From an uncultured Gammaproteobacteria bacterium (lineage in GTDB: Bacteria > Patescibacteriota > Patescibacteriia > Patescibacteriales > UBA12465), in the NCBI GenBank assembly GCA_964448505.1, contig CAYUWA010000005.1, forward strand, positions 2,726 through 50,102: a DNA stretch of 47,377 nucleotides. The letters run 5' to 3'. This document shows, in pieces, positions 1 through 47,377 of the stretch (within the stretch, counting starts at the first letter, position 1; each line of letters begins with the position of its first letter). The notes below the pieces were generated by a model. That model did no database searches and was not told where the DNA came from. It worked only from the letters and a program-made list of their open reading frames with translations. The position numbers and the translations under genes were made by a program.

Positions 1-55
1 GGTAGTACGCATGCATGGGGTGCATGTAGCCCGGGTTCAATTCCCGGCACCCCGA
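1..55 (+). tRNA. tRNA-Pro(GGG), 3' portion only, truncated by the window edge
   Basis: Anticodon stem catgc/gcatg with loop atGGGgt. T-arm ccggg-ttcaatt-cccgg. 3' acceptor caccccg plus discriminator a, implying the C1:G72 pair typical of bacterial tRNA-Pro. No encoded CCA. Confidence 0.7.
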
Positions 56-70
56 CATTTAAAATAATTA

Positions 71-143
71 GGGCTTGTAGCTCATCTGGTAGAGCGCTGC
101 ATTCGCATTGCAGAGGTAAGGGGTTCGAGTCCCCTCAAGTCCA
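71..143 (+). tRNA. tRNA-Ala(CGC)
   Basis: 73-nt cloverleaf. Acceptor gggcttg/caagtcc carries the G3:U70 alanine identity pair. Anticodon stem ctgca/tgcag with loop ttCGCat. T-arm agggg-ttcgagt-cccct. No encoded CCA. Confidence 0.9.
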
Positions 144-145
144 CT

Positions 146-340
146 ATTAATAAAGCATTCGAGCGAAGCTTGAATGATTTATTATAGTTTGATAGGGACT
201 CGAACCAGCGGCAAGCGAAATATGAGCTGAGGCGGAAGCCGAAGCGAATAATTGAGCGACGATAAACGCGACTAAAGGAGCGTTTAGCGGCCGGTCTGGA
301 CAAGCGAACTTTTCGCATTATGGCGAAAAGTGAGTGCGAA
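146..340 (+). other. Hairpin-rich 195-nt insert between tRNA-Ala and a second copy of its 3' end; candidate ncRNA or recombination scar
   Basis: Hairpins cattc..gaatg (156-176), taaacgc/gcgttta (263-286) and acttttcgc/gcgaaaagt (308-331). Many GCGAA/GAAGC motifs. Inverted copy of the tRNA-Ala T-loop (gggactcgaacc, about 196-207). The overlapping 91-aa and 63-aa ORFs look spurious. Confidence 0.3.
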
Positions 341-361
341 AGTCTCCTCAAGTCCACTTTA

Positions 362-432
362 CGGGCTATGGTATAACGGTATTATACACGCTTCGGGTGC
401 GTGTGACCCCGGTTCAATTCCGGGTAGCCCGA
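362..432 (+). tRNA. tRNA-Pro(CGG)
   Basis: 71 nt. Acceptor cgggcta/tagcccg (C1:G72) plus discriminator a. Anticodon stem cacgc/gcgtg with loop ttCGGgt. T-arm cccgg-ttcaatt-ccggg. No CCA. Confidence 0.85.
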
Positions 433-436
433 CAGC

Positions 437-464
437 GATTGCCGAAGCTTTAGCGAAGGCAATC
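437..464 (+). repeat. tRNA-trailing hairpin (gattgcc-gaagctttagcgaa-ggcaatc), copy 1
   Basis: 7-bp stem starting 4 nt after the tRNA-Pro 3' end. It shares a 13-nt core, gccgaagctttag, with copy 2 at 15735-15761. Confidence 0.5.
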
Positions 465-500
465 TATGACTCGCCGTATCAGAAAGTACGAAGGCAGTCT

Positions 501-530
501 TTGACAGAAAGCTGTTTTTAAAGCTATAAT
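501..530 (+). promoter_or_regulatory. Sigma70-type promoter for the LCP gene
   Basis: TTGACA (501-506), 18-nt spacer, TATAAT (525-530). It lies 60 nt upstream of the ATG at 591. Confidence 0.5.
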
Positions 531-590
531 AACAAAAGAAAAATACTATTAACAGAATTCTTCAATTCAGACAGAATTTTTTTATTATTT

Positions 591-2069
591 ATGATTGATT
601 TCAAGAAAAAAATGGAAGAACAGACCAGAAAAGAGCAAAGAGGTCTTTCAAGATGGGAACAGGATGAATTGCTTATTAATAGCAAAAAAAAGAAGAGATT
701 TACCACTTATTTAATAGCGATTATCGTTATTGCTCTAATTTTCTCCGGCCGAGTAATTATGTCTAGCCAAAGTGCTACCGACTGGTTACCGGGAGGCAGT
801 TTTTTTAATAAATTGAAGCATTTAATTCCTAGCACCGATAAACAACTTAAAGGGGAAGAAGCAGACAGAATTAACGTTCTCTTAATCGGTATGGGCGGGG
901 AAGGTCACGATGGCGCGTACTTAGCCGATACTATAATCCTCGCCAGCTTTAAACCGTCAACTAAACAAGTTGCTCTTATATCTATTCCGCGAGATTTATC
1001 TGTACCCCTTGCTTCGGCTGGCTGGAGAAAGGTAAATAATATAAACGCTTTCGCTGAAAACAAAGAAAAAGGAAGTGGGGGTGAAGCGATGATTAGTTCA
1101 TTAAGCGAATTATTTGATATTAAAATAGATTATTATGTCAGGGCTGATTTTGAAGGATTTAAAGACGTAATTGATGAAATTGGAGGGATAGAAGTAAATG
1201 TAGAGAATACTTTTGACGATTATACTTATCCGATAAACGGTCAAGAAGATTATCCTGACTACTACGCGCGCTTTGAACATCTTCATATTGATGCCGGCCC
1301 ACAAAGAATGAACGGAAGTCTTGCTTTAAAATACGCGAGAAGCCGTCACGCTTACGGAATAGAGGGCTCGGATTTCTCTCGAGCTAAAAGACAACAATTA
1401 ATTCTAGAAGCGGTAAAAACAAAATTATTATCCAGACAAACTTTATTGAATCCAGTTATGATTGGCAAGCTGGTTAATGAGTTTAGTAAAAATATTTCTA
1501 CTAACTTAAACGTCTGGGAAATGATTAAGTTTTGGAATTTATTTAAAGATGTAAATAAAGACCAAATTATTAATAAAGTATTAAGCGACGCTCCGGGCGG
1601 TCTTTTGGTTTCAGCTATCAGTTCCGAGGGTGCTTATATCTTAGCTCCGGTAAGCGGCAATTTTTCAAAAATAAAATTAATGATCCAAGATATCTTTGGA
1701 GAAACTGCCGGGGACGAAAATAATAGTTACAATAAGCCAGCCGAAAAAGAGACCATAAAAATCTCTGGAGAAGCAAGCGTAATTATCAATAACGGAACTT
1801 TTATCGGAGGGTTAGCAAGCTCAACGGCAACCGAACTTAAAGAATCAAATTTTGAAATATTAAAAATCGGCAATGCACCTGAACGGAATTATAAAGAAAC
1901 AGTAGTTTACGATTTGAGCTACGGGAAAAAAAATGATTCCTTGTCCGCATTAAAGAAAATAACTGGAGCTACTCAATTATTTGATTCCCCTGAGTGGTTA
2001 AACAATTTAAAAACAGAAACGAATGAGCCGGCCGACTTTTTATTAATTCTTGGAGAAAACGCGAAGTAA
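591..2069 (+). CDS. LytR-CpsA-Psr (LCP) family cell-envelope phosphotransferase with a LytR_C-like C-terminal domain
   Basis: N-terminal TM segment. LCP core RINVLLIGMGGEGHDGAYLADTIILASF...ISIPRDL...NNINAF. Confidence 0.85.
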   Translation: MIDFKKKMEEQTRKEQRGLSRWEQDELLINSKKKKRFTTYLIAIIVIALIFSGRVIMSSQSATDWLPGGSFFNKLKHLIPSTDKQLKGEEADRINVLLIGMGGEGHDGAYLADTIILASFKPSTKQVALISIPRDLSVPLASAGWRKVNNINAFAENKEKGSGGEAMISSLSELFDIKIDYYVRADFEGFKDVIDEIGGIEVNVENTFDDYTYPINGQEDYPDYYARFEHLHIDAGPQRMNGSLALKYARSRHAYGIEGSDFSRAKRQQLILEAVKTKLLSRQTLLNPVMIGKLVNEFSKNISTNLNVWEMIKFWNLFKDVNKDQIINKVLSDAPGGLLVSAISSEGAYILAPVSGNFSKIKLMIQDIFGETAGDENNSYNKPAEKETIKISGEASVIINNGTFIGGLASSTATELKESNFEILKIGNAPERNYKETVVYDLSYGKKNDSLSALKKITGATQLFDSPEWLNNLKTETNEPADFLLILGENAK

Positions 2070-2078
2070 TTAATTATT

Positions 2079-3497
2079 ATGAAAGATATTTCTGAAAACA
2101 AAATAACAACCGAAAAGATATTGCCCTTAGTAGCAATTTGCGGACGAACCAATGTTGGGAAATCAACGCTTTTTAATTGCTTTATAGAAAAGAAACAAGC
2201 GCTTGTTTCTAATATCCCGGGAACAACTCGTGATAGTAATATCGGAATAGTTGAATGGGCCAGTAGCGCCTTTGAGTTAGTTGATACAGCCGGTCTTTTA
2301 GACTGGCGTTATTTAAGCGAGAAGAAAATTAAAAAGGATGATATTGATAGCCAAGCGCAGAATCAAGCTCTTTCGTATTTTGACCAAGCTAAGCTTATTT
2401 TGTTTTTAGTTGATACAAAAACCGGACCGCTTCCGGAAGATAAAGAATTGGCGCTGGCGATAAACAGGATGAAGAAATATAAGAATAAAGTTCTGCTTGT
2501 TGCCAATAAAGTTGATAATTTTAAATCGGCTTCTGAAACCGCTCAATTTAATAAGCTCGGGCTAGGAGAACCAGTCCCTATTTCCGCTGCGAGCGGTATG
2601 GGCACGGGAGACTTGCTTGATATAATAATAAATAAAATTGATAAGAGCAAAAAAAACAAAAAAAGAATTATTCCTGAAGATGAAAATGAAATTAATGTTT
2701 GTATTATCGGAAAGCCGAATGTCGGGAAGTCTTCACTTCTTAACGCCGTCTTGGGATATGAAAGAGTTATTGTAAGCCCGATAGCGCATACTACCCGAGA
2801 GCCGCAAAATACAGAAATATTTTATAAAGGACATAAAATTAATTTAGTTGATACGGCCGGTATTTCTAAACAAGGTAAAAAAACCAAAGGTCTTGAGCAA
2901 TATGGTATAATGAAGTCACTTACCTCCTTAGCTAAAGCGGATATTGCCCTATTAGTTCTAGATATTAGCGAACCCCTAACTCACCAGGATTGTAAAATGG
3001 TCCAAGAAGTCGCTGACCGCCAAAAGAGCTTGGTTTTCATCGCCAATAAATGGGATAAAATTCCGGACAGAAGCACAAAAAAATGGACGGAAATACTATA
3101 TGATAAAATGCCTTTTGCCGCTTGGGCACCAATTCAGTTTATCTCTGCCAAGACCGGAGAAAAGGTTAATAAGATTTTAGATTTAGTTATAGAAATCGCT
3201 AAACAAAGAAAATTAGAATTAAGCGATTCTCAAACGGAAAAGTTCCTAAAACACGTTGTTAAAATTCATAAACCAGCTAAGGGCAAAGGACTTAAGGCGC
3301 CACGTATTTATGAGTTTGCTCAAATTAAGTCTAACCCGCCTTCATTTATTTTGAGAATCGGGCCAAACGATGACTTACATTTCTCCTATGTTAGATTTGT
3401 AGAAAATAGACTGCGCGAACGACATAGCTTTGTCGGCACGCCAATTCATATCACCGTAATTAAAAAACATAAATCTCACACTACTTATAACGAATAA
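2079..3497 (+). CDS. der: Ribosome-biogenesis GTPase Der (EngA), two tandem GTPase domains
   Basis: Two P-loops (GRTNVGKST and GKPNVGKSS), two DTAG and two NKxD motifs, and a KH-like C-terminus. Confidence 0.95.
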   Translation: MKDISENKITTEKILPLVAICGRTNVGKSTLFNCFIEKKQALVSNIPGTTRDSNIGIVEWASSAFELVDTAGLLDWRYLSEKKIKKDDIDSQAQNQALSYFDQAKLILFLVDTKTGPLPEDKELALAINRMKKYKNKVLLVANKVDNFKSASETAQFNKLGLGEPVPISAASGMGTGDLLDIIINKIDKSKKNKKRIIPEDENEINVCIIGKPNVGKSSLLNAVLGYERVIVSPIAHTTREPQNTEIFYKGHKINLVDTAGISKQGKKTKGLEQYGIMKSLTSLAKADIALLVLDISEPLTHQDCKMVQEVADRQKSLVFIANKWDKIPDRSTKKWTEILYDKMPFAAWAPIQFISAKTGEKVNKILDLVIEIAKQRKLELSDSQTEKFLKHVVKIHKPAKGKGLKAPRIYEFAQIKSNPPSFILRIGPNDDLHFSYVRFVENRLRERHSFVGTPIHITVIKKHKSHTTYNE

Positions 3498-3499
3498 TT

Positions 3500-4039
3500 A
3501 TGAAAATTATTGTCGGGCTCGGAAATCCGGGCGAACAATATAAGAATACACGCCATAATATTGGCTGGCTCTATCTTGATTTTTTGCTGGGCGATGTTAA
3601 ATGGAGCGAAAATAAAAAGTTTAACGCCTTAGTTTTTGAAGACGGCGAATTTTTGTTTGTTAAACCGACGACTTTTATGAATGAGTCCGGACAAAGCGTT
3701 TATAAAGTATTAAATTACTATAAACTACTGCCAAAAACGCTTGGATTAATTAATAAAAAGGAAAGCGACTTAAATAATTCTTTAACTATTATCCAAGACG
3801 ACTTGGATTTAAATTTCGGGGATTTTAAAATTGCGACCGATTCGGGCAGCGCCGGTCACAGGGGAATTCAATCAATAATTAATTATTTAAAAACTAAGAA
3901 GTTTACTAGAATAAGACTGGGCATAAAGAACGAACTATTTAAGGTTCATATCCCGCCGGAAAAATTTGTTCTTCAACCGTTTAATAAAGAAGAGAAAGAT
4001 AAATTGCCGGAACTATTTTCAAAATTAAATATAAAATAA
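3500..4039 (+). CDS. pth: Peptidyl-tRNA hydrolase
   Basis: N-terminus GLGNPGEQYKNTRHNIGW; FMNESGQSV; DDLDL. Confidence 0.95.
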   Translation: MKIIVGLGNPGEQYKNTRHNIGWLYLDFLLGDVKWSENKKFNALVFEDGEFLFVKPTTFMNESGQSVYKVLNYYKLLPKTLGLINKKESDLNNSLTIIQDDLDLNFGDFKIATDSGSAGHRGIQSIINYLKTKKFTRIRLGIKNELFKVHIPPEKFVLQPFNKEEKDKLPELFSKLNIK

Positions 4040-4043
4040 AGAT

Positions 4044-4079
4044 AAAATCCTCCTAAAAAACTTAGGGGGATTTTATTTT
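4044..4079 (+). terminator. Rho-independent terminator after pth
   Basis: aaaatcctcctaa / ttagggggatttt stem followed by a T-run. Confidence 0.7.
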
Positions 4080-4088
4080 ACCAAATCT

Positions 4089-5228
4089 ATGAAAGAAGAA
4101 CACACAAACCGCGATTATTTTTTAGCCTTCAATCATTTTATCGGAATCGGCCCGATAAGATTCAAAAAAATTGAGTCTTATTTTTCAAGTCTTTCTGAAG
4201 CATTTTGGGCTAATAGTGATGAATTAGAAAAAGCCGGACTAGAAACAAAAATTATAAAAGAATTTATAAAGTGGCGAGTTAGTTTTTCTTTAGAAAGAGC
4301 GATTAAAACTTTAAAGGAAGAAAAAATAAGTTTTGTAACTTGGCATGATTATAATTATCCAAAATTACTTTTAGAAATTTCCTCTCCGCCGCCGATTTTA
4401 TATTATAAGGGAATTCTGAGAGCAGACGAGGAGAACGAGCCTTTGTCGCTAGCGGTTGTCGGGGCGAGAAATCATAGTCCTTATGCCGAAAAATCAATTA
4501 ATGAGTTAATTGGCCCGCTAATTTACCATCGTATAGAAATAATAAGTGGTCTCGCCTATGGGATTGACTCGTTAGCGCATAGAGCCGCTTTAAACGCCAA
4601 GGGCAGAACTATGGCGGTTTTAGGTTCCGGGCTAAGCCAAATAAATATTTATCCGCTTGAGAATAAAAAATTAGCCGACGATATAATTAAAAACGGCGGA
4701 GCGATAATTTCCGAGTTTCCGCCCGACACTCCACCGATTAAATCAAATTTCCCTCGAAGAAATAGAATAATTTCCGGTTTAAGCCAAGCAACCTTAATTA
4801 TTGAAGCGAAACAAAAATCGGGCTCGCTTATTACAGCAAGCTACGCTCTAGAACAAAACCGCGATGTTTTAGCCGTTCCGGGAAGTATTTTTTCGCTTCT
4901 TTCAGGCGGAACGAACAAGTTAATTCAAGACGGGGCAAAACTTATAACTTGTTTTGGCGATATTCTTGAAGTTTTTAATATTAATGTCAAAAAGACATCT
5001 CCAAAGATTAACCGACAAATTAGTTTTGATTTTAAAACTGAAAATAACAATGAAAAAATTATTCTAGACATTCTTCTTGAGGCGAATAAAGCTGGGGAAA
5101 GTTTAACAACTGACGAGTTAATCAAAAAAACAAAACTTGACACAGCAATAATAAATAGTACACTAAGTATATTGGAAGTGCGAGAAGTGATTAAAAATGA
5201 CGACGGGAAATATAGCTTAAATATATAA
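4089..5228 (+). CDS. dprA: DNA-processing protein DprA (Smf)
   Basis: Rossmann-like core VVGARNHSPYAEK...SGLAYGIDSLAHRAAL...PRRNRIISGLS with a C-terminal winged-helix-like tail. The dprA-topA neighbourhood is conserved. Confidence 0.9.
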   Translation: MKEEHTNRDYFLAFNHFIGIGPIRFKKIESYFSSLSEAFWANSDELEKAGLETKIIKEFIKWRVSFSLERAIKTLKEEKISFVTWHDYNYPKLLLEISSPPPILYYKGILRADEENEPLSLAVVGARNHSPYAEKSINELIGPLIYHRIEIISGLAYGIDSLAHRAALNAKGRTMAVLGSGLSQINIYPLENKKLADDIIKNGGAIISEFPPDTPPIKSNFPRRNRIISGLSQATLIIEAKQKSGSLITASYALEQNRDVLAVPGSIFSLLSGGTNKLIQDGAKLITCFGDILEVFNINVKKTSPKINRQISFDFKTENNNEKIILDILLEANKAGESLTTDELIKKTKLDTAIINSTLSILEVREVIKNDDGKYSLNI

Positions 5229-5242
5229 ACACGGAGAAATAT

Positions 5243-7468
5243 ATGGATTTAATTATTGTAGAATCTCCAACTAAAGCCAAGACTATCAATAAATTTTTGG
5301 GAAAGTCTTACCAAGTCGAATCATCATTCGGCCATATTCGCGATTTGCCGACTAGCAAAATGGGGATTGATATTGAAAATAATTTTGTCCCGACTTATGT
5401 TGTCCCGACAAAAGCTAAAAAAACCGTCTCGGGATTGAAAGCATTGGCCGCTAAAGCAAGCGATGTTATTTTAGCCTCTGATGAAGACCGCGAAGGAGAG
5501 GCAATTGCTTGGCACTTGGCTGAAGCTCTAAAACTTGATAAAACAAAAATTAAAAGAATTGTCTTTCACGAAATAACGAAAGAGGCAATTTTAAAGGCTC
5601 TAGAAACACCGCGACAAATAGACCAAAATATGGTTGACGCTCAACAAGCGAGACGTATTTTAGATCGCTTGGTCGGTTACGAGCTCTCACCTTTTCTTTG
5701 GAAGAAAGTTGCCAAAGGACTATCAGCCGGTCGCGTTCAAAGTGTAGCGACTCGTCTTATTGTTGAACGCGAAAAAGAAATCAAAGAATTTATTACTGAA
5801 GAGTATTGGAGTTTAAGTGCCGAACTAAACACCAAGCAGAAACAACAGTTTACAGCAGAACTGTATAAAATAAACGGAAAAACTTTTAATAAACTAGAAA
5901 TTAAAAAAGAACGGGCAGAAGATTTGAAAAAAATTCTTGAGTCGTCGGATTATTCAATTGTAAAAATTGAGAAGAAAGAAGTAAATAAGAATCCTCTCGC
6001 TCCGTTTACAACCTCAACTCTTCAACAAGCGGCTAACCGTCACCTTGGTTATAGCGCCAAGCAGACTATGACGGTCGCTCAGAAACTTTACGAACAAGGC
6101 TATATTACCTATATGAGAACCGATTCCCTAAATCTTTCTCCTAAATTTTTAAGCGACGCTGAACTCTGGATAAATACTAAGCTCGGAAAAGAATACGCGG
6201 TAAACGGCGGAAGAGTATTTAAAAACAAGAGTAAAAATGCTCAAGAAGCTCATGAGGCAGTAAGACCGACCGAGGCGAGCACGAGCCCTGAGATGTTAGA
6301 CGGTAAGTTAGATAAGAATCAAGAACGTCTATACAAATTAATTTGGCAGAGAGCGGTTGCCAGTCAAATGACCGCCGCAAAATTAGCCGCAACAGTTATT
6401 GATATTGAAGCTTCCGGAAAAGAACAATTAAATATTCTAAGAGCAAGCGGACAAATATTAATTTTTCCGGGATACTTAAAAGTTTGGCCGGAAAAAACTA
6501 AAGAACAAGAATTGCCGAATATGGAAGAAAAAGAAATTCTAGAACTACTGAAAATTAACGCCGAAGAACATAGCACTAATCCTCCGGCTCGTTACTCTGA
6601 CGCCGGATTAGTAAAAGAACTTGAGAAATACGGAATCGGCCGCCCTTCAACTTACGCCCCAACTATAAATACTATTATTGTCCGAAACTATGTTGAACGA
6701 GATGAGAATAAGCGATTAAAACCAACGGAGATTGCCTTTGTAGTAACAAATTTATTAACCGATCATTTTCCAAAAATCGTAGATTATAAATTCACGGCCA
6801 AATTGGAAGATGATTTAGACTTAATAGCCGAAGGGGAGAAAAAATGGCAACCGGTTATTAGTGATTTTTATACTGAATTTCATGATAATTTAACCAATAA
6901 ATATCAAGAGATTCAAAAAAGTGATATTATGCCCGAAGAAACATCAGACGAAATCTGCGATAAGTGCGGCGCCAAGATGATTATTAAAACTGGACGTTAC
7001 GGTAAATTCTTGGCTTGCAGCGCTTTTCCTGATTGTAAAAATATTAAAAAAATGCCAGGCGGTACCGGGGTTTATGAAAAGAAAGAGGTAAGTAAAGAGG
7101 CGCTAGAACTTCAAAAGAAATACGAAGACGAAGTTTGTGAAAAATGCGGCTCCAAAATGGCTGTCCGGGTCGGAAAATTCGGACCCTTCCTTGCTTGCTC
7201 GGCTTATCCAAAATGTAAAAATATTAAAAATATCGCCGGCGCTTCGGGAACAGGGAAAGAAGTTGATTGTCCGATTTGTAAAGAAGGAAAAATTGTTAAA
7301 AAATTTAGCCGCCGCGGCGCCTTTTACGCTTGTAATAACTATCCAAACTGTAAAAACGCCTATTGGGGAGAACCGACAGGAGAAGAATGTAAAGAGTGTG
7401 GCGGACTGATGATAAAAGATACAAAAAGCGGGAAAATAAAATGTAGTAATAAGGAATGCGGGGAATAA
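5243..7468 (+). CDS. topA: DNA topoisomerase I (type IA) with four C-terminal C4 zinc ribbons
   Basis: TOPRIM start MDLIIVESPTKAKTI, DEDREGE, active-site region GYITYMRTDS, and four CxxC...CxxxxC repeats at the C-terminus. GGAG Shine-Dalgarno upstream. Confidence 0.95.
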   Translation: MDLIIVESPTKAKTINKFLGKSYQVESSFGHIRDLPTSKMGIDIENNFVPTYVVPTKAKKTVSGLKALAAKASDVILASDEDREGEAIAWHLAEALKLDKTKIKRIVFHEITKEAILKALETPRQIDQNMVDAQQARRILDRLVGYELSPFLWKKVAKGLSAGRVQSVATRLIVEREKEIKEFITEEYWSLSAELNTKQKQQFTAELYKINGKTFNKLEIKKERAEDLKKILESSDYSIVKIEKKEVNKNPLAPFTTSTLQQAANRHLGYSAKQTMTVAQKLYEQGYITYMRTDSLNLSPKFLSDAELWINTKLGKEYAVNGGRVFKNKSKNAQEAHEAVRPTEASTSPEMLDGKLDKNQERLYKLIWQRAVASQMTAAKLAATVIDIEASGKEQLNILRASGQILIFPGYLKVWPEKTKEQELPNMEEKEILELLKINAEEHSTNPPARYSDAGLVKELEKYGIGRPSTYAPTINTIIVRNYVERDENKRLKPTEIAFVVTNLLTDHFPKIVDYKFTAKLEDDLDLIAEGEKKWQPVISDFYTEFHDNLTNKYQEIQKSDIMPEETSDEICDKCGAKMIIKTGRYGKFLACSAFPDCKNIKKMPGGTGVYEKKEVSKEALELQKKYEDEVCEKCGSKMAVRVGKFGPFLACSAYPKCKNIKNIAGASGTGKEVDCPICKEGKIVKKFSRRGAFYACNNYPNCKNAYWGEPTGEECKECGGLMIKDTKSGKIKCSNKECGE

Positions 7469-7496
7469 TATATAATTACTAAACGTAACAATCTTT

Positions 7497-7528
7497 AAAA
7501 GAAGCACCTAGCGGCGCTTCTTTTTTTG
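7497..7528. terminator. Bidirectional terminator between topA and the convergent small gene
   Basis: agaagc...gcttct stem flanked by an A-run and a T7 run. Confidence 0.6.
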
Positions 7529-7551
7529 TCGTTTTTTATACTCTAATTAAT

Positions 7552-7845
7552 TTATTTCTTTTTAGCGGTTTTTTTATTCTCTCTCTTTTCTTTTATAAAC
7601 TCCATTGCTTTTTTTGCTAGTTCTCCAAGAATCATAAAGTAGGCGCCACTATTTTTCAATTTGTTTTTTGCTAAATCAACAAGCTCTTCTATTTTTACAA
7701 CGCCAGTTTCAATTTTTTTAATAATCCTATTCGCTCGCCGCATATTGGCGATGAAATAATACAAGGACCAACATAAGAAGAAAGTTAAAACGGCGATACA
7801 AAGCGCTAAAACTAAATGCAAGACGTCTAATGAAGTTGAAAACAT
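7552..7845 (-). CDS. Small membrane-anchored coiled-coil protein, function unknown
   Basis: One N-terminal TM helix, then a charged helical region and a Lys-rich tail. No recognisable catalytic motif. Confidence 0.5.
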   Translation of the reverse strand: MFSTSLDVLHLVLALCIAVLTFFLCWSLYYFIANMRRANRIIKKIETGVVKIEELVDLAKNKLKNSGAYFMILGELAKKAMEFIKEKRENKKTAKKK

Positions 7846-7855
7846 AAAAATATAT

Positions 7856-10288
7856 TTAAAAATCTCTTAATTTCGCTTCAAACTTTCTAGCCATTTCGGT
7901 GAGTAGGGCGGACTGGATAGAATCTACTTCCTCGGCAGTCATTGTTTTTTCATCTGATTGATATTCAAGATGAAAGGCTAAGCTCTTCTCATTTTTTTCC
8001 AATTTATTTCCAGAATAAATATCAAAAAGTTCAACTGATTTAATTAGAGGATTAAAATTTAAAATTAACTCTCTTAAATCATTATACAATATTTCTTCAG
8101 AAACAACAAAGGCTAAATCACGCATAAGTGCCGGATATTTCGGCGCTTCTTTAAATCTTAGAGCTGGATAATTGATAATTATATCGGCCAATAAGTCAAA
8201 ATTAATTTCTAGAACCGCGGTTTTCAATTTTAAGTTTAAGTTATCTTCTACATTTGAACTAAGCATGGCAATAACTCCGACTTCTTTGTTTAACAAAGAA
8301 ACTTTCGCTACCATTTTAGAGTCCGCCCAACCGGGAATATTATCAAGACTTGAAAATTGCGCCTCCGCCCCGCTATTTAGAGCTTCTTTGAACAAAGAAT
8401 CGGTAATTCCTTTGAGTTCAAAAAATACTTCGTCTTTTGCTCCGCTTAAAACAATCCCTAACCTCTTTTCTTGAAAGGGAAGTTTTTCCTGACCGCTATT
8501 ATCTTTATTCAAAGCGCCCGGGGCATTAAAGAAAACACTGCCAAATTCAAAGAAGCCCAAATCGTTCTTCTTGGCTTGATTAGTTTTTATATTGGCTGCC
8601 AATCCGGGGACTAAAGATTGTCTTAAGAGATTCTGAATACCCGATAGAGGATTAGCTAAACGCAAATAATTAAAGAAATCAATATTCATCTTCTTTAATT
8701 GTTCTTCTCCGACAAAAGAATAATTATAAGTCTCCGTTAGCGAGTCTTTAAGAACAAGAATGTCCTTTATTTTTCTTTCTAGAATTCTTTCTTGATTTAG
8801 TAAGGGTAAAGTCAGAAGTTGAAGCGGTAATTTTGACTCTATATTATCGTAGCCATAAAGACGTAAGATCTCTTCTGCTAAGTCTTCCTTGGTTGAGATA
8901 TCTTTTGTCGCCCACCAAGAGGGAACTGCAACTTTTAATAGTTCTTTATGAGAAGTATTAACCTTGAATCCTAATTTGCTTAAAATATTGATTACCGTAT
9001 CTTTAGGTATTGCTTGCCCTATTTTATTGTTAAGCCAATTTAAATCCAATTCTATTTCTAGGTTTGGGATGAGCGAATTGTTTATATCAATTAACGAGCT
9101 GGCGAGCGTCATTTCCGGGCACAGTTCTTTAAGCAGACTTAAAAATCTAAAAACTGCCTCGGTACTTAAATTCGGATCTAAGGATTTTTCAAACCGCGTT
9201 GAAGCTTCGGTTCTTAAACCCAGCCTTTGCGAAGTACGTCTTATAGAAATAGCTTTAAAGTTAGCCGCTTCTAAAATTAAAGATTTTGAATCATTATTAA
9301 TTTCACTATTTTTGCCACCCATTAATCCGGCAATAGCGATAGCCTTAGACCCATCGGCGATAACAATATCATCTGCTCCTAGACTGCGCTCTTTATCATC
9401 AAGGGTTTCAATTATTTCATTTTTATTGGCTAGCCGAACTGTTATTTTTTTGACCTTATCAGAACTAAAAGCATGAAGAGGTTGCCCTATCTCAAGCATG
9501 ACATAATTTGTCAGGTCAACAATATTATTAATTGGGCGCTGTCCAACCGCGATAAGTCTTTCTTTTAACCAACTCGGCGAATCTTCAACCTTAATATTAT
9601 CAACTTTAAGCGCCATATAGCGCGGGCAAAGCTCTTTGTTTTCAACTTTAACCTCTAATTTATTTTCTTTGTCGGAAAGGAACTCGTCTTTAAAACTATA
9701 AATTTTATTATAAGGCTTAAGTTTTAAATCAAATATCGCTGCCAACTCTCTTGCGATTCCGTAATGGCTCAACAAATCGGGACGATTTGATAAAGACTTA
9801 TTATCAACTTCAAAAACAATATCATTGAGTTTCAAATATTTAGAAAAGTCATCGCCGATTTTAGCGTTTTCTTTTAAGATCATTATTCCGGCGTGGTCAT
9901 TTCCAAGCCCTAATTCATCTTCGGCGCAAACCATGCCATACGATTTTTCTCCTCTAATTTCACTTTCTTTAATTTCAAGGCCGTTAGGTAAATTAGCGCC
10001 GATTAAAGCAACGGGAACTAATTGTCCGACAGCGACATTTGGCGCGCCACAAACAATATTTAATTTTTCAGTTTTTACTTCGACTATCAACAACCGAAGC
10101 CGATCGGCATTGGGGTGCTTGTTAACTTCTAAGATTTTTCCAACAACAACTTTATCAAATTGCTGCGCTTGATTAACAAAAGATTCAACCTCAACAGTAT
10201 GATTGGTTAAATTTTCCGAAATTTCTTCCGGCGTAAGTTTGGGTGGAATCTTTATAAACTCTTGTAACCAATTATAAGAAATATACAT
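7856..10288 (-). CDS. pheT: Phenylalanine--tRNA ligase beta subunit
   Basis: N-terminal tRNA-binding domain (VVGKILEVNKHPNADRLRL), B3/4 and B5 regions, C-terminal FDX-ACB. Sits directly downstream of pheS. Confidence 0.95.
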   Translation of the reverse strand: MYISYNWLQEFIKIPPKLTPEEISENLTNHTVEVESFVNQAQQFDKVVVGKILEVNKHPNADRLRLLIVEVKTEKLNIVCGAPNVAVGQLVPVALIGANLPNGLEIKESEIRGEKSYGMVCAEDELGLGNDHAGIMILKENAKIGDDFSKYLKLNDIVFEVDNKSLSNRPDLLSHYGIARELAAIFDLKLKPYNKIYSFKDEFLSDKENKLEVKVENKELCPRYMALKVDNIKVEDSPSWLKERLIAVGQRPINNIVDLTNYVMLEIGQPLHAFSSDKVKKITVRLANKNEIIETLDDKERSLGADDIVIADGSKAIAIAGLMGGKNSEINNDSKSLILEAANFKAISIRRTSQRLGLRTEASTRFEKSLDPNLSTEAVFRFLSLLKELCPEMTLASSLIDINNSLIPNLEIELDLNWLNNKIGQAIPKDTVINILSKLGFKVNTSHKELLKVAVPSWWATKDISTKEDLAEEILRLYGYDNIESKLPLQLLTLPLLNQERILERKIKDILVLKDSLTETYNYSFVGEEQLKKMNIDFFNYLRLANPLSGIQNLLRQSLVPGLAANIKTNQAKKNDLGFFEFGSVFFNAPGALNKDNSGQEKLPFQEKRLGIVLSGAKDEVFFELKGITDSLFKEALNSGAEAQFSSLDNIPGWADSKMVAKVSLLNKEVGVIAMLSSNVEDNLNLKLKTAVLEINFDLLADIIINYPALRFKEAPKYPALMRDLAFVVSEEILYNDLRELILNFNPLIKSVELFDIYSGNKLEKNEKSLAFHLEYQSDEKTMTAEEVDSIQSALLTEMARKFEAKLRDF

Positions 10289-10289
10289 A

Positions 10290-11318
10290 TTAGAATTGTT
10301 CTAAAAATTTTATATCACCACTATTAAATAAGCGAACATCGTTTATATTATATTTTAACATTGCCAACCGATTTAGGCCGAAGCCAAACGCTAACCCGGA
10401 ATAAATTTCCGGATCAATCCCGCCCGCCCTTAGCACGTCGGGGTGAACTAGTCCGGCGCCGACGATTTCTAACCAGCCAGTATTTTTGCAAACGCGGCAG
10501 CCTTTTCCTTCACATAAGAAACAGGTATATTCTCCGTTATTTCCCGGTTCAACAAAAGGGAAAAACTTCGGACGCATTCTAAGTTTCGTATTCGGACCGA
10601 ATAATTTTTTACCCACTATCTCTAAAATATTTTTTAAATTGGCAAAGTTTATATTTTTATCAACGATTAGTCCTTCAACTTGATAAAAGGTGTGCTCGTG
10701 ACGAGCGTCAGTTGCTTCGTTTCTAAAACAACGTCCGGGAATAATCGCTTTAAGCGGCGCGCCATATTTCTGCATGGCCCTAATTTGAACTGGGGAAGTC
10801 TGGGTTCTCATTAATAAATCATACTGTCCGTCTTTGTTCTTAGAATCAATATAGAAAGTATCTTGCATATCTCTGGCGGGGTGAAGCGGGGGAACGTTTA
10901 AGGCGGTAAAATTATAATAATCACTTTCTAGCTCAGGACCATCGGCGACGGTAAAACCAAGAGAAGTAAATAAATCTTCTAATTCATTTTGAACTAAAGT
11001 AATCGGGTGAAGATGCCCTTTGTCTCTTTTTTTGCCGGGCAGGGTAACATCTAGCAGCTCCTCTTTCCCGGAGTAATTATTTAGGGATCGCTTAACATCT
11101 TCAAAACTATTCTGTAGTTCGGTTTTAACATTATTAGCCAGTTCTCCCGCCTCTTTTCTTAGTTCCAAGCTTAAATCTTTCAAGCCGCTGAGGATATGAC
11201 TTAATTCTCCCTTGCGAGATAAATACTTAAGCTCTATCTCTTTTAAACTATTTATATCTTTAACTAAAGACAGTTGCTGTAAGAAATCATCGCGTAATTT
11301 CTGTAATTTATTTTTCAT
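10290..11318 (-). CDS. pheS: Phenylalanine--tRNA ligase alpha subunit
   Basis: Class II motifs HPARDMQDTFY, RTQTSPVQIR, FRNE, FPFVEPG, GAGLVHP, AFGFGLNRL. Confidence 0.95.
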   Translation of the reverse strand: MKNKLQKLRDDFLQQLSLVKDINSLKEIELKYLSRKGELSHILSGLKDLSLELRKEAGELANNVKTELQNSFEDVKRSLNNYSGKEELLDVTLPGKKRDKGHLHPITLVQNELEDLFTSLGFTVADGPELESDYYNFTALNVPPLHPARDMQDTFYIDSKNKDGQYDLLMRTQTSPVQIRAMQKYGAPLKAIIPGRCFRNEATDARHEHTFYQVEGLIVDKNINFANLKNILEIVGKKLFGPNTKLRMRPKFFPFVEPGNNGEYTCFLCEGKGCRVCKNTGWLEIVGAGLVHPDVLRAGGIDPEIYSGLAFGFGLNRLAMLKYNINDVRLFNSGDIKFLEQF

Positions 11319-11347
11319 ATATTTGAACTAAATAAAACTCTAAAAAT

Positions 11348-11728
11348 TTATCGGCTTTTTTTATAGCTTATTAAAAATAATTCTAAGACGATAAAGATAA
11401 CTATTAGGAGAGTAAGGTTAAGCCAACTAAAAAGATGTTTTGATTTTAAAAATAAAAGGGAAATAATAAATAGGGAAAACAAAAATGATTGGCGAAAAGC
11501 TAGGCGCACCAGATTAAAGGCTAATTCCTTCTTCATTACGCCGAAACGAACTAAGAATCCAATTAATGCCCCTGTTCCGCTTAACGATAAAAAGAGCGAA
11601 AGATAAAACAATAAAAAGCCAATCCAATTAGTCGCTCCCGGATCAATCATCCCGGCGACAAAAATAAATAGACCCCAACAAAAAGCCGTTAGAACCGCCA
11701 TCACTAATAAATAACTTCTCAGTGTCAT
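11348..11728 (-). CDS. Small polytopic membrane protein, function unknown
   Basis: Four predicted hydrophobic helices. Its start overlaps the valS stop by 4 nt (ATGA), suggesting translational coupling. Confidence 0.5.
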   Translation of the reverse strand: MTLRSYLLVMAVLTAFCWGLFIFVAGMIDPGATNWIGFLLFYLSLFLSLSGTGALIGFLVRFGVMKKELAFNLVRLAFRQSFLFSLFIISLLFLKSKHLFSWLNLTLLIVIFIVLELFLISYKKSR

Positions 11729-14370
11729 AAACTTTTTATTATATTTTTTATCTTTTCCAACTCATTTTGATAATTCTCTAATTTTTCTTTTTCGGCAACA
11801 ACAATTTTCTCCGGTGCCCGATCAATGAATTCTTTATTACTTAACTTTTGTAATTGTAAAGCAATTAATTTATTTAGATTTGCTTCTTCTTTTTCTAAGC
11901 GCTCTTTCTCTTTATCCTTATCAATAGCCCCCAATAGATATATCTCAATTTCTCCGACAATAGCGGAAATCGCTCCCTCAACTTTTTCTCCGGACTCAAG
12001 TATTTTAATTCCGCTTAAACCGGTTTTAAGCCCGCAAATTAAGCCGATTTGCTCATTTAATAACTTCACCCAAGCCCCGGCATAAATTATAGCCTCAAGT
12101 TTTTTGGCCGGTTCAATTTTATTTTCACTACGCACATTCCTTATCGCAATAATTATTTCCTTCACTTTAAAAAATTGTGTTTCTATTTCTGATTTATCAT
12201 TCTGCTGTTCAGCTTTAAGCTCTTTCATTTCCGGCCAAGTCGCAACCATCAACAGATTATCATTAAAACTTGACCAAATTTTTTCCGTTACATATGGAAT
12301 AAAGGGGTGCCAAAGAATCAATAAATTCTTTAAAATATAAATTAAAATTTCATCTTTGTCTTTTTCAATTTTAGCTATTTCTAAATACCAATCGGCCAAG
12401 CTGTCCCAGGTAAAATTAAGCAGTCTTTCAGCGGCAGACGAATAAGCAAAGTTATTTAAATCATTATCAACCGACAAACACAGATCTTGAAAATTATCTA
12501 ATATCCATTTATCGCTTAAAGTTTTGGCGTTCGGGATCTGAGTATTCGGAATTAAATAAACTTTTTGGCTAGTAGAATCCAAAATGAAACGAGAAATATT
12601 CCAGAGTTTGTTTATAAAGTTTCTTTTTGATTCAATCTTTTCTTCGCTATAGCGAGAATCATTTCCTGGAGTAGAACCCATTAACAATGAGAGACGCAGA
12701 GCATCGGCACCGTATTTTTCAATAACAGAAACCGGGTCAACGCCATTTCCTTTGCTTTTGCTCATTTTCTTGCCTTTAGCGTCTAAAATAGTTCCGTGAA
12801 GATAAACTTTCTCAAAAGGAATTTCGCCAAGCGCAAAAAACGACATCATTATCATTCGCGATACCCAAAGCGTTAATATTTCATAACCAGTTTCAAGAAC
12901 TTGGGTCGGATGGAATTTTAATAAATCATTAATCTTCTTACCGTCTTTGAAATTATCCGGCCAACCGAGAGTAGAAAATGTCCACATTCCGGAAGAAAAC
13001 CAGGTATCAAGAGTATCTTGGTCTTTCACCCAGCCTTCCTCTTTTGGAGATTCTGTCCCGACATAAGTTTCTTCTCCCTTATACCAAACGGGGATGCTAT
13101 GCCCAAACCAAATTTGGCGGGAAATACACCAATCATGTAAATTTTCCATCCAGTTTTGATATTGTTTGTTAAATCTTTCCGGAATAAATTCAATATCTCC
13201 TTTTTGAGCCGCCTCTAGAGCTTTTTCTTTTAAAGACTTATTCCCTAAACGAGCTAGTTTTTTATCAACACTTACAAACCATTGTTTTGAAAGAAGCGGT
13301 TCAATCGGCGTTCCACATCTATAACAAATTGATAAGTTATTAGTAATTTCTTCCTCTTTTTCTAATAATCCGCTGTGTTTTAAGGAATCAACAATCATCT
13401 CGCGTGCTTTTTCAACTTTTATCCCAGAATAATCTCCAAACCCGTCTCTTATTATCCCGTCTTCATTTATAACTTTAATAACCGGCAAACCATTAGCCTG
13501 CGCCATTTGAAAATCAACCATAGAATGAGCTGGGGTAACACCCAGGGCTCCTGTCCCAAATTCCATTTCGACATTAAAGTCGCTTATAATTTTGATTTTT
13601 AACTTTTGACCACAGAAATTTACCTCATATTCTTTTCCTAGGTATTGTTTATACCTCTCGTCTTTTGGATTAACGGCAACCGCAGTATCGCCAAGCTTGG
13701 TTTCCGGACGAGTCGTAGAAATTTGAACAGGAAAACCCTTGTCATACTTAAAAGTATAAAGCTTGGCATTTTGTTCCTTATATTCAACTTCGTCGTCGGC
13801 TAGGGTTGAGTGACAATGAGGGCACCAATTAACTATTCTTTCTCCCTTATAAATAACTCCTTCTTTATACATATCAACAAACATTGTGTTGACCGCTTTC
13901 TGTCGTTCTTCGTCAAAAGTAAAAGCCTCTCTTGACCAATCTAAAGAAGCTCCCATTTTTCTAGTCTGCATTAGAATAGTCTTTTGAGTATTTCTCAAAA
14001 AACTCCAAATTTCCTCCAATAATTTTTCGCGACCTAAATCATGCCTGGTTTTACCGGTTTCTTGAAAAATCTTTTTTTCAACAACCATTTGAGTTGCAAT
14101 GGCGGCATGATCGGTTCCGGGAAGCCAAAGAGTCCTAAATCCTTTTAATCTTTTATACCGAATCATTAGATCTTCAACGGCGAGCATACAACTATGTCCA
14201 ACATGTAAATTAGCGGTAATATTAGGAGGAGGGAGAACAATAGTATAACTTTTTGCCGTTTCCGGCAAATCTAAATTATCCGGGTTAAAGTACCCGGATT
14301 CTTCCCACTTTTTATAAATATTATCCTCATTTTCGCCAGGATTATAATTCTTGTCTAATTCTTTATTCAT
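11725..14370 (-). CDS. valS: Valine--tRNA ligase
   Basis: Class I HIGH variant (NLHVGH), KMSKS, CP1 editing domain, C-terminal coiled coil. Confidence 0.95.
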   Translation of the reverse strand: MNKELDKNYNPGENEDNIYKKWEESGYFNPDNLDLPETAKSYTIVLPPPNITANLHVGHSCMLAVEDLMIRYKRLKGFRTLWLPGTDHAAIATQMVVEKKIFQETGKTRHDLGREKLLEEIWSFLRNTQKTILMQTRKMGASLDWSREAFTFDEERQKAVNTMFVDMYKEGVIYKGERIVNWCPHCHSTLADDEVEYKEQNAKLYTFKYDKGFPVQISTTRPETKLGDTAVAVNPKDERYKQYLGKEYEVNFCGQKLKIKIISDFNVEMEFGTGALGVTPAHSMVDFQMAQANGLPVIKVINEDGIIRDGFGDYSGIKVEKAREMIVDSLKHSGLLEKEEEITNNLSICYRCGTPIEPLLSKQWFVSVDKKLARLGNKSLKEKALEAAQKGDIEFIPERFNKQYQNWMENLHDWCISRQIWFGHSIPVWYKGEETYVGTESPKEEGWVKDQDTLDTWFSSGMWTFSTLGWPDNFKDGKKINDLLKFHPTQVLETGYEILTLWVSRMIMMSFFALGEIPFEKVYLHGTILDAKGKKMSKSKGNGVDPVSVIEKYGADALRLSLLMGSTPGNDSRYSEEKIESKRNFINKLWNISRFILDSTSQKVYLIPNTQIPNAKTLSDKWILDNFQDLCLSVDNDLNNFAYSSAAERLLNFTWDSLADWYLEIAKIEKDKDEILIYILKNLLILWHPFIPYVTEKIWSSFNDNLLMVATWPEMKELKAEQQNDKSEIETQFFKVKEIIIAIRNVRSENKIEPAKKLEAIIYAGAWVKLLNEQIGLICGLKTGLSGIKILESGEKVEGAISAIVGEIEIYLLGAIDKDKEKERLEKEEANLNKLIALQLQKLSNKEFIDRAPEKIVVAEKEKLENYQNELEKIKNIIKSL

Positions 14371-14417
14371 AACTTAAAATTACCAAAAAAATGACTCTTA
14401 GTCAACCCAGTTTAGGC

Positions 14418-14446
14418 TTGACTTACGCCCAAATTAATTATATATT
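14418..14446 (+). promoter_or_regulatory. Putative promoter for the DHH-like gene
   Basis: TTGACT (14418-14423), 17-nt spacer, TATATT (14441-14446). Confidence 0.4.
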
Positions 14447-14490
14447 TAATGATTAGCTTTGTTTTTCCAACAAAGAAATTTTAACGTAAA

Positions 14491-15630
14491 ATGCTTGATT
14501 TAGAACAACAAATTTTCAAACAAATTGAAAAGTCCAAAAAGATTCTGATTGTCTTCCCGGAGAATTGGAACGGCGACTCTATTGCTTCCGCTTTAGCGTT
14601 TTTTCTATTTCTCAAGAAAGAAGGCTATGATGTTAATATCGTCGCCAAAAAAACAGAACAATCATCTTTACGTTTTGACTTTTTGCCAGGCTATTCCGAA
14701 ATAGAAGATTCTTTAAGTGATATCCGTCGTTTTATTGTTTCTCTTGATATAAGCAAAACGAAGGTCAGCCAAATTAAGTATGCTGTTGAAAAAGACGAAT
14801 TGAATTTTATTATTAGCCCGGAAGACGGCTGGTTTAGCCCAGAAGATGTTAAAACAAAAGCCGGCGAGTTTAAGTATGATTTAATTATTGTTCTCGGATC
14901 CATAGACTTAGAGTCGCTTGGTAATATCTACGATCAAAATATAGAGTTCTTCTTTAAAACAACTATTATAAATATTGATAACCAATCTGCCAACGAAGAA
15001 TATGGACAAATTAATTTTATTGACTTAAACGCCGTATCAGTAAGTGAGCTCGTCTTTTATCTTCTAAAAAATTACAAAATTTCTTCTATAGACGAAGATA
15101 TCGCTACAAACCTGTTGGCAGGAATAATAATCAAGACGAAAAACTTTAAATCTCAAAACATAACCCCGCGTGCCCTTCTTAGCACTTCCGAATTAATAAA
15201 TTTAAAAGCCAGACGAGAAGATATTGTAGATAATCTATACCGCTCCCGAACTTTATCCGATTTAAAACTTTGGGGAAAAATTTTAAACAATTTAAAATCT
15301 GAATTAGATGGAGAATTAATTTGGTCTTCTTTAAGGTTAAGCGACTTCCAGTCCGGAGAGGCAAATGACAACAATTTAGGAGATATCGTTGATGAATTAA
15401 TTATTAGTGTCCCAAACGCCAAAATAGTTATTATTCTTCAAGAACAAGACGAGGCTAAAACAAAAATGCTTTTTTATTCTCTTAAAAATATAAATGCTCT
15501 TGAATTTACCAAAGAATATTCTTCATACGGCACAATTAAAATAGTCCAAGCAATTATTAACCAAGACATAGGCACAGCCTCGCTAGAAATCATTTCTGAG
15601 CTTAAAAACAAGCTTGATAAATTACGATGA
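14491..15630 (+). CDS. DHH/DHHA1-family (NrnA-like) protein with apparently degenerate catalytic motifs
   Basis: Overall NrnA-like layout. NWNGDSIAS replaces the DGD-type motif I, IDNQ stands where DHH is expected, and no GGGH is seen in the C-terminal half. Confidence 0.6.
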   Translation: MLDLEQQIFKQIEKSKKILIVFPENWNGDSIASALAFFLFLKKEGYDVNIVAKKTEQSSLRFDFLPGYSEIEDSLSDIRRFIVSLDISKTKVSQIKYAVEKDELNFIISPEDGWFSPEDVKTKAGEFKYDLIIVLGSIDLESLGNIYDQNIEFFFKTTIINIDNQSANEEYGQINFIDLNAVSVSELVFYLLKNYKISSIDEDIATNLLAGIIIKTKNFKSQNITPRALLSTSELINLKARREDIVDNLYRSRTLSDLKLWGKILNNLKSELDGELIWSSLRLSDFQSGEANDNNLGDIVDELIISVPNAKIVIILQEQDEAKTKMLFYSLKNINALEFTKEYSSYGTIKIVQAIINQDIGTASLEIISELKNKLDKLR

Positions 15631-15656
15631 TAATGATATAAATAAACAGAAAGCTG

Positions 15657-15730
15657 GCGCCTATAGCTCAGATGGTTAGAGCACCGCTCTTATAAAGCGG
15701 GGGTCGATGGTTCAAGTCCATCTAGGCGCA
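15657..15730 (+). tRNA. tRNA-Ile(UAU)
   Basis: 74 nt. Acceptor gcgccta/taggcgc plus discriminator a. D-arm gctc..gagc. Anticodon stem ccgct/agcgg with loop ctTATaa. T-arm gatgg-ttcaagt-ccatc. No CCA. Confidence 0.85.
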
Positions 15731-15734
15731 CTTT

Positions 15735-15761
15735 GATCGCCGAAGCTTTAGAAAAGGCGAT
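15735..15761 (+). repeat. tRNA-trailing hairpin, copy 2 (gatcgcc-gaagctttagaaaa-ggcgat)
   Basis: Starts 4 nt after the tRNA-Ile 3' end. Same 13-nt core as copy 1. The stem position t:a in copy 1 is c:g here, a compensatory change. Confidence 0.5.
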
Positions 15762-15770
15762 AAGAATTAA

Positions 15771-15844
15771 GGGCTCGTAGCTCAGTTGGTTAGAGCGCTA
15801 CGTTGACATCGTAGAGGTCTGCAGTTCGAGTCTGCACGGGCCCA
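15771..15844 (+). tRNA. tRNA-Val(GAC)
   Basis: 74 nt. Acceptor gggctcg/cgggccc plus discriminator a. Anticodon stem ctacg/cgtag with loop ttGACat. T-arm tgcag-ttcgagt-ctgca. No CCA. Confidence 0.9.
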
Positions 15845-15847
15845 CAG

Positions 15848-15875
15848 AAAATCGCCAAAATGGCGATTTTTTATT
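15848..15875 (+). terminator. Terminator after the tRNA-Ile/tRNA-Val pair
   Basis: aaatcgcca / tggcgattt stem followed by a T-run. Confidence 0.7.
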
Positions 15876-15938
15876 TACATTTTCCTTAATTTTTGGTAAA
15901 TTAAAGAGAGTAAGATAAAGAAAATTATTTTCTAATAT

Positions 15939-16349
15939 ATGTTTTTCAAGAAAAAGAGAGAGTTAGTACAAGAAAATAACCAAGCTTCAATCAGCGAATG
16001 GCTAGATTATTCTGAACCGGAAACAGAAGGGCAATTAGCAATTGATGTTTTTCAAACAGATAAAAAAATCGTTATTAAATCAGCTATTGCCGGTGTTAAG
16101 CCGGAAGATTTAAAAATCTCACTCCATAATGATCTTCTGATTATTAGGGGAAGAAGGGAAGAAAATTCTGAAGTCCAGGAAGAGGATTATTTATACCGAG
16201 AGTGCTATTGGGGCTCGTTTTCGCGTTCCATAATTTTACCAGCTGAAGTAGATAGTAAACGAGTTGAGGCAGAATTTGAAAATGGAATTTTAACAATAAC
16301 TCTTTATAAACAAAGTCCTGGCCAAATTGAAATAAAGGTCAAGGACTAA
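15939..16349 (+). CDS. Hsp20/alpha-crystallin small heat-shock protein
   Basis: Alpha-crystallin domain: AIDVFQTDKKIVIKSAIAGVKPEDLKISL...GSFSRSIILPAEVD...AEFENGILTITL. Confidence 0.9.
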   Translation: MFFKKKRELVQENNQASISEWLDYSEPETEGQLAIDVFQTDKKIVIKSAIAGVKPEDLKISLHNDLLIIRGRREENSEVQEEDYLYRECYWGSFSRSIILPAEVDSKRVEAEFENGILTITLYKQSPGQIEIKVKD

Positions 16350-16375
16350 GTTCAATTTCGGTTTGACTAGAATAT

Positions 16376-18310
16376 ATGAAAATAAAAAATAATCTAAAGA
16401 AAACAATTATTCCTCTGATTGTTTTTTTGTTATTTATATTCCTTCTTTTACTTTATTTACCTTGGCAAAAAAATTACAAAAACAAATTAAGTCCCGGCGT
16501 ACGAATAGATAACACTGATTTAGGAGGAAAGACTTATGCCGAGACTAAGGAAATAATAGCCGGCAAGATTAGAGAAATAGAAACAAACGGCATTTCTGTA
16601 AAATACGCCGAAAAAACAAATATTTTAAGCCTGACTTCTTTTTCTTTTGATTCTGATTTAGCCTACCCGGCGGTAAGTTTTGAAATAGACAAGACCCTTG
16701 ATGGATTATTTAACAACAAAAAGAATACTTCCTTCTTTTCTTATCTTTTTTACAAGCTCACACCAGTAAAACCAAGCTCAATTACAGTTTTATATACTCT
16801 AAACGAAGATAAATTGAAGACGGCTTTAGCAGAGAGCTTTCCTGAACTGGAAATTCCTGCCGCAAACGCTTCGTTTTCCCTGTTATCCGAAGAAACTGGT
16901 GTTAATCAATTAAAAAGCGAACCGGAGAAAATCGGTAAGCAAATTAACTACGAACAGTTTTTTTCTGATTTAAATAAATCTTTAGAAATTCTAAACAGTG
17001 AGCCAATCTTAATAAAGACCCAATCAAAATATCCGAGCGTAAAACAAGAGGACTTGCTTGAACTTGAAGCAGAGGCGCAAAATTTAATTAACCAAGATAA
17101 AGTTGTGTTTAGTTTTAACGACTTAAGTGTAACGCCCAATAAAATTAATAACTGGGAAATTAAAGATAATATCTTAATATCTTGGGTGAGCGTTAAAAAA
17201 GAAAACAACAAAACAGTCTTGTCACTAGATAAAGAAAAGATAGCCGCCTATTTAGAAAAAAATATATCTCCAGATATTAACCAGGAAGTGACGACGCCAC
17301 GCTTTGAAATGAAAGGCGGCCGAGTTAATAGTTGGCAAACCGGAAAAGGCGGCCGAGAGTTAGATATTATAGCAAGCGCTAATAAAATAGCCGAAGATAT
17401 TTTAAAACAAGTATATAATATTGAATTAATAGTAAAAGAATTATCAGTTGATGCCTTAACGGCGGAAAATAATTTTCAAATCAAGGAGATAATCGGCACG
17501 GGACACTCTAACTTTTCCGGCTCACCAAAAAACAGACAACATAATATTAAAGTCGGAGCAAACTCGGTCCACGGACTTTTAATAAAGCCCGGGGGGGAGT
17601 TTTCCTTAGTAAAAAATTTAGGGGCAATTGATGAAACGTCGGACTATCTGCCGGAATTAGTTATAAAAGGAAATAAAACTATCCCGGAATATGGCGGCGG
17701 ACTTTGCCAAATCGGGACAACTCTTTTTAGAGCGGCAATTGCCTCAGGACTCCCAATAACAGCGCGACAAAATCATTCTTATCGTGTTTCGTATTATGAA
17801 CCCGCTGGAACTGACGCAGCGGTTTACGACCCTTGGCCAGATGTTCGCTTTGTTAACGACACGGGAAACTATATTTTGATTCAATCTAGAATTTCCGGAA
17901 ACGATATTTACTTTGATTTTTGGGGAGTAAAAGACGGCCGAGTAACCACGGCTAGCAAACCGACAATTTATAATATTGTAAAACCGGGTTCAACTAAAAT
18001 TATAGAGACTGATACTTTAAAACCGGGAGAAAAGAAATGTACCGAGAAAGCTCATAATGGTGCTGATGCCTATTTTGACTATAAAGTTATTTACCCCGAA
18101 GGAGCGACAACTACCCCGATTCAAGAAAGACGTTTTAGCTCCCATTATGTTCCTTGGCAAGAGGTTTGTTTAATTGGTAAGACTGCAACAACAGCGAGCT
18201 CAACAGACTCGTCTCTCCCAAATACGGAAACGGCGAGCTCAAGTGCAACAAGTACGGCAATAATTACTCCAAGTAGCACTCCACAGATTTCAACTAGCAC
18301 TTCTCCTTAA
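16376..18310 (+). CDS. VanW-family membrane-anchored protein with a Ser/Thr-rich C-terminal tail
   Basis: N-terminal TM. VanW core GGGLCQIGTTLFRAAIASGLPITARQNHSYRVSYY. Low-complexity S/T tail. Confidence 0.8.
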   Translation: MKIKNNLKKTIIPLIVFLLFIFLLLLYLPWQKNYKNKLSPGVRIDNTDLGGKTYAETKEIIAGKIREIETNGISVKYAEKTNILSLTSFSFDSDLAYPAVSFEIDKTLDGLFNNKKNTSFFSYLFYKLTPVKPSSITVLYTLNEDKLKTALAESFPELEIPAANASFSLLSEETGVNQLKSEPEKIGKQINYEQFFSDLNKSLEILNSEPILIKTQSKYPSVKQEDLLELEAEAQNLINQDKVVFSFNDLSVTPNKINNWEIKDNILISWVSVKKENNKTVLSLDKEKIAAYLEKNISPDINQEVTTPRFEMKGGRVNSWQTGKGGRELDIIASANKIAEDILKQVYNIELIVKELSVDALTAENNFQIKEIIGTGHSNFSGSPKNRQHNIKVGANSVHGLLIKPGGEFSLVKNLGAIDETSDYLPELVIKGNKTIPEYGGGLCQIGTTLFRAAIASGLPITARQNHSYRVSYYEPAGTDAAVYDPWPDVRFVNDTGNYILIQSRISGNDIYFDFWGVKDGRVTTASKPTIYNIVKPGSTKIIETDTLKPGEKKCTEKAHNGADAYFDYKVIYPEGATTTPIQERRFSSHYVPWQEVCLIGKTATTASSTDSSLPNTETASSSATSTAIITPSSTPQISTSTSP

Positions 18311-18334
18311 TCTCTTTACACCTTCCTAAAAACA

Positions 18335-18362
18335 AAAGCGACCGCGCTAGCGGTCGCTTTTT
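18335..18362. terminator. Bidirectional terminator between the VanW gene and yidC
   Basis: agcgaccgc-gcta-gcggtcgct perfect stem flanked by A- and T-runs. Confidence 0.75.
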
Positions 18363-18381
18363 AAATCAAATAGATAATCCC

Positions 18382-19134
18382 TTATTTTATAATTTCTCCC
18401 TCAACCGTACCGCCAGGAACAACTAAATTATCTTTACTTCTAAAAGTTACGAGTTGTTGCAGAGCGGTTAAAAGAGTAATAACAAACCAATAAAGCGTTA
18501 ACCCTCCCGGTAAAGAAATGCCGATAAAAATAGTAATCGCCGGCATAAAATAAAGCATCTGCTTATTCATAATCGCCATCATATTTTCTTCTTTGCCCTC
18601 GGCGGGTTTATTTGTCTTTTTCTTGGACATCATCATTTTAGCTTGCCAAAACTGCGCTAACCCGGCTAAAACCGCGATATAAATATTTGGTTTAGCTAAA
18701 TCTAGAAAACCGAACGATATAGTATTGATAATCTCCGGACGAGGAATAAAAGAATAAACCAAACCTAGATTATTTGAAACACCGTCCTGAAAGACTCTAT
18801 AAACTGCCCACAAAAAAGGTAATTGAATTAAAAGGGGGAGACAAGAAGAAAACGGATTAACTTTATATTCCTTATATAATGCCATTGTTGCCTGGCTTAA
18901 AGCAACTTTATCCGCGGCATATTTTTTCTTAAGTTCATCAATCTTTGGCTGTAAATCTTGCAAAGCTTTTTGTGATTTAATCGCTTTGCTCCCTAGGGGC
19001 CAAAAAATAAGCTTAATACAAATTGTTAAAAGAATAATTGAGACTCCAAAATCATTAAAAGAAATAGTATTATAGAGAAATACTAATAAATTCAAAATCG
19101 GTTGATAAAAGATAACCGTAATGATGTGCGCCAT
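18382..19134 (-). CDS. yidC: Membrane protein insertase YidC (short, Oxa1-like form)
   Basis: Five-TM core, KSQKALQDLQPKIDELKKKY, PFSSCLPLLIQLPFL. Position is downstream of rnpA-yidD. Confidence 0.9.
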   Translation of the reverse strand: MAHIITVIFYQPILNLLVFLYNTISFNDFGVSIILLTICIKLIFWPLGSKAIKSQKALQDLQPKIDELKKKYAADKVALSQATMALYKEYKVNPFSSCLPLLIQLPFLWAVYRVFQDGVSNNLGLVYSFIPRPEIINTISFGFLDLAKPNIYIAVLAGLAQFWQAKMMMSKKKTNKPAEGKEENMMAIMNKQMLYFMPAITIFIGISLPGGLTLYWFVITLLTALQQLVTFRSKDNLVVPGGTVEGEIIK

Positions 19135-19153
19135 AAAATTTAAGTTTTAATTA

Positions 19154-19411
19154 TTACTTAAGCGGATCGTTTCCTCCTTTATTCCAAGGATTGCATCGCA
19201 TAACCCGCCAGATTGTTTTTATTCCTCCTTTTATAATACCATACTTTTCTATTGCCTGTGCACCATACTCCGCACAACTAGGATAAAAACGGCAAAAACC
19301 ATGTGGATACATTGTTTTCAGCGGTCCGTGATCAAATGATAGGGTCTTTTGGTAAATCCTAATTAAACGAACGACCACCTTCTTCGGAAAATTCATTAAA
19401 AAAATATACAT
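19154..19411 (-). CDS. yidD: Membrane protein insertion efficiency factor YidD
   Basis: Hallmark CRFYPSCAEYGAQAIEKYG...RCNPW. Confidence 0.9.
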   Translation of the reverse strand: MYIFLMNFPKKVVVRLIRIYQKTLSFDHGPLKTMYPHGFCRFYPSCAEYGAQAIEKYGIIKGGIKTIWRVMRCNPWNKGGNDPLK

Positions 19412-19420
19412 ATACCCAGT

Positions 19421-19765
19421 TTACTTCTTATATAAGCCTAATTTCTTAAACCCAGCTCTGAGAAAGACTTCAAGGTCCTTAAAGTCCAAACTAATCGCCG
19501 GTTTTAAGACGATAATTACTAAATCAAACCCCGGTTTAAGCAAACTAAGTTCTGTTTGTATAATTTCCCTTATTCTTCTTTTTAAAAGATTTCTATCAAC
19601 CGCTTTTTTGCTTACCTTAGTGCTAATAAGTATCCCAAAGCGCGATTCTTTCAAGCTTGTAGATAGTGCTTTAAACCCTAAAAAGCCACTATAAAAAGAT
19701 TGACCAGTCTTAAATATCTGATCAAACTCTTTATCTTTATTTATTCTATTTTCTCTGTTGAGCAT
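19421..19765 (-). CDS. rnpA: Ribonuclease P protein component
   Basis: Basic 114-aa protein with KKAVDRNLLKRRIRE (RNR-type motif). Position is between rpmH and yidD. Confidence 0.9.
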   Translation of the reverse strand: MLNRENRINKDKEFDQIFKTGQSFYSGFLGFKALSTSLKESRFGILISTKVSKKAVDRNLLKRRIREIIQTELSLLKPGFDLVIIVLKPAISLDFKDLEVFLRAGFKKLGLYKK

Positions 19766-19781
19766 TTACGCTATAAATAAG

Positions 19782-19919
19782 CTATTTTGAAAGTTTTACG
19801 CGTCCTTTGTCTCGGCGTCGTTTTAAAACAACACGTCCGTCTTCAGTCTGCATTCTCTTTAAAAATCCGTGCTTTTTGCTGGCTCTTTTTTTATTCGGTT
19901 GGTATGTTCTCTTCGGCAT
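19782..19919 (-). CDS. rpmH: 50S ribosomal protein L34 (45 aa; below the ORF-track cutoff, found by hand translation)
   Basis: Translates to [45 protein letters not shown], the canonical L34 signature. Sits immediately upstream of rnpA. Confidence 0.9.
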
Positions 19920-20010
19920 AAGAATATTTTATTCATTTATTATCGTTTTTATACGATAACACTTTTATTTGTCCAAGTCAATAATGATAATGCCGTTCCC
20001 CAAATTAGAC

Positions 20011-20061
20011 TTATTCACCGTTTGTTCACATATTTTTAACAACTACACTCCTTGTGGAAAA
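20011..20061. promoter_or_regulatory. DnaA-box-like cluster upstream of dnaA
   Basis: TTATTCACC (20011-20019), TTGTTCACA (20022-20030), and TGTGGAAAA (20053-20061), whose reverse complement is TTTTCCACA. Each has one or two mismatches to TTATCCACA. Confidence 0.4.
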
Positions 20062-20139
20062 ACCCCTTATCTAATATAATAGAGCTAAGTTTATCTTCTC
20101 AGAAAAACCCCTTTATTAAGCTTAATTCTTAAACTACTT

Positions 20140-21531
20140 ATGAATAATGAACAAGTTTGGCAGGCTATTTTAGGTGAAATAGAAATAACCTTATCCAGAG
20201 CAAATTTCGTTACTTGGTTTAAAGATACTTTTATTTCCTCATTTGAAAATGAACGCGTTGTTGTTTGTGTCCCAAATGCTTTTGTTAAGAAGTGGTTAGA
20301 AGAAAAATATCATAAAAATATTTTAAGCGCTTTAGAAAACGTTACAAAACAGGAAATAAAAGAAATAATATATAAAATTGAATTGAAAAAGGGAAATAAT
20401 CCAACCTTTAAAATAAACGATACTCCTCTAGCTCAAGTCCCGGAAAATACGGCAGCAACAAGCACTAAAAGGGAAAACAATTCTAACAGTGTCCAAACCA
20501 ACCGCTTTGGATTAAATCCAAAATACTTATTTGAGAACTTTGTTGTCGGCAAAGGAAACGAGCTCGCACATGCGGCTTGCCTTGCGGTTGTTAATAATCT
20601 AGGAAAATCGTATAATCCACTATTTATTTACGGCGGAGTCGGACTTGGTAAAACCCATTTATTACAAGCTATCGGAAATGAAGTTGCTAAAAGAACCGAT
20701 AAAATACTTTATACGACTAGCGAAAAGTTTACCAATAATTATATTCAAGCGGTTACAACCGGAAAGGCTAAAGAGTTTAAAAATCTTTATCGTAATGTAG
20801 ACCTCTTGTTAATTGATGATATTCAATTTATGGGAGGGAAAGATGGAACACAAGAAGAATTCTTCCATACTTTTAATGAACTACAACAAAATGACAAACA
20901 GATTGTTCTTACTTCCGACCGTCCGCCAAAGTCTATTCCGGCGATAGAAAAAAGATTAATTTCTAGGTTTGAGTCCGGCATGGTCGCAGACGTCGGCAAG
21001 CCCGATATTGAGACTAAAATTGCAATTTTAGAAAAAAAATCAATTGAAAAAGGTTTTCCTCTTGAAAAAGATGTATTAGCTTATATTGCCGACCACGTCC
21101 AAAATAATATTAGAGAATTGGAGGGGGCTTTAATAAAAGTTATAGTTTCCCATCAATTCAAAAATATAACACCAACTATAAAATCCGTAAAAGAAATTCT
21201 CGGAGACTTTATTTCCAATATTCAAACCCGGTCGCTATCCCCACGCGATATTATAGAAGCGGTCGCCAAATTTTATAATATCTCTAATAAAGATATAACC
21301 GGAAACAGTCGTAAAAAAGAATTGGTTTGGCCAAGACAAATTGCTGTTTATATTATTAGAGAGGAGTTAAACACCTCCTACCCAACTATAGGCAATGAGC
21401 TGGGAGGGCGAGATCACACAACCGCTATGCACGCTTATAATAAGGTTTACCAAGAGGTTAAAGAAAACGGTAATGAAAAAATTAAACAAGAGCTTGAGTC
21501 AATTAAACAATTATTGACATCGGTTTATTAA
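20140..21531 (+). CDS. dnaA: Chromosomal replication initiator protein DnaA
   Basis: AAA+ Walker A GGVGLGKTHL, Walker B LLIDDIQF, sensor regions, and domain IV ending GGRDHTTAMHA. Confidence 0.97.
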   Translation: MNNEQVWQAILGEIEITLSRANFVTWFKDTFISSFENERVVVCVPNAFVKKWLEEKYHKNILSALENVTKQEIKEIIYKIELKKGNNPTFKINDTPLAQVPENTAATSTKRENNSNSVQTNRFGLNPKYLFENFVVGKGNELAHAACLAVVNNLGKSYNPLFIYGGVGLGKTHLLQAIGNEVAKRTDKILYTTSEKFTNNYIQAVTTGKAKEFKNLYRNVDLLLIDDIQFMGGKDGTQEEFFHTFNELQQNDKQIVLTSDRPPKSIPAIEKRLISRFESGMVADVGKPDIETKIAILEKKSIEKGFPLEKDVLAYIADHVQNNIRELEGALIKVIVSHQFKNITPTIKSVKEILGDFISNIQTRSLSPRDIIEAVAKFYNISNKDITGNSRKKELVWPRQIAVYIIREELNTSYPTIGNELGGRDHTTAMHAYNKVYQEVKENGNEKIKQELESIKQLLTSVY

Positions 21532-21545
21532 ATTATGTTTATAAG

Positions 21546-21802
21546 TTGTGGAAATGTTTGTTAATTTCTTGTTTACCAAAGCTTAACTCCTATTGAAGAA
21601 CTTGTGAATAAAAAACTAATTACGCAAGCTATACACAAACTATTAAAAATAATCCCTCAAATATCAAGTGATTTATCAACATATAAAACATAATTAATCC
21701 AAATAAAAATAGCAAAAAGTCATAATTTACAAAGTTATCCACCTCCTTATTACTATTATTAATTAATATATTAATTTAATAATATAATAACCAATAAATA
21801 AT
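21546..21802. promoter_or_regulatory. Candidate oriC: DnaA boxes plus AT-rich unwinding region in the dnaA-dnaN spacer
   Basis: Boxes at 21546-21554 (rc TTTCCACAA), 21603-21611 (rc TTATTCACA), 21629-21637 (CTATACACA), 21673-21681 (TTATCAACA) and 21735-21743 (TTATCCACC). An almost pure A/T tract follows at 21744-21802. Confidence 0.6.
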
Positions 21803-22930
21803 ATGAGATTTATTAGTTTGCAAGAAAATTTAAAAAGGGGTTTAAATATAGTTGGACACATTACGTCTAAAAATATTAATTTACCGATCCTAAATAATAT
21901 ATTAATTAGAGTTGAGGGTGGTAATATAGATTTTGTCAGTACAAACTTAGAGATCGGGATAGTTCATCAAGTTAGGGGAAAAATAGAGGATGATGGAGAA
22001 TTTACAGTAGACTCAAAACTGATAAACGAGTATGTGTCCCTGTTAAGCGGTAATGAAAAGGTAAAGATTGAAGAAAAAGACAGTGTTCTAAAAATAGAGT
22101 GTGGCAATTATAAAACGAAAATAAAAGGAGAGCCGGCGAAAGAATTTCCTTTAATCCCGAGTATTTCAAAAGATGCTTATTTCAGTTGTGAGGTCATCGA
22201 TTTTAAGAAAGCTTTAAATAGTGTCGTCTTCGCCGTTTCTAGTAATGATAATAGGTTGGAGTTGACCGGTGTCCTTTTTTCTTTTTTCGGCGACAAACTC
22301 GTAGTAGCGGCGACAGATAGCTACCGATTAGCCGAACGGGAGATAAAAGTAAAAGAAAATAATAAACCGGAAGAACAAAGAGTTATTGTCCCCGCAAAAA
22401 CCGTTCAAGAGGTTCTTAGAATATTAAATAATCTAGAATCACTTGATTCTCCTGAGAGTGAAAGCGTTGTTAAAATCTATTTATCAGAGGGTCAGATTCT
22501 ATTTACAGTTGATTCAGTTGAGCTTATATCCCGAGTTATAAATGGACACTACCCGGATTATAAACAAATAATTCCTAGTAAAAGCCAAACAGAAGTTCTG
22601 GTTGAGAGAAACGAACTTATTAGAGCCGTTAAAGCTGCCGCTCTTTTTTCTAAAACAGGTATAAACGATATAACTCTTTTATTTTCTAAAAATAAAATCC
22701 TAGTTTCTGCCTTTTCTGGCGCGAGTGGAGAAAGCCAAGTTGATTTAGGGGCGGAAGTAAACGGCGATGATAATGAAATTACTATCAATTATCGGTATTT
22801 ACTTGATGGCTTAAATAATATAGAAGGAGAAAAGGTTAAACTTAGTATTTTAAATAATACAACCCCTTGTGTTTTAAGACCGGAGAAAGATGAAAACCAC
22901 TTGTATATTGTTATGCCTATTAGACAGTAA
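21803..22930 (+). CDS. dnaN: DNA polymerase III beta sliding clamp
   Basis: Three-domain clamp. LPILNNILI, ATDSYRLAE, YPDYKQIIP, C-terminal MPIR. Confidence 0.95.
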   Translation: MRFISLQENLKRGLNIVGHITSKNINLPILNNILIRVEGGNIDFVSTNLEIGIVHQVRGKIEDDGEFTVDSKLINEYVSLLSGNEKVKIEEKDSVLKIECGNYKTKIKGEPAKEFPLIPSISKDAYFSCEVIDFKKALNSVVFAVSSNDNRLELTGVLFSFFGDKLVVAATDSYRLAEREIKVKENNKPEEQRVIVPAKTVQEVLRILNNLESLDSPESESVVKIYLSEGQILFTVDSVELISRVINGHYPDYKQIIPSKSQTEVLVERNELIRAVKAAALFSKTGINDITLLFSKNKILVSAFSGASGESQVDLGAEVNGDDNEITINYRYLLDGLNNIEGEKVKLSILNNTTPCVLRPEKDENHLYIVMPIRQ

Positions 22931-22951
22931 TTAAATAAAATACTAAATATT

Positions 22952-22985
22952 AAAAAACAGATTTTTTTAAAATCTGTTTTTTATT
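22952..22985. terminator. Bidirectional terminator between dnaN and the PBP gene
   Basis: aaaacagatt / aatctgtttt stem flanked by A- and T-runs. Confidence 0.75.
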
Positions 22986-23001
22986 AAACAAGTTAAAACT
23001 A

Positions 23002-25854
23002 TTAGTTAATGGTTATTGTAACTTCATTACTTGTTATTGTATCGCCATTCCAATCACGCAACTCTCCATAAATAGTAGTTTGTCCTTTTATAGTATTTGC
23101 CGGAGACCATTCTATCGTTTGAATACTATCTTGAGGAGAGTTTAGGGCTTTTATTAATTCTGTTTTTCCGGTTTTGTCTTTGGCAAAATAATTTATTTCC
23201 GCGGTTCTTAATGGTTTACCAATTTGGGTTTTTAAAATAATTGGTAAGTCAACCGGATTAAAAGTTGTCCCATTTTCAGGAAAACTTAATTTAATTGTAT
23301 TTTTTCCGCTGTTTACCGGATTATTTTTTATCGCCAAGTTGAAGTCAACACTAGCCTCAGAACAATTATCAACATCGTCACAAGCTTTTACCGTTAATGA
23401 ATGATAACCATTATTTAGGAAACTAATGTTTTTAGATAAGTTGGTATCTTTTTCCCATTTAGTTTCAAACAAATTGCCGTTTAAATAATATTCTATTTTT
23501 TTAATTCCTCTAAAAGCAGTTGTCTCGGTCTGAATTTCAAGGTTGCTACTACTTATAATTTGGTTATTGGTTGGATAAACTATTTTAACCGATGGAATAT
23601 TCTCAGGGGAGTGAAGCTTGTCATAATCAGACAAAAGCGATCCCTCCGTAATAATCTTATTTTTTATCGCCCAATTTCTAATTGCTGTCTCCCAGATTAA
23701 AAATTGCGGATCCTGTTCAGGGTTTTTAGGGGTATCTCCTTTGGGATTATCCTTATCTACATAAAATAAAATAGAGTGAATACCTGGAATTGTTTTTTCG
23801 CCAACTAATTCCTGAGGAGTCGCTTCAGTTGCCGGTGAGCCGCTAGTTGTGTCAATTTTTATAACTTGAGTCGGAACTTGTCCGTCTAAAATTGGTTTGC
23901 CCGTTGTATAATCGTCGGGGACGTTAAAAGATTCAACCGGGGTATTACCAAGAACACGAGCCATATAATCGTGCCAGATTGGAGCTGCTAAAACACTTCC
24001 GTCGGCCGATCCCTTCATTTTGTCGTTATTGCTGTTCCCAACCCAAACACCGGCGACAAGCGATGGAGTGTAGCCAATCGTCCAAGCATCATGAAAGTCG
24101 TTTGTTGTCCCGGTTTTAGCGGCAACCGGTCTGTCTCCTAAGGTTAAGAAATTTTTTTCTCCAAAAATATAAGTACGGGCGCCGTTATCAGATAAAATAC
24201 TATTTATCATTCTAGCGATTTGCGGTTCAAGGACTTTTTTACTTTCCGGCTTATATTCTTCTAATACTTTCCCATTTTTATCCTCAACTTTTAAAATACT
24301 AACAATCGGACTAATTTGTCCTTCTCTAGCGAAAGCGCTATAAGCGTTAACATGCTCTAATAGTTTAACCTCAGCGCCACCTAAAACCAAAGAAAGACCA
24401 AAACGGTTACGCGGGTAAAGAGAGGTATATCCCAGAGTTTCTGCCAAATCAATAACATTATTTATTCCTGTTAGGTAGATTGTTTTAACTGCTGGGATAT
24501 TTAGAGAACCGGCCAAAGCTTTTCTGATTGTAACCGGACCCAGCTCTTGCCCGTTATAGTTATGAGGTTCATAAGGATTGGCGGGGTCGGTTGAAAAGTT
24601 TGTAACGACATCATATAAAATTGTATTAGGGGTATAGCCTTTAATAAATGCGGCCGCGTAAACAATCGGCTTCATTGATGAACCTGGTTGCCTTAATCTA
24701 GTCGCGATATTAACTTGTCCGTCAATTGAATCATCAAAATAATCGCGCGATCCAACCATCGCTAGAATTTGTCCGGTCTTAGGGTCAATAGAAACTAGCG
24801 CGGCGTTGCTAGCTCCATATTTTGACTGGTAATTTGTTGTTCTTTCCTTAATAACCTCCTCGGCTATTTTTTGTTTATATAAGTCCAGAGTAGTATAAAT
24901 TTTTAAACCTTCTTGTTCAATCATTTTCTCTCCGTATTTTTCCGCAAGAATGTCTTTAATATACATAACAAAATGTGGAGCGGTCATGTTATTGTCGGGG
25001 TCTTTAAATTCTATCGGAGTTTCTTTGGCTAATTTTGCCTGCTCCTCGCTTATATATCCCTGTTCTTGCATCAAGGTTAAAACATAGTCCTTCCGCCCCA
25101 GGAGCAGGTCTTTATTTGGTCCGTACGGAGAGTAACGACTAGGGGACTGAGTTAGTGCGGCGAGAGTTGCCGCTTCTTGTAAGTTTATATCTTTTGCGTG
25201 CTTACCAAAATACTTTTGGCTTGCGGCTTCTATCCCGTAAGCATTAGAACCGTATGGTATTTCGTTCAGGTACATTTGAAGAATTTCATCTTTAGAGAAT
25301 TTTTTTTCCAAGCGGTAGGCTAAAACAATTTCTTTTATTTTTCTGGTTATTTTTTTATCAGATGTTAAAACGGCGTTCTTAATAAATTGTTGGGTCAATG
25401 TTGATCCGCCAGCCCGTCTATTATAGATAACATTAGTAATAGCAGTTCTAAACATCGCCCAAACACTGAAACCGCCGTGCTTATAGAAATTTTTATCTTC
25501 AATAGAGATTGGCGCTTTTTTTACATAATCCGGTAAATCGTTTAAAGAAATTAAAGTTCTTTTTTGATCGCCATGAATTTCGTAAAGAATATTTTCGCCC
25601 GTTCTGTCATAAATTTTTGTGCTCTGTGATACAGCCCGGTCTATCAATTGATTAGGATTAGGTAAATCGCGGGAAATCCAAATAACATAAATAACCAAAA
25701 GAACGAAAAAAATTAATCCTAGTTTTACTAATTTTATAAATAATCTTTTTTTCCAATCATGTTTTAGTTTTTTGTTTTTTTTCTTGTTTTGAGAAGCATC
25801 TCTAGATTCTCTCCACGAATTGATGCTACTTTTGTTTAATTGAGGAATGGGCAT
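23002..25854 (-). CDS. Class A penicillin-binding protein (GT51 transglycosylase + transpeptidase) with a roughly 250-aa beta-rich C-terminal extension
   Basis: GT51 motifs EDKNFYKHGG, GGSTLTQQ, RKIKE. Transpeptidase motifs SSMKP (SxxK), SLN (SxN), KTGT. N-terminal TM anchor. Confidence 0.9.
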   Translation of the reverse strand: MPIPQLNKSSINSWRESRDASQNKKKNKKLKHDWKKRLFIKLVKLGLIFFVLLVIYVIWISRDLPNPNQLIDRAVSQSTKIYDRTGENILYEIHGDQKRTLISLNDLPDYVKKAPISIEDKNFYKHGGFSVWAMFRTAITNVIYNRRAGGSTLTQQFIKNAVLTSDKKITRKIKEIVLAYRLEKKFSKDEILQMYLNEIPYGSNAYGIEAASQKYFGKHAKDINLQEAATLAALTQSPSRYSPYGPNKDLLLGRKDYVLTLMQEQGYISEEQAKLAKETPIEFKDPDNNMTAPHFVMYIKDILAEKYGEKMIEQEGLKIYTTLDLYKQKIAEEVIKERTTNYQSKYGASNAALVSIDPKTGQILAMVGSRDYFDDSIDGQVNIATRLRQPGSSMKPIVYAAAFIKGYTPNTILYDVVTNFSTDPANPYEPHNYNGQELGPVTIRKALAGSLNIPAVKTIYLTGINNVIDLAETLGYTSLYPRNRFGLSLVLGGAEVKLLEHVNAYSAFAREGQISPIVSILKVEDKNGKVLEEYKPESKKVLEPQIARMINSILSDNGARTYIFGEKNFLTLGDRPVAAKTGTTNDFHDAWTIGYTPSLVAGVWVGNSNNDKMKGSADGSVLAAPIWHDYMARVLGNTPVESFNVPDDYTTGKPILDGQVPTQVIKIDTTSGSPATEATPQELVGEKTIPGIHSILFYVDKDNPKGDTPKNPEQDPQFLIWETAIRNWAIKNKIITEGSLLSDYDKLHSPENIPSVKIVYPTNNQIISSSNLEIQTETTAFRGIKKIEYYLNGNLFETKWEKDTNLSKNISFLNNGYHSLTVKACDDVDNCSEASVDFNLAIKNNPVNSGKNTIKLSFPENGTTFNPVDLPIILKTQIGKPLRTAEINYFAKDKTGKTELIKALNSPQDSIQTIEWSPANTIKGQTTIYGELRDWNGDTITSNEVTITIN

Positions 25855-25965
25855 AAATTTAATAATTCTCTATTATTATAGCATTTTTATTGCGTTTAAT
25901 GAAAATCAGTAATAAAACAGTATTTATATTATGATTTTGTTTGATTTTGATTTATAATAGTTAAT

Positions 25966-26748
25966 ATGATTCAAATTAATAGTTTAGAAAATAAACGGAT
26001 AAAAGAACTTGTTAATTTTAAAAAAACTGGTCGCCGAAAAAGGGCGAACCAGTTTATTATTGATGGAAAAAGAGAAATAGAACTAGCGCTTATTGCTAAA
26101 ACTAAAGTTCAGGAATTGTTTTATTGCCCCGAGTTGGCCAGAGAAGGGATCGGGGAATTTAATAATAGAAAAGATTTGGAAATTATTGAGGTTAATGAAA
26201 AAGTGTATAAGCATATTTGCTACAAGGATAAACCGGACGGATTTCTAGCCTTAGCCGAAGCTAAAAATCTAAAACTTGATGATATTAAATTAAAGCAAAA
26301 TCCGCTCGTTATAATATTAGAGGCAGTAGAGAAACCCGGTAATATCGGGGCGATACTTAGAACTGCTTATGCGGTTGGCGCCGACGCGGTTATTATAAAT
26401 GATATAAAAACTGATATTTATAATCCAAATATTATTAGAGCGAGTGAAGGACATATTTTTACCAACCAAGTTATTGTTTCTTCCGTTAAAGAAACGATAA
26501 GTTGGTTAAAAAAGAATAAAATTATTAGTTTGGCAGCCGCCACAAAAAGTAGCAAATCATATACCAAGGTAAATTTAAAAGAGGGGATAGCAATAGTTTT
26601 GGGCTCGGAAGCAGAGGGTTTAAGTAAAGAATGGTTGAGTAATGCGGAGAAGCTTATAAAAATACCGATGAATAGGGGGATAGATTCGTTAAACGTTTCA
26701 GTCTCCGCGGCGGTAATCCTTTTTGAAGCTTTGAGGCAGAGAGAATAA
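25966..26748 (+). CDS. SpoU/TrmH-family RNA 2'-O-methyltransferase
   Basis: SPOUT motifs LEAVEKPGNIGAILRTA, VLGSEAEGLS, IPM..GIDSLNVSVSAAVILFE. Confidence 0.85.
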   Translation: MIQINSLENKRIKELVNFKKTGRRKRANQFIIDGKREIELALIAKTKVQELFYCPELAREGIGEFNNRKDLEIIEVNEKVYKHICYKDKPDGFLALAEAKNLKLDDIKLKQNPLVIILEAVEKPGNIGAILRTAYAVGADAVIINDIKTDIYNPNIIRASEGHIFTNQVIVSSVKETISWLKKNKIISLAAATKSSKSYTKVNLKEGIAIVLGSEAEGLSKEWLSNAEKLIKIPMNRGIDSLNVSVSAAVILFEALRQRE

Positions 26749-26778
26749 ATATTCTTAAGACCATATTTTGAATCAAGT

Positions 26779-26807
26779 TTGACAATATCTTATCTTTTTA
26801 TTAATAT
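26779..26807 (+). promoter_or_regulatory. Promoter for the tRNA-Arg/tRNA-His pair
   Basis: TTGACA (26779-26784), 17-nt spacer, TAATAT (26802-26807). It lies about 20 nt upstream of tRNA-Arg. Confidence 0.55.
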
Positions 26808-26828
26808 AAGACAAGAATTTACGAGTAT

Positions 26829-26900
26829 GCGCCCGTAGTTCAATGGATAGAACACCAGCCTTCTAAGCTGGCCACGAGGGTTCGATTCCCCCCGGGCGTA
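26829..26900 (+). tRNA. tRNA-Arg(UCU)
   Basis: 72 nt. Acceptor gcgcccg/cgggcgt (G1-U72 wobble). Anticodon stem ccagc/gctgg with loop ctTCTaa. T-loop ttcgatt. No CCA. Confidence 0.85.
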
Positions 26901-26909
26901 CGTAATTAT

Positions 26910-26981
26910 GGTGCCTATGGTTTAATGGTAGAACGGCTGGTTGTGGTCCAGCTAGCGAGAGTCCGATTCTCTCTAGGCACC
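26910..26981 (+). tRNA. tRNA-His(GUG) with encoded G-1
   Basis: G-1 opposite C73. Acceptor gtgccta/taggcac. Anticodon stem gctgg/ccagc with loop ttGTGgt. T-arm gagag-tccgatt-ctctc (unusual T-loop). No CCA. Confidence 0.85.
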
Positions 26982-27059
26982 CCGCACATGAAAAGACGAG
27001 TTTAAAAGCTCGTTTTTTCTGTTATATAAGGCAACAAATGGAGGTTACAGCGATATTCA

Positions 27060-27088
27060 TTGACAAAATTATATTTTTGTAGTATAAT
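27060..27088 (+). promoter_or_regulatory. Perfect-consensus sigma70 promoter
   Basis: TTGACA (27060-27065), exactly 17-nt spacer, TATAAT (27083-27088). Confidence 0.6.
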
Positions 27089-27127
27089 TATTGATTGTCC
27101 TTTAAACATTAATTAAAAATATTAACA

Positions 27128-27289
27128 GTGAAAAAAATAATAGAATTTTGGAAGTCCTTTGCAATTTGTTATGCAATAGGATACATGTTATTTTTAAAAC
27201 CCGCTTTAAATAGCGGGATGGCTAATACAATTTTCTATTTATCGTTGCTAGTGTTTTCAACATTGGCATTTATCTATAGAAAAAAATGA
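27128..27289 (+). CDS. Candidate 53-aa hydrophobic peptide (GTG start), or a non-coding small transcript
   Basis: Hand-translated VKKIIEFWKSFAICYAIGYMLFLKPALNSGMANTIFYLSLLVFSTLAFIYRKK, with two hydrophobic segments. Bracketed by the consensus promoter and a terminator. No Shine-Dalgarno sequence and a non-ATG start. Confidence 0.35.
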   Translation: MKKIIEFWKSFAICYAIGYMLFLKPALNSGMANTIFYLSLLVFSTLAFIYRKK

Positions 27290-27293
27290 GTTT

Positions 27294-27326
27294 AGAGGGT
27301 GCTAAAAACAACCCTCTTTTTATTTT
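27294..27326 (+). terminator. Rho-independent terminator of the small transcription unit
   Basis: agagggt / accctct stem followed by a T-rich run. Confidence 0.7.
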
Positions 27327-27585
27327 ACTAAATATTCCATTAAAAAATTTTTCCAAGTCTTACGATGGGCCACCCTTAATAAAAATAATACAGCGAAAAC
27401 TGGGTTATTTTTGGTTACCTATATTTATTTGTTTTTTATTGTATAATTGTACTAGAAGTAAGCTTTAAACTTACTACCAGTAAATATATCAATAACAAAC
27501 CCTAAAAAGATTGGGCCCGTGCGAAATTAAAATCAGACACCATCTTTTTATTAAAAGTTCGGGCAGAGAGTGAAAAATAACACCT

Positions 27586-29259
27586 ATGACTAATAATAAA
27601 AACTTAAAAGTCGCCTATTTCAGTATGGAGATCGCGCTGGAAAATAATATTAAAACATATTCCGGCGGTCTTGGCGTTTTAGCCGGCGATATTTTAAAAT
27701 CAGCCGCTGATTTAAGATTGGAAATGGCCGGGGTTACGCTCTTAAGTAGAGAAGGATATTTTAAACAAAAGATTGATGAGGCGGGCAATCAAAACGAAAT
27801 AGTAGATAACGATTATGATTTTTCTAAACTTAAGAAATTGCCAAACGAAATAGAAATTAAAATTGCCGAAGATAAAGTCTTAGTTGGCGTTTGGGAATAT
27901 TTAATAAAAAGTCCTAAAGGATTCAATGTTCCGGTTTATTTTCTTGATACCAATATTTCGGCTAACAAACCAGTATATCGCGCGCTCACCGATAAATTGT
28001 ACGGCGGAGATAAAGAAGTCAGGCTCTTACAAGAAATAATTTTAGGGCGAGCGGGTGTAAAAATATTAGCTAGCTTAGGCTATAGTGTTGAGAAATATCA
28101 TATTAACGAGGGGCACGGAGCCTTTGTTATGATTGAGCAGTTTTTAAACTCAAAGCAAGGGACGGAAGAAAAAAAGATTAAAGAAGTTCGCGAGAAATGT
28201 ATTTTTACAACTCATACCCCGGTCAAAATGGGGCATGATATTTTTCCAGTATCTCTAATTTTAAAATATCAAAAAGATTTTCCCGTTGATTTGCCGAATT
28301 TAATAGAGAAAGGAAATTTAAACATGACAAAATTGGCTTTATATTTCAGTCGGTATATAAATGGCGTTGCCATTAGCCATAGCAAGACGGCCAGCCGAAT
28401 GTTTCCCGGATATTTAATTAACGCTATTACAAATGGCGTTCATTCGCTAACTTGGACTTCGCCGGAATTTCAAAAATTATATAATAAATATATTCCCGGT
28501 TGGCAAAGTTCAAATCTCTCTTTAAGAAATGCCGCTACTATTCCTCTGCATGAAATTTGGGAGGCACATCAAGAAGCAAAGAAAAAACTTTTTAAATATC
28601 TTCAAAGAGAAACAGAAGAGATATTAGATATAAATACATTTACTATCGGACTGGCTCGTCGCTTTACCCCATATAAAAGATTAACACTTTTATTTAGCGA
28701 TATGAGGAAATTATTGGAAATAAATAATAATATCGGAAGAATCCAAATAGTTTGTGCCGGGAAAGCACACCCGCGAGACGAGGCGGGTAAAGAATTAATT
28801 AAACAACTCTTTAATTTGAAAAATAAATATCAAAAAGAAATTAAAATTGTTTTTTTGGAAAATTATAATCTTGATAACGCCAAGTTATTAGTTTCCGGCG
28901 TTGACCTTTGGCTTAATACGCCGCTTCCGCCAAATGAAGCATCGGGAACAAGCGGGATGAAAGCGGCGCATAACGGTATCCCGCAACTTAGTACTTGGGA
29001 CGGCTGGTGGAGGGAGGGATATATTAGAAACAAAACCGGTTGGACGATTAGAGGCGCCGAAGAAGATAAAAAGACAAAAAATATTAATGAACGCCACGCG
29101 GAGAGTCTATATAAATTATTGGGAAAAGAAATTCTACCTCGTTATTATAAAAGTCCGGAAGATTGGCGCGAGATTATGCGATTTAGCATCAGTATCAATG
29201 CTTCTTACTTTAATACTGAAAGGGTACTTAATCAGTATATTCAGGAAGCTTATTTATAA
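27586..29259 (+). CDS. glgP: Alpha-glucan phosphorylase (GT35, short archaeal/bacterial type)
   Basis: N-terminus YFSMEIAL...YSGGLGVLAGD and PLP-lysine region EASGTSGMKAAHNG. Confidence 0.9.
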   Translation: MTNNKNLKVAYFSMEIALENNIKTYSGGLGVLAGDILKSAADLRLEMAGVTLLSREGYFKQKIDEAGNQNEIVDNDYDFSKLKKLPNEIEIKIAEDKVLVGVWEYLIKSPKGFNVPVYFLDTNISANKPVYRALTDKLYGGDKEVRLLQEIILGRAGVKILASLGYSVEKYHINEGHGAFVMIEQFLNSKQGTEEKKIKEVREKCIFTTHTPVKMGHDIFPVSLILKYQKDFPVDLPNLIEKGNLNMTKLALYFSRYINGVAISHSKTASRMFPGYLINAITNGVHSLTWTSPEFQKLYNKYIPGWQSSNLSLRNAATIPLHEIWEAHQEAKKKLFKYLQRETEEILDINTFTIGLARRFTPYKRLTLLFSDMRKLLEINNNIGRIQIVCAGKAHPRDEAGKELIKQLFNLKNKYQKEIKIVFLENYNLDNAKLLVSGVDLWLNTPLPPNEASGTSGMKAAHNGIPQLSTWDGWWREGYIRNKTGWTIRGAEEDKKTKNINERHAESLYKLLGKEILPRYYKSPEDWREIMRFSISINASYFNTERVLNQYIQEAYL

Positions 29260-29269
29260 ATTAGAATTT

Positions 29270-29303
29270 AGAAAAAGAAAAAAGAGAGGTTTAAGGCCTC
29301 TCT
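29270..29303 (-). terminator. Terminator of the minus-strand orphan gene
   Basis: agagagg / cctctct stem. The T-run is present only on the minus strand (plus-strand gaaaaagaaaaaag). Confidence 0.5.
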
Positions 29304-29315
29304 CCGTGTATTTTC

Positions 29316-30227
29316 TTAGCTCATGAATTCGGCCATTGAAGTAACCGGTTCATAAACAATGCATCCGAATAAACTTTGGTGTTTATTATCGGCCAACCAG
29401 ATTCCTCCAGCGTATTCGTAACAACGCTTTTTTACGTTGAAGAGAAAGAACACCCGGTATATCATATCCATATTGGTTTTGTCTGTTGGCAGCCGAAACC
29501 TCATCGGTTCTATATAATCCTGGATATATAGATCCCTTTCTTCTTCAATAATTTTCAGGATTTTTGACTTTGTGGTGATCCCGCCATTTTTATTACTTTC
29601 TTTTCTTCTCATCCTTTTCGGGATCCAAACGGCTGTTCCGTTTGGGGAGAGAAGCCCGGTTTGAGTTATCCTTGTTTGGCTCTTTAAGCAAAAAGATTCC
29701 TCAAGGTCTAGCCGAGAGCCCTTTTCAAGGACCGAAGAGTCTAATTCCTCCCAGAGATCTAAGGAGAGACCGTAACTGCGGTCTCCTCTTTCCAGACAAG
29801 TGCTAACCGACCTATGTTGTAAAGATTCTAAGTCGCTAATGTTTTTCGTGCTTTCCAGCAGAATTAATTGGTTAGTGGCTTTCGCTTCACGTACAGAAAG
29901 TGTCTCTAAAAAATGGTTTGCTTCTCTTTGGGATACCAGTTTAAATTTAGGCCAGTACTGGCGACACTTGTTCCAAGCATTGATAAAAGTTGAATCATAT
30001 TCCAAGAGATCAGTATCTCTCGGAGCTTCATCAATTTCAAGAATTGATAGGACTCCTCTATTATTAATAGTACAATCCGTACAAACAATAAAAGAGGGAA
30101 CGCCGTAGTTCTGATTAACCCAAGTATTTTCCTTGGGGAAACATTTTGACCATCTGTCGATCAAATTTCTTAACTTGTGCAGTTCCGTTTGGTTTAGCAC
30201 TTCCTGGTTTAATGAAAAATTTTTCAT
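29316..30227 (-). CDS. Orphan 303-aa protein, function unknown; possible circularly permuted ATP-grasp-like fold
   Basis: Long uninterrupted ORF with its own terminator. It looks richer in G+C and in Cys/Trp/Arg than its neighbours. LYIQDYIEP...YRVFFLF sits near the C-terminus and SILEIDEAPR near the N-terminus. Confidence 0.6.
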   Translation of the reverse strand: MKNFSLNQEVLNQTELHKLRNLIDRWSKCFPKENTWVNQNYGVPSFIVCTDCTINNRGVLSILEIDEAPRDTDLLEYDSTFINAWNKCRQYWPKFKLVSQREANHFLETLSVREAKATNQLILLESTKNISDLESLQHRSVSTCLERGDRSYGLSLDLWEELDSSVLEKGSRLDLEESFCLKSQTRITQTGLLSPNGTAVWIPKRMRRKESNKNGGITTKSKILKIIEEERDLYIQDYIEPMRFRLPTDKTNMDMIYRVFFLFNVKKRCYEYAGGIWLADNKHQSLFGCIVYEPVTSMAEFMS

Positions 30228-30304
30228 TGTTTTTGATTTTTTTTGTGGGCCAATCGGCCCGGTTAATATAATTTAATTGTTAAAGTTCGTTGTTTATATC
30301 CATT

Positions 30305-30336
30305 AAAAAACCGAGCCATTTCTGGTTCGGTTTTTA
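30305..30336. terminator. Orphan bidirectional terminator-like hairpin between divergent genes
   Basis: aaccgagcca / tggttcggtt 10-bp stem with loop tttc, flanked by A6 and T5. No annotated gene ends here on either strand. Confidence 0.5.
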
Positions 30337-30571
30337 TTTGTATATAATTTTCTAAGTTGTTTTGCTATATGCTATTAGAATTTACAAATAAAAACCGATC
30401 TGGATAAATTGACCAGACTAAAAAGCTAATTAACATAGCCTTATTCAGTTGTTTTATTTGCAAAGATTTTAACATATGACAAGTATATATTAGATTTTTT
30501 AATTTCGTCAAGTGGATAAGTATTCTTAGTGAGCATGGTATTTTTAAGCTCTCGAAAAATATAATTTGCTC

Positions 30572-30580
30572 TGGTATAAT
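30572..30580 (+). promoter_or_regulatory. Extended -10 promoter element for the 142-aa membrane protein gene
   Basis: TGG-TATAAT at 30572-30580, about 28 nt upstream of the ATG at 30609. Confidence 0.45.
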
Positions 30581-30608
30581 ATAGGTATAAAAAATAACTA
30601 ATGTAATT

Positions 30609-31037
30609 ATGAAAAAAGAGATGTCGGTCGTCGGGTTTCGGTTCTGGCGTTATTTAATAAACTTTTGGTCGCTCTTATTCTTTGCCTTTATTATTTATGA
30701 TTTTATTTATAATAATAAAGCGGCGGGAATATTGGGAATACTTTCTACTATTTATATAAGTATTTTAGCAATTTACGTTAGTAATAAGGAGTTTGAAAGA
30801 TGGTATAATAAGCACAAAGAAAAACATCCGGGAGAAATTTTCGTAGTTGTCTGGTCGGTATTACTTTTTGCGCTTATCGTTTTAGACTTTGCTTTTGAAA
30901 AATCATATTCTCTTCCTGGCTCAGTCGTTTCTTCTTATATCGCTGTTTTAACAATATTAGCAATTACCAGAAAATCGAAGGAAATGTATTTAGAGAGAAA
31001 AAGTAAATTAGTGCATAAGACTAGTAACAAAAAATAA
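30609..31037 (+). CDS. Polytopic membrane protein (about 4 TM), function unknown
   Basis: Four hydrophobic helices arranged as two similar halves (FERWYNKHKEKH linker) with a basic C-terminus. Confidence 0.6.
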   Translation: MKKEMSVVGFRFWRYLINFWSLLFFAFIIYDFIYNNKAAGILGILSTIYISILAIYVSNKEFERWYNKHKEKHPGEIFVVVWSVLLFALIVLDFAFEKSYSLPGSVVSSYIAVLTILAITRKSKEMYLERKSKLVHKTSNKK

Positions 31038-31048
31038 TATATAAAAAT

Positions 31049-31318
31049 ATGGCTACAAAAAAAACAAACGCAAAAACTTCTTCAAAAAAAGCTGATCAGT
31101 TCAAGGTCTACGGACATGAACTGCTTGGAAAAATTAAGGAGTTAATTAAGGAAGGGAATGTTCGTCGTATTATAATTAAAAACGAGAAAGGTAAAACGAT
31201 GATGGAAATCCCGGTTACCTTTGCGGTCGTTGGCGCTTTTTTTGCTCCGATGTTAGCGGCGATTGGCGCTCTTGCCGCCTTGCTTACTAAGGCAACTATT
31301 GAAGTTGAAAGAAAATAA
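31049..31318 (+). CDS. Small protein, DUF4342-like, with a C-terminal hydrophobic segment
   Basis: Pattern ELLGKIKELIKEGNVRRIIIKNEKGKTMMEIPVTFAVVGAFFAPMLAAIGALAAL recalled as DUF4342-type. Recognised from memory only. Confidence 0.55.
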   Translation: MATKKTNAKTSSKKADQFKVYGHELLGKIKELIKEGNVRRIIIKNEKGKTMMEIPVTFAVVGAFFAPMLAAIGALAALLTKATIEVERK

Positions 31319-31342
31319 GTCAATTTAATACGACTAGTGTTT

Positions 31343-31375
31343 AAAAAAGACCTTTTCTAAATAAGGTCTTTTTTG
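31343..31375. terminator. Bidirectional terminator
   Basis: aaagacctt / aaggtcttt stem flanked by A6 and T6. Confidence 0.75.
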
Positions 31376-31387
31376 GTTATTACTTTT

Positions 31388-32761
31388 TTAAAACATTAAA
31401 TTTAGTACTTCATCTCGGCATTTTTCCATTATTGTTGCGTTAATCGCCTCAAGATTTAATCGCATCTTGTCTTCCGTGTTTGAACCGCGAACATTAAACC
31501 AAAAATCATTATACTCAACACTTATCCCGTCAAGTTTAAAAATTTTGCCATCAGAATATTTTTCCTCAATTCGTTTTAAAACGGCTTCTTTGTCTTTTAC
31601 ATCACGGTTTATTTCTCCGGAAAAAACATATTTGTTGTATAGAGCGATATAATCTGAAATCTTTTGGCCGCAATTTGAGAATTCTTGAAGAAGCTTTAGA
31701 ATAATAATAATTGGATATTCAAAACAACCTATTTCATAATTAATAAAGAAGTGCCCGGATGATTCACCGGCAAAATAAATATCATCTTTTAGCATCTGTT
31801 CCTTTATTAAAGAGTGGCCGACCCGAGTCATTATTGGTACGCCATTATTTTCTACAATTAGATCAGTCGTTATTTTTCCCGGACGAACGTCATAACCAAT
31901 TCTAGAACCGGGCTTATCTTCTAAAAATAGTTTAGCCAATAAACCTCTAATAAGAGCCGGGCTTATCGTTTCTCCTTTATCGTCAACAAAGAAAATTCGG
32001 TCGCCGTCTCCATCGGTTGATATTCCTAAATCAGCCCGGTTTTTAATTACCTCTTTCTTTAATTGCTCTAGATTCTCTTCTTTTATCGGGTCAGCTTCAT
32101 GCGCCGGAAAGGAGCCGTCTAGCTCAAGGTTTAAAGTAATAAATTCGCCGGGAATATTTTTAAAGATATTTTTCAAATAAATCGCCCCCATCCCGTTTGC
32201 CGAATCGCTTACTATTTTTAGCGGCTTAATATTTTGTAAATTAACAACACCTTTGGCATTTTCCAGTTCTTGTTCGGCTATATCATTATTTTGAATTATC
32301 GTTCCCTTAATTTCGCTAGGAATAAATCTATTCTCTAGAATCTTTTCTTTCAAAAATTCCATGCCGGTTTCGCCGCTTATCGGCACGCCCTTTTTTCTAA
32401 CCAATTTAAATCCATTCCATTCTTTAGGATTATGAGAAGCGGAAACCATTATTCCTCCGTCGCAATTTAGTTTTCCAACCGCAAAGTAAAGACTCGGGGT
32501 AGCGGCTAGGCCGATATCAATAACATTTGCGCCGGCACTTATTAACCCTCTTATCAAATTATCTTTTAAAAGAGGAGATGATAAACGCATATCGTAAGCT
32601 ACGGCGACCGTTAAGACAGACCCCTTTATATAATCAGAATCGTTTTTTCTTAATTCAACAAACGCTAGTCCTAGAAGATAAGCTAGCTCGTTATCAAAAT
32701 CTTCTCCATAGATTCCTCTAATGTCGTAGGCTTTAAATATTTTTGGATTGACTTGTAACAT
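31388..32761 (-). CDS. Phosphoglucomutase/phosphomannomutase family protein
   Basis: Active-site serine loop SASHNPKEWNGFK and metal loop GISTDGDGDRIFF. GESSGH. Confidence 0.9.
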   Translation of the reverse strand: MLQVNPKIFKAYDIRGIYGEDFDNELAYLLGLAFVELRKNDSDYIKGSVLTVAVAYDMRLSSPLLKDNLIRGLISAGANVIDIGLAATPSLYFAVGKLNCDGGIMVSASHNPKEWNGFKLVRKKGVPISGETGMEFLKEKILENRFIPSEIKGTIIQNNDIAEQELENAKGVVNLQNIKPLKIVSDSANGMGAIYLKNIFKNIPGEFITLNLELDGSFPAHEADPIKEENLEQLKKEVIKNRADLGISTDGDGDRIFFVDDKGETISPALIRGLLAKLFLEDKPGSRIGYDVRPGKITTDLIVENNGVPIMTRVGHSLIKEQMLKDDIYFAGESSGHFFINYEIGCFEYPIIIILKLLQEFSNCGQKISDYIALYNKYVFSGEINRDVKDKEAVLKRIEEKYSDGKIFKLDGISVEYNDFWFNVRGSNTEDKMRLNLEAINATIMEKCRDEVLNLMF

Positions 32762-33872
32762 AAAAAATAATTCCTCCTAAACCAAAGCAGATTGCAAATA
32801 ATTTTATAATCCAGCCGATATAGGGGATTGAAAATAATAAGAAAATAATTATGATGCCGACAAGAAGCGGCCAGAAATTATTAGGAAGTTCTTTTTTAAT
32901 AATCTTTTTAGTAATAAATTGACCGAGCAAAATTGCGCTAAATATTGGCGCCAAATAAATTATTATAAGCCAAGCGGTTAAAAGAATGAGGGCTAGGGGC
33001 AATCCGATTATCGTAATTGCCAGAAGAATAGAAATTGGCGGGATTATTAAAATTGCTATTAGCCCGGGAATTAAAGTTTTTAAAGATTTCTCTTTAGCAG
33101 AACTTAATATTTTCTGGGTTAGCTTTGTTAACGGGAATATTAATAATAGACCAACTAAAAATGAAGCTAAAATCTGAAATATTATTTTCCAAAAATAATC
33201 GGCAAATAAATTATCCGTTTTAACTTTTGGGGCTTTCATTTCCGTCTTTCCAGAAACAGTTGCTTGCTCGGAAATCTGAGCTTGTTTATTTGAAGTATAA
33301 TTTAAATCGCCATTAATTATTGTTTCCGGAGAAACGATTAGACCTTGGTTTAAATAGGAATCGGATATTTCTACATTAACGCTTTTGCCGACTTTTCCGG
33401 CAAGCAGCAACTGGCTTGCGCCTCCGCTTAAGCCGCCGTTAATATTTCCTCTCATTTGAATATTAGTAGCCATTAAAAGAGCATCCCAACCGATGCGAGA
33501 TTGATTTCCAATTGAAATATCAGAAGCAAATAAGTTAATATTTCTAGCCACTGTTGAATTTAGAGTAATAGAGGATCCGGCAGCTCGAATATTTCCTCCG
33601 ACAACGCCACTTATATTGATTGTTTGAGCGGCAATAATAATATCACCCTCAACTTGTCCGTTAACGATTATTGTTTGAGCGGCGGCGATTAAATCTCCAC
33701 TAATAACACCGTCTATAGTTATTGTTTTTCCGGCGGCATATAAGTTCCCGCTAACAATCTCGTCTTTAGCGATATAAATTGAATCTCCGCTTTTTGTGTC
33801 CGCAGCTTTAAGTGCAATTAATGGTATTAACAAAAGTGCGAAAGAAAGCGCGATAATAAGTTTCTTTTTCAT
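32733..33872 (-). CDS. Signal-peptide protein with bactofilin-like beta-helix repeats and a polytopic C-terminal membrane domain
   Basis: MKKKLIIALSFALLLIPLIALKA leader. Repeats such as IDGVISGDLIAAAQTIIVNGQVEGDIIIAAQTINISGVVGGNIRAAG. Four to five C-terminal TM helices. Confidence 0.6.
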   Translation of the reverse strand: MKKKLIIALSFALLLIPLIALKAADTKSGDSIYIAKDEIVSGNLYAAGKTITIDGVISGDLIAAAQTIIVNGQVEGDIIIAAQTINISGVVGGNIRAAGSSITLNSTVARNINLFASDISIGNQSRIGWDALLMATNIQMRGNINGGLSGGASQLLLAGKVGKSVNVEISDSYLNQGLIVSPETIINGDLNYTSNKQAQISEQATVSGKTEMKAPKVKTDNLFADYFWKIIFQILASFLVGLLLIFPLTKLTQKILSSAKEKSLKTLIPGLIAILIIPPISILLAITIIGLPLALILLTAWLIIIYLAPIFSAILLGQFITKKIIKKELPNNFWPLLVGIIIIFLLFSIPYIGWIIKLFAICFGLGGIIFYVTSQSKNI

Positions 33873-33942
33873 AATTTGTATTATTAAGTCTTAAAAAATG
33901 TTATATTATTATTGTCTGATAACTAAATTATAGCTCAAATAT

Positions 33943-35577
33943 ATGGCAAGAGCAATTGAAATACTGCTTAAAACAGGAGTTAAGAAGCTAAAAACCAGAG
34001 ATGATTTAGAGGATTTAAAACGGAATATTTGCCGGGAATATAAGCTTAAATCTATTTTGAACTCCGATATATTAAAGGAATATCGGAGACTTTTGGTTTC
34101 TGGCGAAATCAAGAGAATTGAGTCTTTGGAGAAGATTTTGCGTAAGCGTTCGGTTCGGACTATGTCGGGGATTGCGCCGGTTGCTGTTTTGACCAAATCT
34201 TATCCTTGCCCGGGAGAGTGTGCTTATTGTCCTCATGAAAGCGACGTTCCGACCAGTTATTTATCTAATGAACCGGCGGTAATGCGGGCTATCCGCTGTG
34301 GCTATGACCCATATAAGCAAGTAGTTCTTAGATTAAAAGCTTTAGAAAATAATGGCCATGAACCGACTAAAATAGAGTTGATTGTTATTGGCGGTACCTG
34401 GAGTTATTTACCGACCAAATATAAGTATTGGTATATTTTGAACTGCTTTAAAGCGGCTAATGATTTTACTAAGATAAAAAAACTCGTTTTTAAAAGAGCG
34501 GCCGGAGAAGAAAAATTTAAATTAGGATTAAAAGCACCCTATAAGCAGAATCTTAGCTTAAAAGAATTAAAAAAAGAGCTTTTAAAAGAACAAAAAATAA
34601 ACGAACGAGCGCGTTATAATTTAATCGGTGTTACGCTTGAGACCAGGCCTGATTATATAAATAAAAAAGAGCTTTTAGAGATGAGAGATTTAGGCTGTAC
34701 TCGAGTTGAAATCGGCGTGCAGGCGATTGACGATAAAATTTTGGCTTTAAATAAACGAGGCCACGGGGTTTTAGAAATTTCTGAAGCGACCAAACTTTTA
34801 AAAGAATATGGTTTCAAAGTGACCTATCACTTGATGCCGGCTCTTCCTGGGGCGACGCCTAAGAAAGATTTAGAAATGTTCAAACAATTATTTTCCGACG
34901 AAAGATTTCAGCCGGATCAAATAAAATTTTATCCAACAGTCGTAACTAAAGGAAGTTTATTATACAAATGGTACAAAGCCGGAAAATATAAACCGTATTC
35001 TGACCGAGTTTTGCAAGACTTGATTATTAATTGTAAGGCGGCGGTTCCGGAGTATGTTCGGATTATTCGATTAATTAGAGATATTCCCGAAGAATCAATT
35101 ATTGCTGGCAATAAAATTACCAATCTGAGGCAAGTCCTAAAAGATAGAGGCGTCAAGTGTTCATGTATCAGATGCCGGGAGTCTAAAGAAGAAACAAAAA
35201 TTAAAAAATATAAATTAAAAATAATAAAATATTCAGCTTCAATCGGAACAGAGTATTTTATTTCTGCCGAAAGCACTGATGGAAAAATATTATATGCCTT
35301 TTGTCGCTTGCGCCTTGATAGTAATAGCCCAATTTCCGAAGCGATTATCCGCGAGCTGCATGTTTACGGACAGCTTGTTGCCGTTGGCGGTGATAAGAAG
35401 GTTCAGCATAGCGGACTCGGTAAAAAATTATTGGAAGAAGCCGAAAAAATCGCTTCTAAGAATAAGTGTCAAAATATCGCCGTTATTTCCGGAGTTGGCG
35501 TTAGGGGATATTATAAAAAACTTGGGTATAGGACTTATAATTCGTACTTAATTAAAAAATTGAAAGGAAATCTATAA
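33943..35577 (+). CDS. elp3: Elp3-family radical-SAM/GNAT enzyme (tRNA U34 carboxymethylation, Elongator catalytic subunit homologue)
   Basis: RSVRTMSGIAPVAVLTKSYPCPGECAYCP (Cys cluster), SYLSNEPAVMRA, DPYKQV, ELIVIGGTWS, TLETRPDYI, RVEIGVQ. C-terminal GNAT RELHVYG...QHSGLGKKLLEEAEKIA. Confidence 0.9.
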   Translation: MARAIEILLKTGVKKLKTRDDLEDLKRNICREYKLKSILNSDILKEYRRLLVSGEIKRIESLEKILRKRSVRTMSGIAPVAVLTKSYPCPGECAYCPHESDVPTSYLSNEPAVMRAIRCGYDPYKQVVLRLKALENNGHEPTKIELIVIGGTWSYLPTKYKYWYILNCFKAANDFTKIKKLVFKRAAGEEKFKLGLKAPYKQNLSLKELKKELLKEQKINERARYNLIGVTLETRPDYINKKELLEMRDLGCTRVEIGVQAIDDKILALNKRGHGVLEISEATKLLKEYGFKVTYHLMPALPGATPKKDLEMFKQLFSDERFQPDQIKFYPTVVTKGSLLYKWYKAGKYKPYSDRVLQDLIINCKAAVPEYVRIIRLIRDIPEESIIAGNKITNLRQVLKDRGVKCSCIRCRESKEETKIKKYKLKIIKYSASIGTEYFISAESTDGKILYAFCRLRLDSNSPISEAIIRELHVYGQLVAVGGDKKVQHSGLGKKLLEEAEKIASKNKCQNIAVISGVGVRGYYKKLGYRTYNSYLIKKLKGNL

Positions 35578-35584
35578 AATCTGT

Positions 35585-36592
35585 ATGGAAGATAACATAA
35601 AATTTTCCGGGCTTGGTCCGATTTTAAAAAAGTTAGCGCCAAAAGTCGGGGCGAAAATTATAGTTGAGCCAAAATGGGGACTCGTCGGACAAATAAGCTT
35701 TTCTAATGGCGTTAAAAGATATTTTAGGTATTCAAGCCTAGACCTTAATCCGCTTGGTGCTTCGGCAATTTCTAAAGATAAAGATTACGCCAATTTTTTT
35801 ATGAGCAAAATGGGTTACCCGATAATTTCCGGGAAAGCCTTTTGTTCTCCTATTTGGGCCAAAACCATAGGACAAAAACAAAAAGATCAAGAAGCGTATC
35901 AGTATGCCAAAGAAATTGGTTTCCCGCTTATCGCTAAGCCTAATAGCGGTAGTCAGGGAAATGGAGTTTTTCTTGCCAATAATAAAATAGAATTAAAGCG
36001 AGCTCTGAAATATATATTTGATAGAGATAATATTGCGCTTATTCAAAAATTTATTTCCGGAAACGATTATCGCATCGTCGTCTTGGACAATAAAATAATT
36101 TCCGCCTATCAAAGAATCCCGTTTTGTATTATCGGTAATTCTAAGGATACAATTGATAAATTAATTAAAAATAAATTAAAAAACCTAGCGAGTTTAAATC
36201 GTCCGGTTAATGTTAAAGTAGACGATTTAAGAGTAATCCAAAATCTAAAAAGACAAAAATTGAATTTAAAATCAGTTTTGAAAAAAGACAAAAAAATATA
36301 TCTTTTAAATAACGCTAATCTTTCTTCGGGCGGAGAGGCAATTGAGGTAACGAAAAAGATCCATCCGGACTTTAAGAAATTAGCGATTAAGCTCACCAAA
36401 GATATGGGGCTTCGTCTTTGCGGCGTAGATTTGATAGTTCAGGGGGAAATTAGTTTGCCGGCTAAGAAATATCAAGTTATAGAAATTAATGCGGCACCGG
36501 GACTAGACCACTATATTAAACTGGGACGCGCACAAGAAAAAATCGTAGAGAGGATGTATTTAGAGGTTTTAAAAGCGATGAAAAGAGCTTAA
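35585..36592 (+). CDS. Stand-alone ATP-grasp ligase resembling the cyanophycin-synthetase ATP-grasp domain (RimK-like superfamily)
   Basis: GFPLIAKPNSGSQGNGV, IQKFISGNDYRIVVLDNKIISAYQR, NLSSGGEAIEVTKKIHPDFKKLAIKLTKDMGLRLCGVDLIV, VIEINAAPGL. Starts 7 nt after the Elp3 stop. Confidence 0.85.
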   Translation: MEDNIKFSGLGPILKKLAPKVGAKIIVEPKWGLVGQISFSNGVKRYFRYSSLDLNPLGASAISKDKDYANFFMSKMGYPIISGKAFCSPIWAKTIGQKQKDQEAYQYAKEIGFPLIAKPNSGSQGNGVFLANNKIELKRALKYIFDRDNIALIQKFISGNDYRIVVLDNKIISAYQRIPFCIIGNSKDTIDKLIKNKLKNLASLNRPVNVKVDDLRVIQNLKRQKLNLKSVLKKDKKIYLLNNANLSSGGEAIEVTKKIHPDFKKLAIKLTKDMGLRLCGVDLIVQGEISLPAKKYQVIEINAAPGLDHYIKLGRAQEKIVERMYLEVLKAMKRA

Positions 36593-36730
36593 AAAATCGG
36601 AATTTGTTAAATTTTAATAAGTATGTAATAATTATTTTATGTTGATTACTAAAAACATTACAACTTGGTCGGGGTTTGTTTTAACCAGTTCAGTTTGTTG
36701 ACCCGGAGAACTTTTTGATTTTTCTTAAAG

Positions 36731-36752
36731 CGTCTCTCTGGGACGTTTTTTT
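36731..36752 (+). terminator. Terminator downstream of the Elp3/ATP-grasp operon
   Basis: cgtctc / gggacg stem followed by T7. Confidence 0.55.
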
Positions 36753-36809
36753 ATTTAATTTATAGGATTTATGGACCGTTATTTCGTCGGATAAGGTAAA
36801 AAATTGTTT

Positions 36810-36838
36810 TTGACAAAGTAGCGTCTTTAAACTAAGAT
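36810..36838 (+). promoter_or_regulatory. Promoter for glyA-folD
   Basis: TTGACA (36810-36815), 17-nt spacer, TAAGAT (36833-36838). Confidence 0.5.
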
Positions 36839-36868
36839 TAAGATAAGAAAATTAACTTAATTCGCCAT

Positions 36869-38131
36869 TTGGCAAAGACAAAATATATGATATATGATCA
36901 TTTAGAAAATCAAGATCCCACTGTTTTTGAGATTATTAAAAGGGAAGAAGAGAGGCAAAATGAGGAACTAGAGCTTATTGCCTCGGAAAACTATGTTTCA
37001 CCGGCTGTTTTAGAGGCGATGGCAACGGTTTTGACTAATAAATATAGCGAGGGTTATTCCGGACATCGGTATTACGGAGGAAATTATATTATTGACGATA
37101 TTGAGGACTTGGCGATTGAAAGAGTTAAAAAATTATTTGATGCCGAACATGTTAATGTCCAACCTTTATCCGGCTCTCCGGCAAATGCCGCTGTCTATAT
37201 GGCTTTTTTAAATCCGGGAGATAAGGTTTTAGGTTTAAGGTTAGATCATGGTGGACATTTATCACATGGGCATAAAGTTAATTTTTCCGGACGCTTATAT
37301 AATTTTGTTCAATATGGTGCCAATTTAGAAACGGGAATAATTGATATGGACGAGGTTCGGGAAATTGCCTTGCGTGAAAAACCGAAGATGATTGTCGCCG
37401 GGTTTAGCGCTTATTCAAGAGAAATTGATTGGCAAAAATTTAAAGATATTGCTGACGAGGTTGGCGCCTATACTTTTGCCGATATCGCTCATATTGCCGG
37501 ATTAATCGCCGGAAAACAATTAAAAAACCCCGTTCCAATTTTTGACGTTGTTTCAACAACGACGCATAAAACGTTAAGAGGTCCAAGAGGGGCGATTATA
37601 ATGTGTAAAGAAAAATTTGCCAAACAAATAAATACGGCCGTTTTCCCAGGCATGCAAGGCGGACCGCATGATCATATTACCGCCGCTAAAGCCGTCGCTT
37701 TCGGAGAAGCGTTAAAGCCAGAGTTTATTGAATATTCGCGCCAAATAATTAGCAACGCGAAAACGATGGCTGAGGAATTTATAAAGCTCGGGTATAAAAT
37801 AGTTTCCGGTGGAACGGATAATCATTTAATGGTTGTTGACTTAAGCAGTAAAGGATTAGCCGGAAAAGAAGCGGAAACGACTTGGGAAAAAATTGGTATT
37901 TCTGTATCTCGCTCAACAATCCCGAACGACCCTAATCCGCCGATGAACCCGTCTGGAGTTAGATTAGGAACCCCTGCTATTACGACTAGAGGAATGAAAG
38001 AGGCAGAAATGAAACTGATTGTTGCTTTGATGGATGACGCTTTAATAAACAGAGAAGACGAAAATAAATTAGCAGTGATTAAAGATAAAATAAAAAAGTT
38101 GTGTTTCGAATTCCCGATTCCGACCAAATAA
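36869..38131 (+). CDS. glyA: Serine hydroxymethyltransferase
   Basis: ELIASENY, YSEGYSGHRYYGG, PLP-lysine region TTTHKTLRGPRG. The track start at 36869 is TTG; the ATG at 36887 is an equally plausible start. Confidence 0.95.
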   Translation: MAKTKYMIYDHLENQDPTVFEIIKREEERQNEELELIASENYVSPAVLEAMATVLTNKYSEGYSGHRYYGGNYIIDDIEDLAIERVKKLFDAEHVNVQPLSGSPANAAVYMAFLNPGDKVLGLRLDHGGHLSHGHKVNFSGRLYNFVQYGANLETGIIDMDEVREIALREKPKMIVAGFSAYSREIDWQKFKDIADEVGAYTFADIAHIAGLIAGKQLKNPVPIFDVVSTTTHKTLRGPRGAIIMCKEKFAKQINTAVFPGMQGGPHDHITAAKAVAFGEALKPEFIEYSRQIISNAKTMAEEFIKLGYKIVSGGTDNHLMVVDLSSKGLAGKEAETTWEKIGISVSRSTIPNDPNPPMNPSGVRLGTPAITTRGMKEAEMKLIVALMDDALINREDENKLAVIKDKIKKLCFEFPIPTK

Positions 38132-38139
38132 TATAAATT

Positions 38140-38937
38140 ATGTATAAAGAGATAGACGGAAAAAAAATCGCCGAAAATATTAAGGATAAGATTGCGGCAG
38201 AGATTTTTAGTTTTGACGAACTAAGACCGAACTTAGCGATTATTTTAGTCGGTGAAAGAGAAGATTCAAAAATTTATGTTTCCTTAAAAGAGAGCGAAGG
38301 AAAAAAAGTTGGCATTGATACCCATATTTATAGGTTAGAGGAAGAAACTTCCGAAAGAGATCTTTTAGATATTATAGATTTTTTAAATAGGGATTTATTA
38401 ATTGATGGAATTCTGGTTCAACTGCCTTTGCCAAAACATATCAATACTGACAAAATTATTTTAACGCTTGATCCGAAGAAAGACGTTGACGGATTTCATC
38501 CCGATCATCCGGATTTTATTCAATCTCCGGTCATCGGTTCAATTGGCGCTTGTTTAGAAGATATAAAATTTGATGCAAAAAATAAAACCGCTTGTGTTTT
38601 ATATAATTCAGAAGTGTTTGGTGGCGGAGTCAAGGAATCTCTTGAAAAAGCCGGACTAAAAATAATTACTAAATCCGAAGAAGCAGACTTACTCGTAACC
38701 GCGCTTGGCGAACCGCATAAAATAAAAAAAGAAAATATAAAAGAAGGAGCGGTAATTATTGATATCGGAATAACCAAAGTCGGAGAACAAATTTTAGGCG
38801 ATGTTGATTTTGAAAGTGTTAAAGATAAAGCAGAATATTTAACGCCAGTCCCCGGAGGTATCGGTCCTATGACTATTGCTTTTTTGTTTAAGAATGTTTT
38901 AGAGATATTTAAAAGACATTATAATTTGGGTAAATAA
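38140..38937 (+). CDS. folD: Bifunctional methylenetetrahydrofolate dehydrogenase/cyclohydrolase
   Basis: ILVGEREDSKIYV, GILVQLPLP, DVDGFHP, PVPGGIGPMTIA. Confidence 0.95.
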   Translation: MYKEIDGKKIAENIKDKIAAEIFSFDELRPNLAIILVGEREDSKIYVSLKESEGKKVGIDTHIYRLEEETSERDLLDIIDFLNRDLLIDGILVQLPLPKHINTDKIILTLDPKKDVDGFHPDHPDFIQSPVIGSIGACLEDIKFDAKNKTACVLYNSEVFGGGVKESLEKAGLKIITKSEEADLLVTALGEPHKIKKENIKEGAVIIDIGITKVGEQILGDVDFESVKDKAEYLTPVPGGIGPMTIAFLFKNVLEIFKRHYNLGK

Positions 38938-38981
38938 AAAACCATTTCTGAAAGAAATGGCTCGTACAATTTTTGTACGGT

Positions 38982-39095
38982 TTATTTGGAGAACAATTTT
39001 TTTCTGTTTCTCCAAACGTAAATAGCAAGAGCTATTAAAAATAAGCTCATTGCTATCATAATGACGATACTAAGATCGTCAATAGGTTTTTCCAT
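38982..39095 (-). CDS. Possible 37-aa single-TM peptide (hand-translated)
   Basis: MEKPIDDLSIVIMIAMSLFLIALAIYVWRNRKKIVLQI. No clear Shine-Dalgarno sequence. Its 3' end overlaps a 9-bp hairpin (tttggagaa/ttctccaaa). Confidence 0.25.
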   Translation of the reverse strand: MEKPIDDLSIVIMIAMSLFLIALAIYVWRNRKKLFSK

Positions 39096-39148
39096 GGTAA
39101 TCAATTTTAAGGTTCTGCTTACTATATCATATATAATCTATTCTGTCA

Positions 39149-40927
39149 ATGGTTAAGAAAAAACAACAATTAATTGAGCTTTTAAAGATTCATTTCGGTT
39201 ATGAATCTTTTTTGCCTGGGCAGGAGCTAGCGATTGATAATATTCTACAAGGCAAAGATACGCTTGTCGTTTTGCCGACGGGAGGAGGTAAATCCCTTAT
39301 CTTCCAATTACCCGCCTTAATTCAAGAGGGGATAACGATTGTTATTTCTCCGCTTATCGCTTTAATGAAGGACCAAGTTGATTCTTTAGAACGAGTTGGT
39401 ATTCCGGCGACTTTTATTAATTCTTCAATCAGTCCCGACGAGACCAGTAATCGTTTAGAGAAATTAAAATCCGGATTTTATAAGATTGTTTATATCGCCC
39501 CGGAGCGTTTTTATAATACCGTTTTTTTAAACGAACTTAACAAAATAAAAGTATCATTGTTTGCGATTGACGAAGCGCATTGCGTTAGCCAATGGGGGCA
39601 TGATTTCCGGCCGAGCTATTTAAGACTTAAAGAAGCAATAAAATTTGTCGGCAATCCGCCCGTTGTTGCTTTAACCGCAACGGCCACGCCGGAAGTAAGA
39701 GAGGATATAATCAAACAATTAAATCTGCATGATCCGGAAACAATTATTACCGGTTTTGCCAGACCGAACTTACAGTTAGCGGTTATCCCTTCCGCTAACG
39801 GTCAAAAGATAGAAAATATTCTAAATTTTTTAGTTACCAATCCGGAAATCGGTTCCGGTATAGTTTATGTCGGGACGAGGGCAAAGGCGGACGAACTCGC
39901 CGAGGTATTAATGGATAACGATATTAAAACCGTTGTTTATCATGCCGGGATGGACTCAAATAGCCGCGATTGGGTCCAGGAAAAATTTATGAAAGGTGAA
40001 GCACAAGTTGTTGTCGCGACTAACGCTTTTGGTTTAGGTATTAATAAAAAAAATATTCGTTTCGTTATTCATCACGACTTGCCGGGGACAGTTGAGGCTT
40101 ATTACCAAGAAGCCGGACGTGCCGGAAGAGACGGGGCACCTAGTTTTTGCCTATTATTTTATCATGCCCAAGACAGATATTTAAGAGAATTTTTTATTAA
40201 AGGAGACAATCCTGACCCAAAACTGATAATTGAGATTTATGATTTTTTAGTAACTCAGGCTAGTTTAGAAATTGACCCGGAAGCCTCTATTTTAATTACC
40301 TATGCGGAAATTGCTAAAAATTTAAGCGAAAATGTGCCGGAAATGGCGATAGGCACCGCTTTAAAAATTCTAGAGAAAGAGGGCTATATTTCTCGGCCAA
40401 ACGAGAAAACGTCCAACTCCTATTTAAAAACCAAGAAAAACCCGGAAGAGATAAGCGCCGCCCTTGGTAAAAGAGCAAAAAGCCAAATAGAAATTTTTAA
40501 TCTCCTGGTTGAAAAATACCATCGGGAGTTAGAAGCCGGTTGGGATTTTAATCCGGAAGAAGTTGCGATAGTTTTAAAAGTGAAGAAAGACGCATTACTT
40601 CGCGCGATAAAGAAATTAGCGGAAAAAGATTTAGTTGAGTATAAACCGCCGTTTAGAGGAACGGAAATAAAATTACTAAAAATTGTCGAGGCGGAAAGTT
40701 TAAAACTTGATTTTAAAGCGCTCAAAGAAAAAATGGCGCGGGCTTATGAGAAACTTGATGAGATGGAAAATTATGTCTATAGTCTAGAATGCCGTCAGAA
40801 ATATATCTTAAATTATTTTGGCGATTCTAGGAGTGCAGAGTGCGGCAAATGTGATAATTGTTTAAGAACCAATCGAATTAATAAAAACAGCAAAGACGAT
40901 TATCGGAAGCGCGAGTATTTATCCTAA
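39149..40927 (+). CDS. recQ: ATP-dependent DNA helicase RecQ (no obvious HRDC domain)
   Basis: [50 protein letters not shown], and a Zn-binding CxxxxxxxxxxCGKCDNC region. Confidence 0.9.
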
Positions 40928-40930
40928 ATT

Positions 40931-41623
40931 ATGAAAGTAAATTTTCAGAAAGAACTATTAGAAATTGTTAAACGGAATTATGAAGAAATTTCCGAGAGTT
41001 TTAATTTAACGAGGCGCAAAGAAATTTGGCCGGAAATAAAAATTCTAGCGGAAGGAATAAAAGAGGGCGATAAGATTTTGGACTTAGGCTGCGGAAACGG
41101 ACGGTTAGTCGAGGCCTTAAAAGATAAAACACTAGAATATTTAGGAATTGATGCCAGCTCCGAATTAATTTCCAAAGCGAAACTAAATTATCCGGGCTAT
41201 AGTTTTTTAGTTCAAGATATTATTGACTTAAAATTCAATAATGATAAAAAATATAATTATATTTTTTGTTTAGCGGTTTTACAGCATATTCCGGGAACGG
41301 ACTTAAGAATTAGCGTTCTTAAAAGGATGAAAGAGTTATTACTCCCGGGAGGAAAAATCATCGTCAGTAATTGGAATCTTTGGCGGAGTAAAAAACACCG
41401 CATTCTTTTAATTAGAAATTTTTTAACAAAACTTCTGGGGAAAAACGAACTTGATTTCGGTGATATTATCTTTCCTTGGAAAAACTCGCAGGGAGAAGAA
41501 GTAAGTACAAGATATTACCATGGTTTTACCGCCGGGGAATTAAGGAGCCTTTCTAAAAGGGCAGGTTTTAAAATAGAAAAGTTATATAAAGATAATTACA
41601 ATTATTGGCTAATATTAAAGTAA
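40931..41623 (+). CDS. Trm9/ALKBH8-like class I SAM-dependent methyltransferase (candidate tRNA cm5U34 to mcm5U34 methyltransferase)
   Basis: YEEISESFNLTRRKEIWPEI resembles Trm9 Y-EIA-HFS-TR---WP. ILDLGCGNGR is the SAM motif I. CLAVLQHIP...LLPGGKIIVSNWNLW, IIFPW, and RYYHGFTAGELRSL...NYWLILK resemble RYYH-F-EGEL...NW-V---K. Starts 3 nt after the recQ stop. Confidence 0.75.
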   Translation: MKVNFQKELLEIVKRNYEEISESFNLTRRKEIWPEIKILAEGIKEGDKILDLGCGNGRLVEALKDKTLEYLGIDASSELISKAKLNYPGYSFLVQDIIDLKFNNDKKYNYIFCLAVLQHIPGTDLRISVLKRMKELLLPGGKIIVSNWNLWRSKKHRILLIRNFLTKLLGKNELDFGDIIFPWKNSQGEEVSTRYYHGFTAGELRSLSKRAGFKIEKLYKDNYNYWLILK

Positions 41624-41657
41624 AGTAGTATTTTTAGGGGTTATTTTTTTTAGTCTA

Positions 41658-41687
41658 TTGACACCCCCTGGGGGTATATGATAAAAT
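41658..41687 (+). promoter_or_regulatory. Promoter with an embedded palindromic operator (CsoR-family type)
   Basis: TTGACA (41658-41663), 18-nt spacer, TAAAAT (41682-41687). The spacer is filled by the perfect palindrome ACCCCC-T-GGGGGT (41663-41675). Confidence 0.6.
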
Positions 41688-41693
41688 AAACTC

Positions 41694-41939
41694 ATGAAAA
41701 CAAATGAACAAAGAATAAATAATATTATCGGTCAGTTAGAGGGGATTAAAAGAATGTTATCTACGGAGAAACGCGATTGTTTTTCACTTATTACTCAGCT
41801 TAAAGCGACTAAGTCTGCCCTTGGCTCGCTAATGGAGAAAGTAATTAGCGACGAGTTCGATCATTGTTTCTTAAACGATAAAACAAGCGGTAAAGAAAAA
41901 ATGGAAAAAATATTTTCCGAGATTATAAAAAATAATTAA
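41694..41939 (+). CDS. CsoR/RcnR/FrmR-family (DUF156) metal- or thiol-sensing transcriptional repressor
   Basis: RINNIIGQLEGIKRML...RDCFSLITQLKATKSALGSLMEKVISDEFDHCF, with typical helix-bundle length and conserved Cys positions. Confidence 0.85.
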   Translation: MKTNEQRINNIIGQLEGIKRMLSTEKRDCFSLITQLKATKSALGSLMEKVISDEFDHCFLNDKTSGKEKMEKIFSEIIKNN

Positions 41940-41957
41940 AAATTAAAAATAAAATTT

Positions 41958-42290
41958 ATGTCTAACGCTTTAGAAGTAAACAAAGATAGTTTTAAAAATG
42001 AAGTTCTAGAAAGTCCGGTTCCAGTTTTGGTTGATTTTTGGGCACCTTGGTGTATGCCTTGTAAAATGATGGCGCCGATTTTAGATGAACTTTCCGGTGA
42101 GTTAGCAGGAAAAGTAAAAATCGTTAAAGTAAATACGGAAGACGGTACCAATCAAGACTTAGCGATTGAATATCAAATTCAAAGCATTCCTAATATGAAG
42201 CTTTTTAAGGGCGGTAATATTATTGGTGAATTTATTGGTTTAAGAAACAAGGAAATATTAAAAGGAGAAATTGAGGACTTAATTAAATAA
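41958..42290 (+). CDS. trxA: Thioredoxin (active site WCMPC)
   Basis: VLVDFWAPWCMPCKMMAPILDE...KVNTE...IQSIPNMKLFKGG. Confidence 0.9.
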   Translation: MSNALEVNKDSFKNEVLESPVPVLVDFWAPWCMPCKMMAPILDELSGELAGKVKIVKVNTEDGTNQDLAIEYQIQSIPNMKLFKGGNIIGEFIGLRNKEILKGEIEDLIK

Positions 42291-42294
42291 TAAT

Positions 42295-43515
42295 ATGAGT
42301 ATCTTTAATGATAATTTAGAACGCTTGAAAGAAATACAAAGTTTAGAAGGAATTTCCGATGCGCAAATGAGTAAATTATTAAGTCCGGTCCAATCTAATT
42401 ATTCCGAACTTAAAATTGGTGATAAGATTTATCCGGCCTGGCGAATCATTTTTAATCGCGCTCTCGGTCCGGGAAAAGGAGGAATCAGATTTCATCCCGA
42501 TGTTAGCGAGGATGAAGTAAAATCCCTGGCTTTCTGGATGGCGCTTAAGAACTCGTTAGCCGATATTCCTTATGGAGGAGCCAAGGGCGGAGTAAAATTT
42601 AATCCGAAAGAAACAAGTTTGGCAGATCTTCAGGAAATAAGCCGTAAATATATTCAAGCATTTGGCGACTTTCTAGGGCAAGATAAAGATATACCGGCGC
42701 CAGACGTCTATACCAATGGCCAAATTATGTCTTGGATGCTTGATGAGTTTGAAAAGAAGGTCGGTCATCATGAGCCGGGAATGATTACCGGTAAACCGGT
42801 TGAGCTTGGTGGAATAGCCATGCGCGGCGATGCAACCGCTCAAGGAGGTTATATTGTTACTAAAGAATTAGCCGCCAAGTTTTTATCTGAGAAAAAACAG
42901 ATTAGAGTTGTTGTTCAGGGTTTTGGTAATGCCGGATTATTTATGACTGAGAAATTATTTGATGACGGATTTAAAATAATCGCCGTTTCCGATAGTCAGG
43001 GCGGAATTTATAAGGAAGAAGGATTAAATATCAAAGAGCTAATTGATTTTAAAAATTCCGGGCAGGCCGTTGGAAATTATACGGACGGTACTAAGATAAG
43101 TAATCAAGAATTATTGGAGCTTGATACAGATATTTTAGTTTTAGCGGCGCTTGAGAATCAAATTACCAAAGATAACGCCGACAAGATTAAGGCAGGGTTT
43201 TTAGTTGAGCTAGCCAATGGTCCGATTACCTTTGATGCCGATAAAATATTGGCAGAAAAAAAGAAAATAGTTGTTCCGGATATTCTCGCCAATTCCGGCG
43301 GGGTTATTGTCAGTTATTTTGAATGGGCACAAAACAGGACTGGACAAATTCTAGACGATGAGTATCTTCGTAATTTATTGGAGAAAAAAATGAGAGTAAA
43401 TTGGCAGAGAGTTTATTCTAAATACGAAGAAAAAAATAAGGGAATAACTTTGCGCCAAGCCGCGTATGCTCTGGCGATTTCAAGAATATTAGCGGCGGAA
43501 AAATATAGAGGATAA
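42295..43515 (+). CDS. Glu/Leu/Phe/Val dehydrogenase family protein, probably glutamate dehydrogenase
   Basis: GPGKGGIRFHP, IPYGGAKGG, NAD(P) fold VVQGFGNAGL, ANSGGVIVSYFEW. Confidence 0.9.
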   Translation: MSIFNDNLERLKEIQSLEGISDAQMSKLLSPVQSNYSELKIGDKIYPAWRIIFNRALGPGKGGIRFHPDVSEDEVKSLAFWMALKNSLADIPYGGAKGGVKFNPKETSLADLQEISRKYIQAFGDFLGQDKDIPAPDVYTNGQIMSWMLDEFEKKVGHHEPGMITGKPVELGGIAMRGDATAQGGYIVTKELAAKFLSEKKQIRVVVQGFGNAGLFMTEKLFDDGFKIIAVSDSQGGIYKEEGLNIKELIDFKNSGQAVGNYTDGTKISNQELLELDTDILVLAALENQITKDNADKIKAGFLVELANGPITFDADKILAEKKKIVVPDILANSGGVIVSYFEWAQNRTGQILDDEYLRNLLEKKMRVNWQRVYSKYEEKNKGITLRQAAYALAISRILAAEKYRG

Positions 43516-43528
43516 ATAATAGAACGAT

Positions 43529-43561
43529 AAAAAAAGACCTTCCTGGACGGAAGGTCTTTTT
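43529..43561. terminator. Bidirectional terminator
   Basis: gaccttcc / ggaaggtc stem flanked by A7 and T5. Confidence 0.8.
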
Positions 43562-43578
43562 GTAATTAAGTCCTTAGT

Positions 43579-44583
43579 TTAGTTGCAGGCGGCGTCGGTA
43601 GCCGTATTGGCTGTTCCTGAGCCGAAACCCGGAGCAGGGGAATCGCTTGATAAGGTTGTTGCACATTCTTTTGGTTCTTCAGAGAAGGCACCGCAGACAG
43701 TCTTTAATAAGCTAGCAGAATCACGTCCTGATTGTGCTTCAGTTCCGTTTATAACTAAAGTTGGAGAGCCGGCAACGCCATACTTTGTATTATCTTCTTT
43801 ATAAATATCAAATCCCGGGTAGCTTCCTTTGAAACCAACTTTGTTAGTAAAGTTCTCGCTTACTTTAAATTTCTTGTCGGTTGATTTAACGCAAGATTCA
43901 ACTTTTGATTTGTTTACTCCAGCTGTTTCAAGACAAGGAGCAGATTCACCGCTTACCAAGAAACATTTTAGGTAGGCATTAAGTTTAGTTGATTGGTCTT
44001 TTTGAATACAGTATTGAGCTAATTGTTCTTGTAATTCTTTTTCACCGTGCATCGCGTAGTCAACAAACTTTAACTCAAAATCAATTTTCTTGCCCAGTAA
44101 CTCAACAACCGGAAGCATTCCTTTTTCAATTTGTGTACCGTATGGGCAATGGCTCATAACGAATAACTCAACAACCGGCTTATCAGTTTTTGGAAGAACA
44201 GCTGAAGGAGCGGAATCGGTCGGGGTACCGTTAGCATCGGTTTCTACCGAAGCGCCGGTTTTAACTTCCAACGCTTGAGGAAAGAATAATTTTCCGTCCT
44301 TGGTTAAATACGATTCTACAACATCACTAACGATATCAACTTTTAATTTATAAAGACCGTATTCAGTTGTTATTTCTTTAATAGTTGCTTTTGTATCGCC
44401 TTGCATTAAGAACTTATTGATAAATTCTTCGGCTTGGGTTTTTGCTTCTGCTTTGCTCAAGTTATTGAAAGATCCTCTAAAGGAGAAATAACCGATTAAA
44501 GCTAGGGCAATAACCAAAACGATAGGGAGCAGTACCCTTACTAAGAACTTTCGTTCTTTTAATTTTTTTAGTAGTTTCTTCAT
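43579..44583 (-). CDS. Membrane-anchored secreted thioredoxin-fold (DsbA-like) protein with a monothiol CPYG motif
   Basis: N-terminal TM, a linker, then VELFVMSHCPYGTQ at the expected CxxC position. Many additional Cys in the C-terminal half. Confidence 0.7.
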   Translation of the reverse strand: MKKLLKKLKERKFLVRVLLPIVLVIALALIGYFSFRGSFNNLSKAEAKTQAEEFINKFLMQGDTKATIKEITTEYGLYKLKVDIVSDVVESYLTKDGKLFFPQALEVKTGASVETDANGTPTDSAPSAVLPKTDKPVVELFVMSHCPYGTQIEKGMLPVVELLGKKIDFELKFVDYAMHGEKELQEQLAQYCIQKDQSTKLNAYLKCFLVSGESAPCLETAGVNKSKVESCVKSTDKKFKVSENFTNKVGFKGSYPGFDIYKEDNTKYGVAGSPTLVINGTEAQSGRDSASLLKTVCGAFSEEPKECATTLSSDSPAPGFGSGTANTATDAACN

Positions 44584-44645
44584 AGTTTTAAAATATTAAT
44601 TATTTTTTTAAGATATATACATTATAGTAGAAAATAAGACGGAGG

Positions 44646-45434
44646 TCAAAATTTCGGCAAAAATGATTCAAGTTCGGTCGGCAGTTTAATCTTAAAGTCC
44701 TTCTTTTCTCCGTCCAAGGATTTAAAAGACAATTTATAGGCTACTAAAAATACACGACCCAGGTTCAGTTTTTGGTTTTTTACTTTTGTTTTTTTGGTAT
44801 TGTATAAGGGATCGCCAACGAGAGGGTACCCATAGGCAAAAAAATGGACACGGATTTGGTGAGTTCTTCCAGTCTTAATTTTAACGTCTAAATAGGTATA
44901 ATTAACAAATCTTTTAATAACTTTAAATTCAGTAATTGCCTCTTTAGAGTTAAAGACGCCGGCAATATTTCCTTGGTCGCGATTTTTTGGAGTATGGCGG
45001 GTAAGGAGCTCAAGCGAATTAAGAGGGAGGGCAGCCATTTTATAACCGTCTCTAGAGCGCTTTATCGGAAAGTTTATCTCATCGCAGTCTTTAGAAACCC
45101 TTCCGTAAACGAGAGCAAGATAGTCTTTATTTATTTCACGACTTTGAAATTGTTTCTTTAAGTCCTCAAAGCTTTCCTGGGTTAGAGCAATAACCATTAG
45201 GCCGCTCACATCTTTATCAAGACGATGAACTATTCCCGGGCGAATCGGGTCGTCGCCGACTTTTTTTATCTCCGGGTAGCGTTCTATCAGAAAATCAGCT
45301 AAAGTTTTTTCTTTTAGATTACCGCCTTCGTGGACCGCAAGGCCGGCCGGTTTATTTATCACTAAATAATTTTTATCTGCAAAAATAATTTCCGGGAAAT
45401 CATCTTTATTTTTAGAGGTTGCTAGTAGGGTCAT
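44646..45434 (-). CDS. RluA-family pseudouridine synthase (no S4 domain)
   Basis: Catalytic motif HRLDKDVSGLMV, and GRTHQIRVH. Confidence 0.9.
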   Translation of the reverse strand: MTLLATSKNKDDFPEIIFADKNYLVINKPAGLAVHEGGNLKEKTLADFLIERYPEIKKVGDDPIRPGIVHRLDKDVSGLMVIALTQESFEDLKKQFQSREINKDYLALVYGRVSKDCDEINFPIKRSRDGYKMAALPLNSLELLTRHTPKNRDQGNIAGVFNSKEAITEFKVIKRFVNYTYLDVKIKTGRTHQIRVHFFAYGYPLVGDPLYNTKKTKVKNQKLNLGRVFLVAYKLSFKSLDGEKKDFKIKLPTELESFLPKF

Positions 45435-46896
45435 AAGTTTGTGCTCCGCCTTTATTTGATTTTTTAAAAATAGATTTTAAATCTTTAGCGCTAACTCCGC
45501 CCAGAAAATAAAGGGCGACAAAATAAATCAAAGAGGCTAAGACAATTATTATTAATAAGCTTGTCAGCTTAGTTTGATACTGTTCTGGAGAAAAGTAAAG
45601 AAAGACGCCCATTAGTAATGCTGCGCCTAAGGATTTAATGGTTGTTTTTAAGTTGGGTAAAAAGCGACTGTATTTATAGACACAATAAGCGGAAAATAAA
45701 CCAATCGCGATTTCACTATATATTGTTACGCTCGCCGCACCCAAATAGGAGAACTTCGGGATAAAAATAAAATAAGCGGCGAGAGCGCTTATACTCGTAA
45801 AGATATAGAAGCCAATCAGTTTTTTTTGTTTGTCTAAAGCGATTACGGCGTGAGAGAACATTGTTCCAAGAAATATAGCGGCCACAGAAACGATAAGATA
45901 TTTCAAGATAATGCCTGACTCTATAAAATCCTGTCCGGCAATATAAACCATAATCGGTTTGGCTAAAAACTGCGCCCCGACGATTAAAGGAATGGCAATT
46001 ATGGCCATAAAATCAAAGGATTTTTGGAGAACAGTTTTAAAATAATCAGTTTTATTCTCAAGCCAAGCGGCGGTTAGAATCGGCAAGATTAACCCGGCAA
46101 ACATAAAAGGAATACTGGTTAGAACATCTATTACTTTATAAGTCGCGCCGTATAAGCCGACCGCGCTTGAGCTTTGATAAAGTGAAAGAATGAGAACATC
46201 GGCTCTTAAATAAATTAAGTTTAAAACGATAGTAATAGCAAGCGGCCAAGATTTAGAAAATATTTTTTTCCAAAGCGAGAAGCTAATTTGTAATCTAATT
46301 TTAGCGAACTTTCTAGAAAATAAGTAATGGAAAATAAAATTAATTGCGCCGGCTAATACTGTAACCACCAAAACTCCGTTTAGTCCGGTTTGGTTTCTGG
46401 CGACCAGTATTATTCCAATTAACAGAGCGACGCGGCTTATAATTTCTGCAAGCGATGCTCTATCCATACTTAAGCGTTTTTGCAGGAGCCCGATTATTAT
46501 TTGATTTAAGGCAGGAAAGATAAAAGAAAGGGAGGCAATTAAAACACCGATTTTTATGGTTTGGCTATAAGGCATAAAAAGAACAAAAATCGGGGCAAGA
46601 GAAATAAATATCAAAACCGAAACTAAGCGCAAACTAAATAAGTTGTTTAAGATTTTATTTTCCTCAACCGGATTTTTTTCACCACTTATCATCTGGACTG
46701 TTACTAAAGTTAATCCTAGGTCGGCAATAACGGCAAAAAAAGTTAAAAAAGTAGTAATGGTCGTATATTCTCCAAATCCGTCCTGCCCGAGATACCTAGT
46801 AATCATGGCCAAAGCCAAAAGACCTAAAATAGTTGAAATTATTTTACCGATTATTTGGATTAAGGTATTGTGAGCAATTTGTTTTGGTAGGCTCAT
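45412..46896 (-). CDS. MOP-superfamily oligosaccharide/polysaccharide flippase (Wzx/MurJ-like)
   Basis: About 14 predicted TM helices with the typical N-terminus NTLIQIIGKIISTILGLL. Its 3' end overlaps the pseudouridine synthase start by 23 nt. Confidence 0.8.
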   Translation of the reverse strand: MSLPKQIAHNTLIQIIGKIISTILGLLALAMITRYLGQDGFGEYTTITTFLTFFAVIADLGLTLVTVQMISGEKNPVEENKILNNLFSLRLVSVLIFISLAPIFVLFMPYSQTIKIGVLIASLSFIFPALNQIIIGLLQKRLSMDRASLAEIISRVALLIGIILVARNQTGLNGVLVVTVLAGAINFIFHYLFSRKFAKIRLQISFSLWKKIFSKSWPLAITIVLNLIYLRADVLILSLYQSSSAVGLYGATYKVIDVLTSIPFMFAGLILPILTAAWLENKTDYFKTVLQKSFDFMAIIAIPLIVGAQFLAKPIMVYIAGQDFIESGIILKYLIVSVAAIFLGTMFSHAVIALDKQKKLIGFYIFTSISALAAYFIFIPKFSYLGAASVTIYSEIAIGLFSAYCVYKYSRFLPNLKTTIKSLGAALLMGVFLYFSPEQYQTKLTSLLIIIVLASLIYFVALYFLGGVSAKDLKSIFKKSNKGGAQTYDPTSNL

Positions 46897-46960
46897 TTTT
46901 CTTGTGTTTTATCGGGGTTTTTTATATAATAATAATGCTAATTCAATTATAACATTATTT

Positions 46961-47377
46961 ATGAAAATAACTAGAAAACACATTATTTCTTTTATTATTT
47001 TGGTTTTCTGTTTAGCCTCCGTTATTTCTTTTCTCTCGGCTATATCTCCTGTTAAAGCGGCGAACGAGAATGAAGCACTTTTTAATCAGCAACAAGGACT
47101 CAGCGACATTCAACAGGTTTATGGCGGGGATAGGGCAAAACAGGACCCGCGAGAAATTATCGGCAGAATAATAAATATTGTTTTAGGGTTATTGGGGGTT
47201 ATATTTTTGGGCTTAACGGTTTTTGCCGGATTTCAATATATGACTGCCGCCGGGAACGAGGAGCAGGCGAAAAAAGCGATGGCGCTACTTAAGAATGCGG
47301 TTATTGGTTTAGTTATTGTTTTGGTTTCTTGGGCTCTTACCCTATTTATACTAACAATGACTGACGAAGCATCAAGA
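46961..47377 (+). CDS. TrbC/VirB2-like pilin-type small secreted membrane protein, 3'-truncated by the window edge (not in the ORF track)
   Basis: Hand-translated MKITRKHIISFIILVFCLASVISFLSAISPVKA (signal peptide), then IINIVLGLLGVIFLGLTVFAGFQYMTAAGNEEQAKKAMALLKNAVIGLVIVLVSWALTLFIL. This is the two-TM VirB2-like layout common in CPR genomes. Confidence 0.6.
   Translation, partial: MKITRKHIISFIILVFCLASVISFLSAISPVKAANENEALFNQQQGLSDIQQVYGGDRAKQDPREIIGRIINIVLGLLGVIFLGLTVFAGFQYMTAAGNEEQAKKAMALLKNAVIGLVIVLVSWALTLFILTMTDEASR

Follow-up and report, generated by a model that had tools for sequence, protein, structure and literature searches.

The window analysed here (the whole 47,377-nucleotide stretch of DNA) encodes a full-length and, judged by its sequence, apparently functional Elp3, together with a methyltransferase that is an orthologue of Trm9. 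The two genes are:

33943..35577, forward strand: elp3, encoding a radical-SAM/GNAT tRNA U34 carboxymethyl synthase of 544 aa (TIGR01211, Pfam and PDB matches)
40931..41623, forward strand: a Trm9-type SAM-dependent methyltransferase of 230 aa that is predicted to form mcm5U34 from cm5U34

Both proteins belong to the families named and retain the catalytic residues of those families, and the genes are linked in Patescibacteria genomes. The best explanation, which we regard as probable, is that a stand-alone Elp3 of the archaeal/eukaryotic type makes cm5U34 and that the linked Trm9-type enzyme converts this to mcm5U34. Both enzymes belong to known kinds, and databases already annotate Elp3. What appears to be undescribed in the searchable literature is the assignment to Trm9, together with the conserved pairing of the two genes and the breadth across Patescibacteria.

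A sequence-only reading of this DNA had attributed the 544-aa ORF to Elp3 on the strength of several motifs. The ORF is present on the forward strand at the position given there, and its translation contains all of the motifs, namely CPGECAYCP (C89/C93/C96), SYLSNEPAVMRA, DPYKQV, IGGTWS and QHSGLGKKL. The match to the NCBIfam model TIGR01211 (ELP3) scores 537.3 bits, above the curated cutoff (350), and the alignment is near end to end (residues 14-540 with positions 9-522 of the 522 in the model). Pfam domains identified include Radical_SAM, Radical_SAM_C and GNAT; the match to ELP3_N is weak (E=0.003) and below cutoff. HemN-like and other radical SAM models of NCBIfam score far under their cutoffs. 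Given the end-to-end TIGR01211 match and these low scores, we conclude that the protein is a true Elp3, with GNAT domain present, rather than a generic HemN-like radical SAM enzyme, and the profile comparison thus bears out the earlier assignment.

A search against all PDB sequences returned only Elp3 proteins. The top match is Elp3 of Dehalococcoides mccartyi (DmcElp3, 5L7J; E=2.4e-115), followed by another stand-alone Elp3 (6IA8 with its related entries, E ~1e-103), which we take to be that of Methanocaldococcus infernus (MinElp3). Next are entries for the eukaryotic Elongator complex protein 3 (8PTX, 8AVG and 6QK7; E=1e-94 to 1e-84).

Bacteria have another route to modified wobble uridines, in which MnmE/MnmG (forming cmnm5U) and MnmL/MnmM act on the same target, C5 of U34, and serve the same decoding role, although the chemistry and the protein families differ from those of the pair in the window. 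MnmL is itself a radical SAM enzyme of an Elp3-related family, and its gene likewise has a methyltransferase gene, mnmM, as partner (bioRxiv 10.64898/2026.05.18.725915). TIGR01212 (MnmL/YtqA) is, moreover, the second-best NCBIfam match of the window protein. We nevertheless consider it very improbable that this protein is something other than a functional Elp3 orthologue, whether a protein acetyltransferase or an enzyme of the MnmL/YhcC type that works downstream of MnmEG. The TIGR01212 match scores 76.7 bits (cutoff 180) and is confined to residues 222-399, and the protein has a complete GNAT domain, the acetyl-CoA pocket residues of Elp3 and an Elp3 N-terminus. Neither mnmE nor mnmG was found in the window. 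We reject an MnmL/YhcC identity because of the score and the domains present.

Residues with functional tests in characterised Elp3 proteins (PMC6367351) were transferred to the window protein via its alignment with DmcElp3. The following parts of the protein were identified:

33943..34143, forward strand: N-terminal basic extension, a predicted tRNA-binding arm (aa 1-67, with 18 Lys/Arg)
34207..34230, forward strand: radical-SAM [4Fe-4S] motif C89-x3-C93-x2-C96 (CPGECAYC), aligned with C23/C27/C30 of DmcElp3
35158..35175, forward strand: cysteine cluster C406/C408/C411, a putative Zn site, aligned with C310/C312/C315 of DmcElp3
35260..35562, forward strand: GNAT/KAT acetyl-CoA domain with QHSGLGKKL (Pfam GNAT models, residues 440-533; pocket residues kept)

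The residues of the acetyl-CoA pocket and of acetyl-CoA hydrolysis are conserved as K143, K292, E471 and Y523, the equivalents of K77, K193, E386 and Y441 of DmcElp3, which have been functionally tested (PMC6367351). The central linker region of Elp3 coordinates a Zn ion (PMC6367351), and by alignment C406/C408/C411 probably form this site. The alignment with DmcElp3 begins at residue 68 of the window protein, leaving 67 residues ahead of the core. In MinElp3, the N-terminal region is required for high-affinity tRNA binding (PMC6367351), and the weak activity of DmcElp3 has been attributed to its lack of this extension (PMC6367351, PMC7663514). An insert of about 40 residues (aa 175-214) is also present relative to DmcElp3.

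A close parallel among solved structures is archaeal stand-alone Elp3, for example MinElp3 (PDB 6IA8/6IAD/6IAZ), which is likewise a single polypeptide without Elp1, Elp2 and Elp4-6. The window protein shares with it the rSAM plus KAT architecture, the extended basic N-terminus and the QH motif, and retains equivalents of its K150, K266 and Y517 (PMC6367351). It differs in that the host is a bacterium. DmcElp3, the best-scoring solved relative (~47% core identity), is also bacterial and also stand-alone, and is the one bacterial Elp3 known to have been assayed to date. It does not have the N-terminal extension, and both its tRNA binding and its activity are weak (PMC6367351).

By analogy with characterised Elp3 proteins, the [4Fe-4S] cluster would cleave SAM to form a 5'-deoxyadenosyl radical. 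The basic N-terminal arm, together with the central cleft, would bind the tRNA, after which the GNAT domain would bind and hydrolyse acetyl-CoA. An acetyl radical would then join C5 of wobble uridine 34, giving cm5U, and the Trm9-type methyltransferase would use SAM to convert cm5U to mcm5U by methyl-esterification. From this analogy we infer the chemistry of both enzymes, the tRNAs that serve as substrates and mcm5U as the end product.

The Elp3 proteins nearest to that of the window (70-84% identity) are encoded by Patescibacteria/Falkowbacteria MAGs, and many of these have already been annotated as Elp3 by NCBI. The host is itself a member of the Patescibacteria and is probably Falkowbacteria-like. 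When one genome per GTDB species was scanned, 73 Elp3 loci were found. About 50 of these are from Patescibacteria of many classes, with 42-76% identity to the window protein; loci of DPANN archaea were recovered in the same scan at 38-44% identity. The sequence-only reading had described Elp3 as sporadic in bacteria. Within the host's own lineage this does not apply, as the scan shows the gene to be widespread in Patescibacteria.

The relationships among these proteins were examined in a rough neighbour-joining tree built on 503 core columns, without support values. Patescibacteria Elp3 sequences cluster together, separate from the archaeal sequences, and DmcElp3 adjoins Aenigmatarchaeota, outside the Patescibacteria clade. 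Because DmcElp3 groups with archaeal sequences, the window protein falls outside a 'Dehalococcoides-type' group of bacterial Elp3 and inside a large Patescibacteria clade. This topology suggests separate histories for the elp3 genes of Dehalococcoides and Patescibacteria, and an ancient inter-domain transfer is possible. In a 2020 review of Elongator, bacterial Elp3 was placed in one clade, Dehalococcoides, and the Elongator literature treats it as a curiosity of that clade (PMC7663514). The window and its relatives show that, over a large bacterial group, the gene for a full-length Elp3 is resident and in conserved synteny. In full-text literature searches, no paper connected either Elp3 or MnmG to Patescibacteria or the CPR, and Meheust et al. 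2019 mentions neither gene.

Linkage was surveyed by searching the 73 loci with every protein of the window (tblastn), with counts based on loci that have enough flank. Synteny with the window fades outside the close clade, and the sole exception is the methyltransferase. Within the close clade, 16 of 18 loci have it on the same strand as elp3 and 3.8-6.4 kb downstream, with glyA, folD and recQ between the two genes and on the same strand in the clade of the window. The arrangement at locus L074 is likewise downstream and on the same strand. In distant Patescibacteria, whose Elp3 proteins are 42-51% identical to that of the window, the methyltransferase gene is directly upstream of elp3 and divergent (head-to-head) at 22 of 27 loci, and one more locus has it adjacent in convergent orientation. 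Four DPANN loci (L055, L056, L058 and L059) also have the head-to-head pair. At six Patescibacteria loci Elp3 occurs without the methyltransferase in the flank examined; four are distant (L023, L024, L031 and L042) and two belong to the close clade (L011 and L021). An earlier instance of clustered Elp3 and Trm9 genes is known from Sulfolobus (PMC6144793). When ORFs within 4 kb on either side of Elp3 were clustered, the methyltransferase was the only other family common to the deep groups; no further conserved partner (a thiolation enzyme, for instance) was identified in this interval. Based on gene linkage, elp3 and the methyltransferase gene are predicted to be a conserved functional pair in Patescibacteria.

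The window spans the replication origin, with rnpA, yidC, dnaA and dnaN. Also present are genes for a bacterial-type topA, pheS/pheT, valS, der, pth, dprA, an LCP transferase and a PBP1a. Around elp3 the genes run in the order PGM, a bactofilin-domain membrane protein, elp3, glyA, folD, recQ, the methyltransferase, trx and gdh, an order shared by at least 16 related genomes. The GC content near elp3 (0.36-0.37) is typical of the window. Given the normal GC and the conserved bacterial synteny, elp3 is a resident gene and not part of a recent island, in keeping with the earlier impression that it is embedded among core bacterial genes.

The same evidence makes it scarcely credible that elp3 is an archaeal (DPANN) sequence mis-assembled into a bacterial bin, or a very recent horizontal acquisition. 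DPANN archaea do share habitats with CPR bacteria and, as noted above, carry the same Elp3-Trm9 pair. However, elp3 of the window sits between bacterial genes on one contig, in an order retained by its relatives and with unremarkable GC, and the rough tree sets Patescibacteria apart from archaeal Elp3. Recent acquisition is effectively refuted.

That the gene at 40931-41623 encodes a Trm9-like methyltransferase had been a guess in the sequence-only reading; the ORF is present on the forward strand, and sequence, profile, fold, essential residues and Elp3 linkage all agree with this identity. Its best PDB sequence match is Yarrowia Trm9 (5CM2_Z, E=5.6e-14), which is also the only PDB match to span the whole protein, including the C-terminal PW...RYYH...N segment. 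A profile of the family built from 45 sequences matches Trm9 with E=6.6e-24, and the next match (6e-13) covers the Rossmann core only, a gap of eleven orders of magnitude. The AlphaFold2 model has a pLDDT of 91.5, and in a Foldseek search against PDB it places Trm9 5CM2_Z first (E=3.7e-16, TM 0.84 normalised to the target), only narrowly ahead of other class I methyltransferases. Mutation of R29, D72, H116, W145, W168, R241, Y243 or N271 of ScTrm9 abolishes or strongly impairs activity (PMC4678810). All eight residues are retained in the window protein, as R28, D74, H119, W148, W183, R194, Y196 and N224, and the eight positions are kept in 36 to 48 of 48 Elp3-linked homologues. Relative to the Trm9/ALKBH8 domain of Yarrowia Trm9-Trm112 (5CM2) and Haloferax Trm9, the protein thus has the same fold, a full-length alignment and the complete set of essential residues; it differs in its low identity (~24%), its bacterial host and the lack of a Trm112 detected nearby.

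Existing annotations are less specific. NCBI names the family 'class I SAM-dependent methyltransferase', JGI often uses UbiE or UbiG, and all NCBIfam matches are sub-threshold. Together with the small Foldseek margin, this could be read to indicate a generic class I enzyme of the UbiE/UbiG kind, acting on small molecules or proteins and located near elp3 by coincidence. We find this quite improbable, as only Trm9 aligns over the full length, the profile gap is large, the Trm9 residues are all in place, and the head-to-head pairing persists in the distant Patescibacteria where all other synteny is gone. One JGI record, the only one of its kind, already names a family member ALKBH8. The Trm9 orthology therefore offers a specific annotation for a family that has been labelled generically or mislabelled as UbiE/UbiG.

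We know of no report of Trm9 or of mcm5U from bacteria. Trm112 is required by the Trm9 enzymes of eukaryotes and of Haloferax (PMC4678810, PMC6144793). When the window and the neighbourhoods of the 73 loci were scanned in six frames with a crude motif, no Trm112-like ORF was identified, and ORF clustering revealed no conserved small gene within 4 kb on either side of Elp3.

This bears on an alternative in which Elp3 makes cm5U and the methyltransferase yields some other product or needs a further partner, so that the mature wobble base would be, for example, ncm5U, thiolated mcm5s2U or a novel ester or amide. Besides the lack of a detected Trm112 near the pair in this crude scan, the behaviour of Haloferax without Trm9, in which cm5U is quickly turned into other, unidentified species (PMC6144793), is compatible with such an outcome. 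In addition, the window protein has Gln at the position of H126 of YlTrm9 (ScTrm9 H115). The H115A mutant of ScTrm9, however, retains most of its activity (PMC4678810), and none of the eight Trm9 residues that place the carboxylate of cm5U and its uracil ring has been lost. We therefore judge another end product to be unlikely, though less so than a generic methyltransferase, and mcm5U34 made by Elp3 and a Trm9-type enzyme is the reading that we prefer.

The sequence-only reading had gone further and suggested that a eukaryote/archaea-style pathway replaces or supplements the bacterial one. Genes for mnmE and mnmG often sit beside yidC/rnpA. Within the window, mnmE, mnmG and mnmA were not found among the 34 ORFs, nor beside yidC/rnpA; Der matches the MnmE model via its GTPase domain only, below cutoff. 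The tRNAs that had been put forward in this connection are both real:

15657-15731: tRNA-Ile(UAU), a real cloverleaf tRNA
26829..26901, forward strand: tRNA-Arg(UCU), identified by ARAGORN and Rfam, with a cloverleaf and the anticodon loop CU-UCU-AA; a candidate substrate

They provide no evidence for the pathway, however, because every genome has U34 tRNAs. In yeast, tRNA-Arg(UCU) carries mcm5U, and by this analogy the tRNA-Arg(UCU) of the window is a plausible Elp3 substrate. We know of no case in eukaryotes in which tRNA-Ile(UAU) is an Elongator substrate.

More tentative, and in our view rather doubtful as a whole, is the proposal of a Patescibacteria-wide Elp3-Trm9 module, common to DPANN archaea, that takes the place of MnmE/MnmG and forms mcm5U34 via a Trm112-independent Trm9. 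If this were true, it would be the first bacterial mcm5U pathway and a trait of the translation apparatus that ties CPR bacteria to archaea, and the full-length, stand-alone bacterial Elp3 might be better suited to biochemistry than DmcElp3. The genetic coupling of a full-length Patescibacteria Elp3 to a previously unrecognised Trm9 orthologue leads to a testable prediction, the presence of mcm5U-type wobble bases in bacteria, and supplies candidate single-subunit enzymes for mechanistic work. It also bears on the decoding of split codon boxes by genome-reduced symbionts and on gene sharing between CPR and DPANN organisms.

Consensus scans for promoters and terminators predict three transcription units in this part of the window, comprising elp3 with an ATP-grasp gene, glyA-folD, and recQ with the methyltransferase gene. 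In the clade of the window, elp3 and the methyltransferase gene are thus probably in separate transcripts. Two features of the first unit are:

35585-36592: ATP-grasp gene, 8 bp downstream of elp3
36727..36749, forward strand: terminator-like hairpin followed by a T-run, from the consensus scan only (10-bp stem with 4 G-C pairs), which would end the transcript of elp3 and the ATP-grasp gene

The ATP-grasp protein was considered as a conserved partner of Elp3, possibly a cm5U amide ligase. This was rejected, as the gene is beside Elp3 only in the window and at L074, its closest relative; no ATP-grasp gene was found near Elp3 in the 73 other loci, even at E<=1. The family is widespread in Patescibacteria and is encoded elsewhere in the other genomes. 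An 81-aa ORF adjoining the methyltransferase gene encodes a CsoR-type repressor.

Elp3 in the window lies between two genes:

32733-33872, minus strand: membrane protein of 379 aa with a bactofilin-like beta-solenoid N-terminus (assigned to DUF8173 in the closest relative, L074)
35585-36592, plus strand: stand-alone ATP-grasp ligase of 335 aa, cyanophycin-synthetase/GshAB-like

The membrane protein gene is divergent from elp3 at a distance of 70 bp, and its position beside elp3 is kept in 23 related loci. The ATP-grasp gene starts 8 bp past elp3 and the two are probably carried on one transcript, an adjacency common only to the window and L074. The ligase itself is a member of a widespread Patescibacteria family that is labelled "cyanophycin synthetase" by NCBI, although its members contain the ATP-grasp part alone.

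Directly 3' of the gene for the Trm9-like methyltransferase is a compact unit, with a promoter-like site and a hairpin nearby:

41658-41687: strong promoter-like site
41694-43515, plus strand: CsoR/RcnR-type metal-sensing repressor (81 aa), thioredoxin and glutamate dehydrogenase
43531-43561: terminator-like hairpin, bidirectional

Three minus-strand ORFs in the window, of 126 aa (11348-11728), 303 aa (29316-30227) and 334 aa (43579-44583), had no match in Pfam or NCBIfam; the last of these is conserved in 11 related loci.

Head-to-head pairs of Elp3 and methyltransferase genes, as in distant Patescibacteria, were also identified in Aenigmatarchaeota and related DPANN archaea (loci L055, L056, L058 and L059). 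In a rough neighbour-joining tree, the Elp3 of Dehalococcoides mccartyi (PDB 5L7J) clusters with these archaeal sequences and not with those of Patescibacteria, which hints that inter-domain transfers of Elp3 occurred separately. Several records (loci L001, L010, L016, L017, L020, L021, L030, L070) are titled "uncultured Gammaproteobacteria bacterium", and their Elp3 and synteny are Patescibacteria-like. The titles on such records look like taxonomic mislabels.

In many bacteria, jag, mnmE or mnmG is expected after yidC and rnpA. None of the three follows these genes at the window's origin (18382-20140); next come tRNA genes and genes whose products are a VanW-domain protein and a small heat-shock protein. 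The spacing between rnpA and dnaA is 375 bp.

Two further tRNA features were located:

15657-15731, plus strand: tRNA-Ile(UAU), folding as a clean cloverleaf (Rfam, 74 bits)
1-55, plus strand: partial tRNA (Rfam, 31.8 bits), as the window's 5' boundary falls inside it

Most bacteria decode AUA with a lysidine-modified tRNA-Ile(CAU), the product of TilS, and a tRNA-Ile(UAU) isoacceptor is unusual among them. No tilS was identified within the window. With the tRNA-Ile(UAU) encoded here, misreading of AUG would need to be prevented in some way. Genes for tRNA-Ala(CGC) and tRNA-Pro(CGG) lie downstream of the partial tRNA.

What the first reader, a model, noticed from the sequence alone, without database searches (positions are those of the whole stretch)
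40931..41623. Trm9/ALKBH8-like methyltransferase about 5 kb downstream of Elp3
Beyond the generic SAM motif (ILDLGCGNGR), the protein shares family-specific blocks that I recall from yeast Trm9 and the human ALKBH8 methyltransferase domain. These are an N-terminal Y-EI---F--TR---WP block, an internal (V/I)-(F/V)-PW block, and a C-terminal RYYH-F--GEL ... NW--I--K block. Trm9 methylates the Elp3 product cm5U to mcm5U. Finding both enzymes in one bacterial window points to a complete mcm5U-type pathway. The gene appears translationally linked to recQ (3-nt gap), an unusual partner.
Basis: partly seen in the sequence, partly recalled or inferred. Interest (0 to 1): 0.7.

Follow-up and report, generated by a model that had tools for sequence, protein, structure and literature searches.

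The report
Bacterial Trm9-type tRNA methyltransferase, Elp3-linked
This small bacterial gene is a true relative of Trm9, the enzyme that in yeast, humans and archaea finishes a wobble-base tRNA modification started by Elp3, and it sits next to Elp3 in many bacterial lineages, so these bacteria probably make a modification (mcm5U) so far documented only outside bacteria.

Summary
ORF 40931-41623 (+) encodes 230 aa, starts 3 nt after the recQ stop, and lies 5.35 kb downstream of a full-length Elp3 (33943-35577).

- Curated family libraries give only generic SAM-methyltransferase hits.
- Among solved structures the best match, by sequence and by fold, is Yarrowia Trm9 (5cm2_Z). It is the only full-length match (E 5.6e-14; 5.5e-23 with a family profile).
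- All eight residues shown by mutagenesis to be essential in yeast Trm9 are present, and are invariant or nearly so in 30 Patescibacteria homologs.
- In one-genome-per-species contigs, 55 of 75 loci carrying this signature have Elp3 within 10 kb. Fifty-two are head-to-head, with a median gap of about 209 nt. This spans Patescibacteria, Chloroflexota, Acidobacteriota, Fermentibacteria and archaea.
- Controls are clean: 0 of 5 generic methyltransferases and 2 of 80 loci of the neighbouring ATP-grasp gene have Elp3 nearby.

No Trm112 partner was found in the window or near any locus. The recQ adjacency is lineage-specific.

I found no paper describing a bacterial Trm9, and a 2017 review states none was detectable. 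Verdict: a new bacterial member of a known kind, predicting an Elp3→Trm9 mcm5U pathway in bacteria. No biochemistry has been done.

The parts
40931..41623 (+). Trm9-family SAM-dependent methyltransferase (230 aa). Predicted tRNA cm5U34 carboxyl-methyltransferase, with mcm5U34 as product.
   Evidence: ORF. The best match in the PDB, and the only one to align along the whole length (to the extent of the crystallised construct, which lacks the first 38 residues), is Yarrowia Trm9, 5cm2_Z. The essential Trm9 residues are conserved. The AF2 model has pLDDT 89.8. Elp3 neighbourhood in 55 of 75 loci.
33943..35577 (+). Elp3 (radical-SAM plus GNAT tRNA U34 carboxymethyl synthase), which makes the presumed substrate cm5U34.
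   Evidence: TIGR01211 at 537 bits against a cut-off of 350, over the full profile. Pfam Radical_SAM, Radical_SAM_C and Acetyltransf domains. Best PDB match is Dehalococcoides Elp3, 5l7j, at 2.4e-115, with a shared PCPGxCxYCP cluster motif.
39149..40927 (+). recQ-family helicase, immediately upstream and co-oriented (3-nt gap). Probably co-transcribed with the methyltransferase. Not inferred to be part of the tRNA pathway.
   Evidence: TIGR00614 at 445 bits against 220. Gap read directly. The recQ-methyltransferase order occurs only in the window's sub-lineage (L002, L003, L005, L022, L081-L083), with gaps of 3 to about 490 nt, or about 6 kb in L002.
35585..36592 (+). ATP-grasp ligase 7 nt after Elp3. 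A lineage-specific neighbour, not part of the module.
   Evidence: RimK and cyanophycin-synthetase-like ATP-grasp hits. Absent from the syntenic locus L083. Only 2 of 80 loci of this family have Elp3 nearby.
26829..26901 (+). tRNA-Arg(UCU), a candidate substrate. This is inference only: the UCU isoacceptor carries mcm5U in yeast.
   Evidence: ARAGORN. Anticodon loop CU-UCU-AA read.
41658..41687 (+). Promoter-like site (TTGACA-18-TAAAAT with an extended TG) between the methyltransferase stop and csoR, suggesting the recQ-methyltransferase unit ends here.
   Evidence: Consensus scan, 11 of 12 matches. This is weak evidence by its nature.

Best explanation
The gene encodes a bacterial orthologue of Trm9 and of the ALKBH8 methyltransferase domain. 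It is a class I SAM-dependent enzyme that methyl-esterifies the carboxyl group of 5-carboxymethyluridine (cm5U) at wobble position 34 of certain tRNAs, giving mcm5U. The substrate is made by the stand-alone Elp3 encoded 5.35 kb upstream.

Shown here:
- Homology to Trm9 over the whole length.
- Conservation of every residue that mutagenesis showed to be needed for tRNA binding or catalysis in yeast Trm9.
- A strong, phylogenetically broad gene-neighbourhood link to Elp3.

Inferred:
- The chemical reaction itself.
- The tRNA substrates, probably U34 tRNAs for split codon boxes such as Arg-UCU.
- That Elp3 in this organism makes cm5U.

In this lineage the ancestral head-to-head Elp3/Trm9 pair appears to have been split by glyA-folD-recQ. 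The methyltransferase is now most likely co-transcribed with recQ.
For: Sequence and fold:
- Yarrowia Trm9 is the top PDB hit and the only full-length one: E 5.6e-14 for the single sequence and 5.5e-23 for the family profile, against 1.4e-12 for the next hit.
- Foldseek on a confident AF2 model (pLDDT 89.8) also ranks 5cm2_Z first (TM 0.83 normalised to the target).
- BLASTP against yeast Trm9 aligns residues 1-183 and 191-230.

Active site. PMC4678810 shows that R29, D72, H116, W145, W168, R241, Y243 and N271 of ScTrm9 are required for activity. It models Y18 and R241 at the cm5U carboxylate, N271 on the uracil O2/N3, and W145 stacking on U34.
- These map to R28, D74, H119, W148, W183, R194, Y196, N224 and Y17 in the window protein.
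- All are invariant or at least 90% conserved in 30 Patescibacteria homologs.

Neighbourhood:
- 55 of 75 signature-bearing loci from species-representative genomes have Elp3 within the fetched flank.
- Among loci with at least 2.5 kb of upstream sequence the count is 47 of 59.
- 52 are divergent head-to-head pairs, with a median gap of about 209 nt.
- They span Patescibacteria, Chloroflexota, Acidobacteriota, Fermentibacteria, WWE3 and Crenarchaeota.

Controls:
- 0 of 5 generic methyltransferases lacking the signature have Elp3 nearby.
- 2 of 80 loci of the neighbouring ATP-grasp family have Elp3 nearby.

Further support:
- Relatives at 56-66% identity keep the order Elp3...glyA-folD-recQ-methyltransferase.
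- An NJ tree places the window protein in a Patescibacteria clade next to archaeal and fungal Trm9, apart from generic methyltransferases.
- Archaeal Trm9 has been shown experimentally to make mcm5U, and an Elp3/Trm9 cluster was noted in Sulfolobus (PMC6144793).
Against: - There is no biochemical or nucleoside-level evidence for any bacterial member.
- No Trm112 homolog, which is an obligate activator of eukaryotic and Haloferax Trm9, was found. It is absent from the window, and within about 6 kb on either side of the methyltransferase in 80 loci no recurrent third gene family and no recurrent double-CxxC zinc-ribbon ORF turned up. No Trm112 profile was run on those loci, so a Cys-less Trm112 is excluded only by the clustering. 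The rest of the genome could not be searched.
- H115 of ScTrm9 is Gln (Q118) in the window's sub-lineage. The H115A mutant keeps about 25% of activity.
- In many Chloroflexota members N271 is Gly, Ser or Ala and Y243 is Val or Cys, so specificity may vary across the family.
- The NJ tree has no support values.
It was checked only by its agreement with the paper's numbering at 11 positions.
Confidence: 0.8

Rival explanations
1. It is a Trm9-family enzyme that works on the Elp3 pathway, but differently from canonical Trm9. It might need an unlinked Trm112-like partner, act on a different xm5U intermediate (for example a 2-thiolated or otherwise derivatised form), or yield an end product other than mcm5U.
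For: No Trm112 gene lies near any of the loci. H115 is replaced by Gln here, and N271 and Y243 vary in the Chloroflexota clade. In Haloferax the trm9 and trm112 mutants do not accumulate cm5U, which shows that the pathway chemistry differs between lineages (PMC6144793).
Against: In the window protein every residue proposed to contact the carboxylate and the uracil ring is kept. The Trm112-interface positions are polar in Patescibacteria, but they are equally polar in archaeal members, which do use Trm112, so that comparison decides nothing.
Confidence: 0.13
2. It is a generic small-molecule or protein methyltransferase of the Methyltransf_11/UbiE/UbiG/SmtA type, and its position near Elp3 is coincidental.
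For: Pfam and NCBIfam return only generic methyltransferase families, with weak UbiG, UbiE, MetW and BioC hits. NCBI and JGI mostly name relatives 'class I SAM-dependent methyltransferase' or 'UbiE'.
Against: - Those hits cover only the Rossmann core (residues about 40-150) and lie far below the curated cut-offs.
- The N-terminal helix and the C-terminal lid align only with Trm9.
- Elp3 adjacency in 55 of 75 loci, against 0 of 5 and 2 of 80 in the controls, cannot be coincidence.
- Generic methyltransferases form the outgroup in the tree.
Confidence: 0.03
3. The gene is archaeal or eukaryotic contamination, a mis-assembly, or a decaying recent transfer with no function in this bacterium.
For: Trm9 is otherwise known from eukaryotes and archaea. 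In the NJ tree the Patescibacteria clade sits next to archaeal and fungal Trm9.
Against: - The window is a typical bacterial chromosomal origin region, with rpmH-rnpA-yidD-yidC, dnaA, dnaN, PBP1, pheST, valS and topA. G+C is uniform at 32-40%.
- The ORF is intact and the family is under strong constraint (52% mean column identity and 37 invariant columns).
- The same synteny recurs on independent contigs up to 822 kb long.
- There are 739 representative clusters (at 50% identity) at E<=1e-30.
Confidence: 0.02

Closest known systems
Fungal Trm9 (S. cerevisiae Trm9; Y. lipolytica Trm9-Trm112, PDB 5CM2)
   Same: - Class I SAM-methyltransferase core, N-terminal helix carrying Y..F..TR, and a C-terminal beta-hairpin lid with PW and RYYH.
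- All eight mutationally essential residues are conserved.
- About 24-28% identity over the full length.
- Acts, by prediction, downstream of Elp3.
   Different: - Lacks the yeast-specific insertion of about 70 residues.
- Has one extra residue between TR and WP, and a longer helix (residues 154-168) before the PW hairpin.
- H115 is replaced by Gln.
- No Trm112 gene was detected nearby.
- Two of the hydrophobic residues of the Trm112-binding core (V59 and F78 in Yarrowia) are Lys/Arg and Asp/Glu here.
Human ALKBH8, C-terminal methyltransferase domain
   Same: The same Trm9-type methyltransferase domain. One Patescibacteria homolog (P0011) was even auto-named 'alkB family protein 8' by JGI.
   Different: The bacterial protein is a stand-alone 230-aa domain without RRM or AlkB dioxygenase domains, so no mchm5U step is predicted. 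I did not compare it directly with the ALKBH8 sequence.
Archaeal Trm9 (Haloferax volcanii HVO_1032, with Trm112; Elp3/Trm9 cluster in Sulfolobus)
   Same: - A prokaryotic stand-alone Trm9 working with a stand-alone Elp3.
- Gene clustering with Elp3 (L035, Crenarchaeota).
- Archaeal sequences sit next to the Patescibacteria clade in the NJ tree.
   Different: HvoTrm9 needs Trm112 in vivo (PMC6144793), and the partner status of the bacterial protein is unknown. The host here is a bacterium, where mcm5U has not been reported in any paper I could find.
E. coli CmoM (SmtA), the cmo5U to mcmo5U methyltransferase
   Same: By analogy only, from my own knowledge: a bacterial class I methyltransferase that methyl-esterifies a carboxyl group on a U34 side chain.
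   Different: A different substrate pathway (CmoA/CmoB rather than Elp3). No CmoM-type family appears among the hits. CmoA and CmoB appear only as weak core matches (28 and 20 bits).

Membership tests
Trm9 / ALKBH8-MT family (tRNA cm5U34 methyltransferase) | Class I SAM-methyltransferase fold with motif I (D/E-x-G-x-G-x-G) and the acidic residue that binds the SAM ribose (ScTrm9 D72) | tested here: met
   LDLGCGNG at 50-57 and D74 aligned to ScD72. Pfam Methyltransf_11/12/23/25/31 hits. AF2 model with the alternating beta/alpha core. Residue table.
Trm9 / ALKBH8-MT family (tRNA cm5U34 methyltransferase) | Closest similarity is to Trm9 across the whole protein, including the N-terminal helix and the C-terminal lid, not only across the Rossmann core | tested here: met
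   5cm2_Z is the top hit, aligned over residues 29-230 (the crystallised construct lacks the first 38 residues): E 5.6e-14 and 5.5e-23, with the next hits covering the core only. Foldseek rank 1. BLASTP against ScTrm9 starts at residue 1.
Trm9 / ALKBH8-MT family (tRNA cm5U34 methyltransferase) | Residues shown by mutagenesis to be essential (ScTrm9 R29, D72, H116, W145, W168, R241, Y243, N271), plus Y18 at the modelled carboxylate site | tested here: met
   Window residues R28, D74, H119, W148, W183, R194, Y196, N224 and Y17. They are invariant or at least 90% conserved in A1. The non-essential H115 is Q118.
Trm9 / ALKBH8-MT family (tRNA cm5U34 methyltransferase) | Functional coupling to Elp3/Elongator, which makes the cm5U substrate | tested here: met
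   Elp3 in the same window. 55 of 75 signature loci have Elp3 in the flank, 52 of them head-to-head. Controls give 0 of 5 and 2 of 80. Genome-wide co-occurrence was not testable.
Trm9 / ALKBH8-MT family (tRNA cm5U34 methyltransferase) | Obligate heterodimer with the zinc-knuckle protein Trm112 | tested here: inconclusive
   - No PF03966 hit among the 41 window ORFs scanned against Pfam; the other small intergenic ORFs were only read by eye.
- No recurrent third gene family and no recurrent double-CxxC zinc-ribbon ORF within about 6 kb on either side of the methyltransferase in 80 loci; no Trm112 profile was run on these.
- No Trm112 fusion among the few over-long family members inspected (P0238, P0249, P0255, P0152 and P0021).
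- Interface residues are polar in bacteria, but also in archaea that do use Trm112.
- The rest of the genome is not available.
Trm9 / ALKBH8-MT family (tRNA cm5U34 methyltransferase) | Catalyses cm5U34 to mcm5U34 on tRNA | not testable with these tools
   Needs an enzyme assay or nucleoside mass spectrometry.
   UbiG scores 49 bits against a cut-off of 103, UbiE and MenG 24-27 against 158-236, and BioC 32 against 185. Generic methyltransferases lacking the signature form the outgroup.

The most novel reading that the evidence does not exclude
Several bacterial phyla (Patescibacteria, Chloroflexota, some Acidobacteriota and Fermentibacteria) carry an ancient two-gene Elp3/Trm9 module. It makes the 'eukaryotic/archaeal' wobble modification mcm5U34. 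Unlike every characterised Trm9, the bacterial enzyme works as a stand-alone protein without Trm112. The Patescibacteria clade is the closest bacterial relative of archaeal and eukaryotic Trm9.
Probability: 0.4. Interest if true: 0.7.

Novelty: new member of a known kind. Interest (0 to 1): 0.6.

Why it matters
Textbook bacterial wobble-uridine chemistry is MnmE/MnmG-type (cmnm5U, mnm5U) or Cmo-type. Bacterial Elp3 has been studied structurally in Dehalococcoides, but what becomes of its cm5U product in bacteria has not been addressed in the papers I could read.

A review by the group that solved Trm9-Trm112 states that no bacterial homologs of the Trm112-dependent methyltransferases could be detected (PMC5372719). 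The family described here contradicts that statement. It has 739 representative clusters (50% identity) at E<=1e-30 and is encoded head-to-head with Elp3 in many lineages.

If the prediction holds:
- mcm5U would extend to the third domain of life.
- Bacterial Elp3 would gain a downstream partner.
- A small, possibly Trm112-independent Trm9 would be available for structural and mechanistic work.
- There would be a marker for reconstructing decoding in the reduced genomes of Patescibacteria.

The prediction can be tested directly with existing yeast trm9-delta assays.

Tried and rejected
1. ATP-grasp gene as an amide ligase. The ATP-grasp gene 7 nt after Elp3 (35585-36592) might have converted cm5U to ncm5U or to an amino-acid conjugate. 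Rejected:
- Only 2 of 80 metagenomic loci of this family have Elp3 nearby.
- Among the 51 loci with at least 1.8 kb of upstream sequence, only 1 has it.
- The gene is missing from the syntenic locus L083.

2. Trm112 partner. Nothing found in any of these searches:
- Pfam scans of 41 window ORFs (36 gene-sized ones, yidD, DUF4342 and the three unassigned ORFs scanned); the remaining small intergenic ORFs, including the rpmH-like one, were only read by eye.
- Double-CxxC small ORFs near the 80 loci.
- All-against-all clustering of neighbours, where only Elp3 and ORFs overlapping Elp3 on the other strand recur.
- N-terminally extended family members, which look like mis-called starts, plus one thioredoxin fusion. 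None is Trm112.

3. Predicting Trm112 independence from interface residues. Inconclusive, because archaeal members are equally polar at these positions.

4. recQ as a functional partner. Rejected as a general feature. recQ is adjacent only in the window's sub-lineage, and the gap varies.

5. Literature. Ten full-text searches found no paper combining Trm9, mcm5U or Elp3 with Patescibacteria, CPR or Chloroflexota. The Dehalococcoides Elp3 structure paper (PMC5018218) is not in the library, so I could not check whether it mentions a neighbouring methyltransferase.

6. Promoter and terminator scans. These give only consensus-level hints of the units Elp3+ATP-grasp, glyA-folD and recQ-methyltransferase.
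Full report
**What is there.** The window is a low-G+C (32-40%) stretch of bacterial chromosome. It carries the origin-region genes rpmH-rnpA-yidD-yidC, dnaA and dnaN. It also carries der, pth, dprA, topA, pheST, valS, a class A PBP, a SpoU methylase and six tRNA genes. The closest protein relatives are from Patescibacteria (CPR) assemblies.

The ORF named in the finding is real: 40931-41623 (+), ATG start, 230 aa. Homologs align from residue 1, which supports the start codon. recQ (39149-40927) stops at TAA, 3 nt before the ATG. Elp3 lies at 33943-35577 on the same strand, 5,354 nt upstream. It matches TIGR01211 at 537 bits against a cut-off of 350, along the whole model. Its best solved relative is Dehalococcoides Elp3, 5l7j (2.4e-115), including the PCPGxCxYCP cluster motif.

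**Is it Trm9-like or a generic methyltransferase?** The curated libraries do not decide this.
- Pfam gives only the generic Methyltransf_11/12/23/25/31 families.
- All NCBIfam equivalog hits cover just the Rossmann core and lie far below their cut-offs.

Solved structures are more informative, because they hold about a hundred class I methyltransferases that match this protein.
- phmmer ranks Yarrowia lipolytica Trm9 (5cm2_Z) first at 5.6e-14. The alignment runs from residue 29 to the C-terminus, and the crystallised construct lacks its first 38 residues.
- The next hits start at 4e-10 and stop at about residue 150.
- A profile of 30 Patescibacteria homologs (A1; 52% mean column identity, 37 invariant columns) widens the gap to 5.5e-23 against 1.4e-12.
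- An AlphaFold2 model built on A1 is confident (pLDDT 89.8, pTM 0.88). Foldseek again puts 5cm2_Z first (TM 0.83 on the target), although by fold alone the margin over other small methyltransferases is narrow.
- BLASTP against S. cerevisiae Trm9 aligns residues 1-183 (7e-18) and 191-230 (9e-05), on either side of the yeast-specific insertion.

It is 279 aa long and reproduces the numbering of Létoquart et al. at all 11 positions checked.

**Active-site test.** Létoquart et al. 2015 (PMC4678810) mutated conserved residues around the SAM methyl group of ScTrm9.
- R29A, D72A, H116A, W145A, W168A, R241A, Y243A and N271A abolish or strongly reduce activity. Except for D72A, this occurs without loss of SAM binding.
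- H24A, K31A, H115A, R122A, E148A, Q149A and D270A are tolerated in vivo.
- Their docking places Y18 and R241 at the cm5U carboxylate, N271 on O2/N3 of the uracil, H115 on O4, and W145 stacked on the base.

In the alignments these residues correspond to the following window residues:

| ScTrm9 | Window protein |
|---|---|
| Y18 | Y17 |
| R29 | R28 |
| D72 | D74 |
| H116 | H119 |
| W145 | W148 |
| W168 | W183 |
| R241 | R194 |
| Y243 | Y196 |
| N271 | N224 |

Each is invariant or at least 90% conserved in A1. The only change at a modelled contact is H115 to Q118, at a position where the alanine mutant keeps about a quarter of activity.

**Link to Elp3.** I scanned one genome per species (GTDB representatives) with the family alignment and kept the best 80 loci with 10-kb flanks. 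I then searched them with the window's proteins and tabulated signature residues for each locus.
- 75 loci carry the Trm9 signature. Five (L072-L074, L079, L080) are generic methyltransferases that match only the core.
- Elp3 is present in the fetched flank of 55 of the 75 signature loci. Among those with at least 2.5 kb of upstream sequence, the count is 47 of 59.
- None of the five generic loci has Elp3.
- In 52 loci the two genes are divergent and head-to-head, with a median of about 209 nt between the aligned ends.
- One Gracilibacteria locus has Elp3 followed by the methyltransferase 14 nt later. A Crenarchaeota locus has the methyltransferase followed by Elp3, which matches the published Sulfolobus cluster (PMC6144793).
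- The carriers span many Patescibacteria classes, Chloroflexota (Anaerolineae, Caldilineae and others), Acidobacteriota, Fermentibacteria, WWE3 and archaea.
- Clustering all ORFs within about 6 kb of the methyltransferase found no third recurrent family. The other recurrent clusters are ORFs overlapping Elp3 on the opposite strand.

As an internal control, the ATP-grasp gene next to Elp3 in the window was scanned in the same way against metagenomes. Only 2 of 80 loci have Elp3 nearby.

**The window's own arrangement.** Relatives at 66% and 56% identity keep the order Elp3-(ATP-grasp)-glyA-folD-recQ-methyltransferase-csoR-trx-gdh on independent contigs, one of them 822 kb long. L022 shows the same order. 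In this sub-lineage the common head-to-head pair has been separated and Elp3 re-oriented.

The recQ-methyltransferase gap is 3 nt here. It is 6 nt in L081, 28 nt in L083, about 45 nt in L022, and about 250-490 nt in L003 and L005. In L002 recQ lies about 6 kb upstream rather than adjacent. Tight coupling is therefore not conserved, and recQ is absent from the neighbourhood elsewhere. No Shine-Dalgarno-like sequence sits at the usual spacing before the ATG. A strong promoter-like site follows the methyltransferase stop (41658-41687). Both points fit co-transcription with recQ, but this is consensus-level evidence only.

**Phylogeny and family size.** In a neighbour-joining tree of the locus proteins plus the two fungal Trm9 sequences, all signature-bearing proteins separate from the generic methyltransferases.
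- One large clade holds the Chloroflexota, Acidobacteriota and related sequences.
- The other holds Patescibacteria together with archaeal and fungal Trm9. The window protein sits in a Falkowbacteria-related subclade.
- There are no support values and only two eukaryotic sequences, so this is indicative only.

An exhaustive profile search of 1.84 billion 50%-identity representatives gives 739 proteins at E<=1e-30. Almost all of the best 150 are stand-alone proteins of 220-250 aa. The few longer ones are apparent mis-called starts or a thioredoxin fusion, not Trm112 fusions.

**Trm112.** Eukaryotic Trm9 and Haloferax Trm9 need Trm112 (PMC4678810; PMC6144793). I found no Trm112-like gene in the window or near any locus.

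Of the hydrophobic Yarrowia residues that Trm112 shields, V59 and F78 are Lys/Arg and Asp/Glu/Asn in Patescibacteria, while F116 and D117 are kept. The archaeal members are similarly polar at V59 and F78, so the comparison cannot decide the question. Whether the bacterial enzyme is autonomous remains open.

**Mechanism proposed.** Elp3 carboxymethylates U34 of a subset of tRNAs using SAM and acetyl-CoA. This is established for archaeal and bacterial Elp3 in vitro (PMC6367351 and PMC13315578). The Trm9-like enzyme then transfers a methyl group from SAM to the cm5U carboxylate. Y17 and R194 would hold the carboxylate, N224 and Q118 would read the uracil, and W148 would stack on it, giving mcm5U34.

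Homology, active-site conservation and genomic coupling are shown here. The reaction, the tRNA set (for example the tRNA-Arg UCU at 26829-26901) and the independence from a partner are inferred.

**Novelty.** Archaeal and eukaryotic Trm9 are well characterised. [quoted passage not shown] The 2018 archaeal paper adds nothing on bacterial Trm9.

Ten full-text searches found no paper linking Trm9, mcm5U or Elp3 with Patescibacteria, CPR or Chloroflexota. The Dehalococcoides Elp3 structure paper could not be read. Public annotations call these proteins generic methyltransferases or UbiE. One JGI record is auto-named 'alkB family protein 8'.

I rate this a new (bacterial) member of a known kind. 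The enzyme type is not new, but its presence and its tight Elp3 coupling in bacteria appear undescribed, and they predict mcm5U in a third domain.

**Verdict.**
- Confidence that this is a Trm9-type cm5U34 methyltransferase working with Elp3: 0.8.
- Interest: 0.6. This is a solid, directly testable prediction that corrects a statement in the literature, but it is a logical extension of the known bacterial Elp3 rather than a new principle.

Noticed in passing
window 15657-15731 (+): A tRNA-Ile gene with anticodon UAU (loop CU-UAU-AA). Most bacteria decode AUA with a CAU tRNA modified by TilS. A U34 tRNA-Ile would need its wobble base controlled, so its modification state is worth checking in an Elp3/Trm9 organism.
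   Followed up: partly
window 35585-36592 (+): An ATP-grasp ligase (similar to the cyanophycin-synthetase N-terminal and GshB-type domains) starts 7 nt after the Elp3 stop. I tested it as a possible cm5U amide ligase. The pairing is confined to the closest relatives (2 of 80 loci) and is absent from L083, so it is probably unrelated to Elp3.
   Followed up: yes
window 18382-22930: Chromosomal origin region: yidC, yidD, rnpA and a 45-aa rpmH-like ORF on the minus strand, then dnaA and dnaN on the plus strand. The cumulative GC-skew minimum falls at about 18-22 kb.
   Followed up: partly
L038-L055, L060 and L063 (Chloroflexota clade of the family): In many Chloroflexota members the uracil-reading Asn (ScTrm9 N271) is Gly, Ser or Ala. 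In these, and in many members of other clades, Y243 is Val or Cys. Most of them still sit head-to-head with Elp3. Base recognition or the product may differ in that clade.
   Followed up: no
L019 438-2616 (Gracilibacteria); L035 468-2250 (Crenarchaeota): These are exceptions to the head-to-head rule. In L019 Elp3 is followed by the methyltransferase after 14 nt. In L035 the methyltransferase is followed by Elp3 after about 80 nt. Both are operon-like arrangements.
   Followed up: no
P0021 (348 aa, relative from a 1.7-kb contig): A family member is fused in frame to a thioredoxin that resembles the window's trx (41958-42290). This mirrors the window's methyltransferase...trx gene order. It could be a real fusion or an assembly or stop-codon artefact.
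   Followed up: no
window 33943-35577 (+): Compared with Dehalococcoides Elp3, the window Elp3 has about 67 extra N-terminal residues, with a weak ELP3_N match. It also has an unaligned insertion at about residues 175-214, between the two aligned blocks. The N-terminal extension resembles the tRNA-binding extension of archaeal Elp3.
   Followed up: partly
window 43579-44583 (-), 29316-30227 (-), 7552-7845 (-), 11348-11728 (-): Four ORFs have no Pfam match. The 334-aa one has an N-terminal membrane anchor and a C-terminal part with several cysteines, including a CPYG motif, which suggests an extracytoplasmic thiol-disulfide protein.
   Followed up: no
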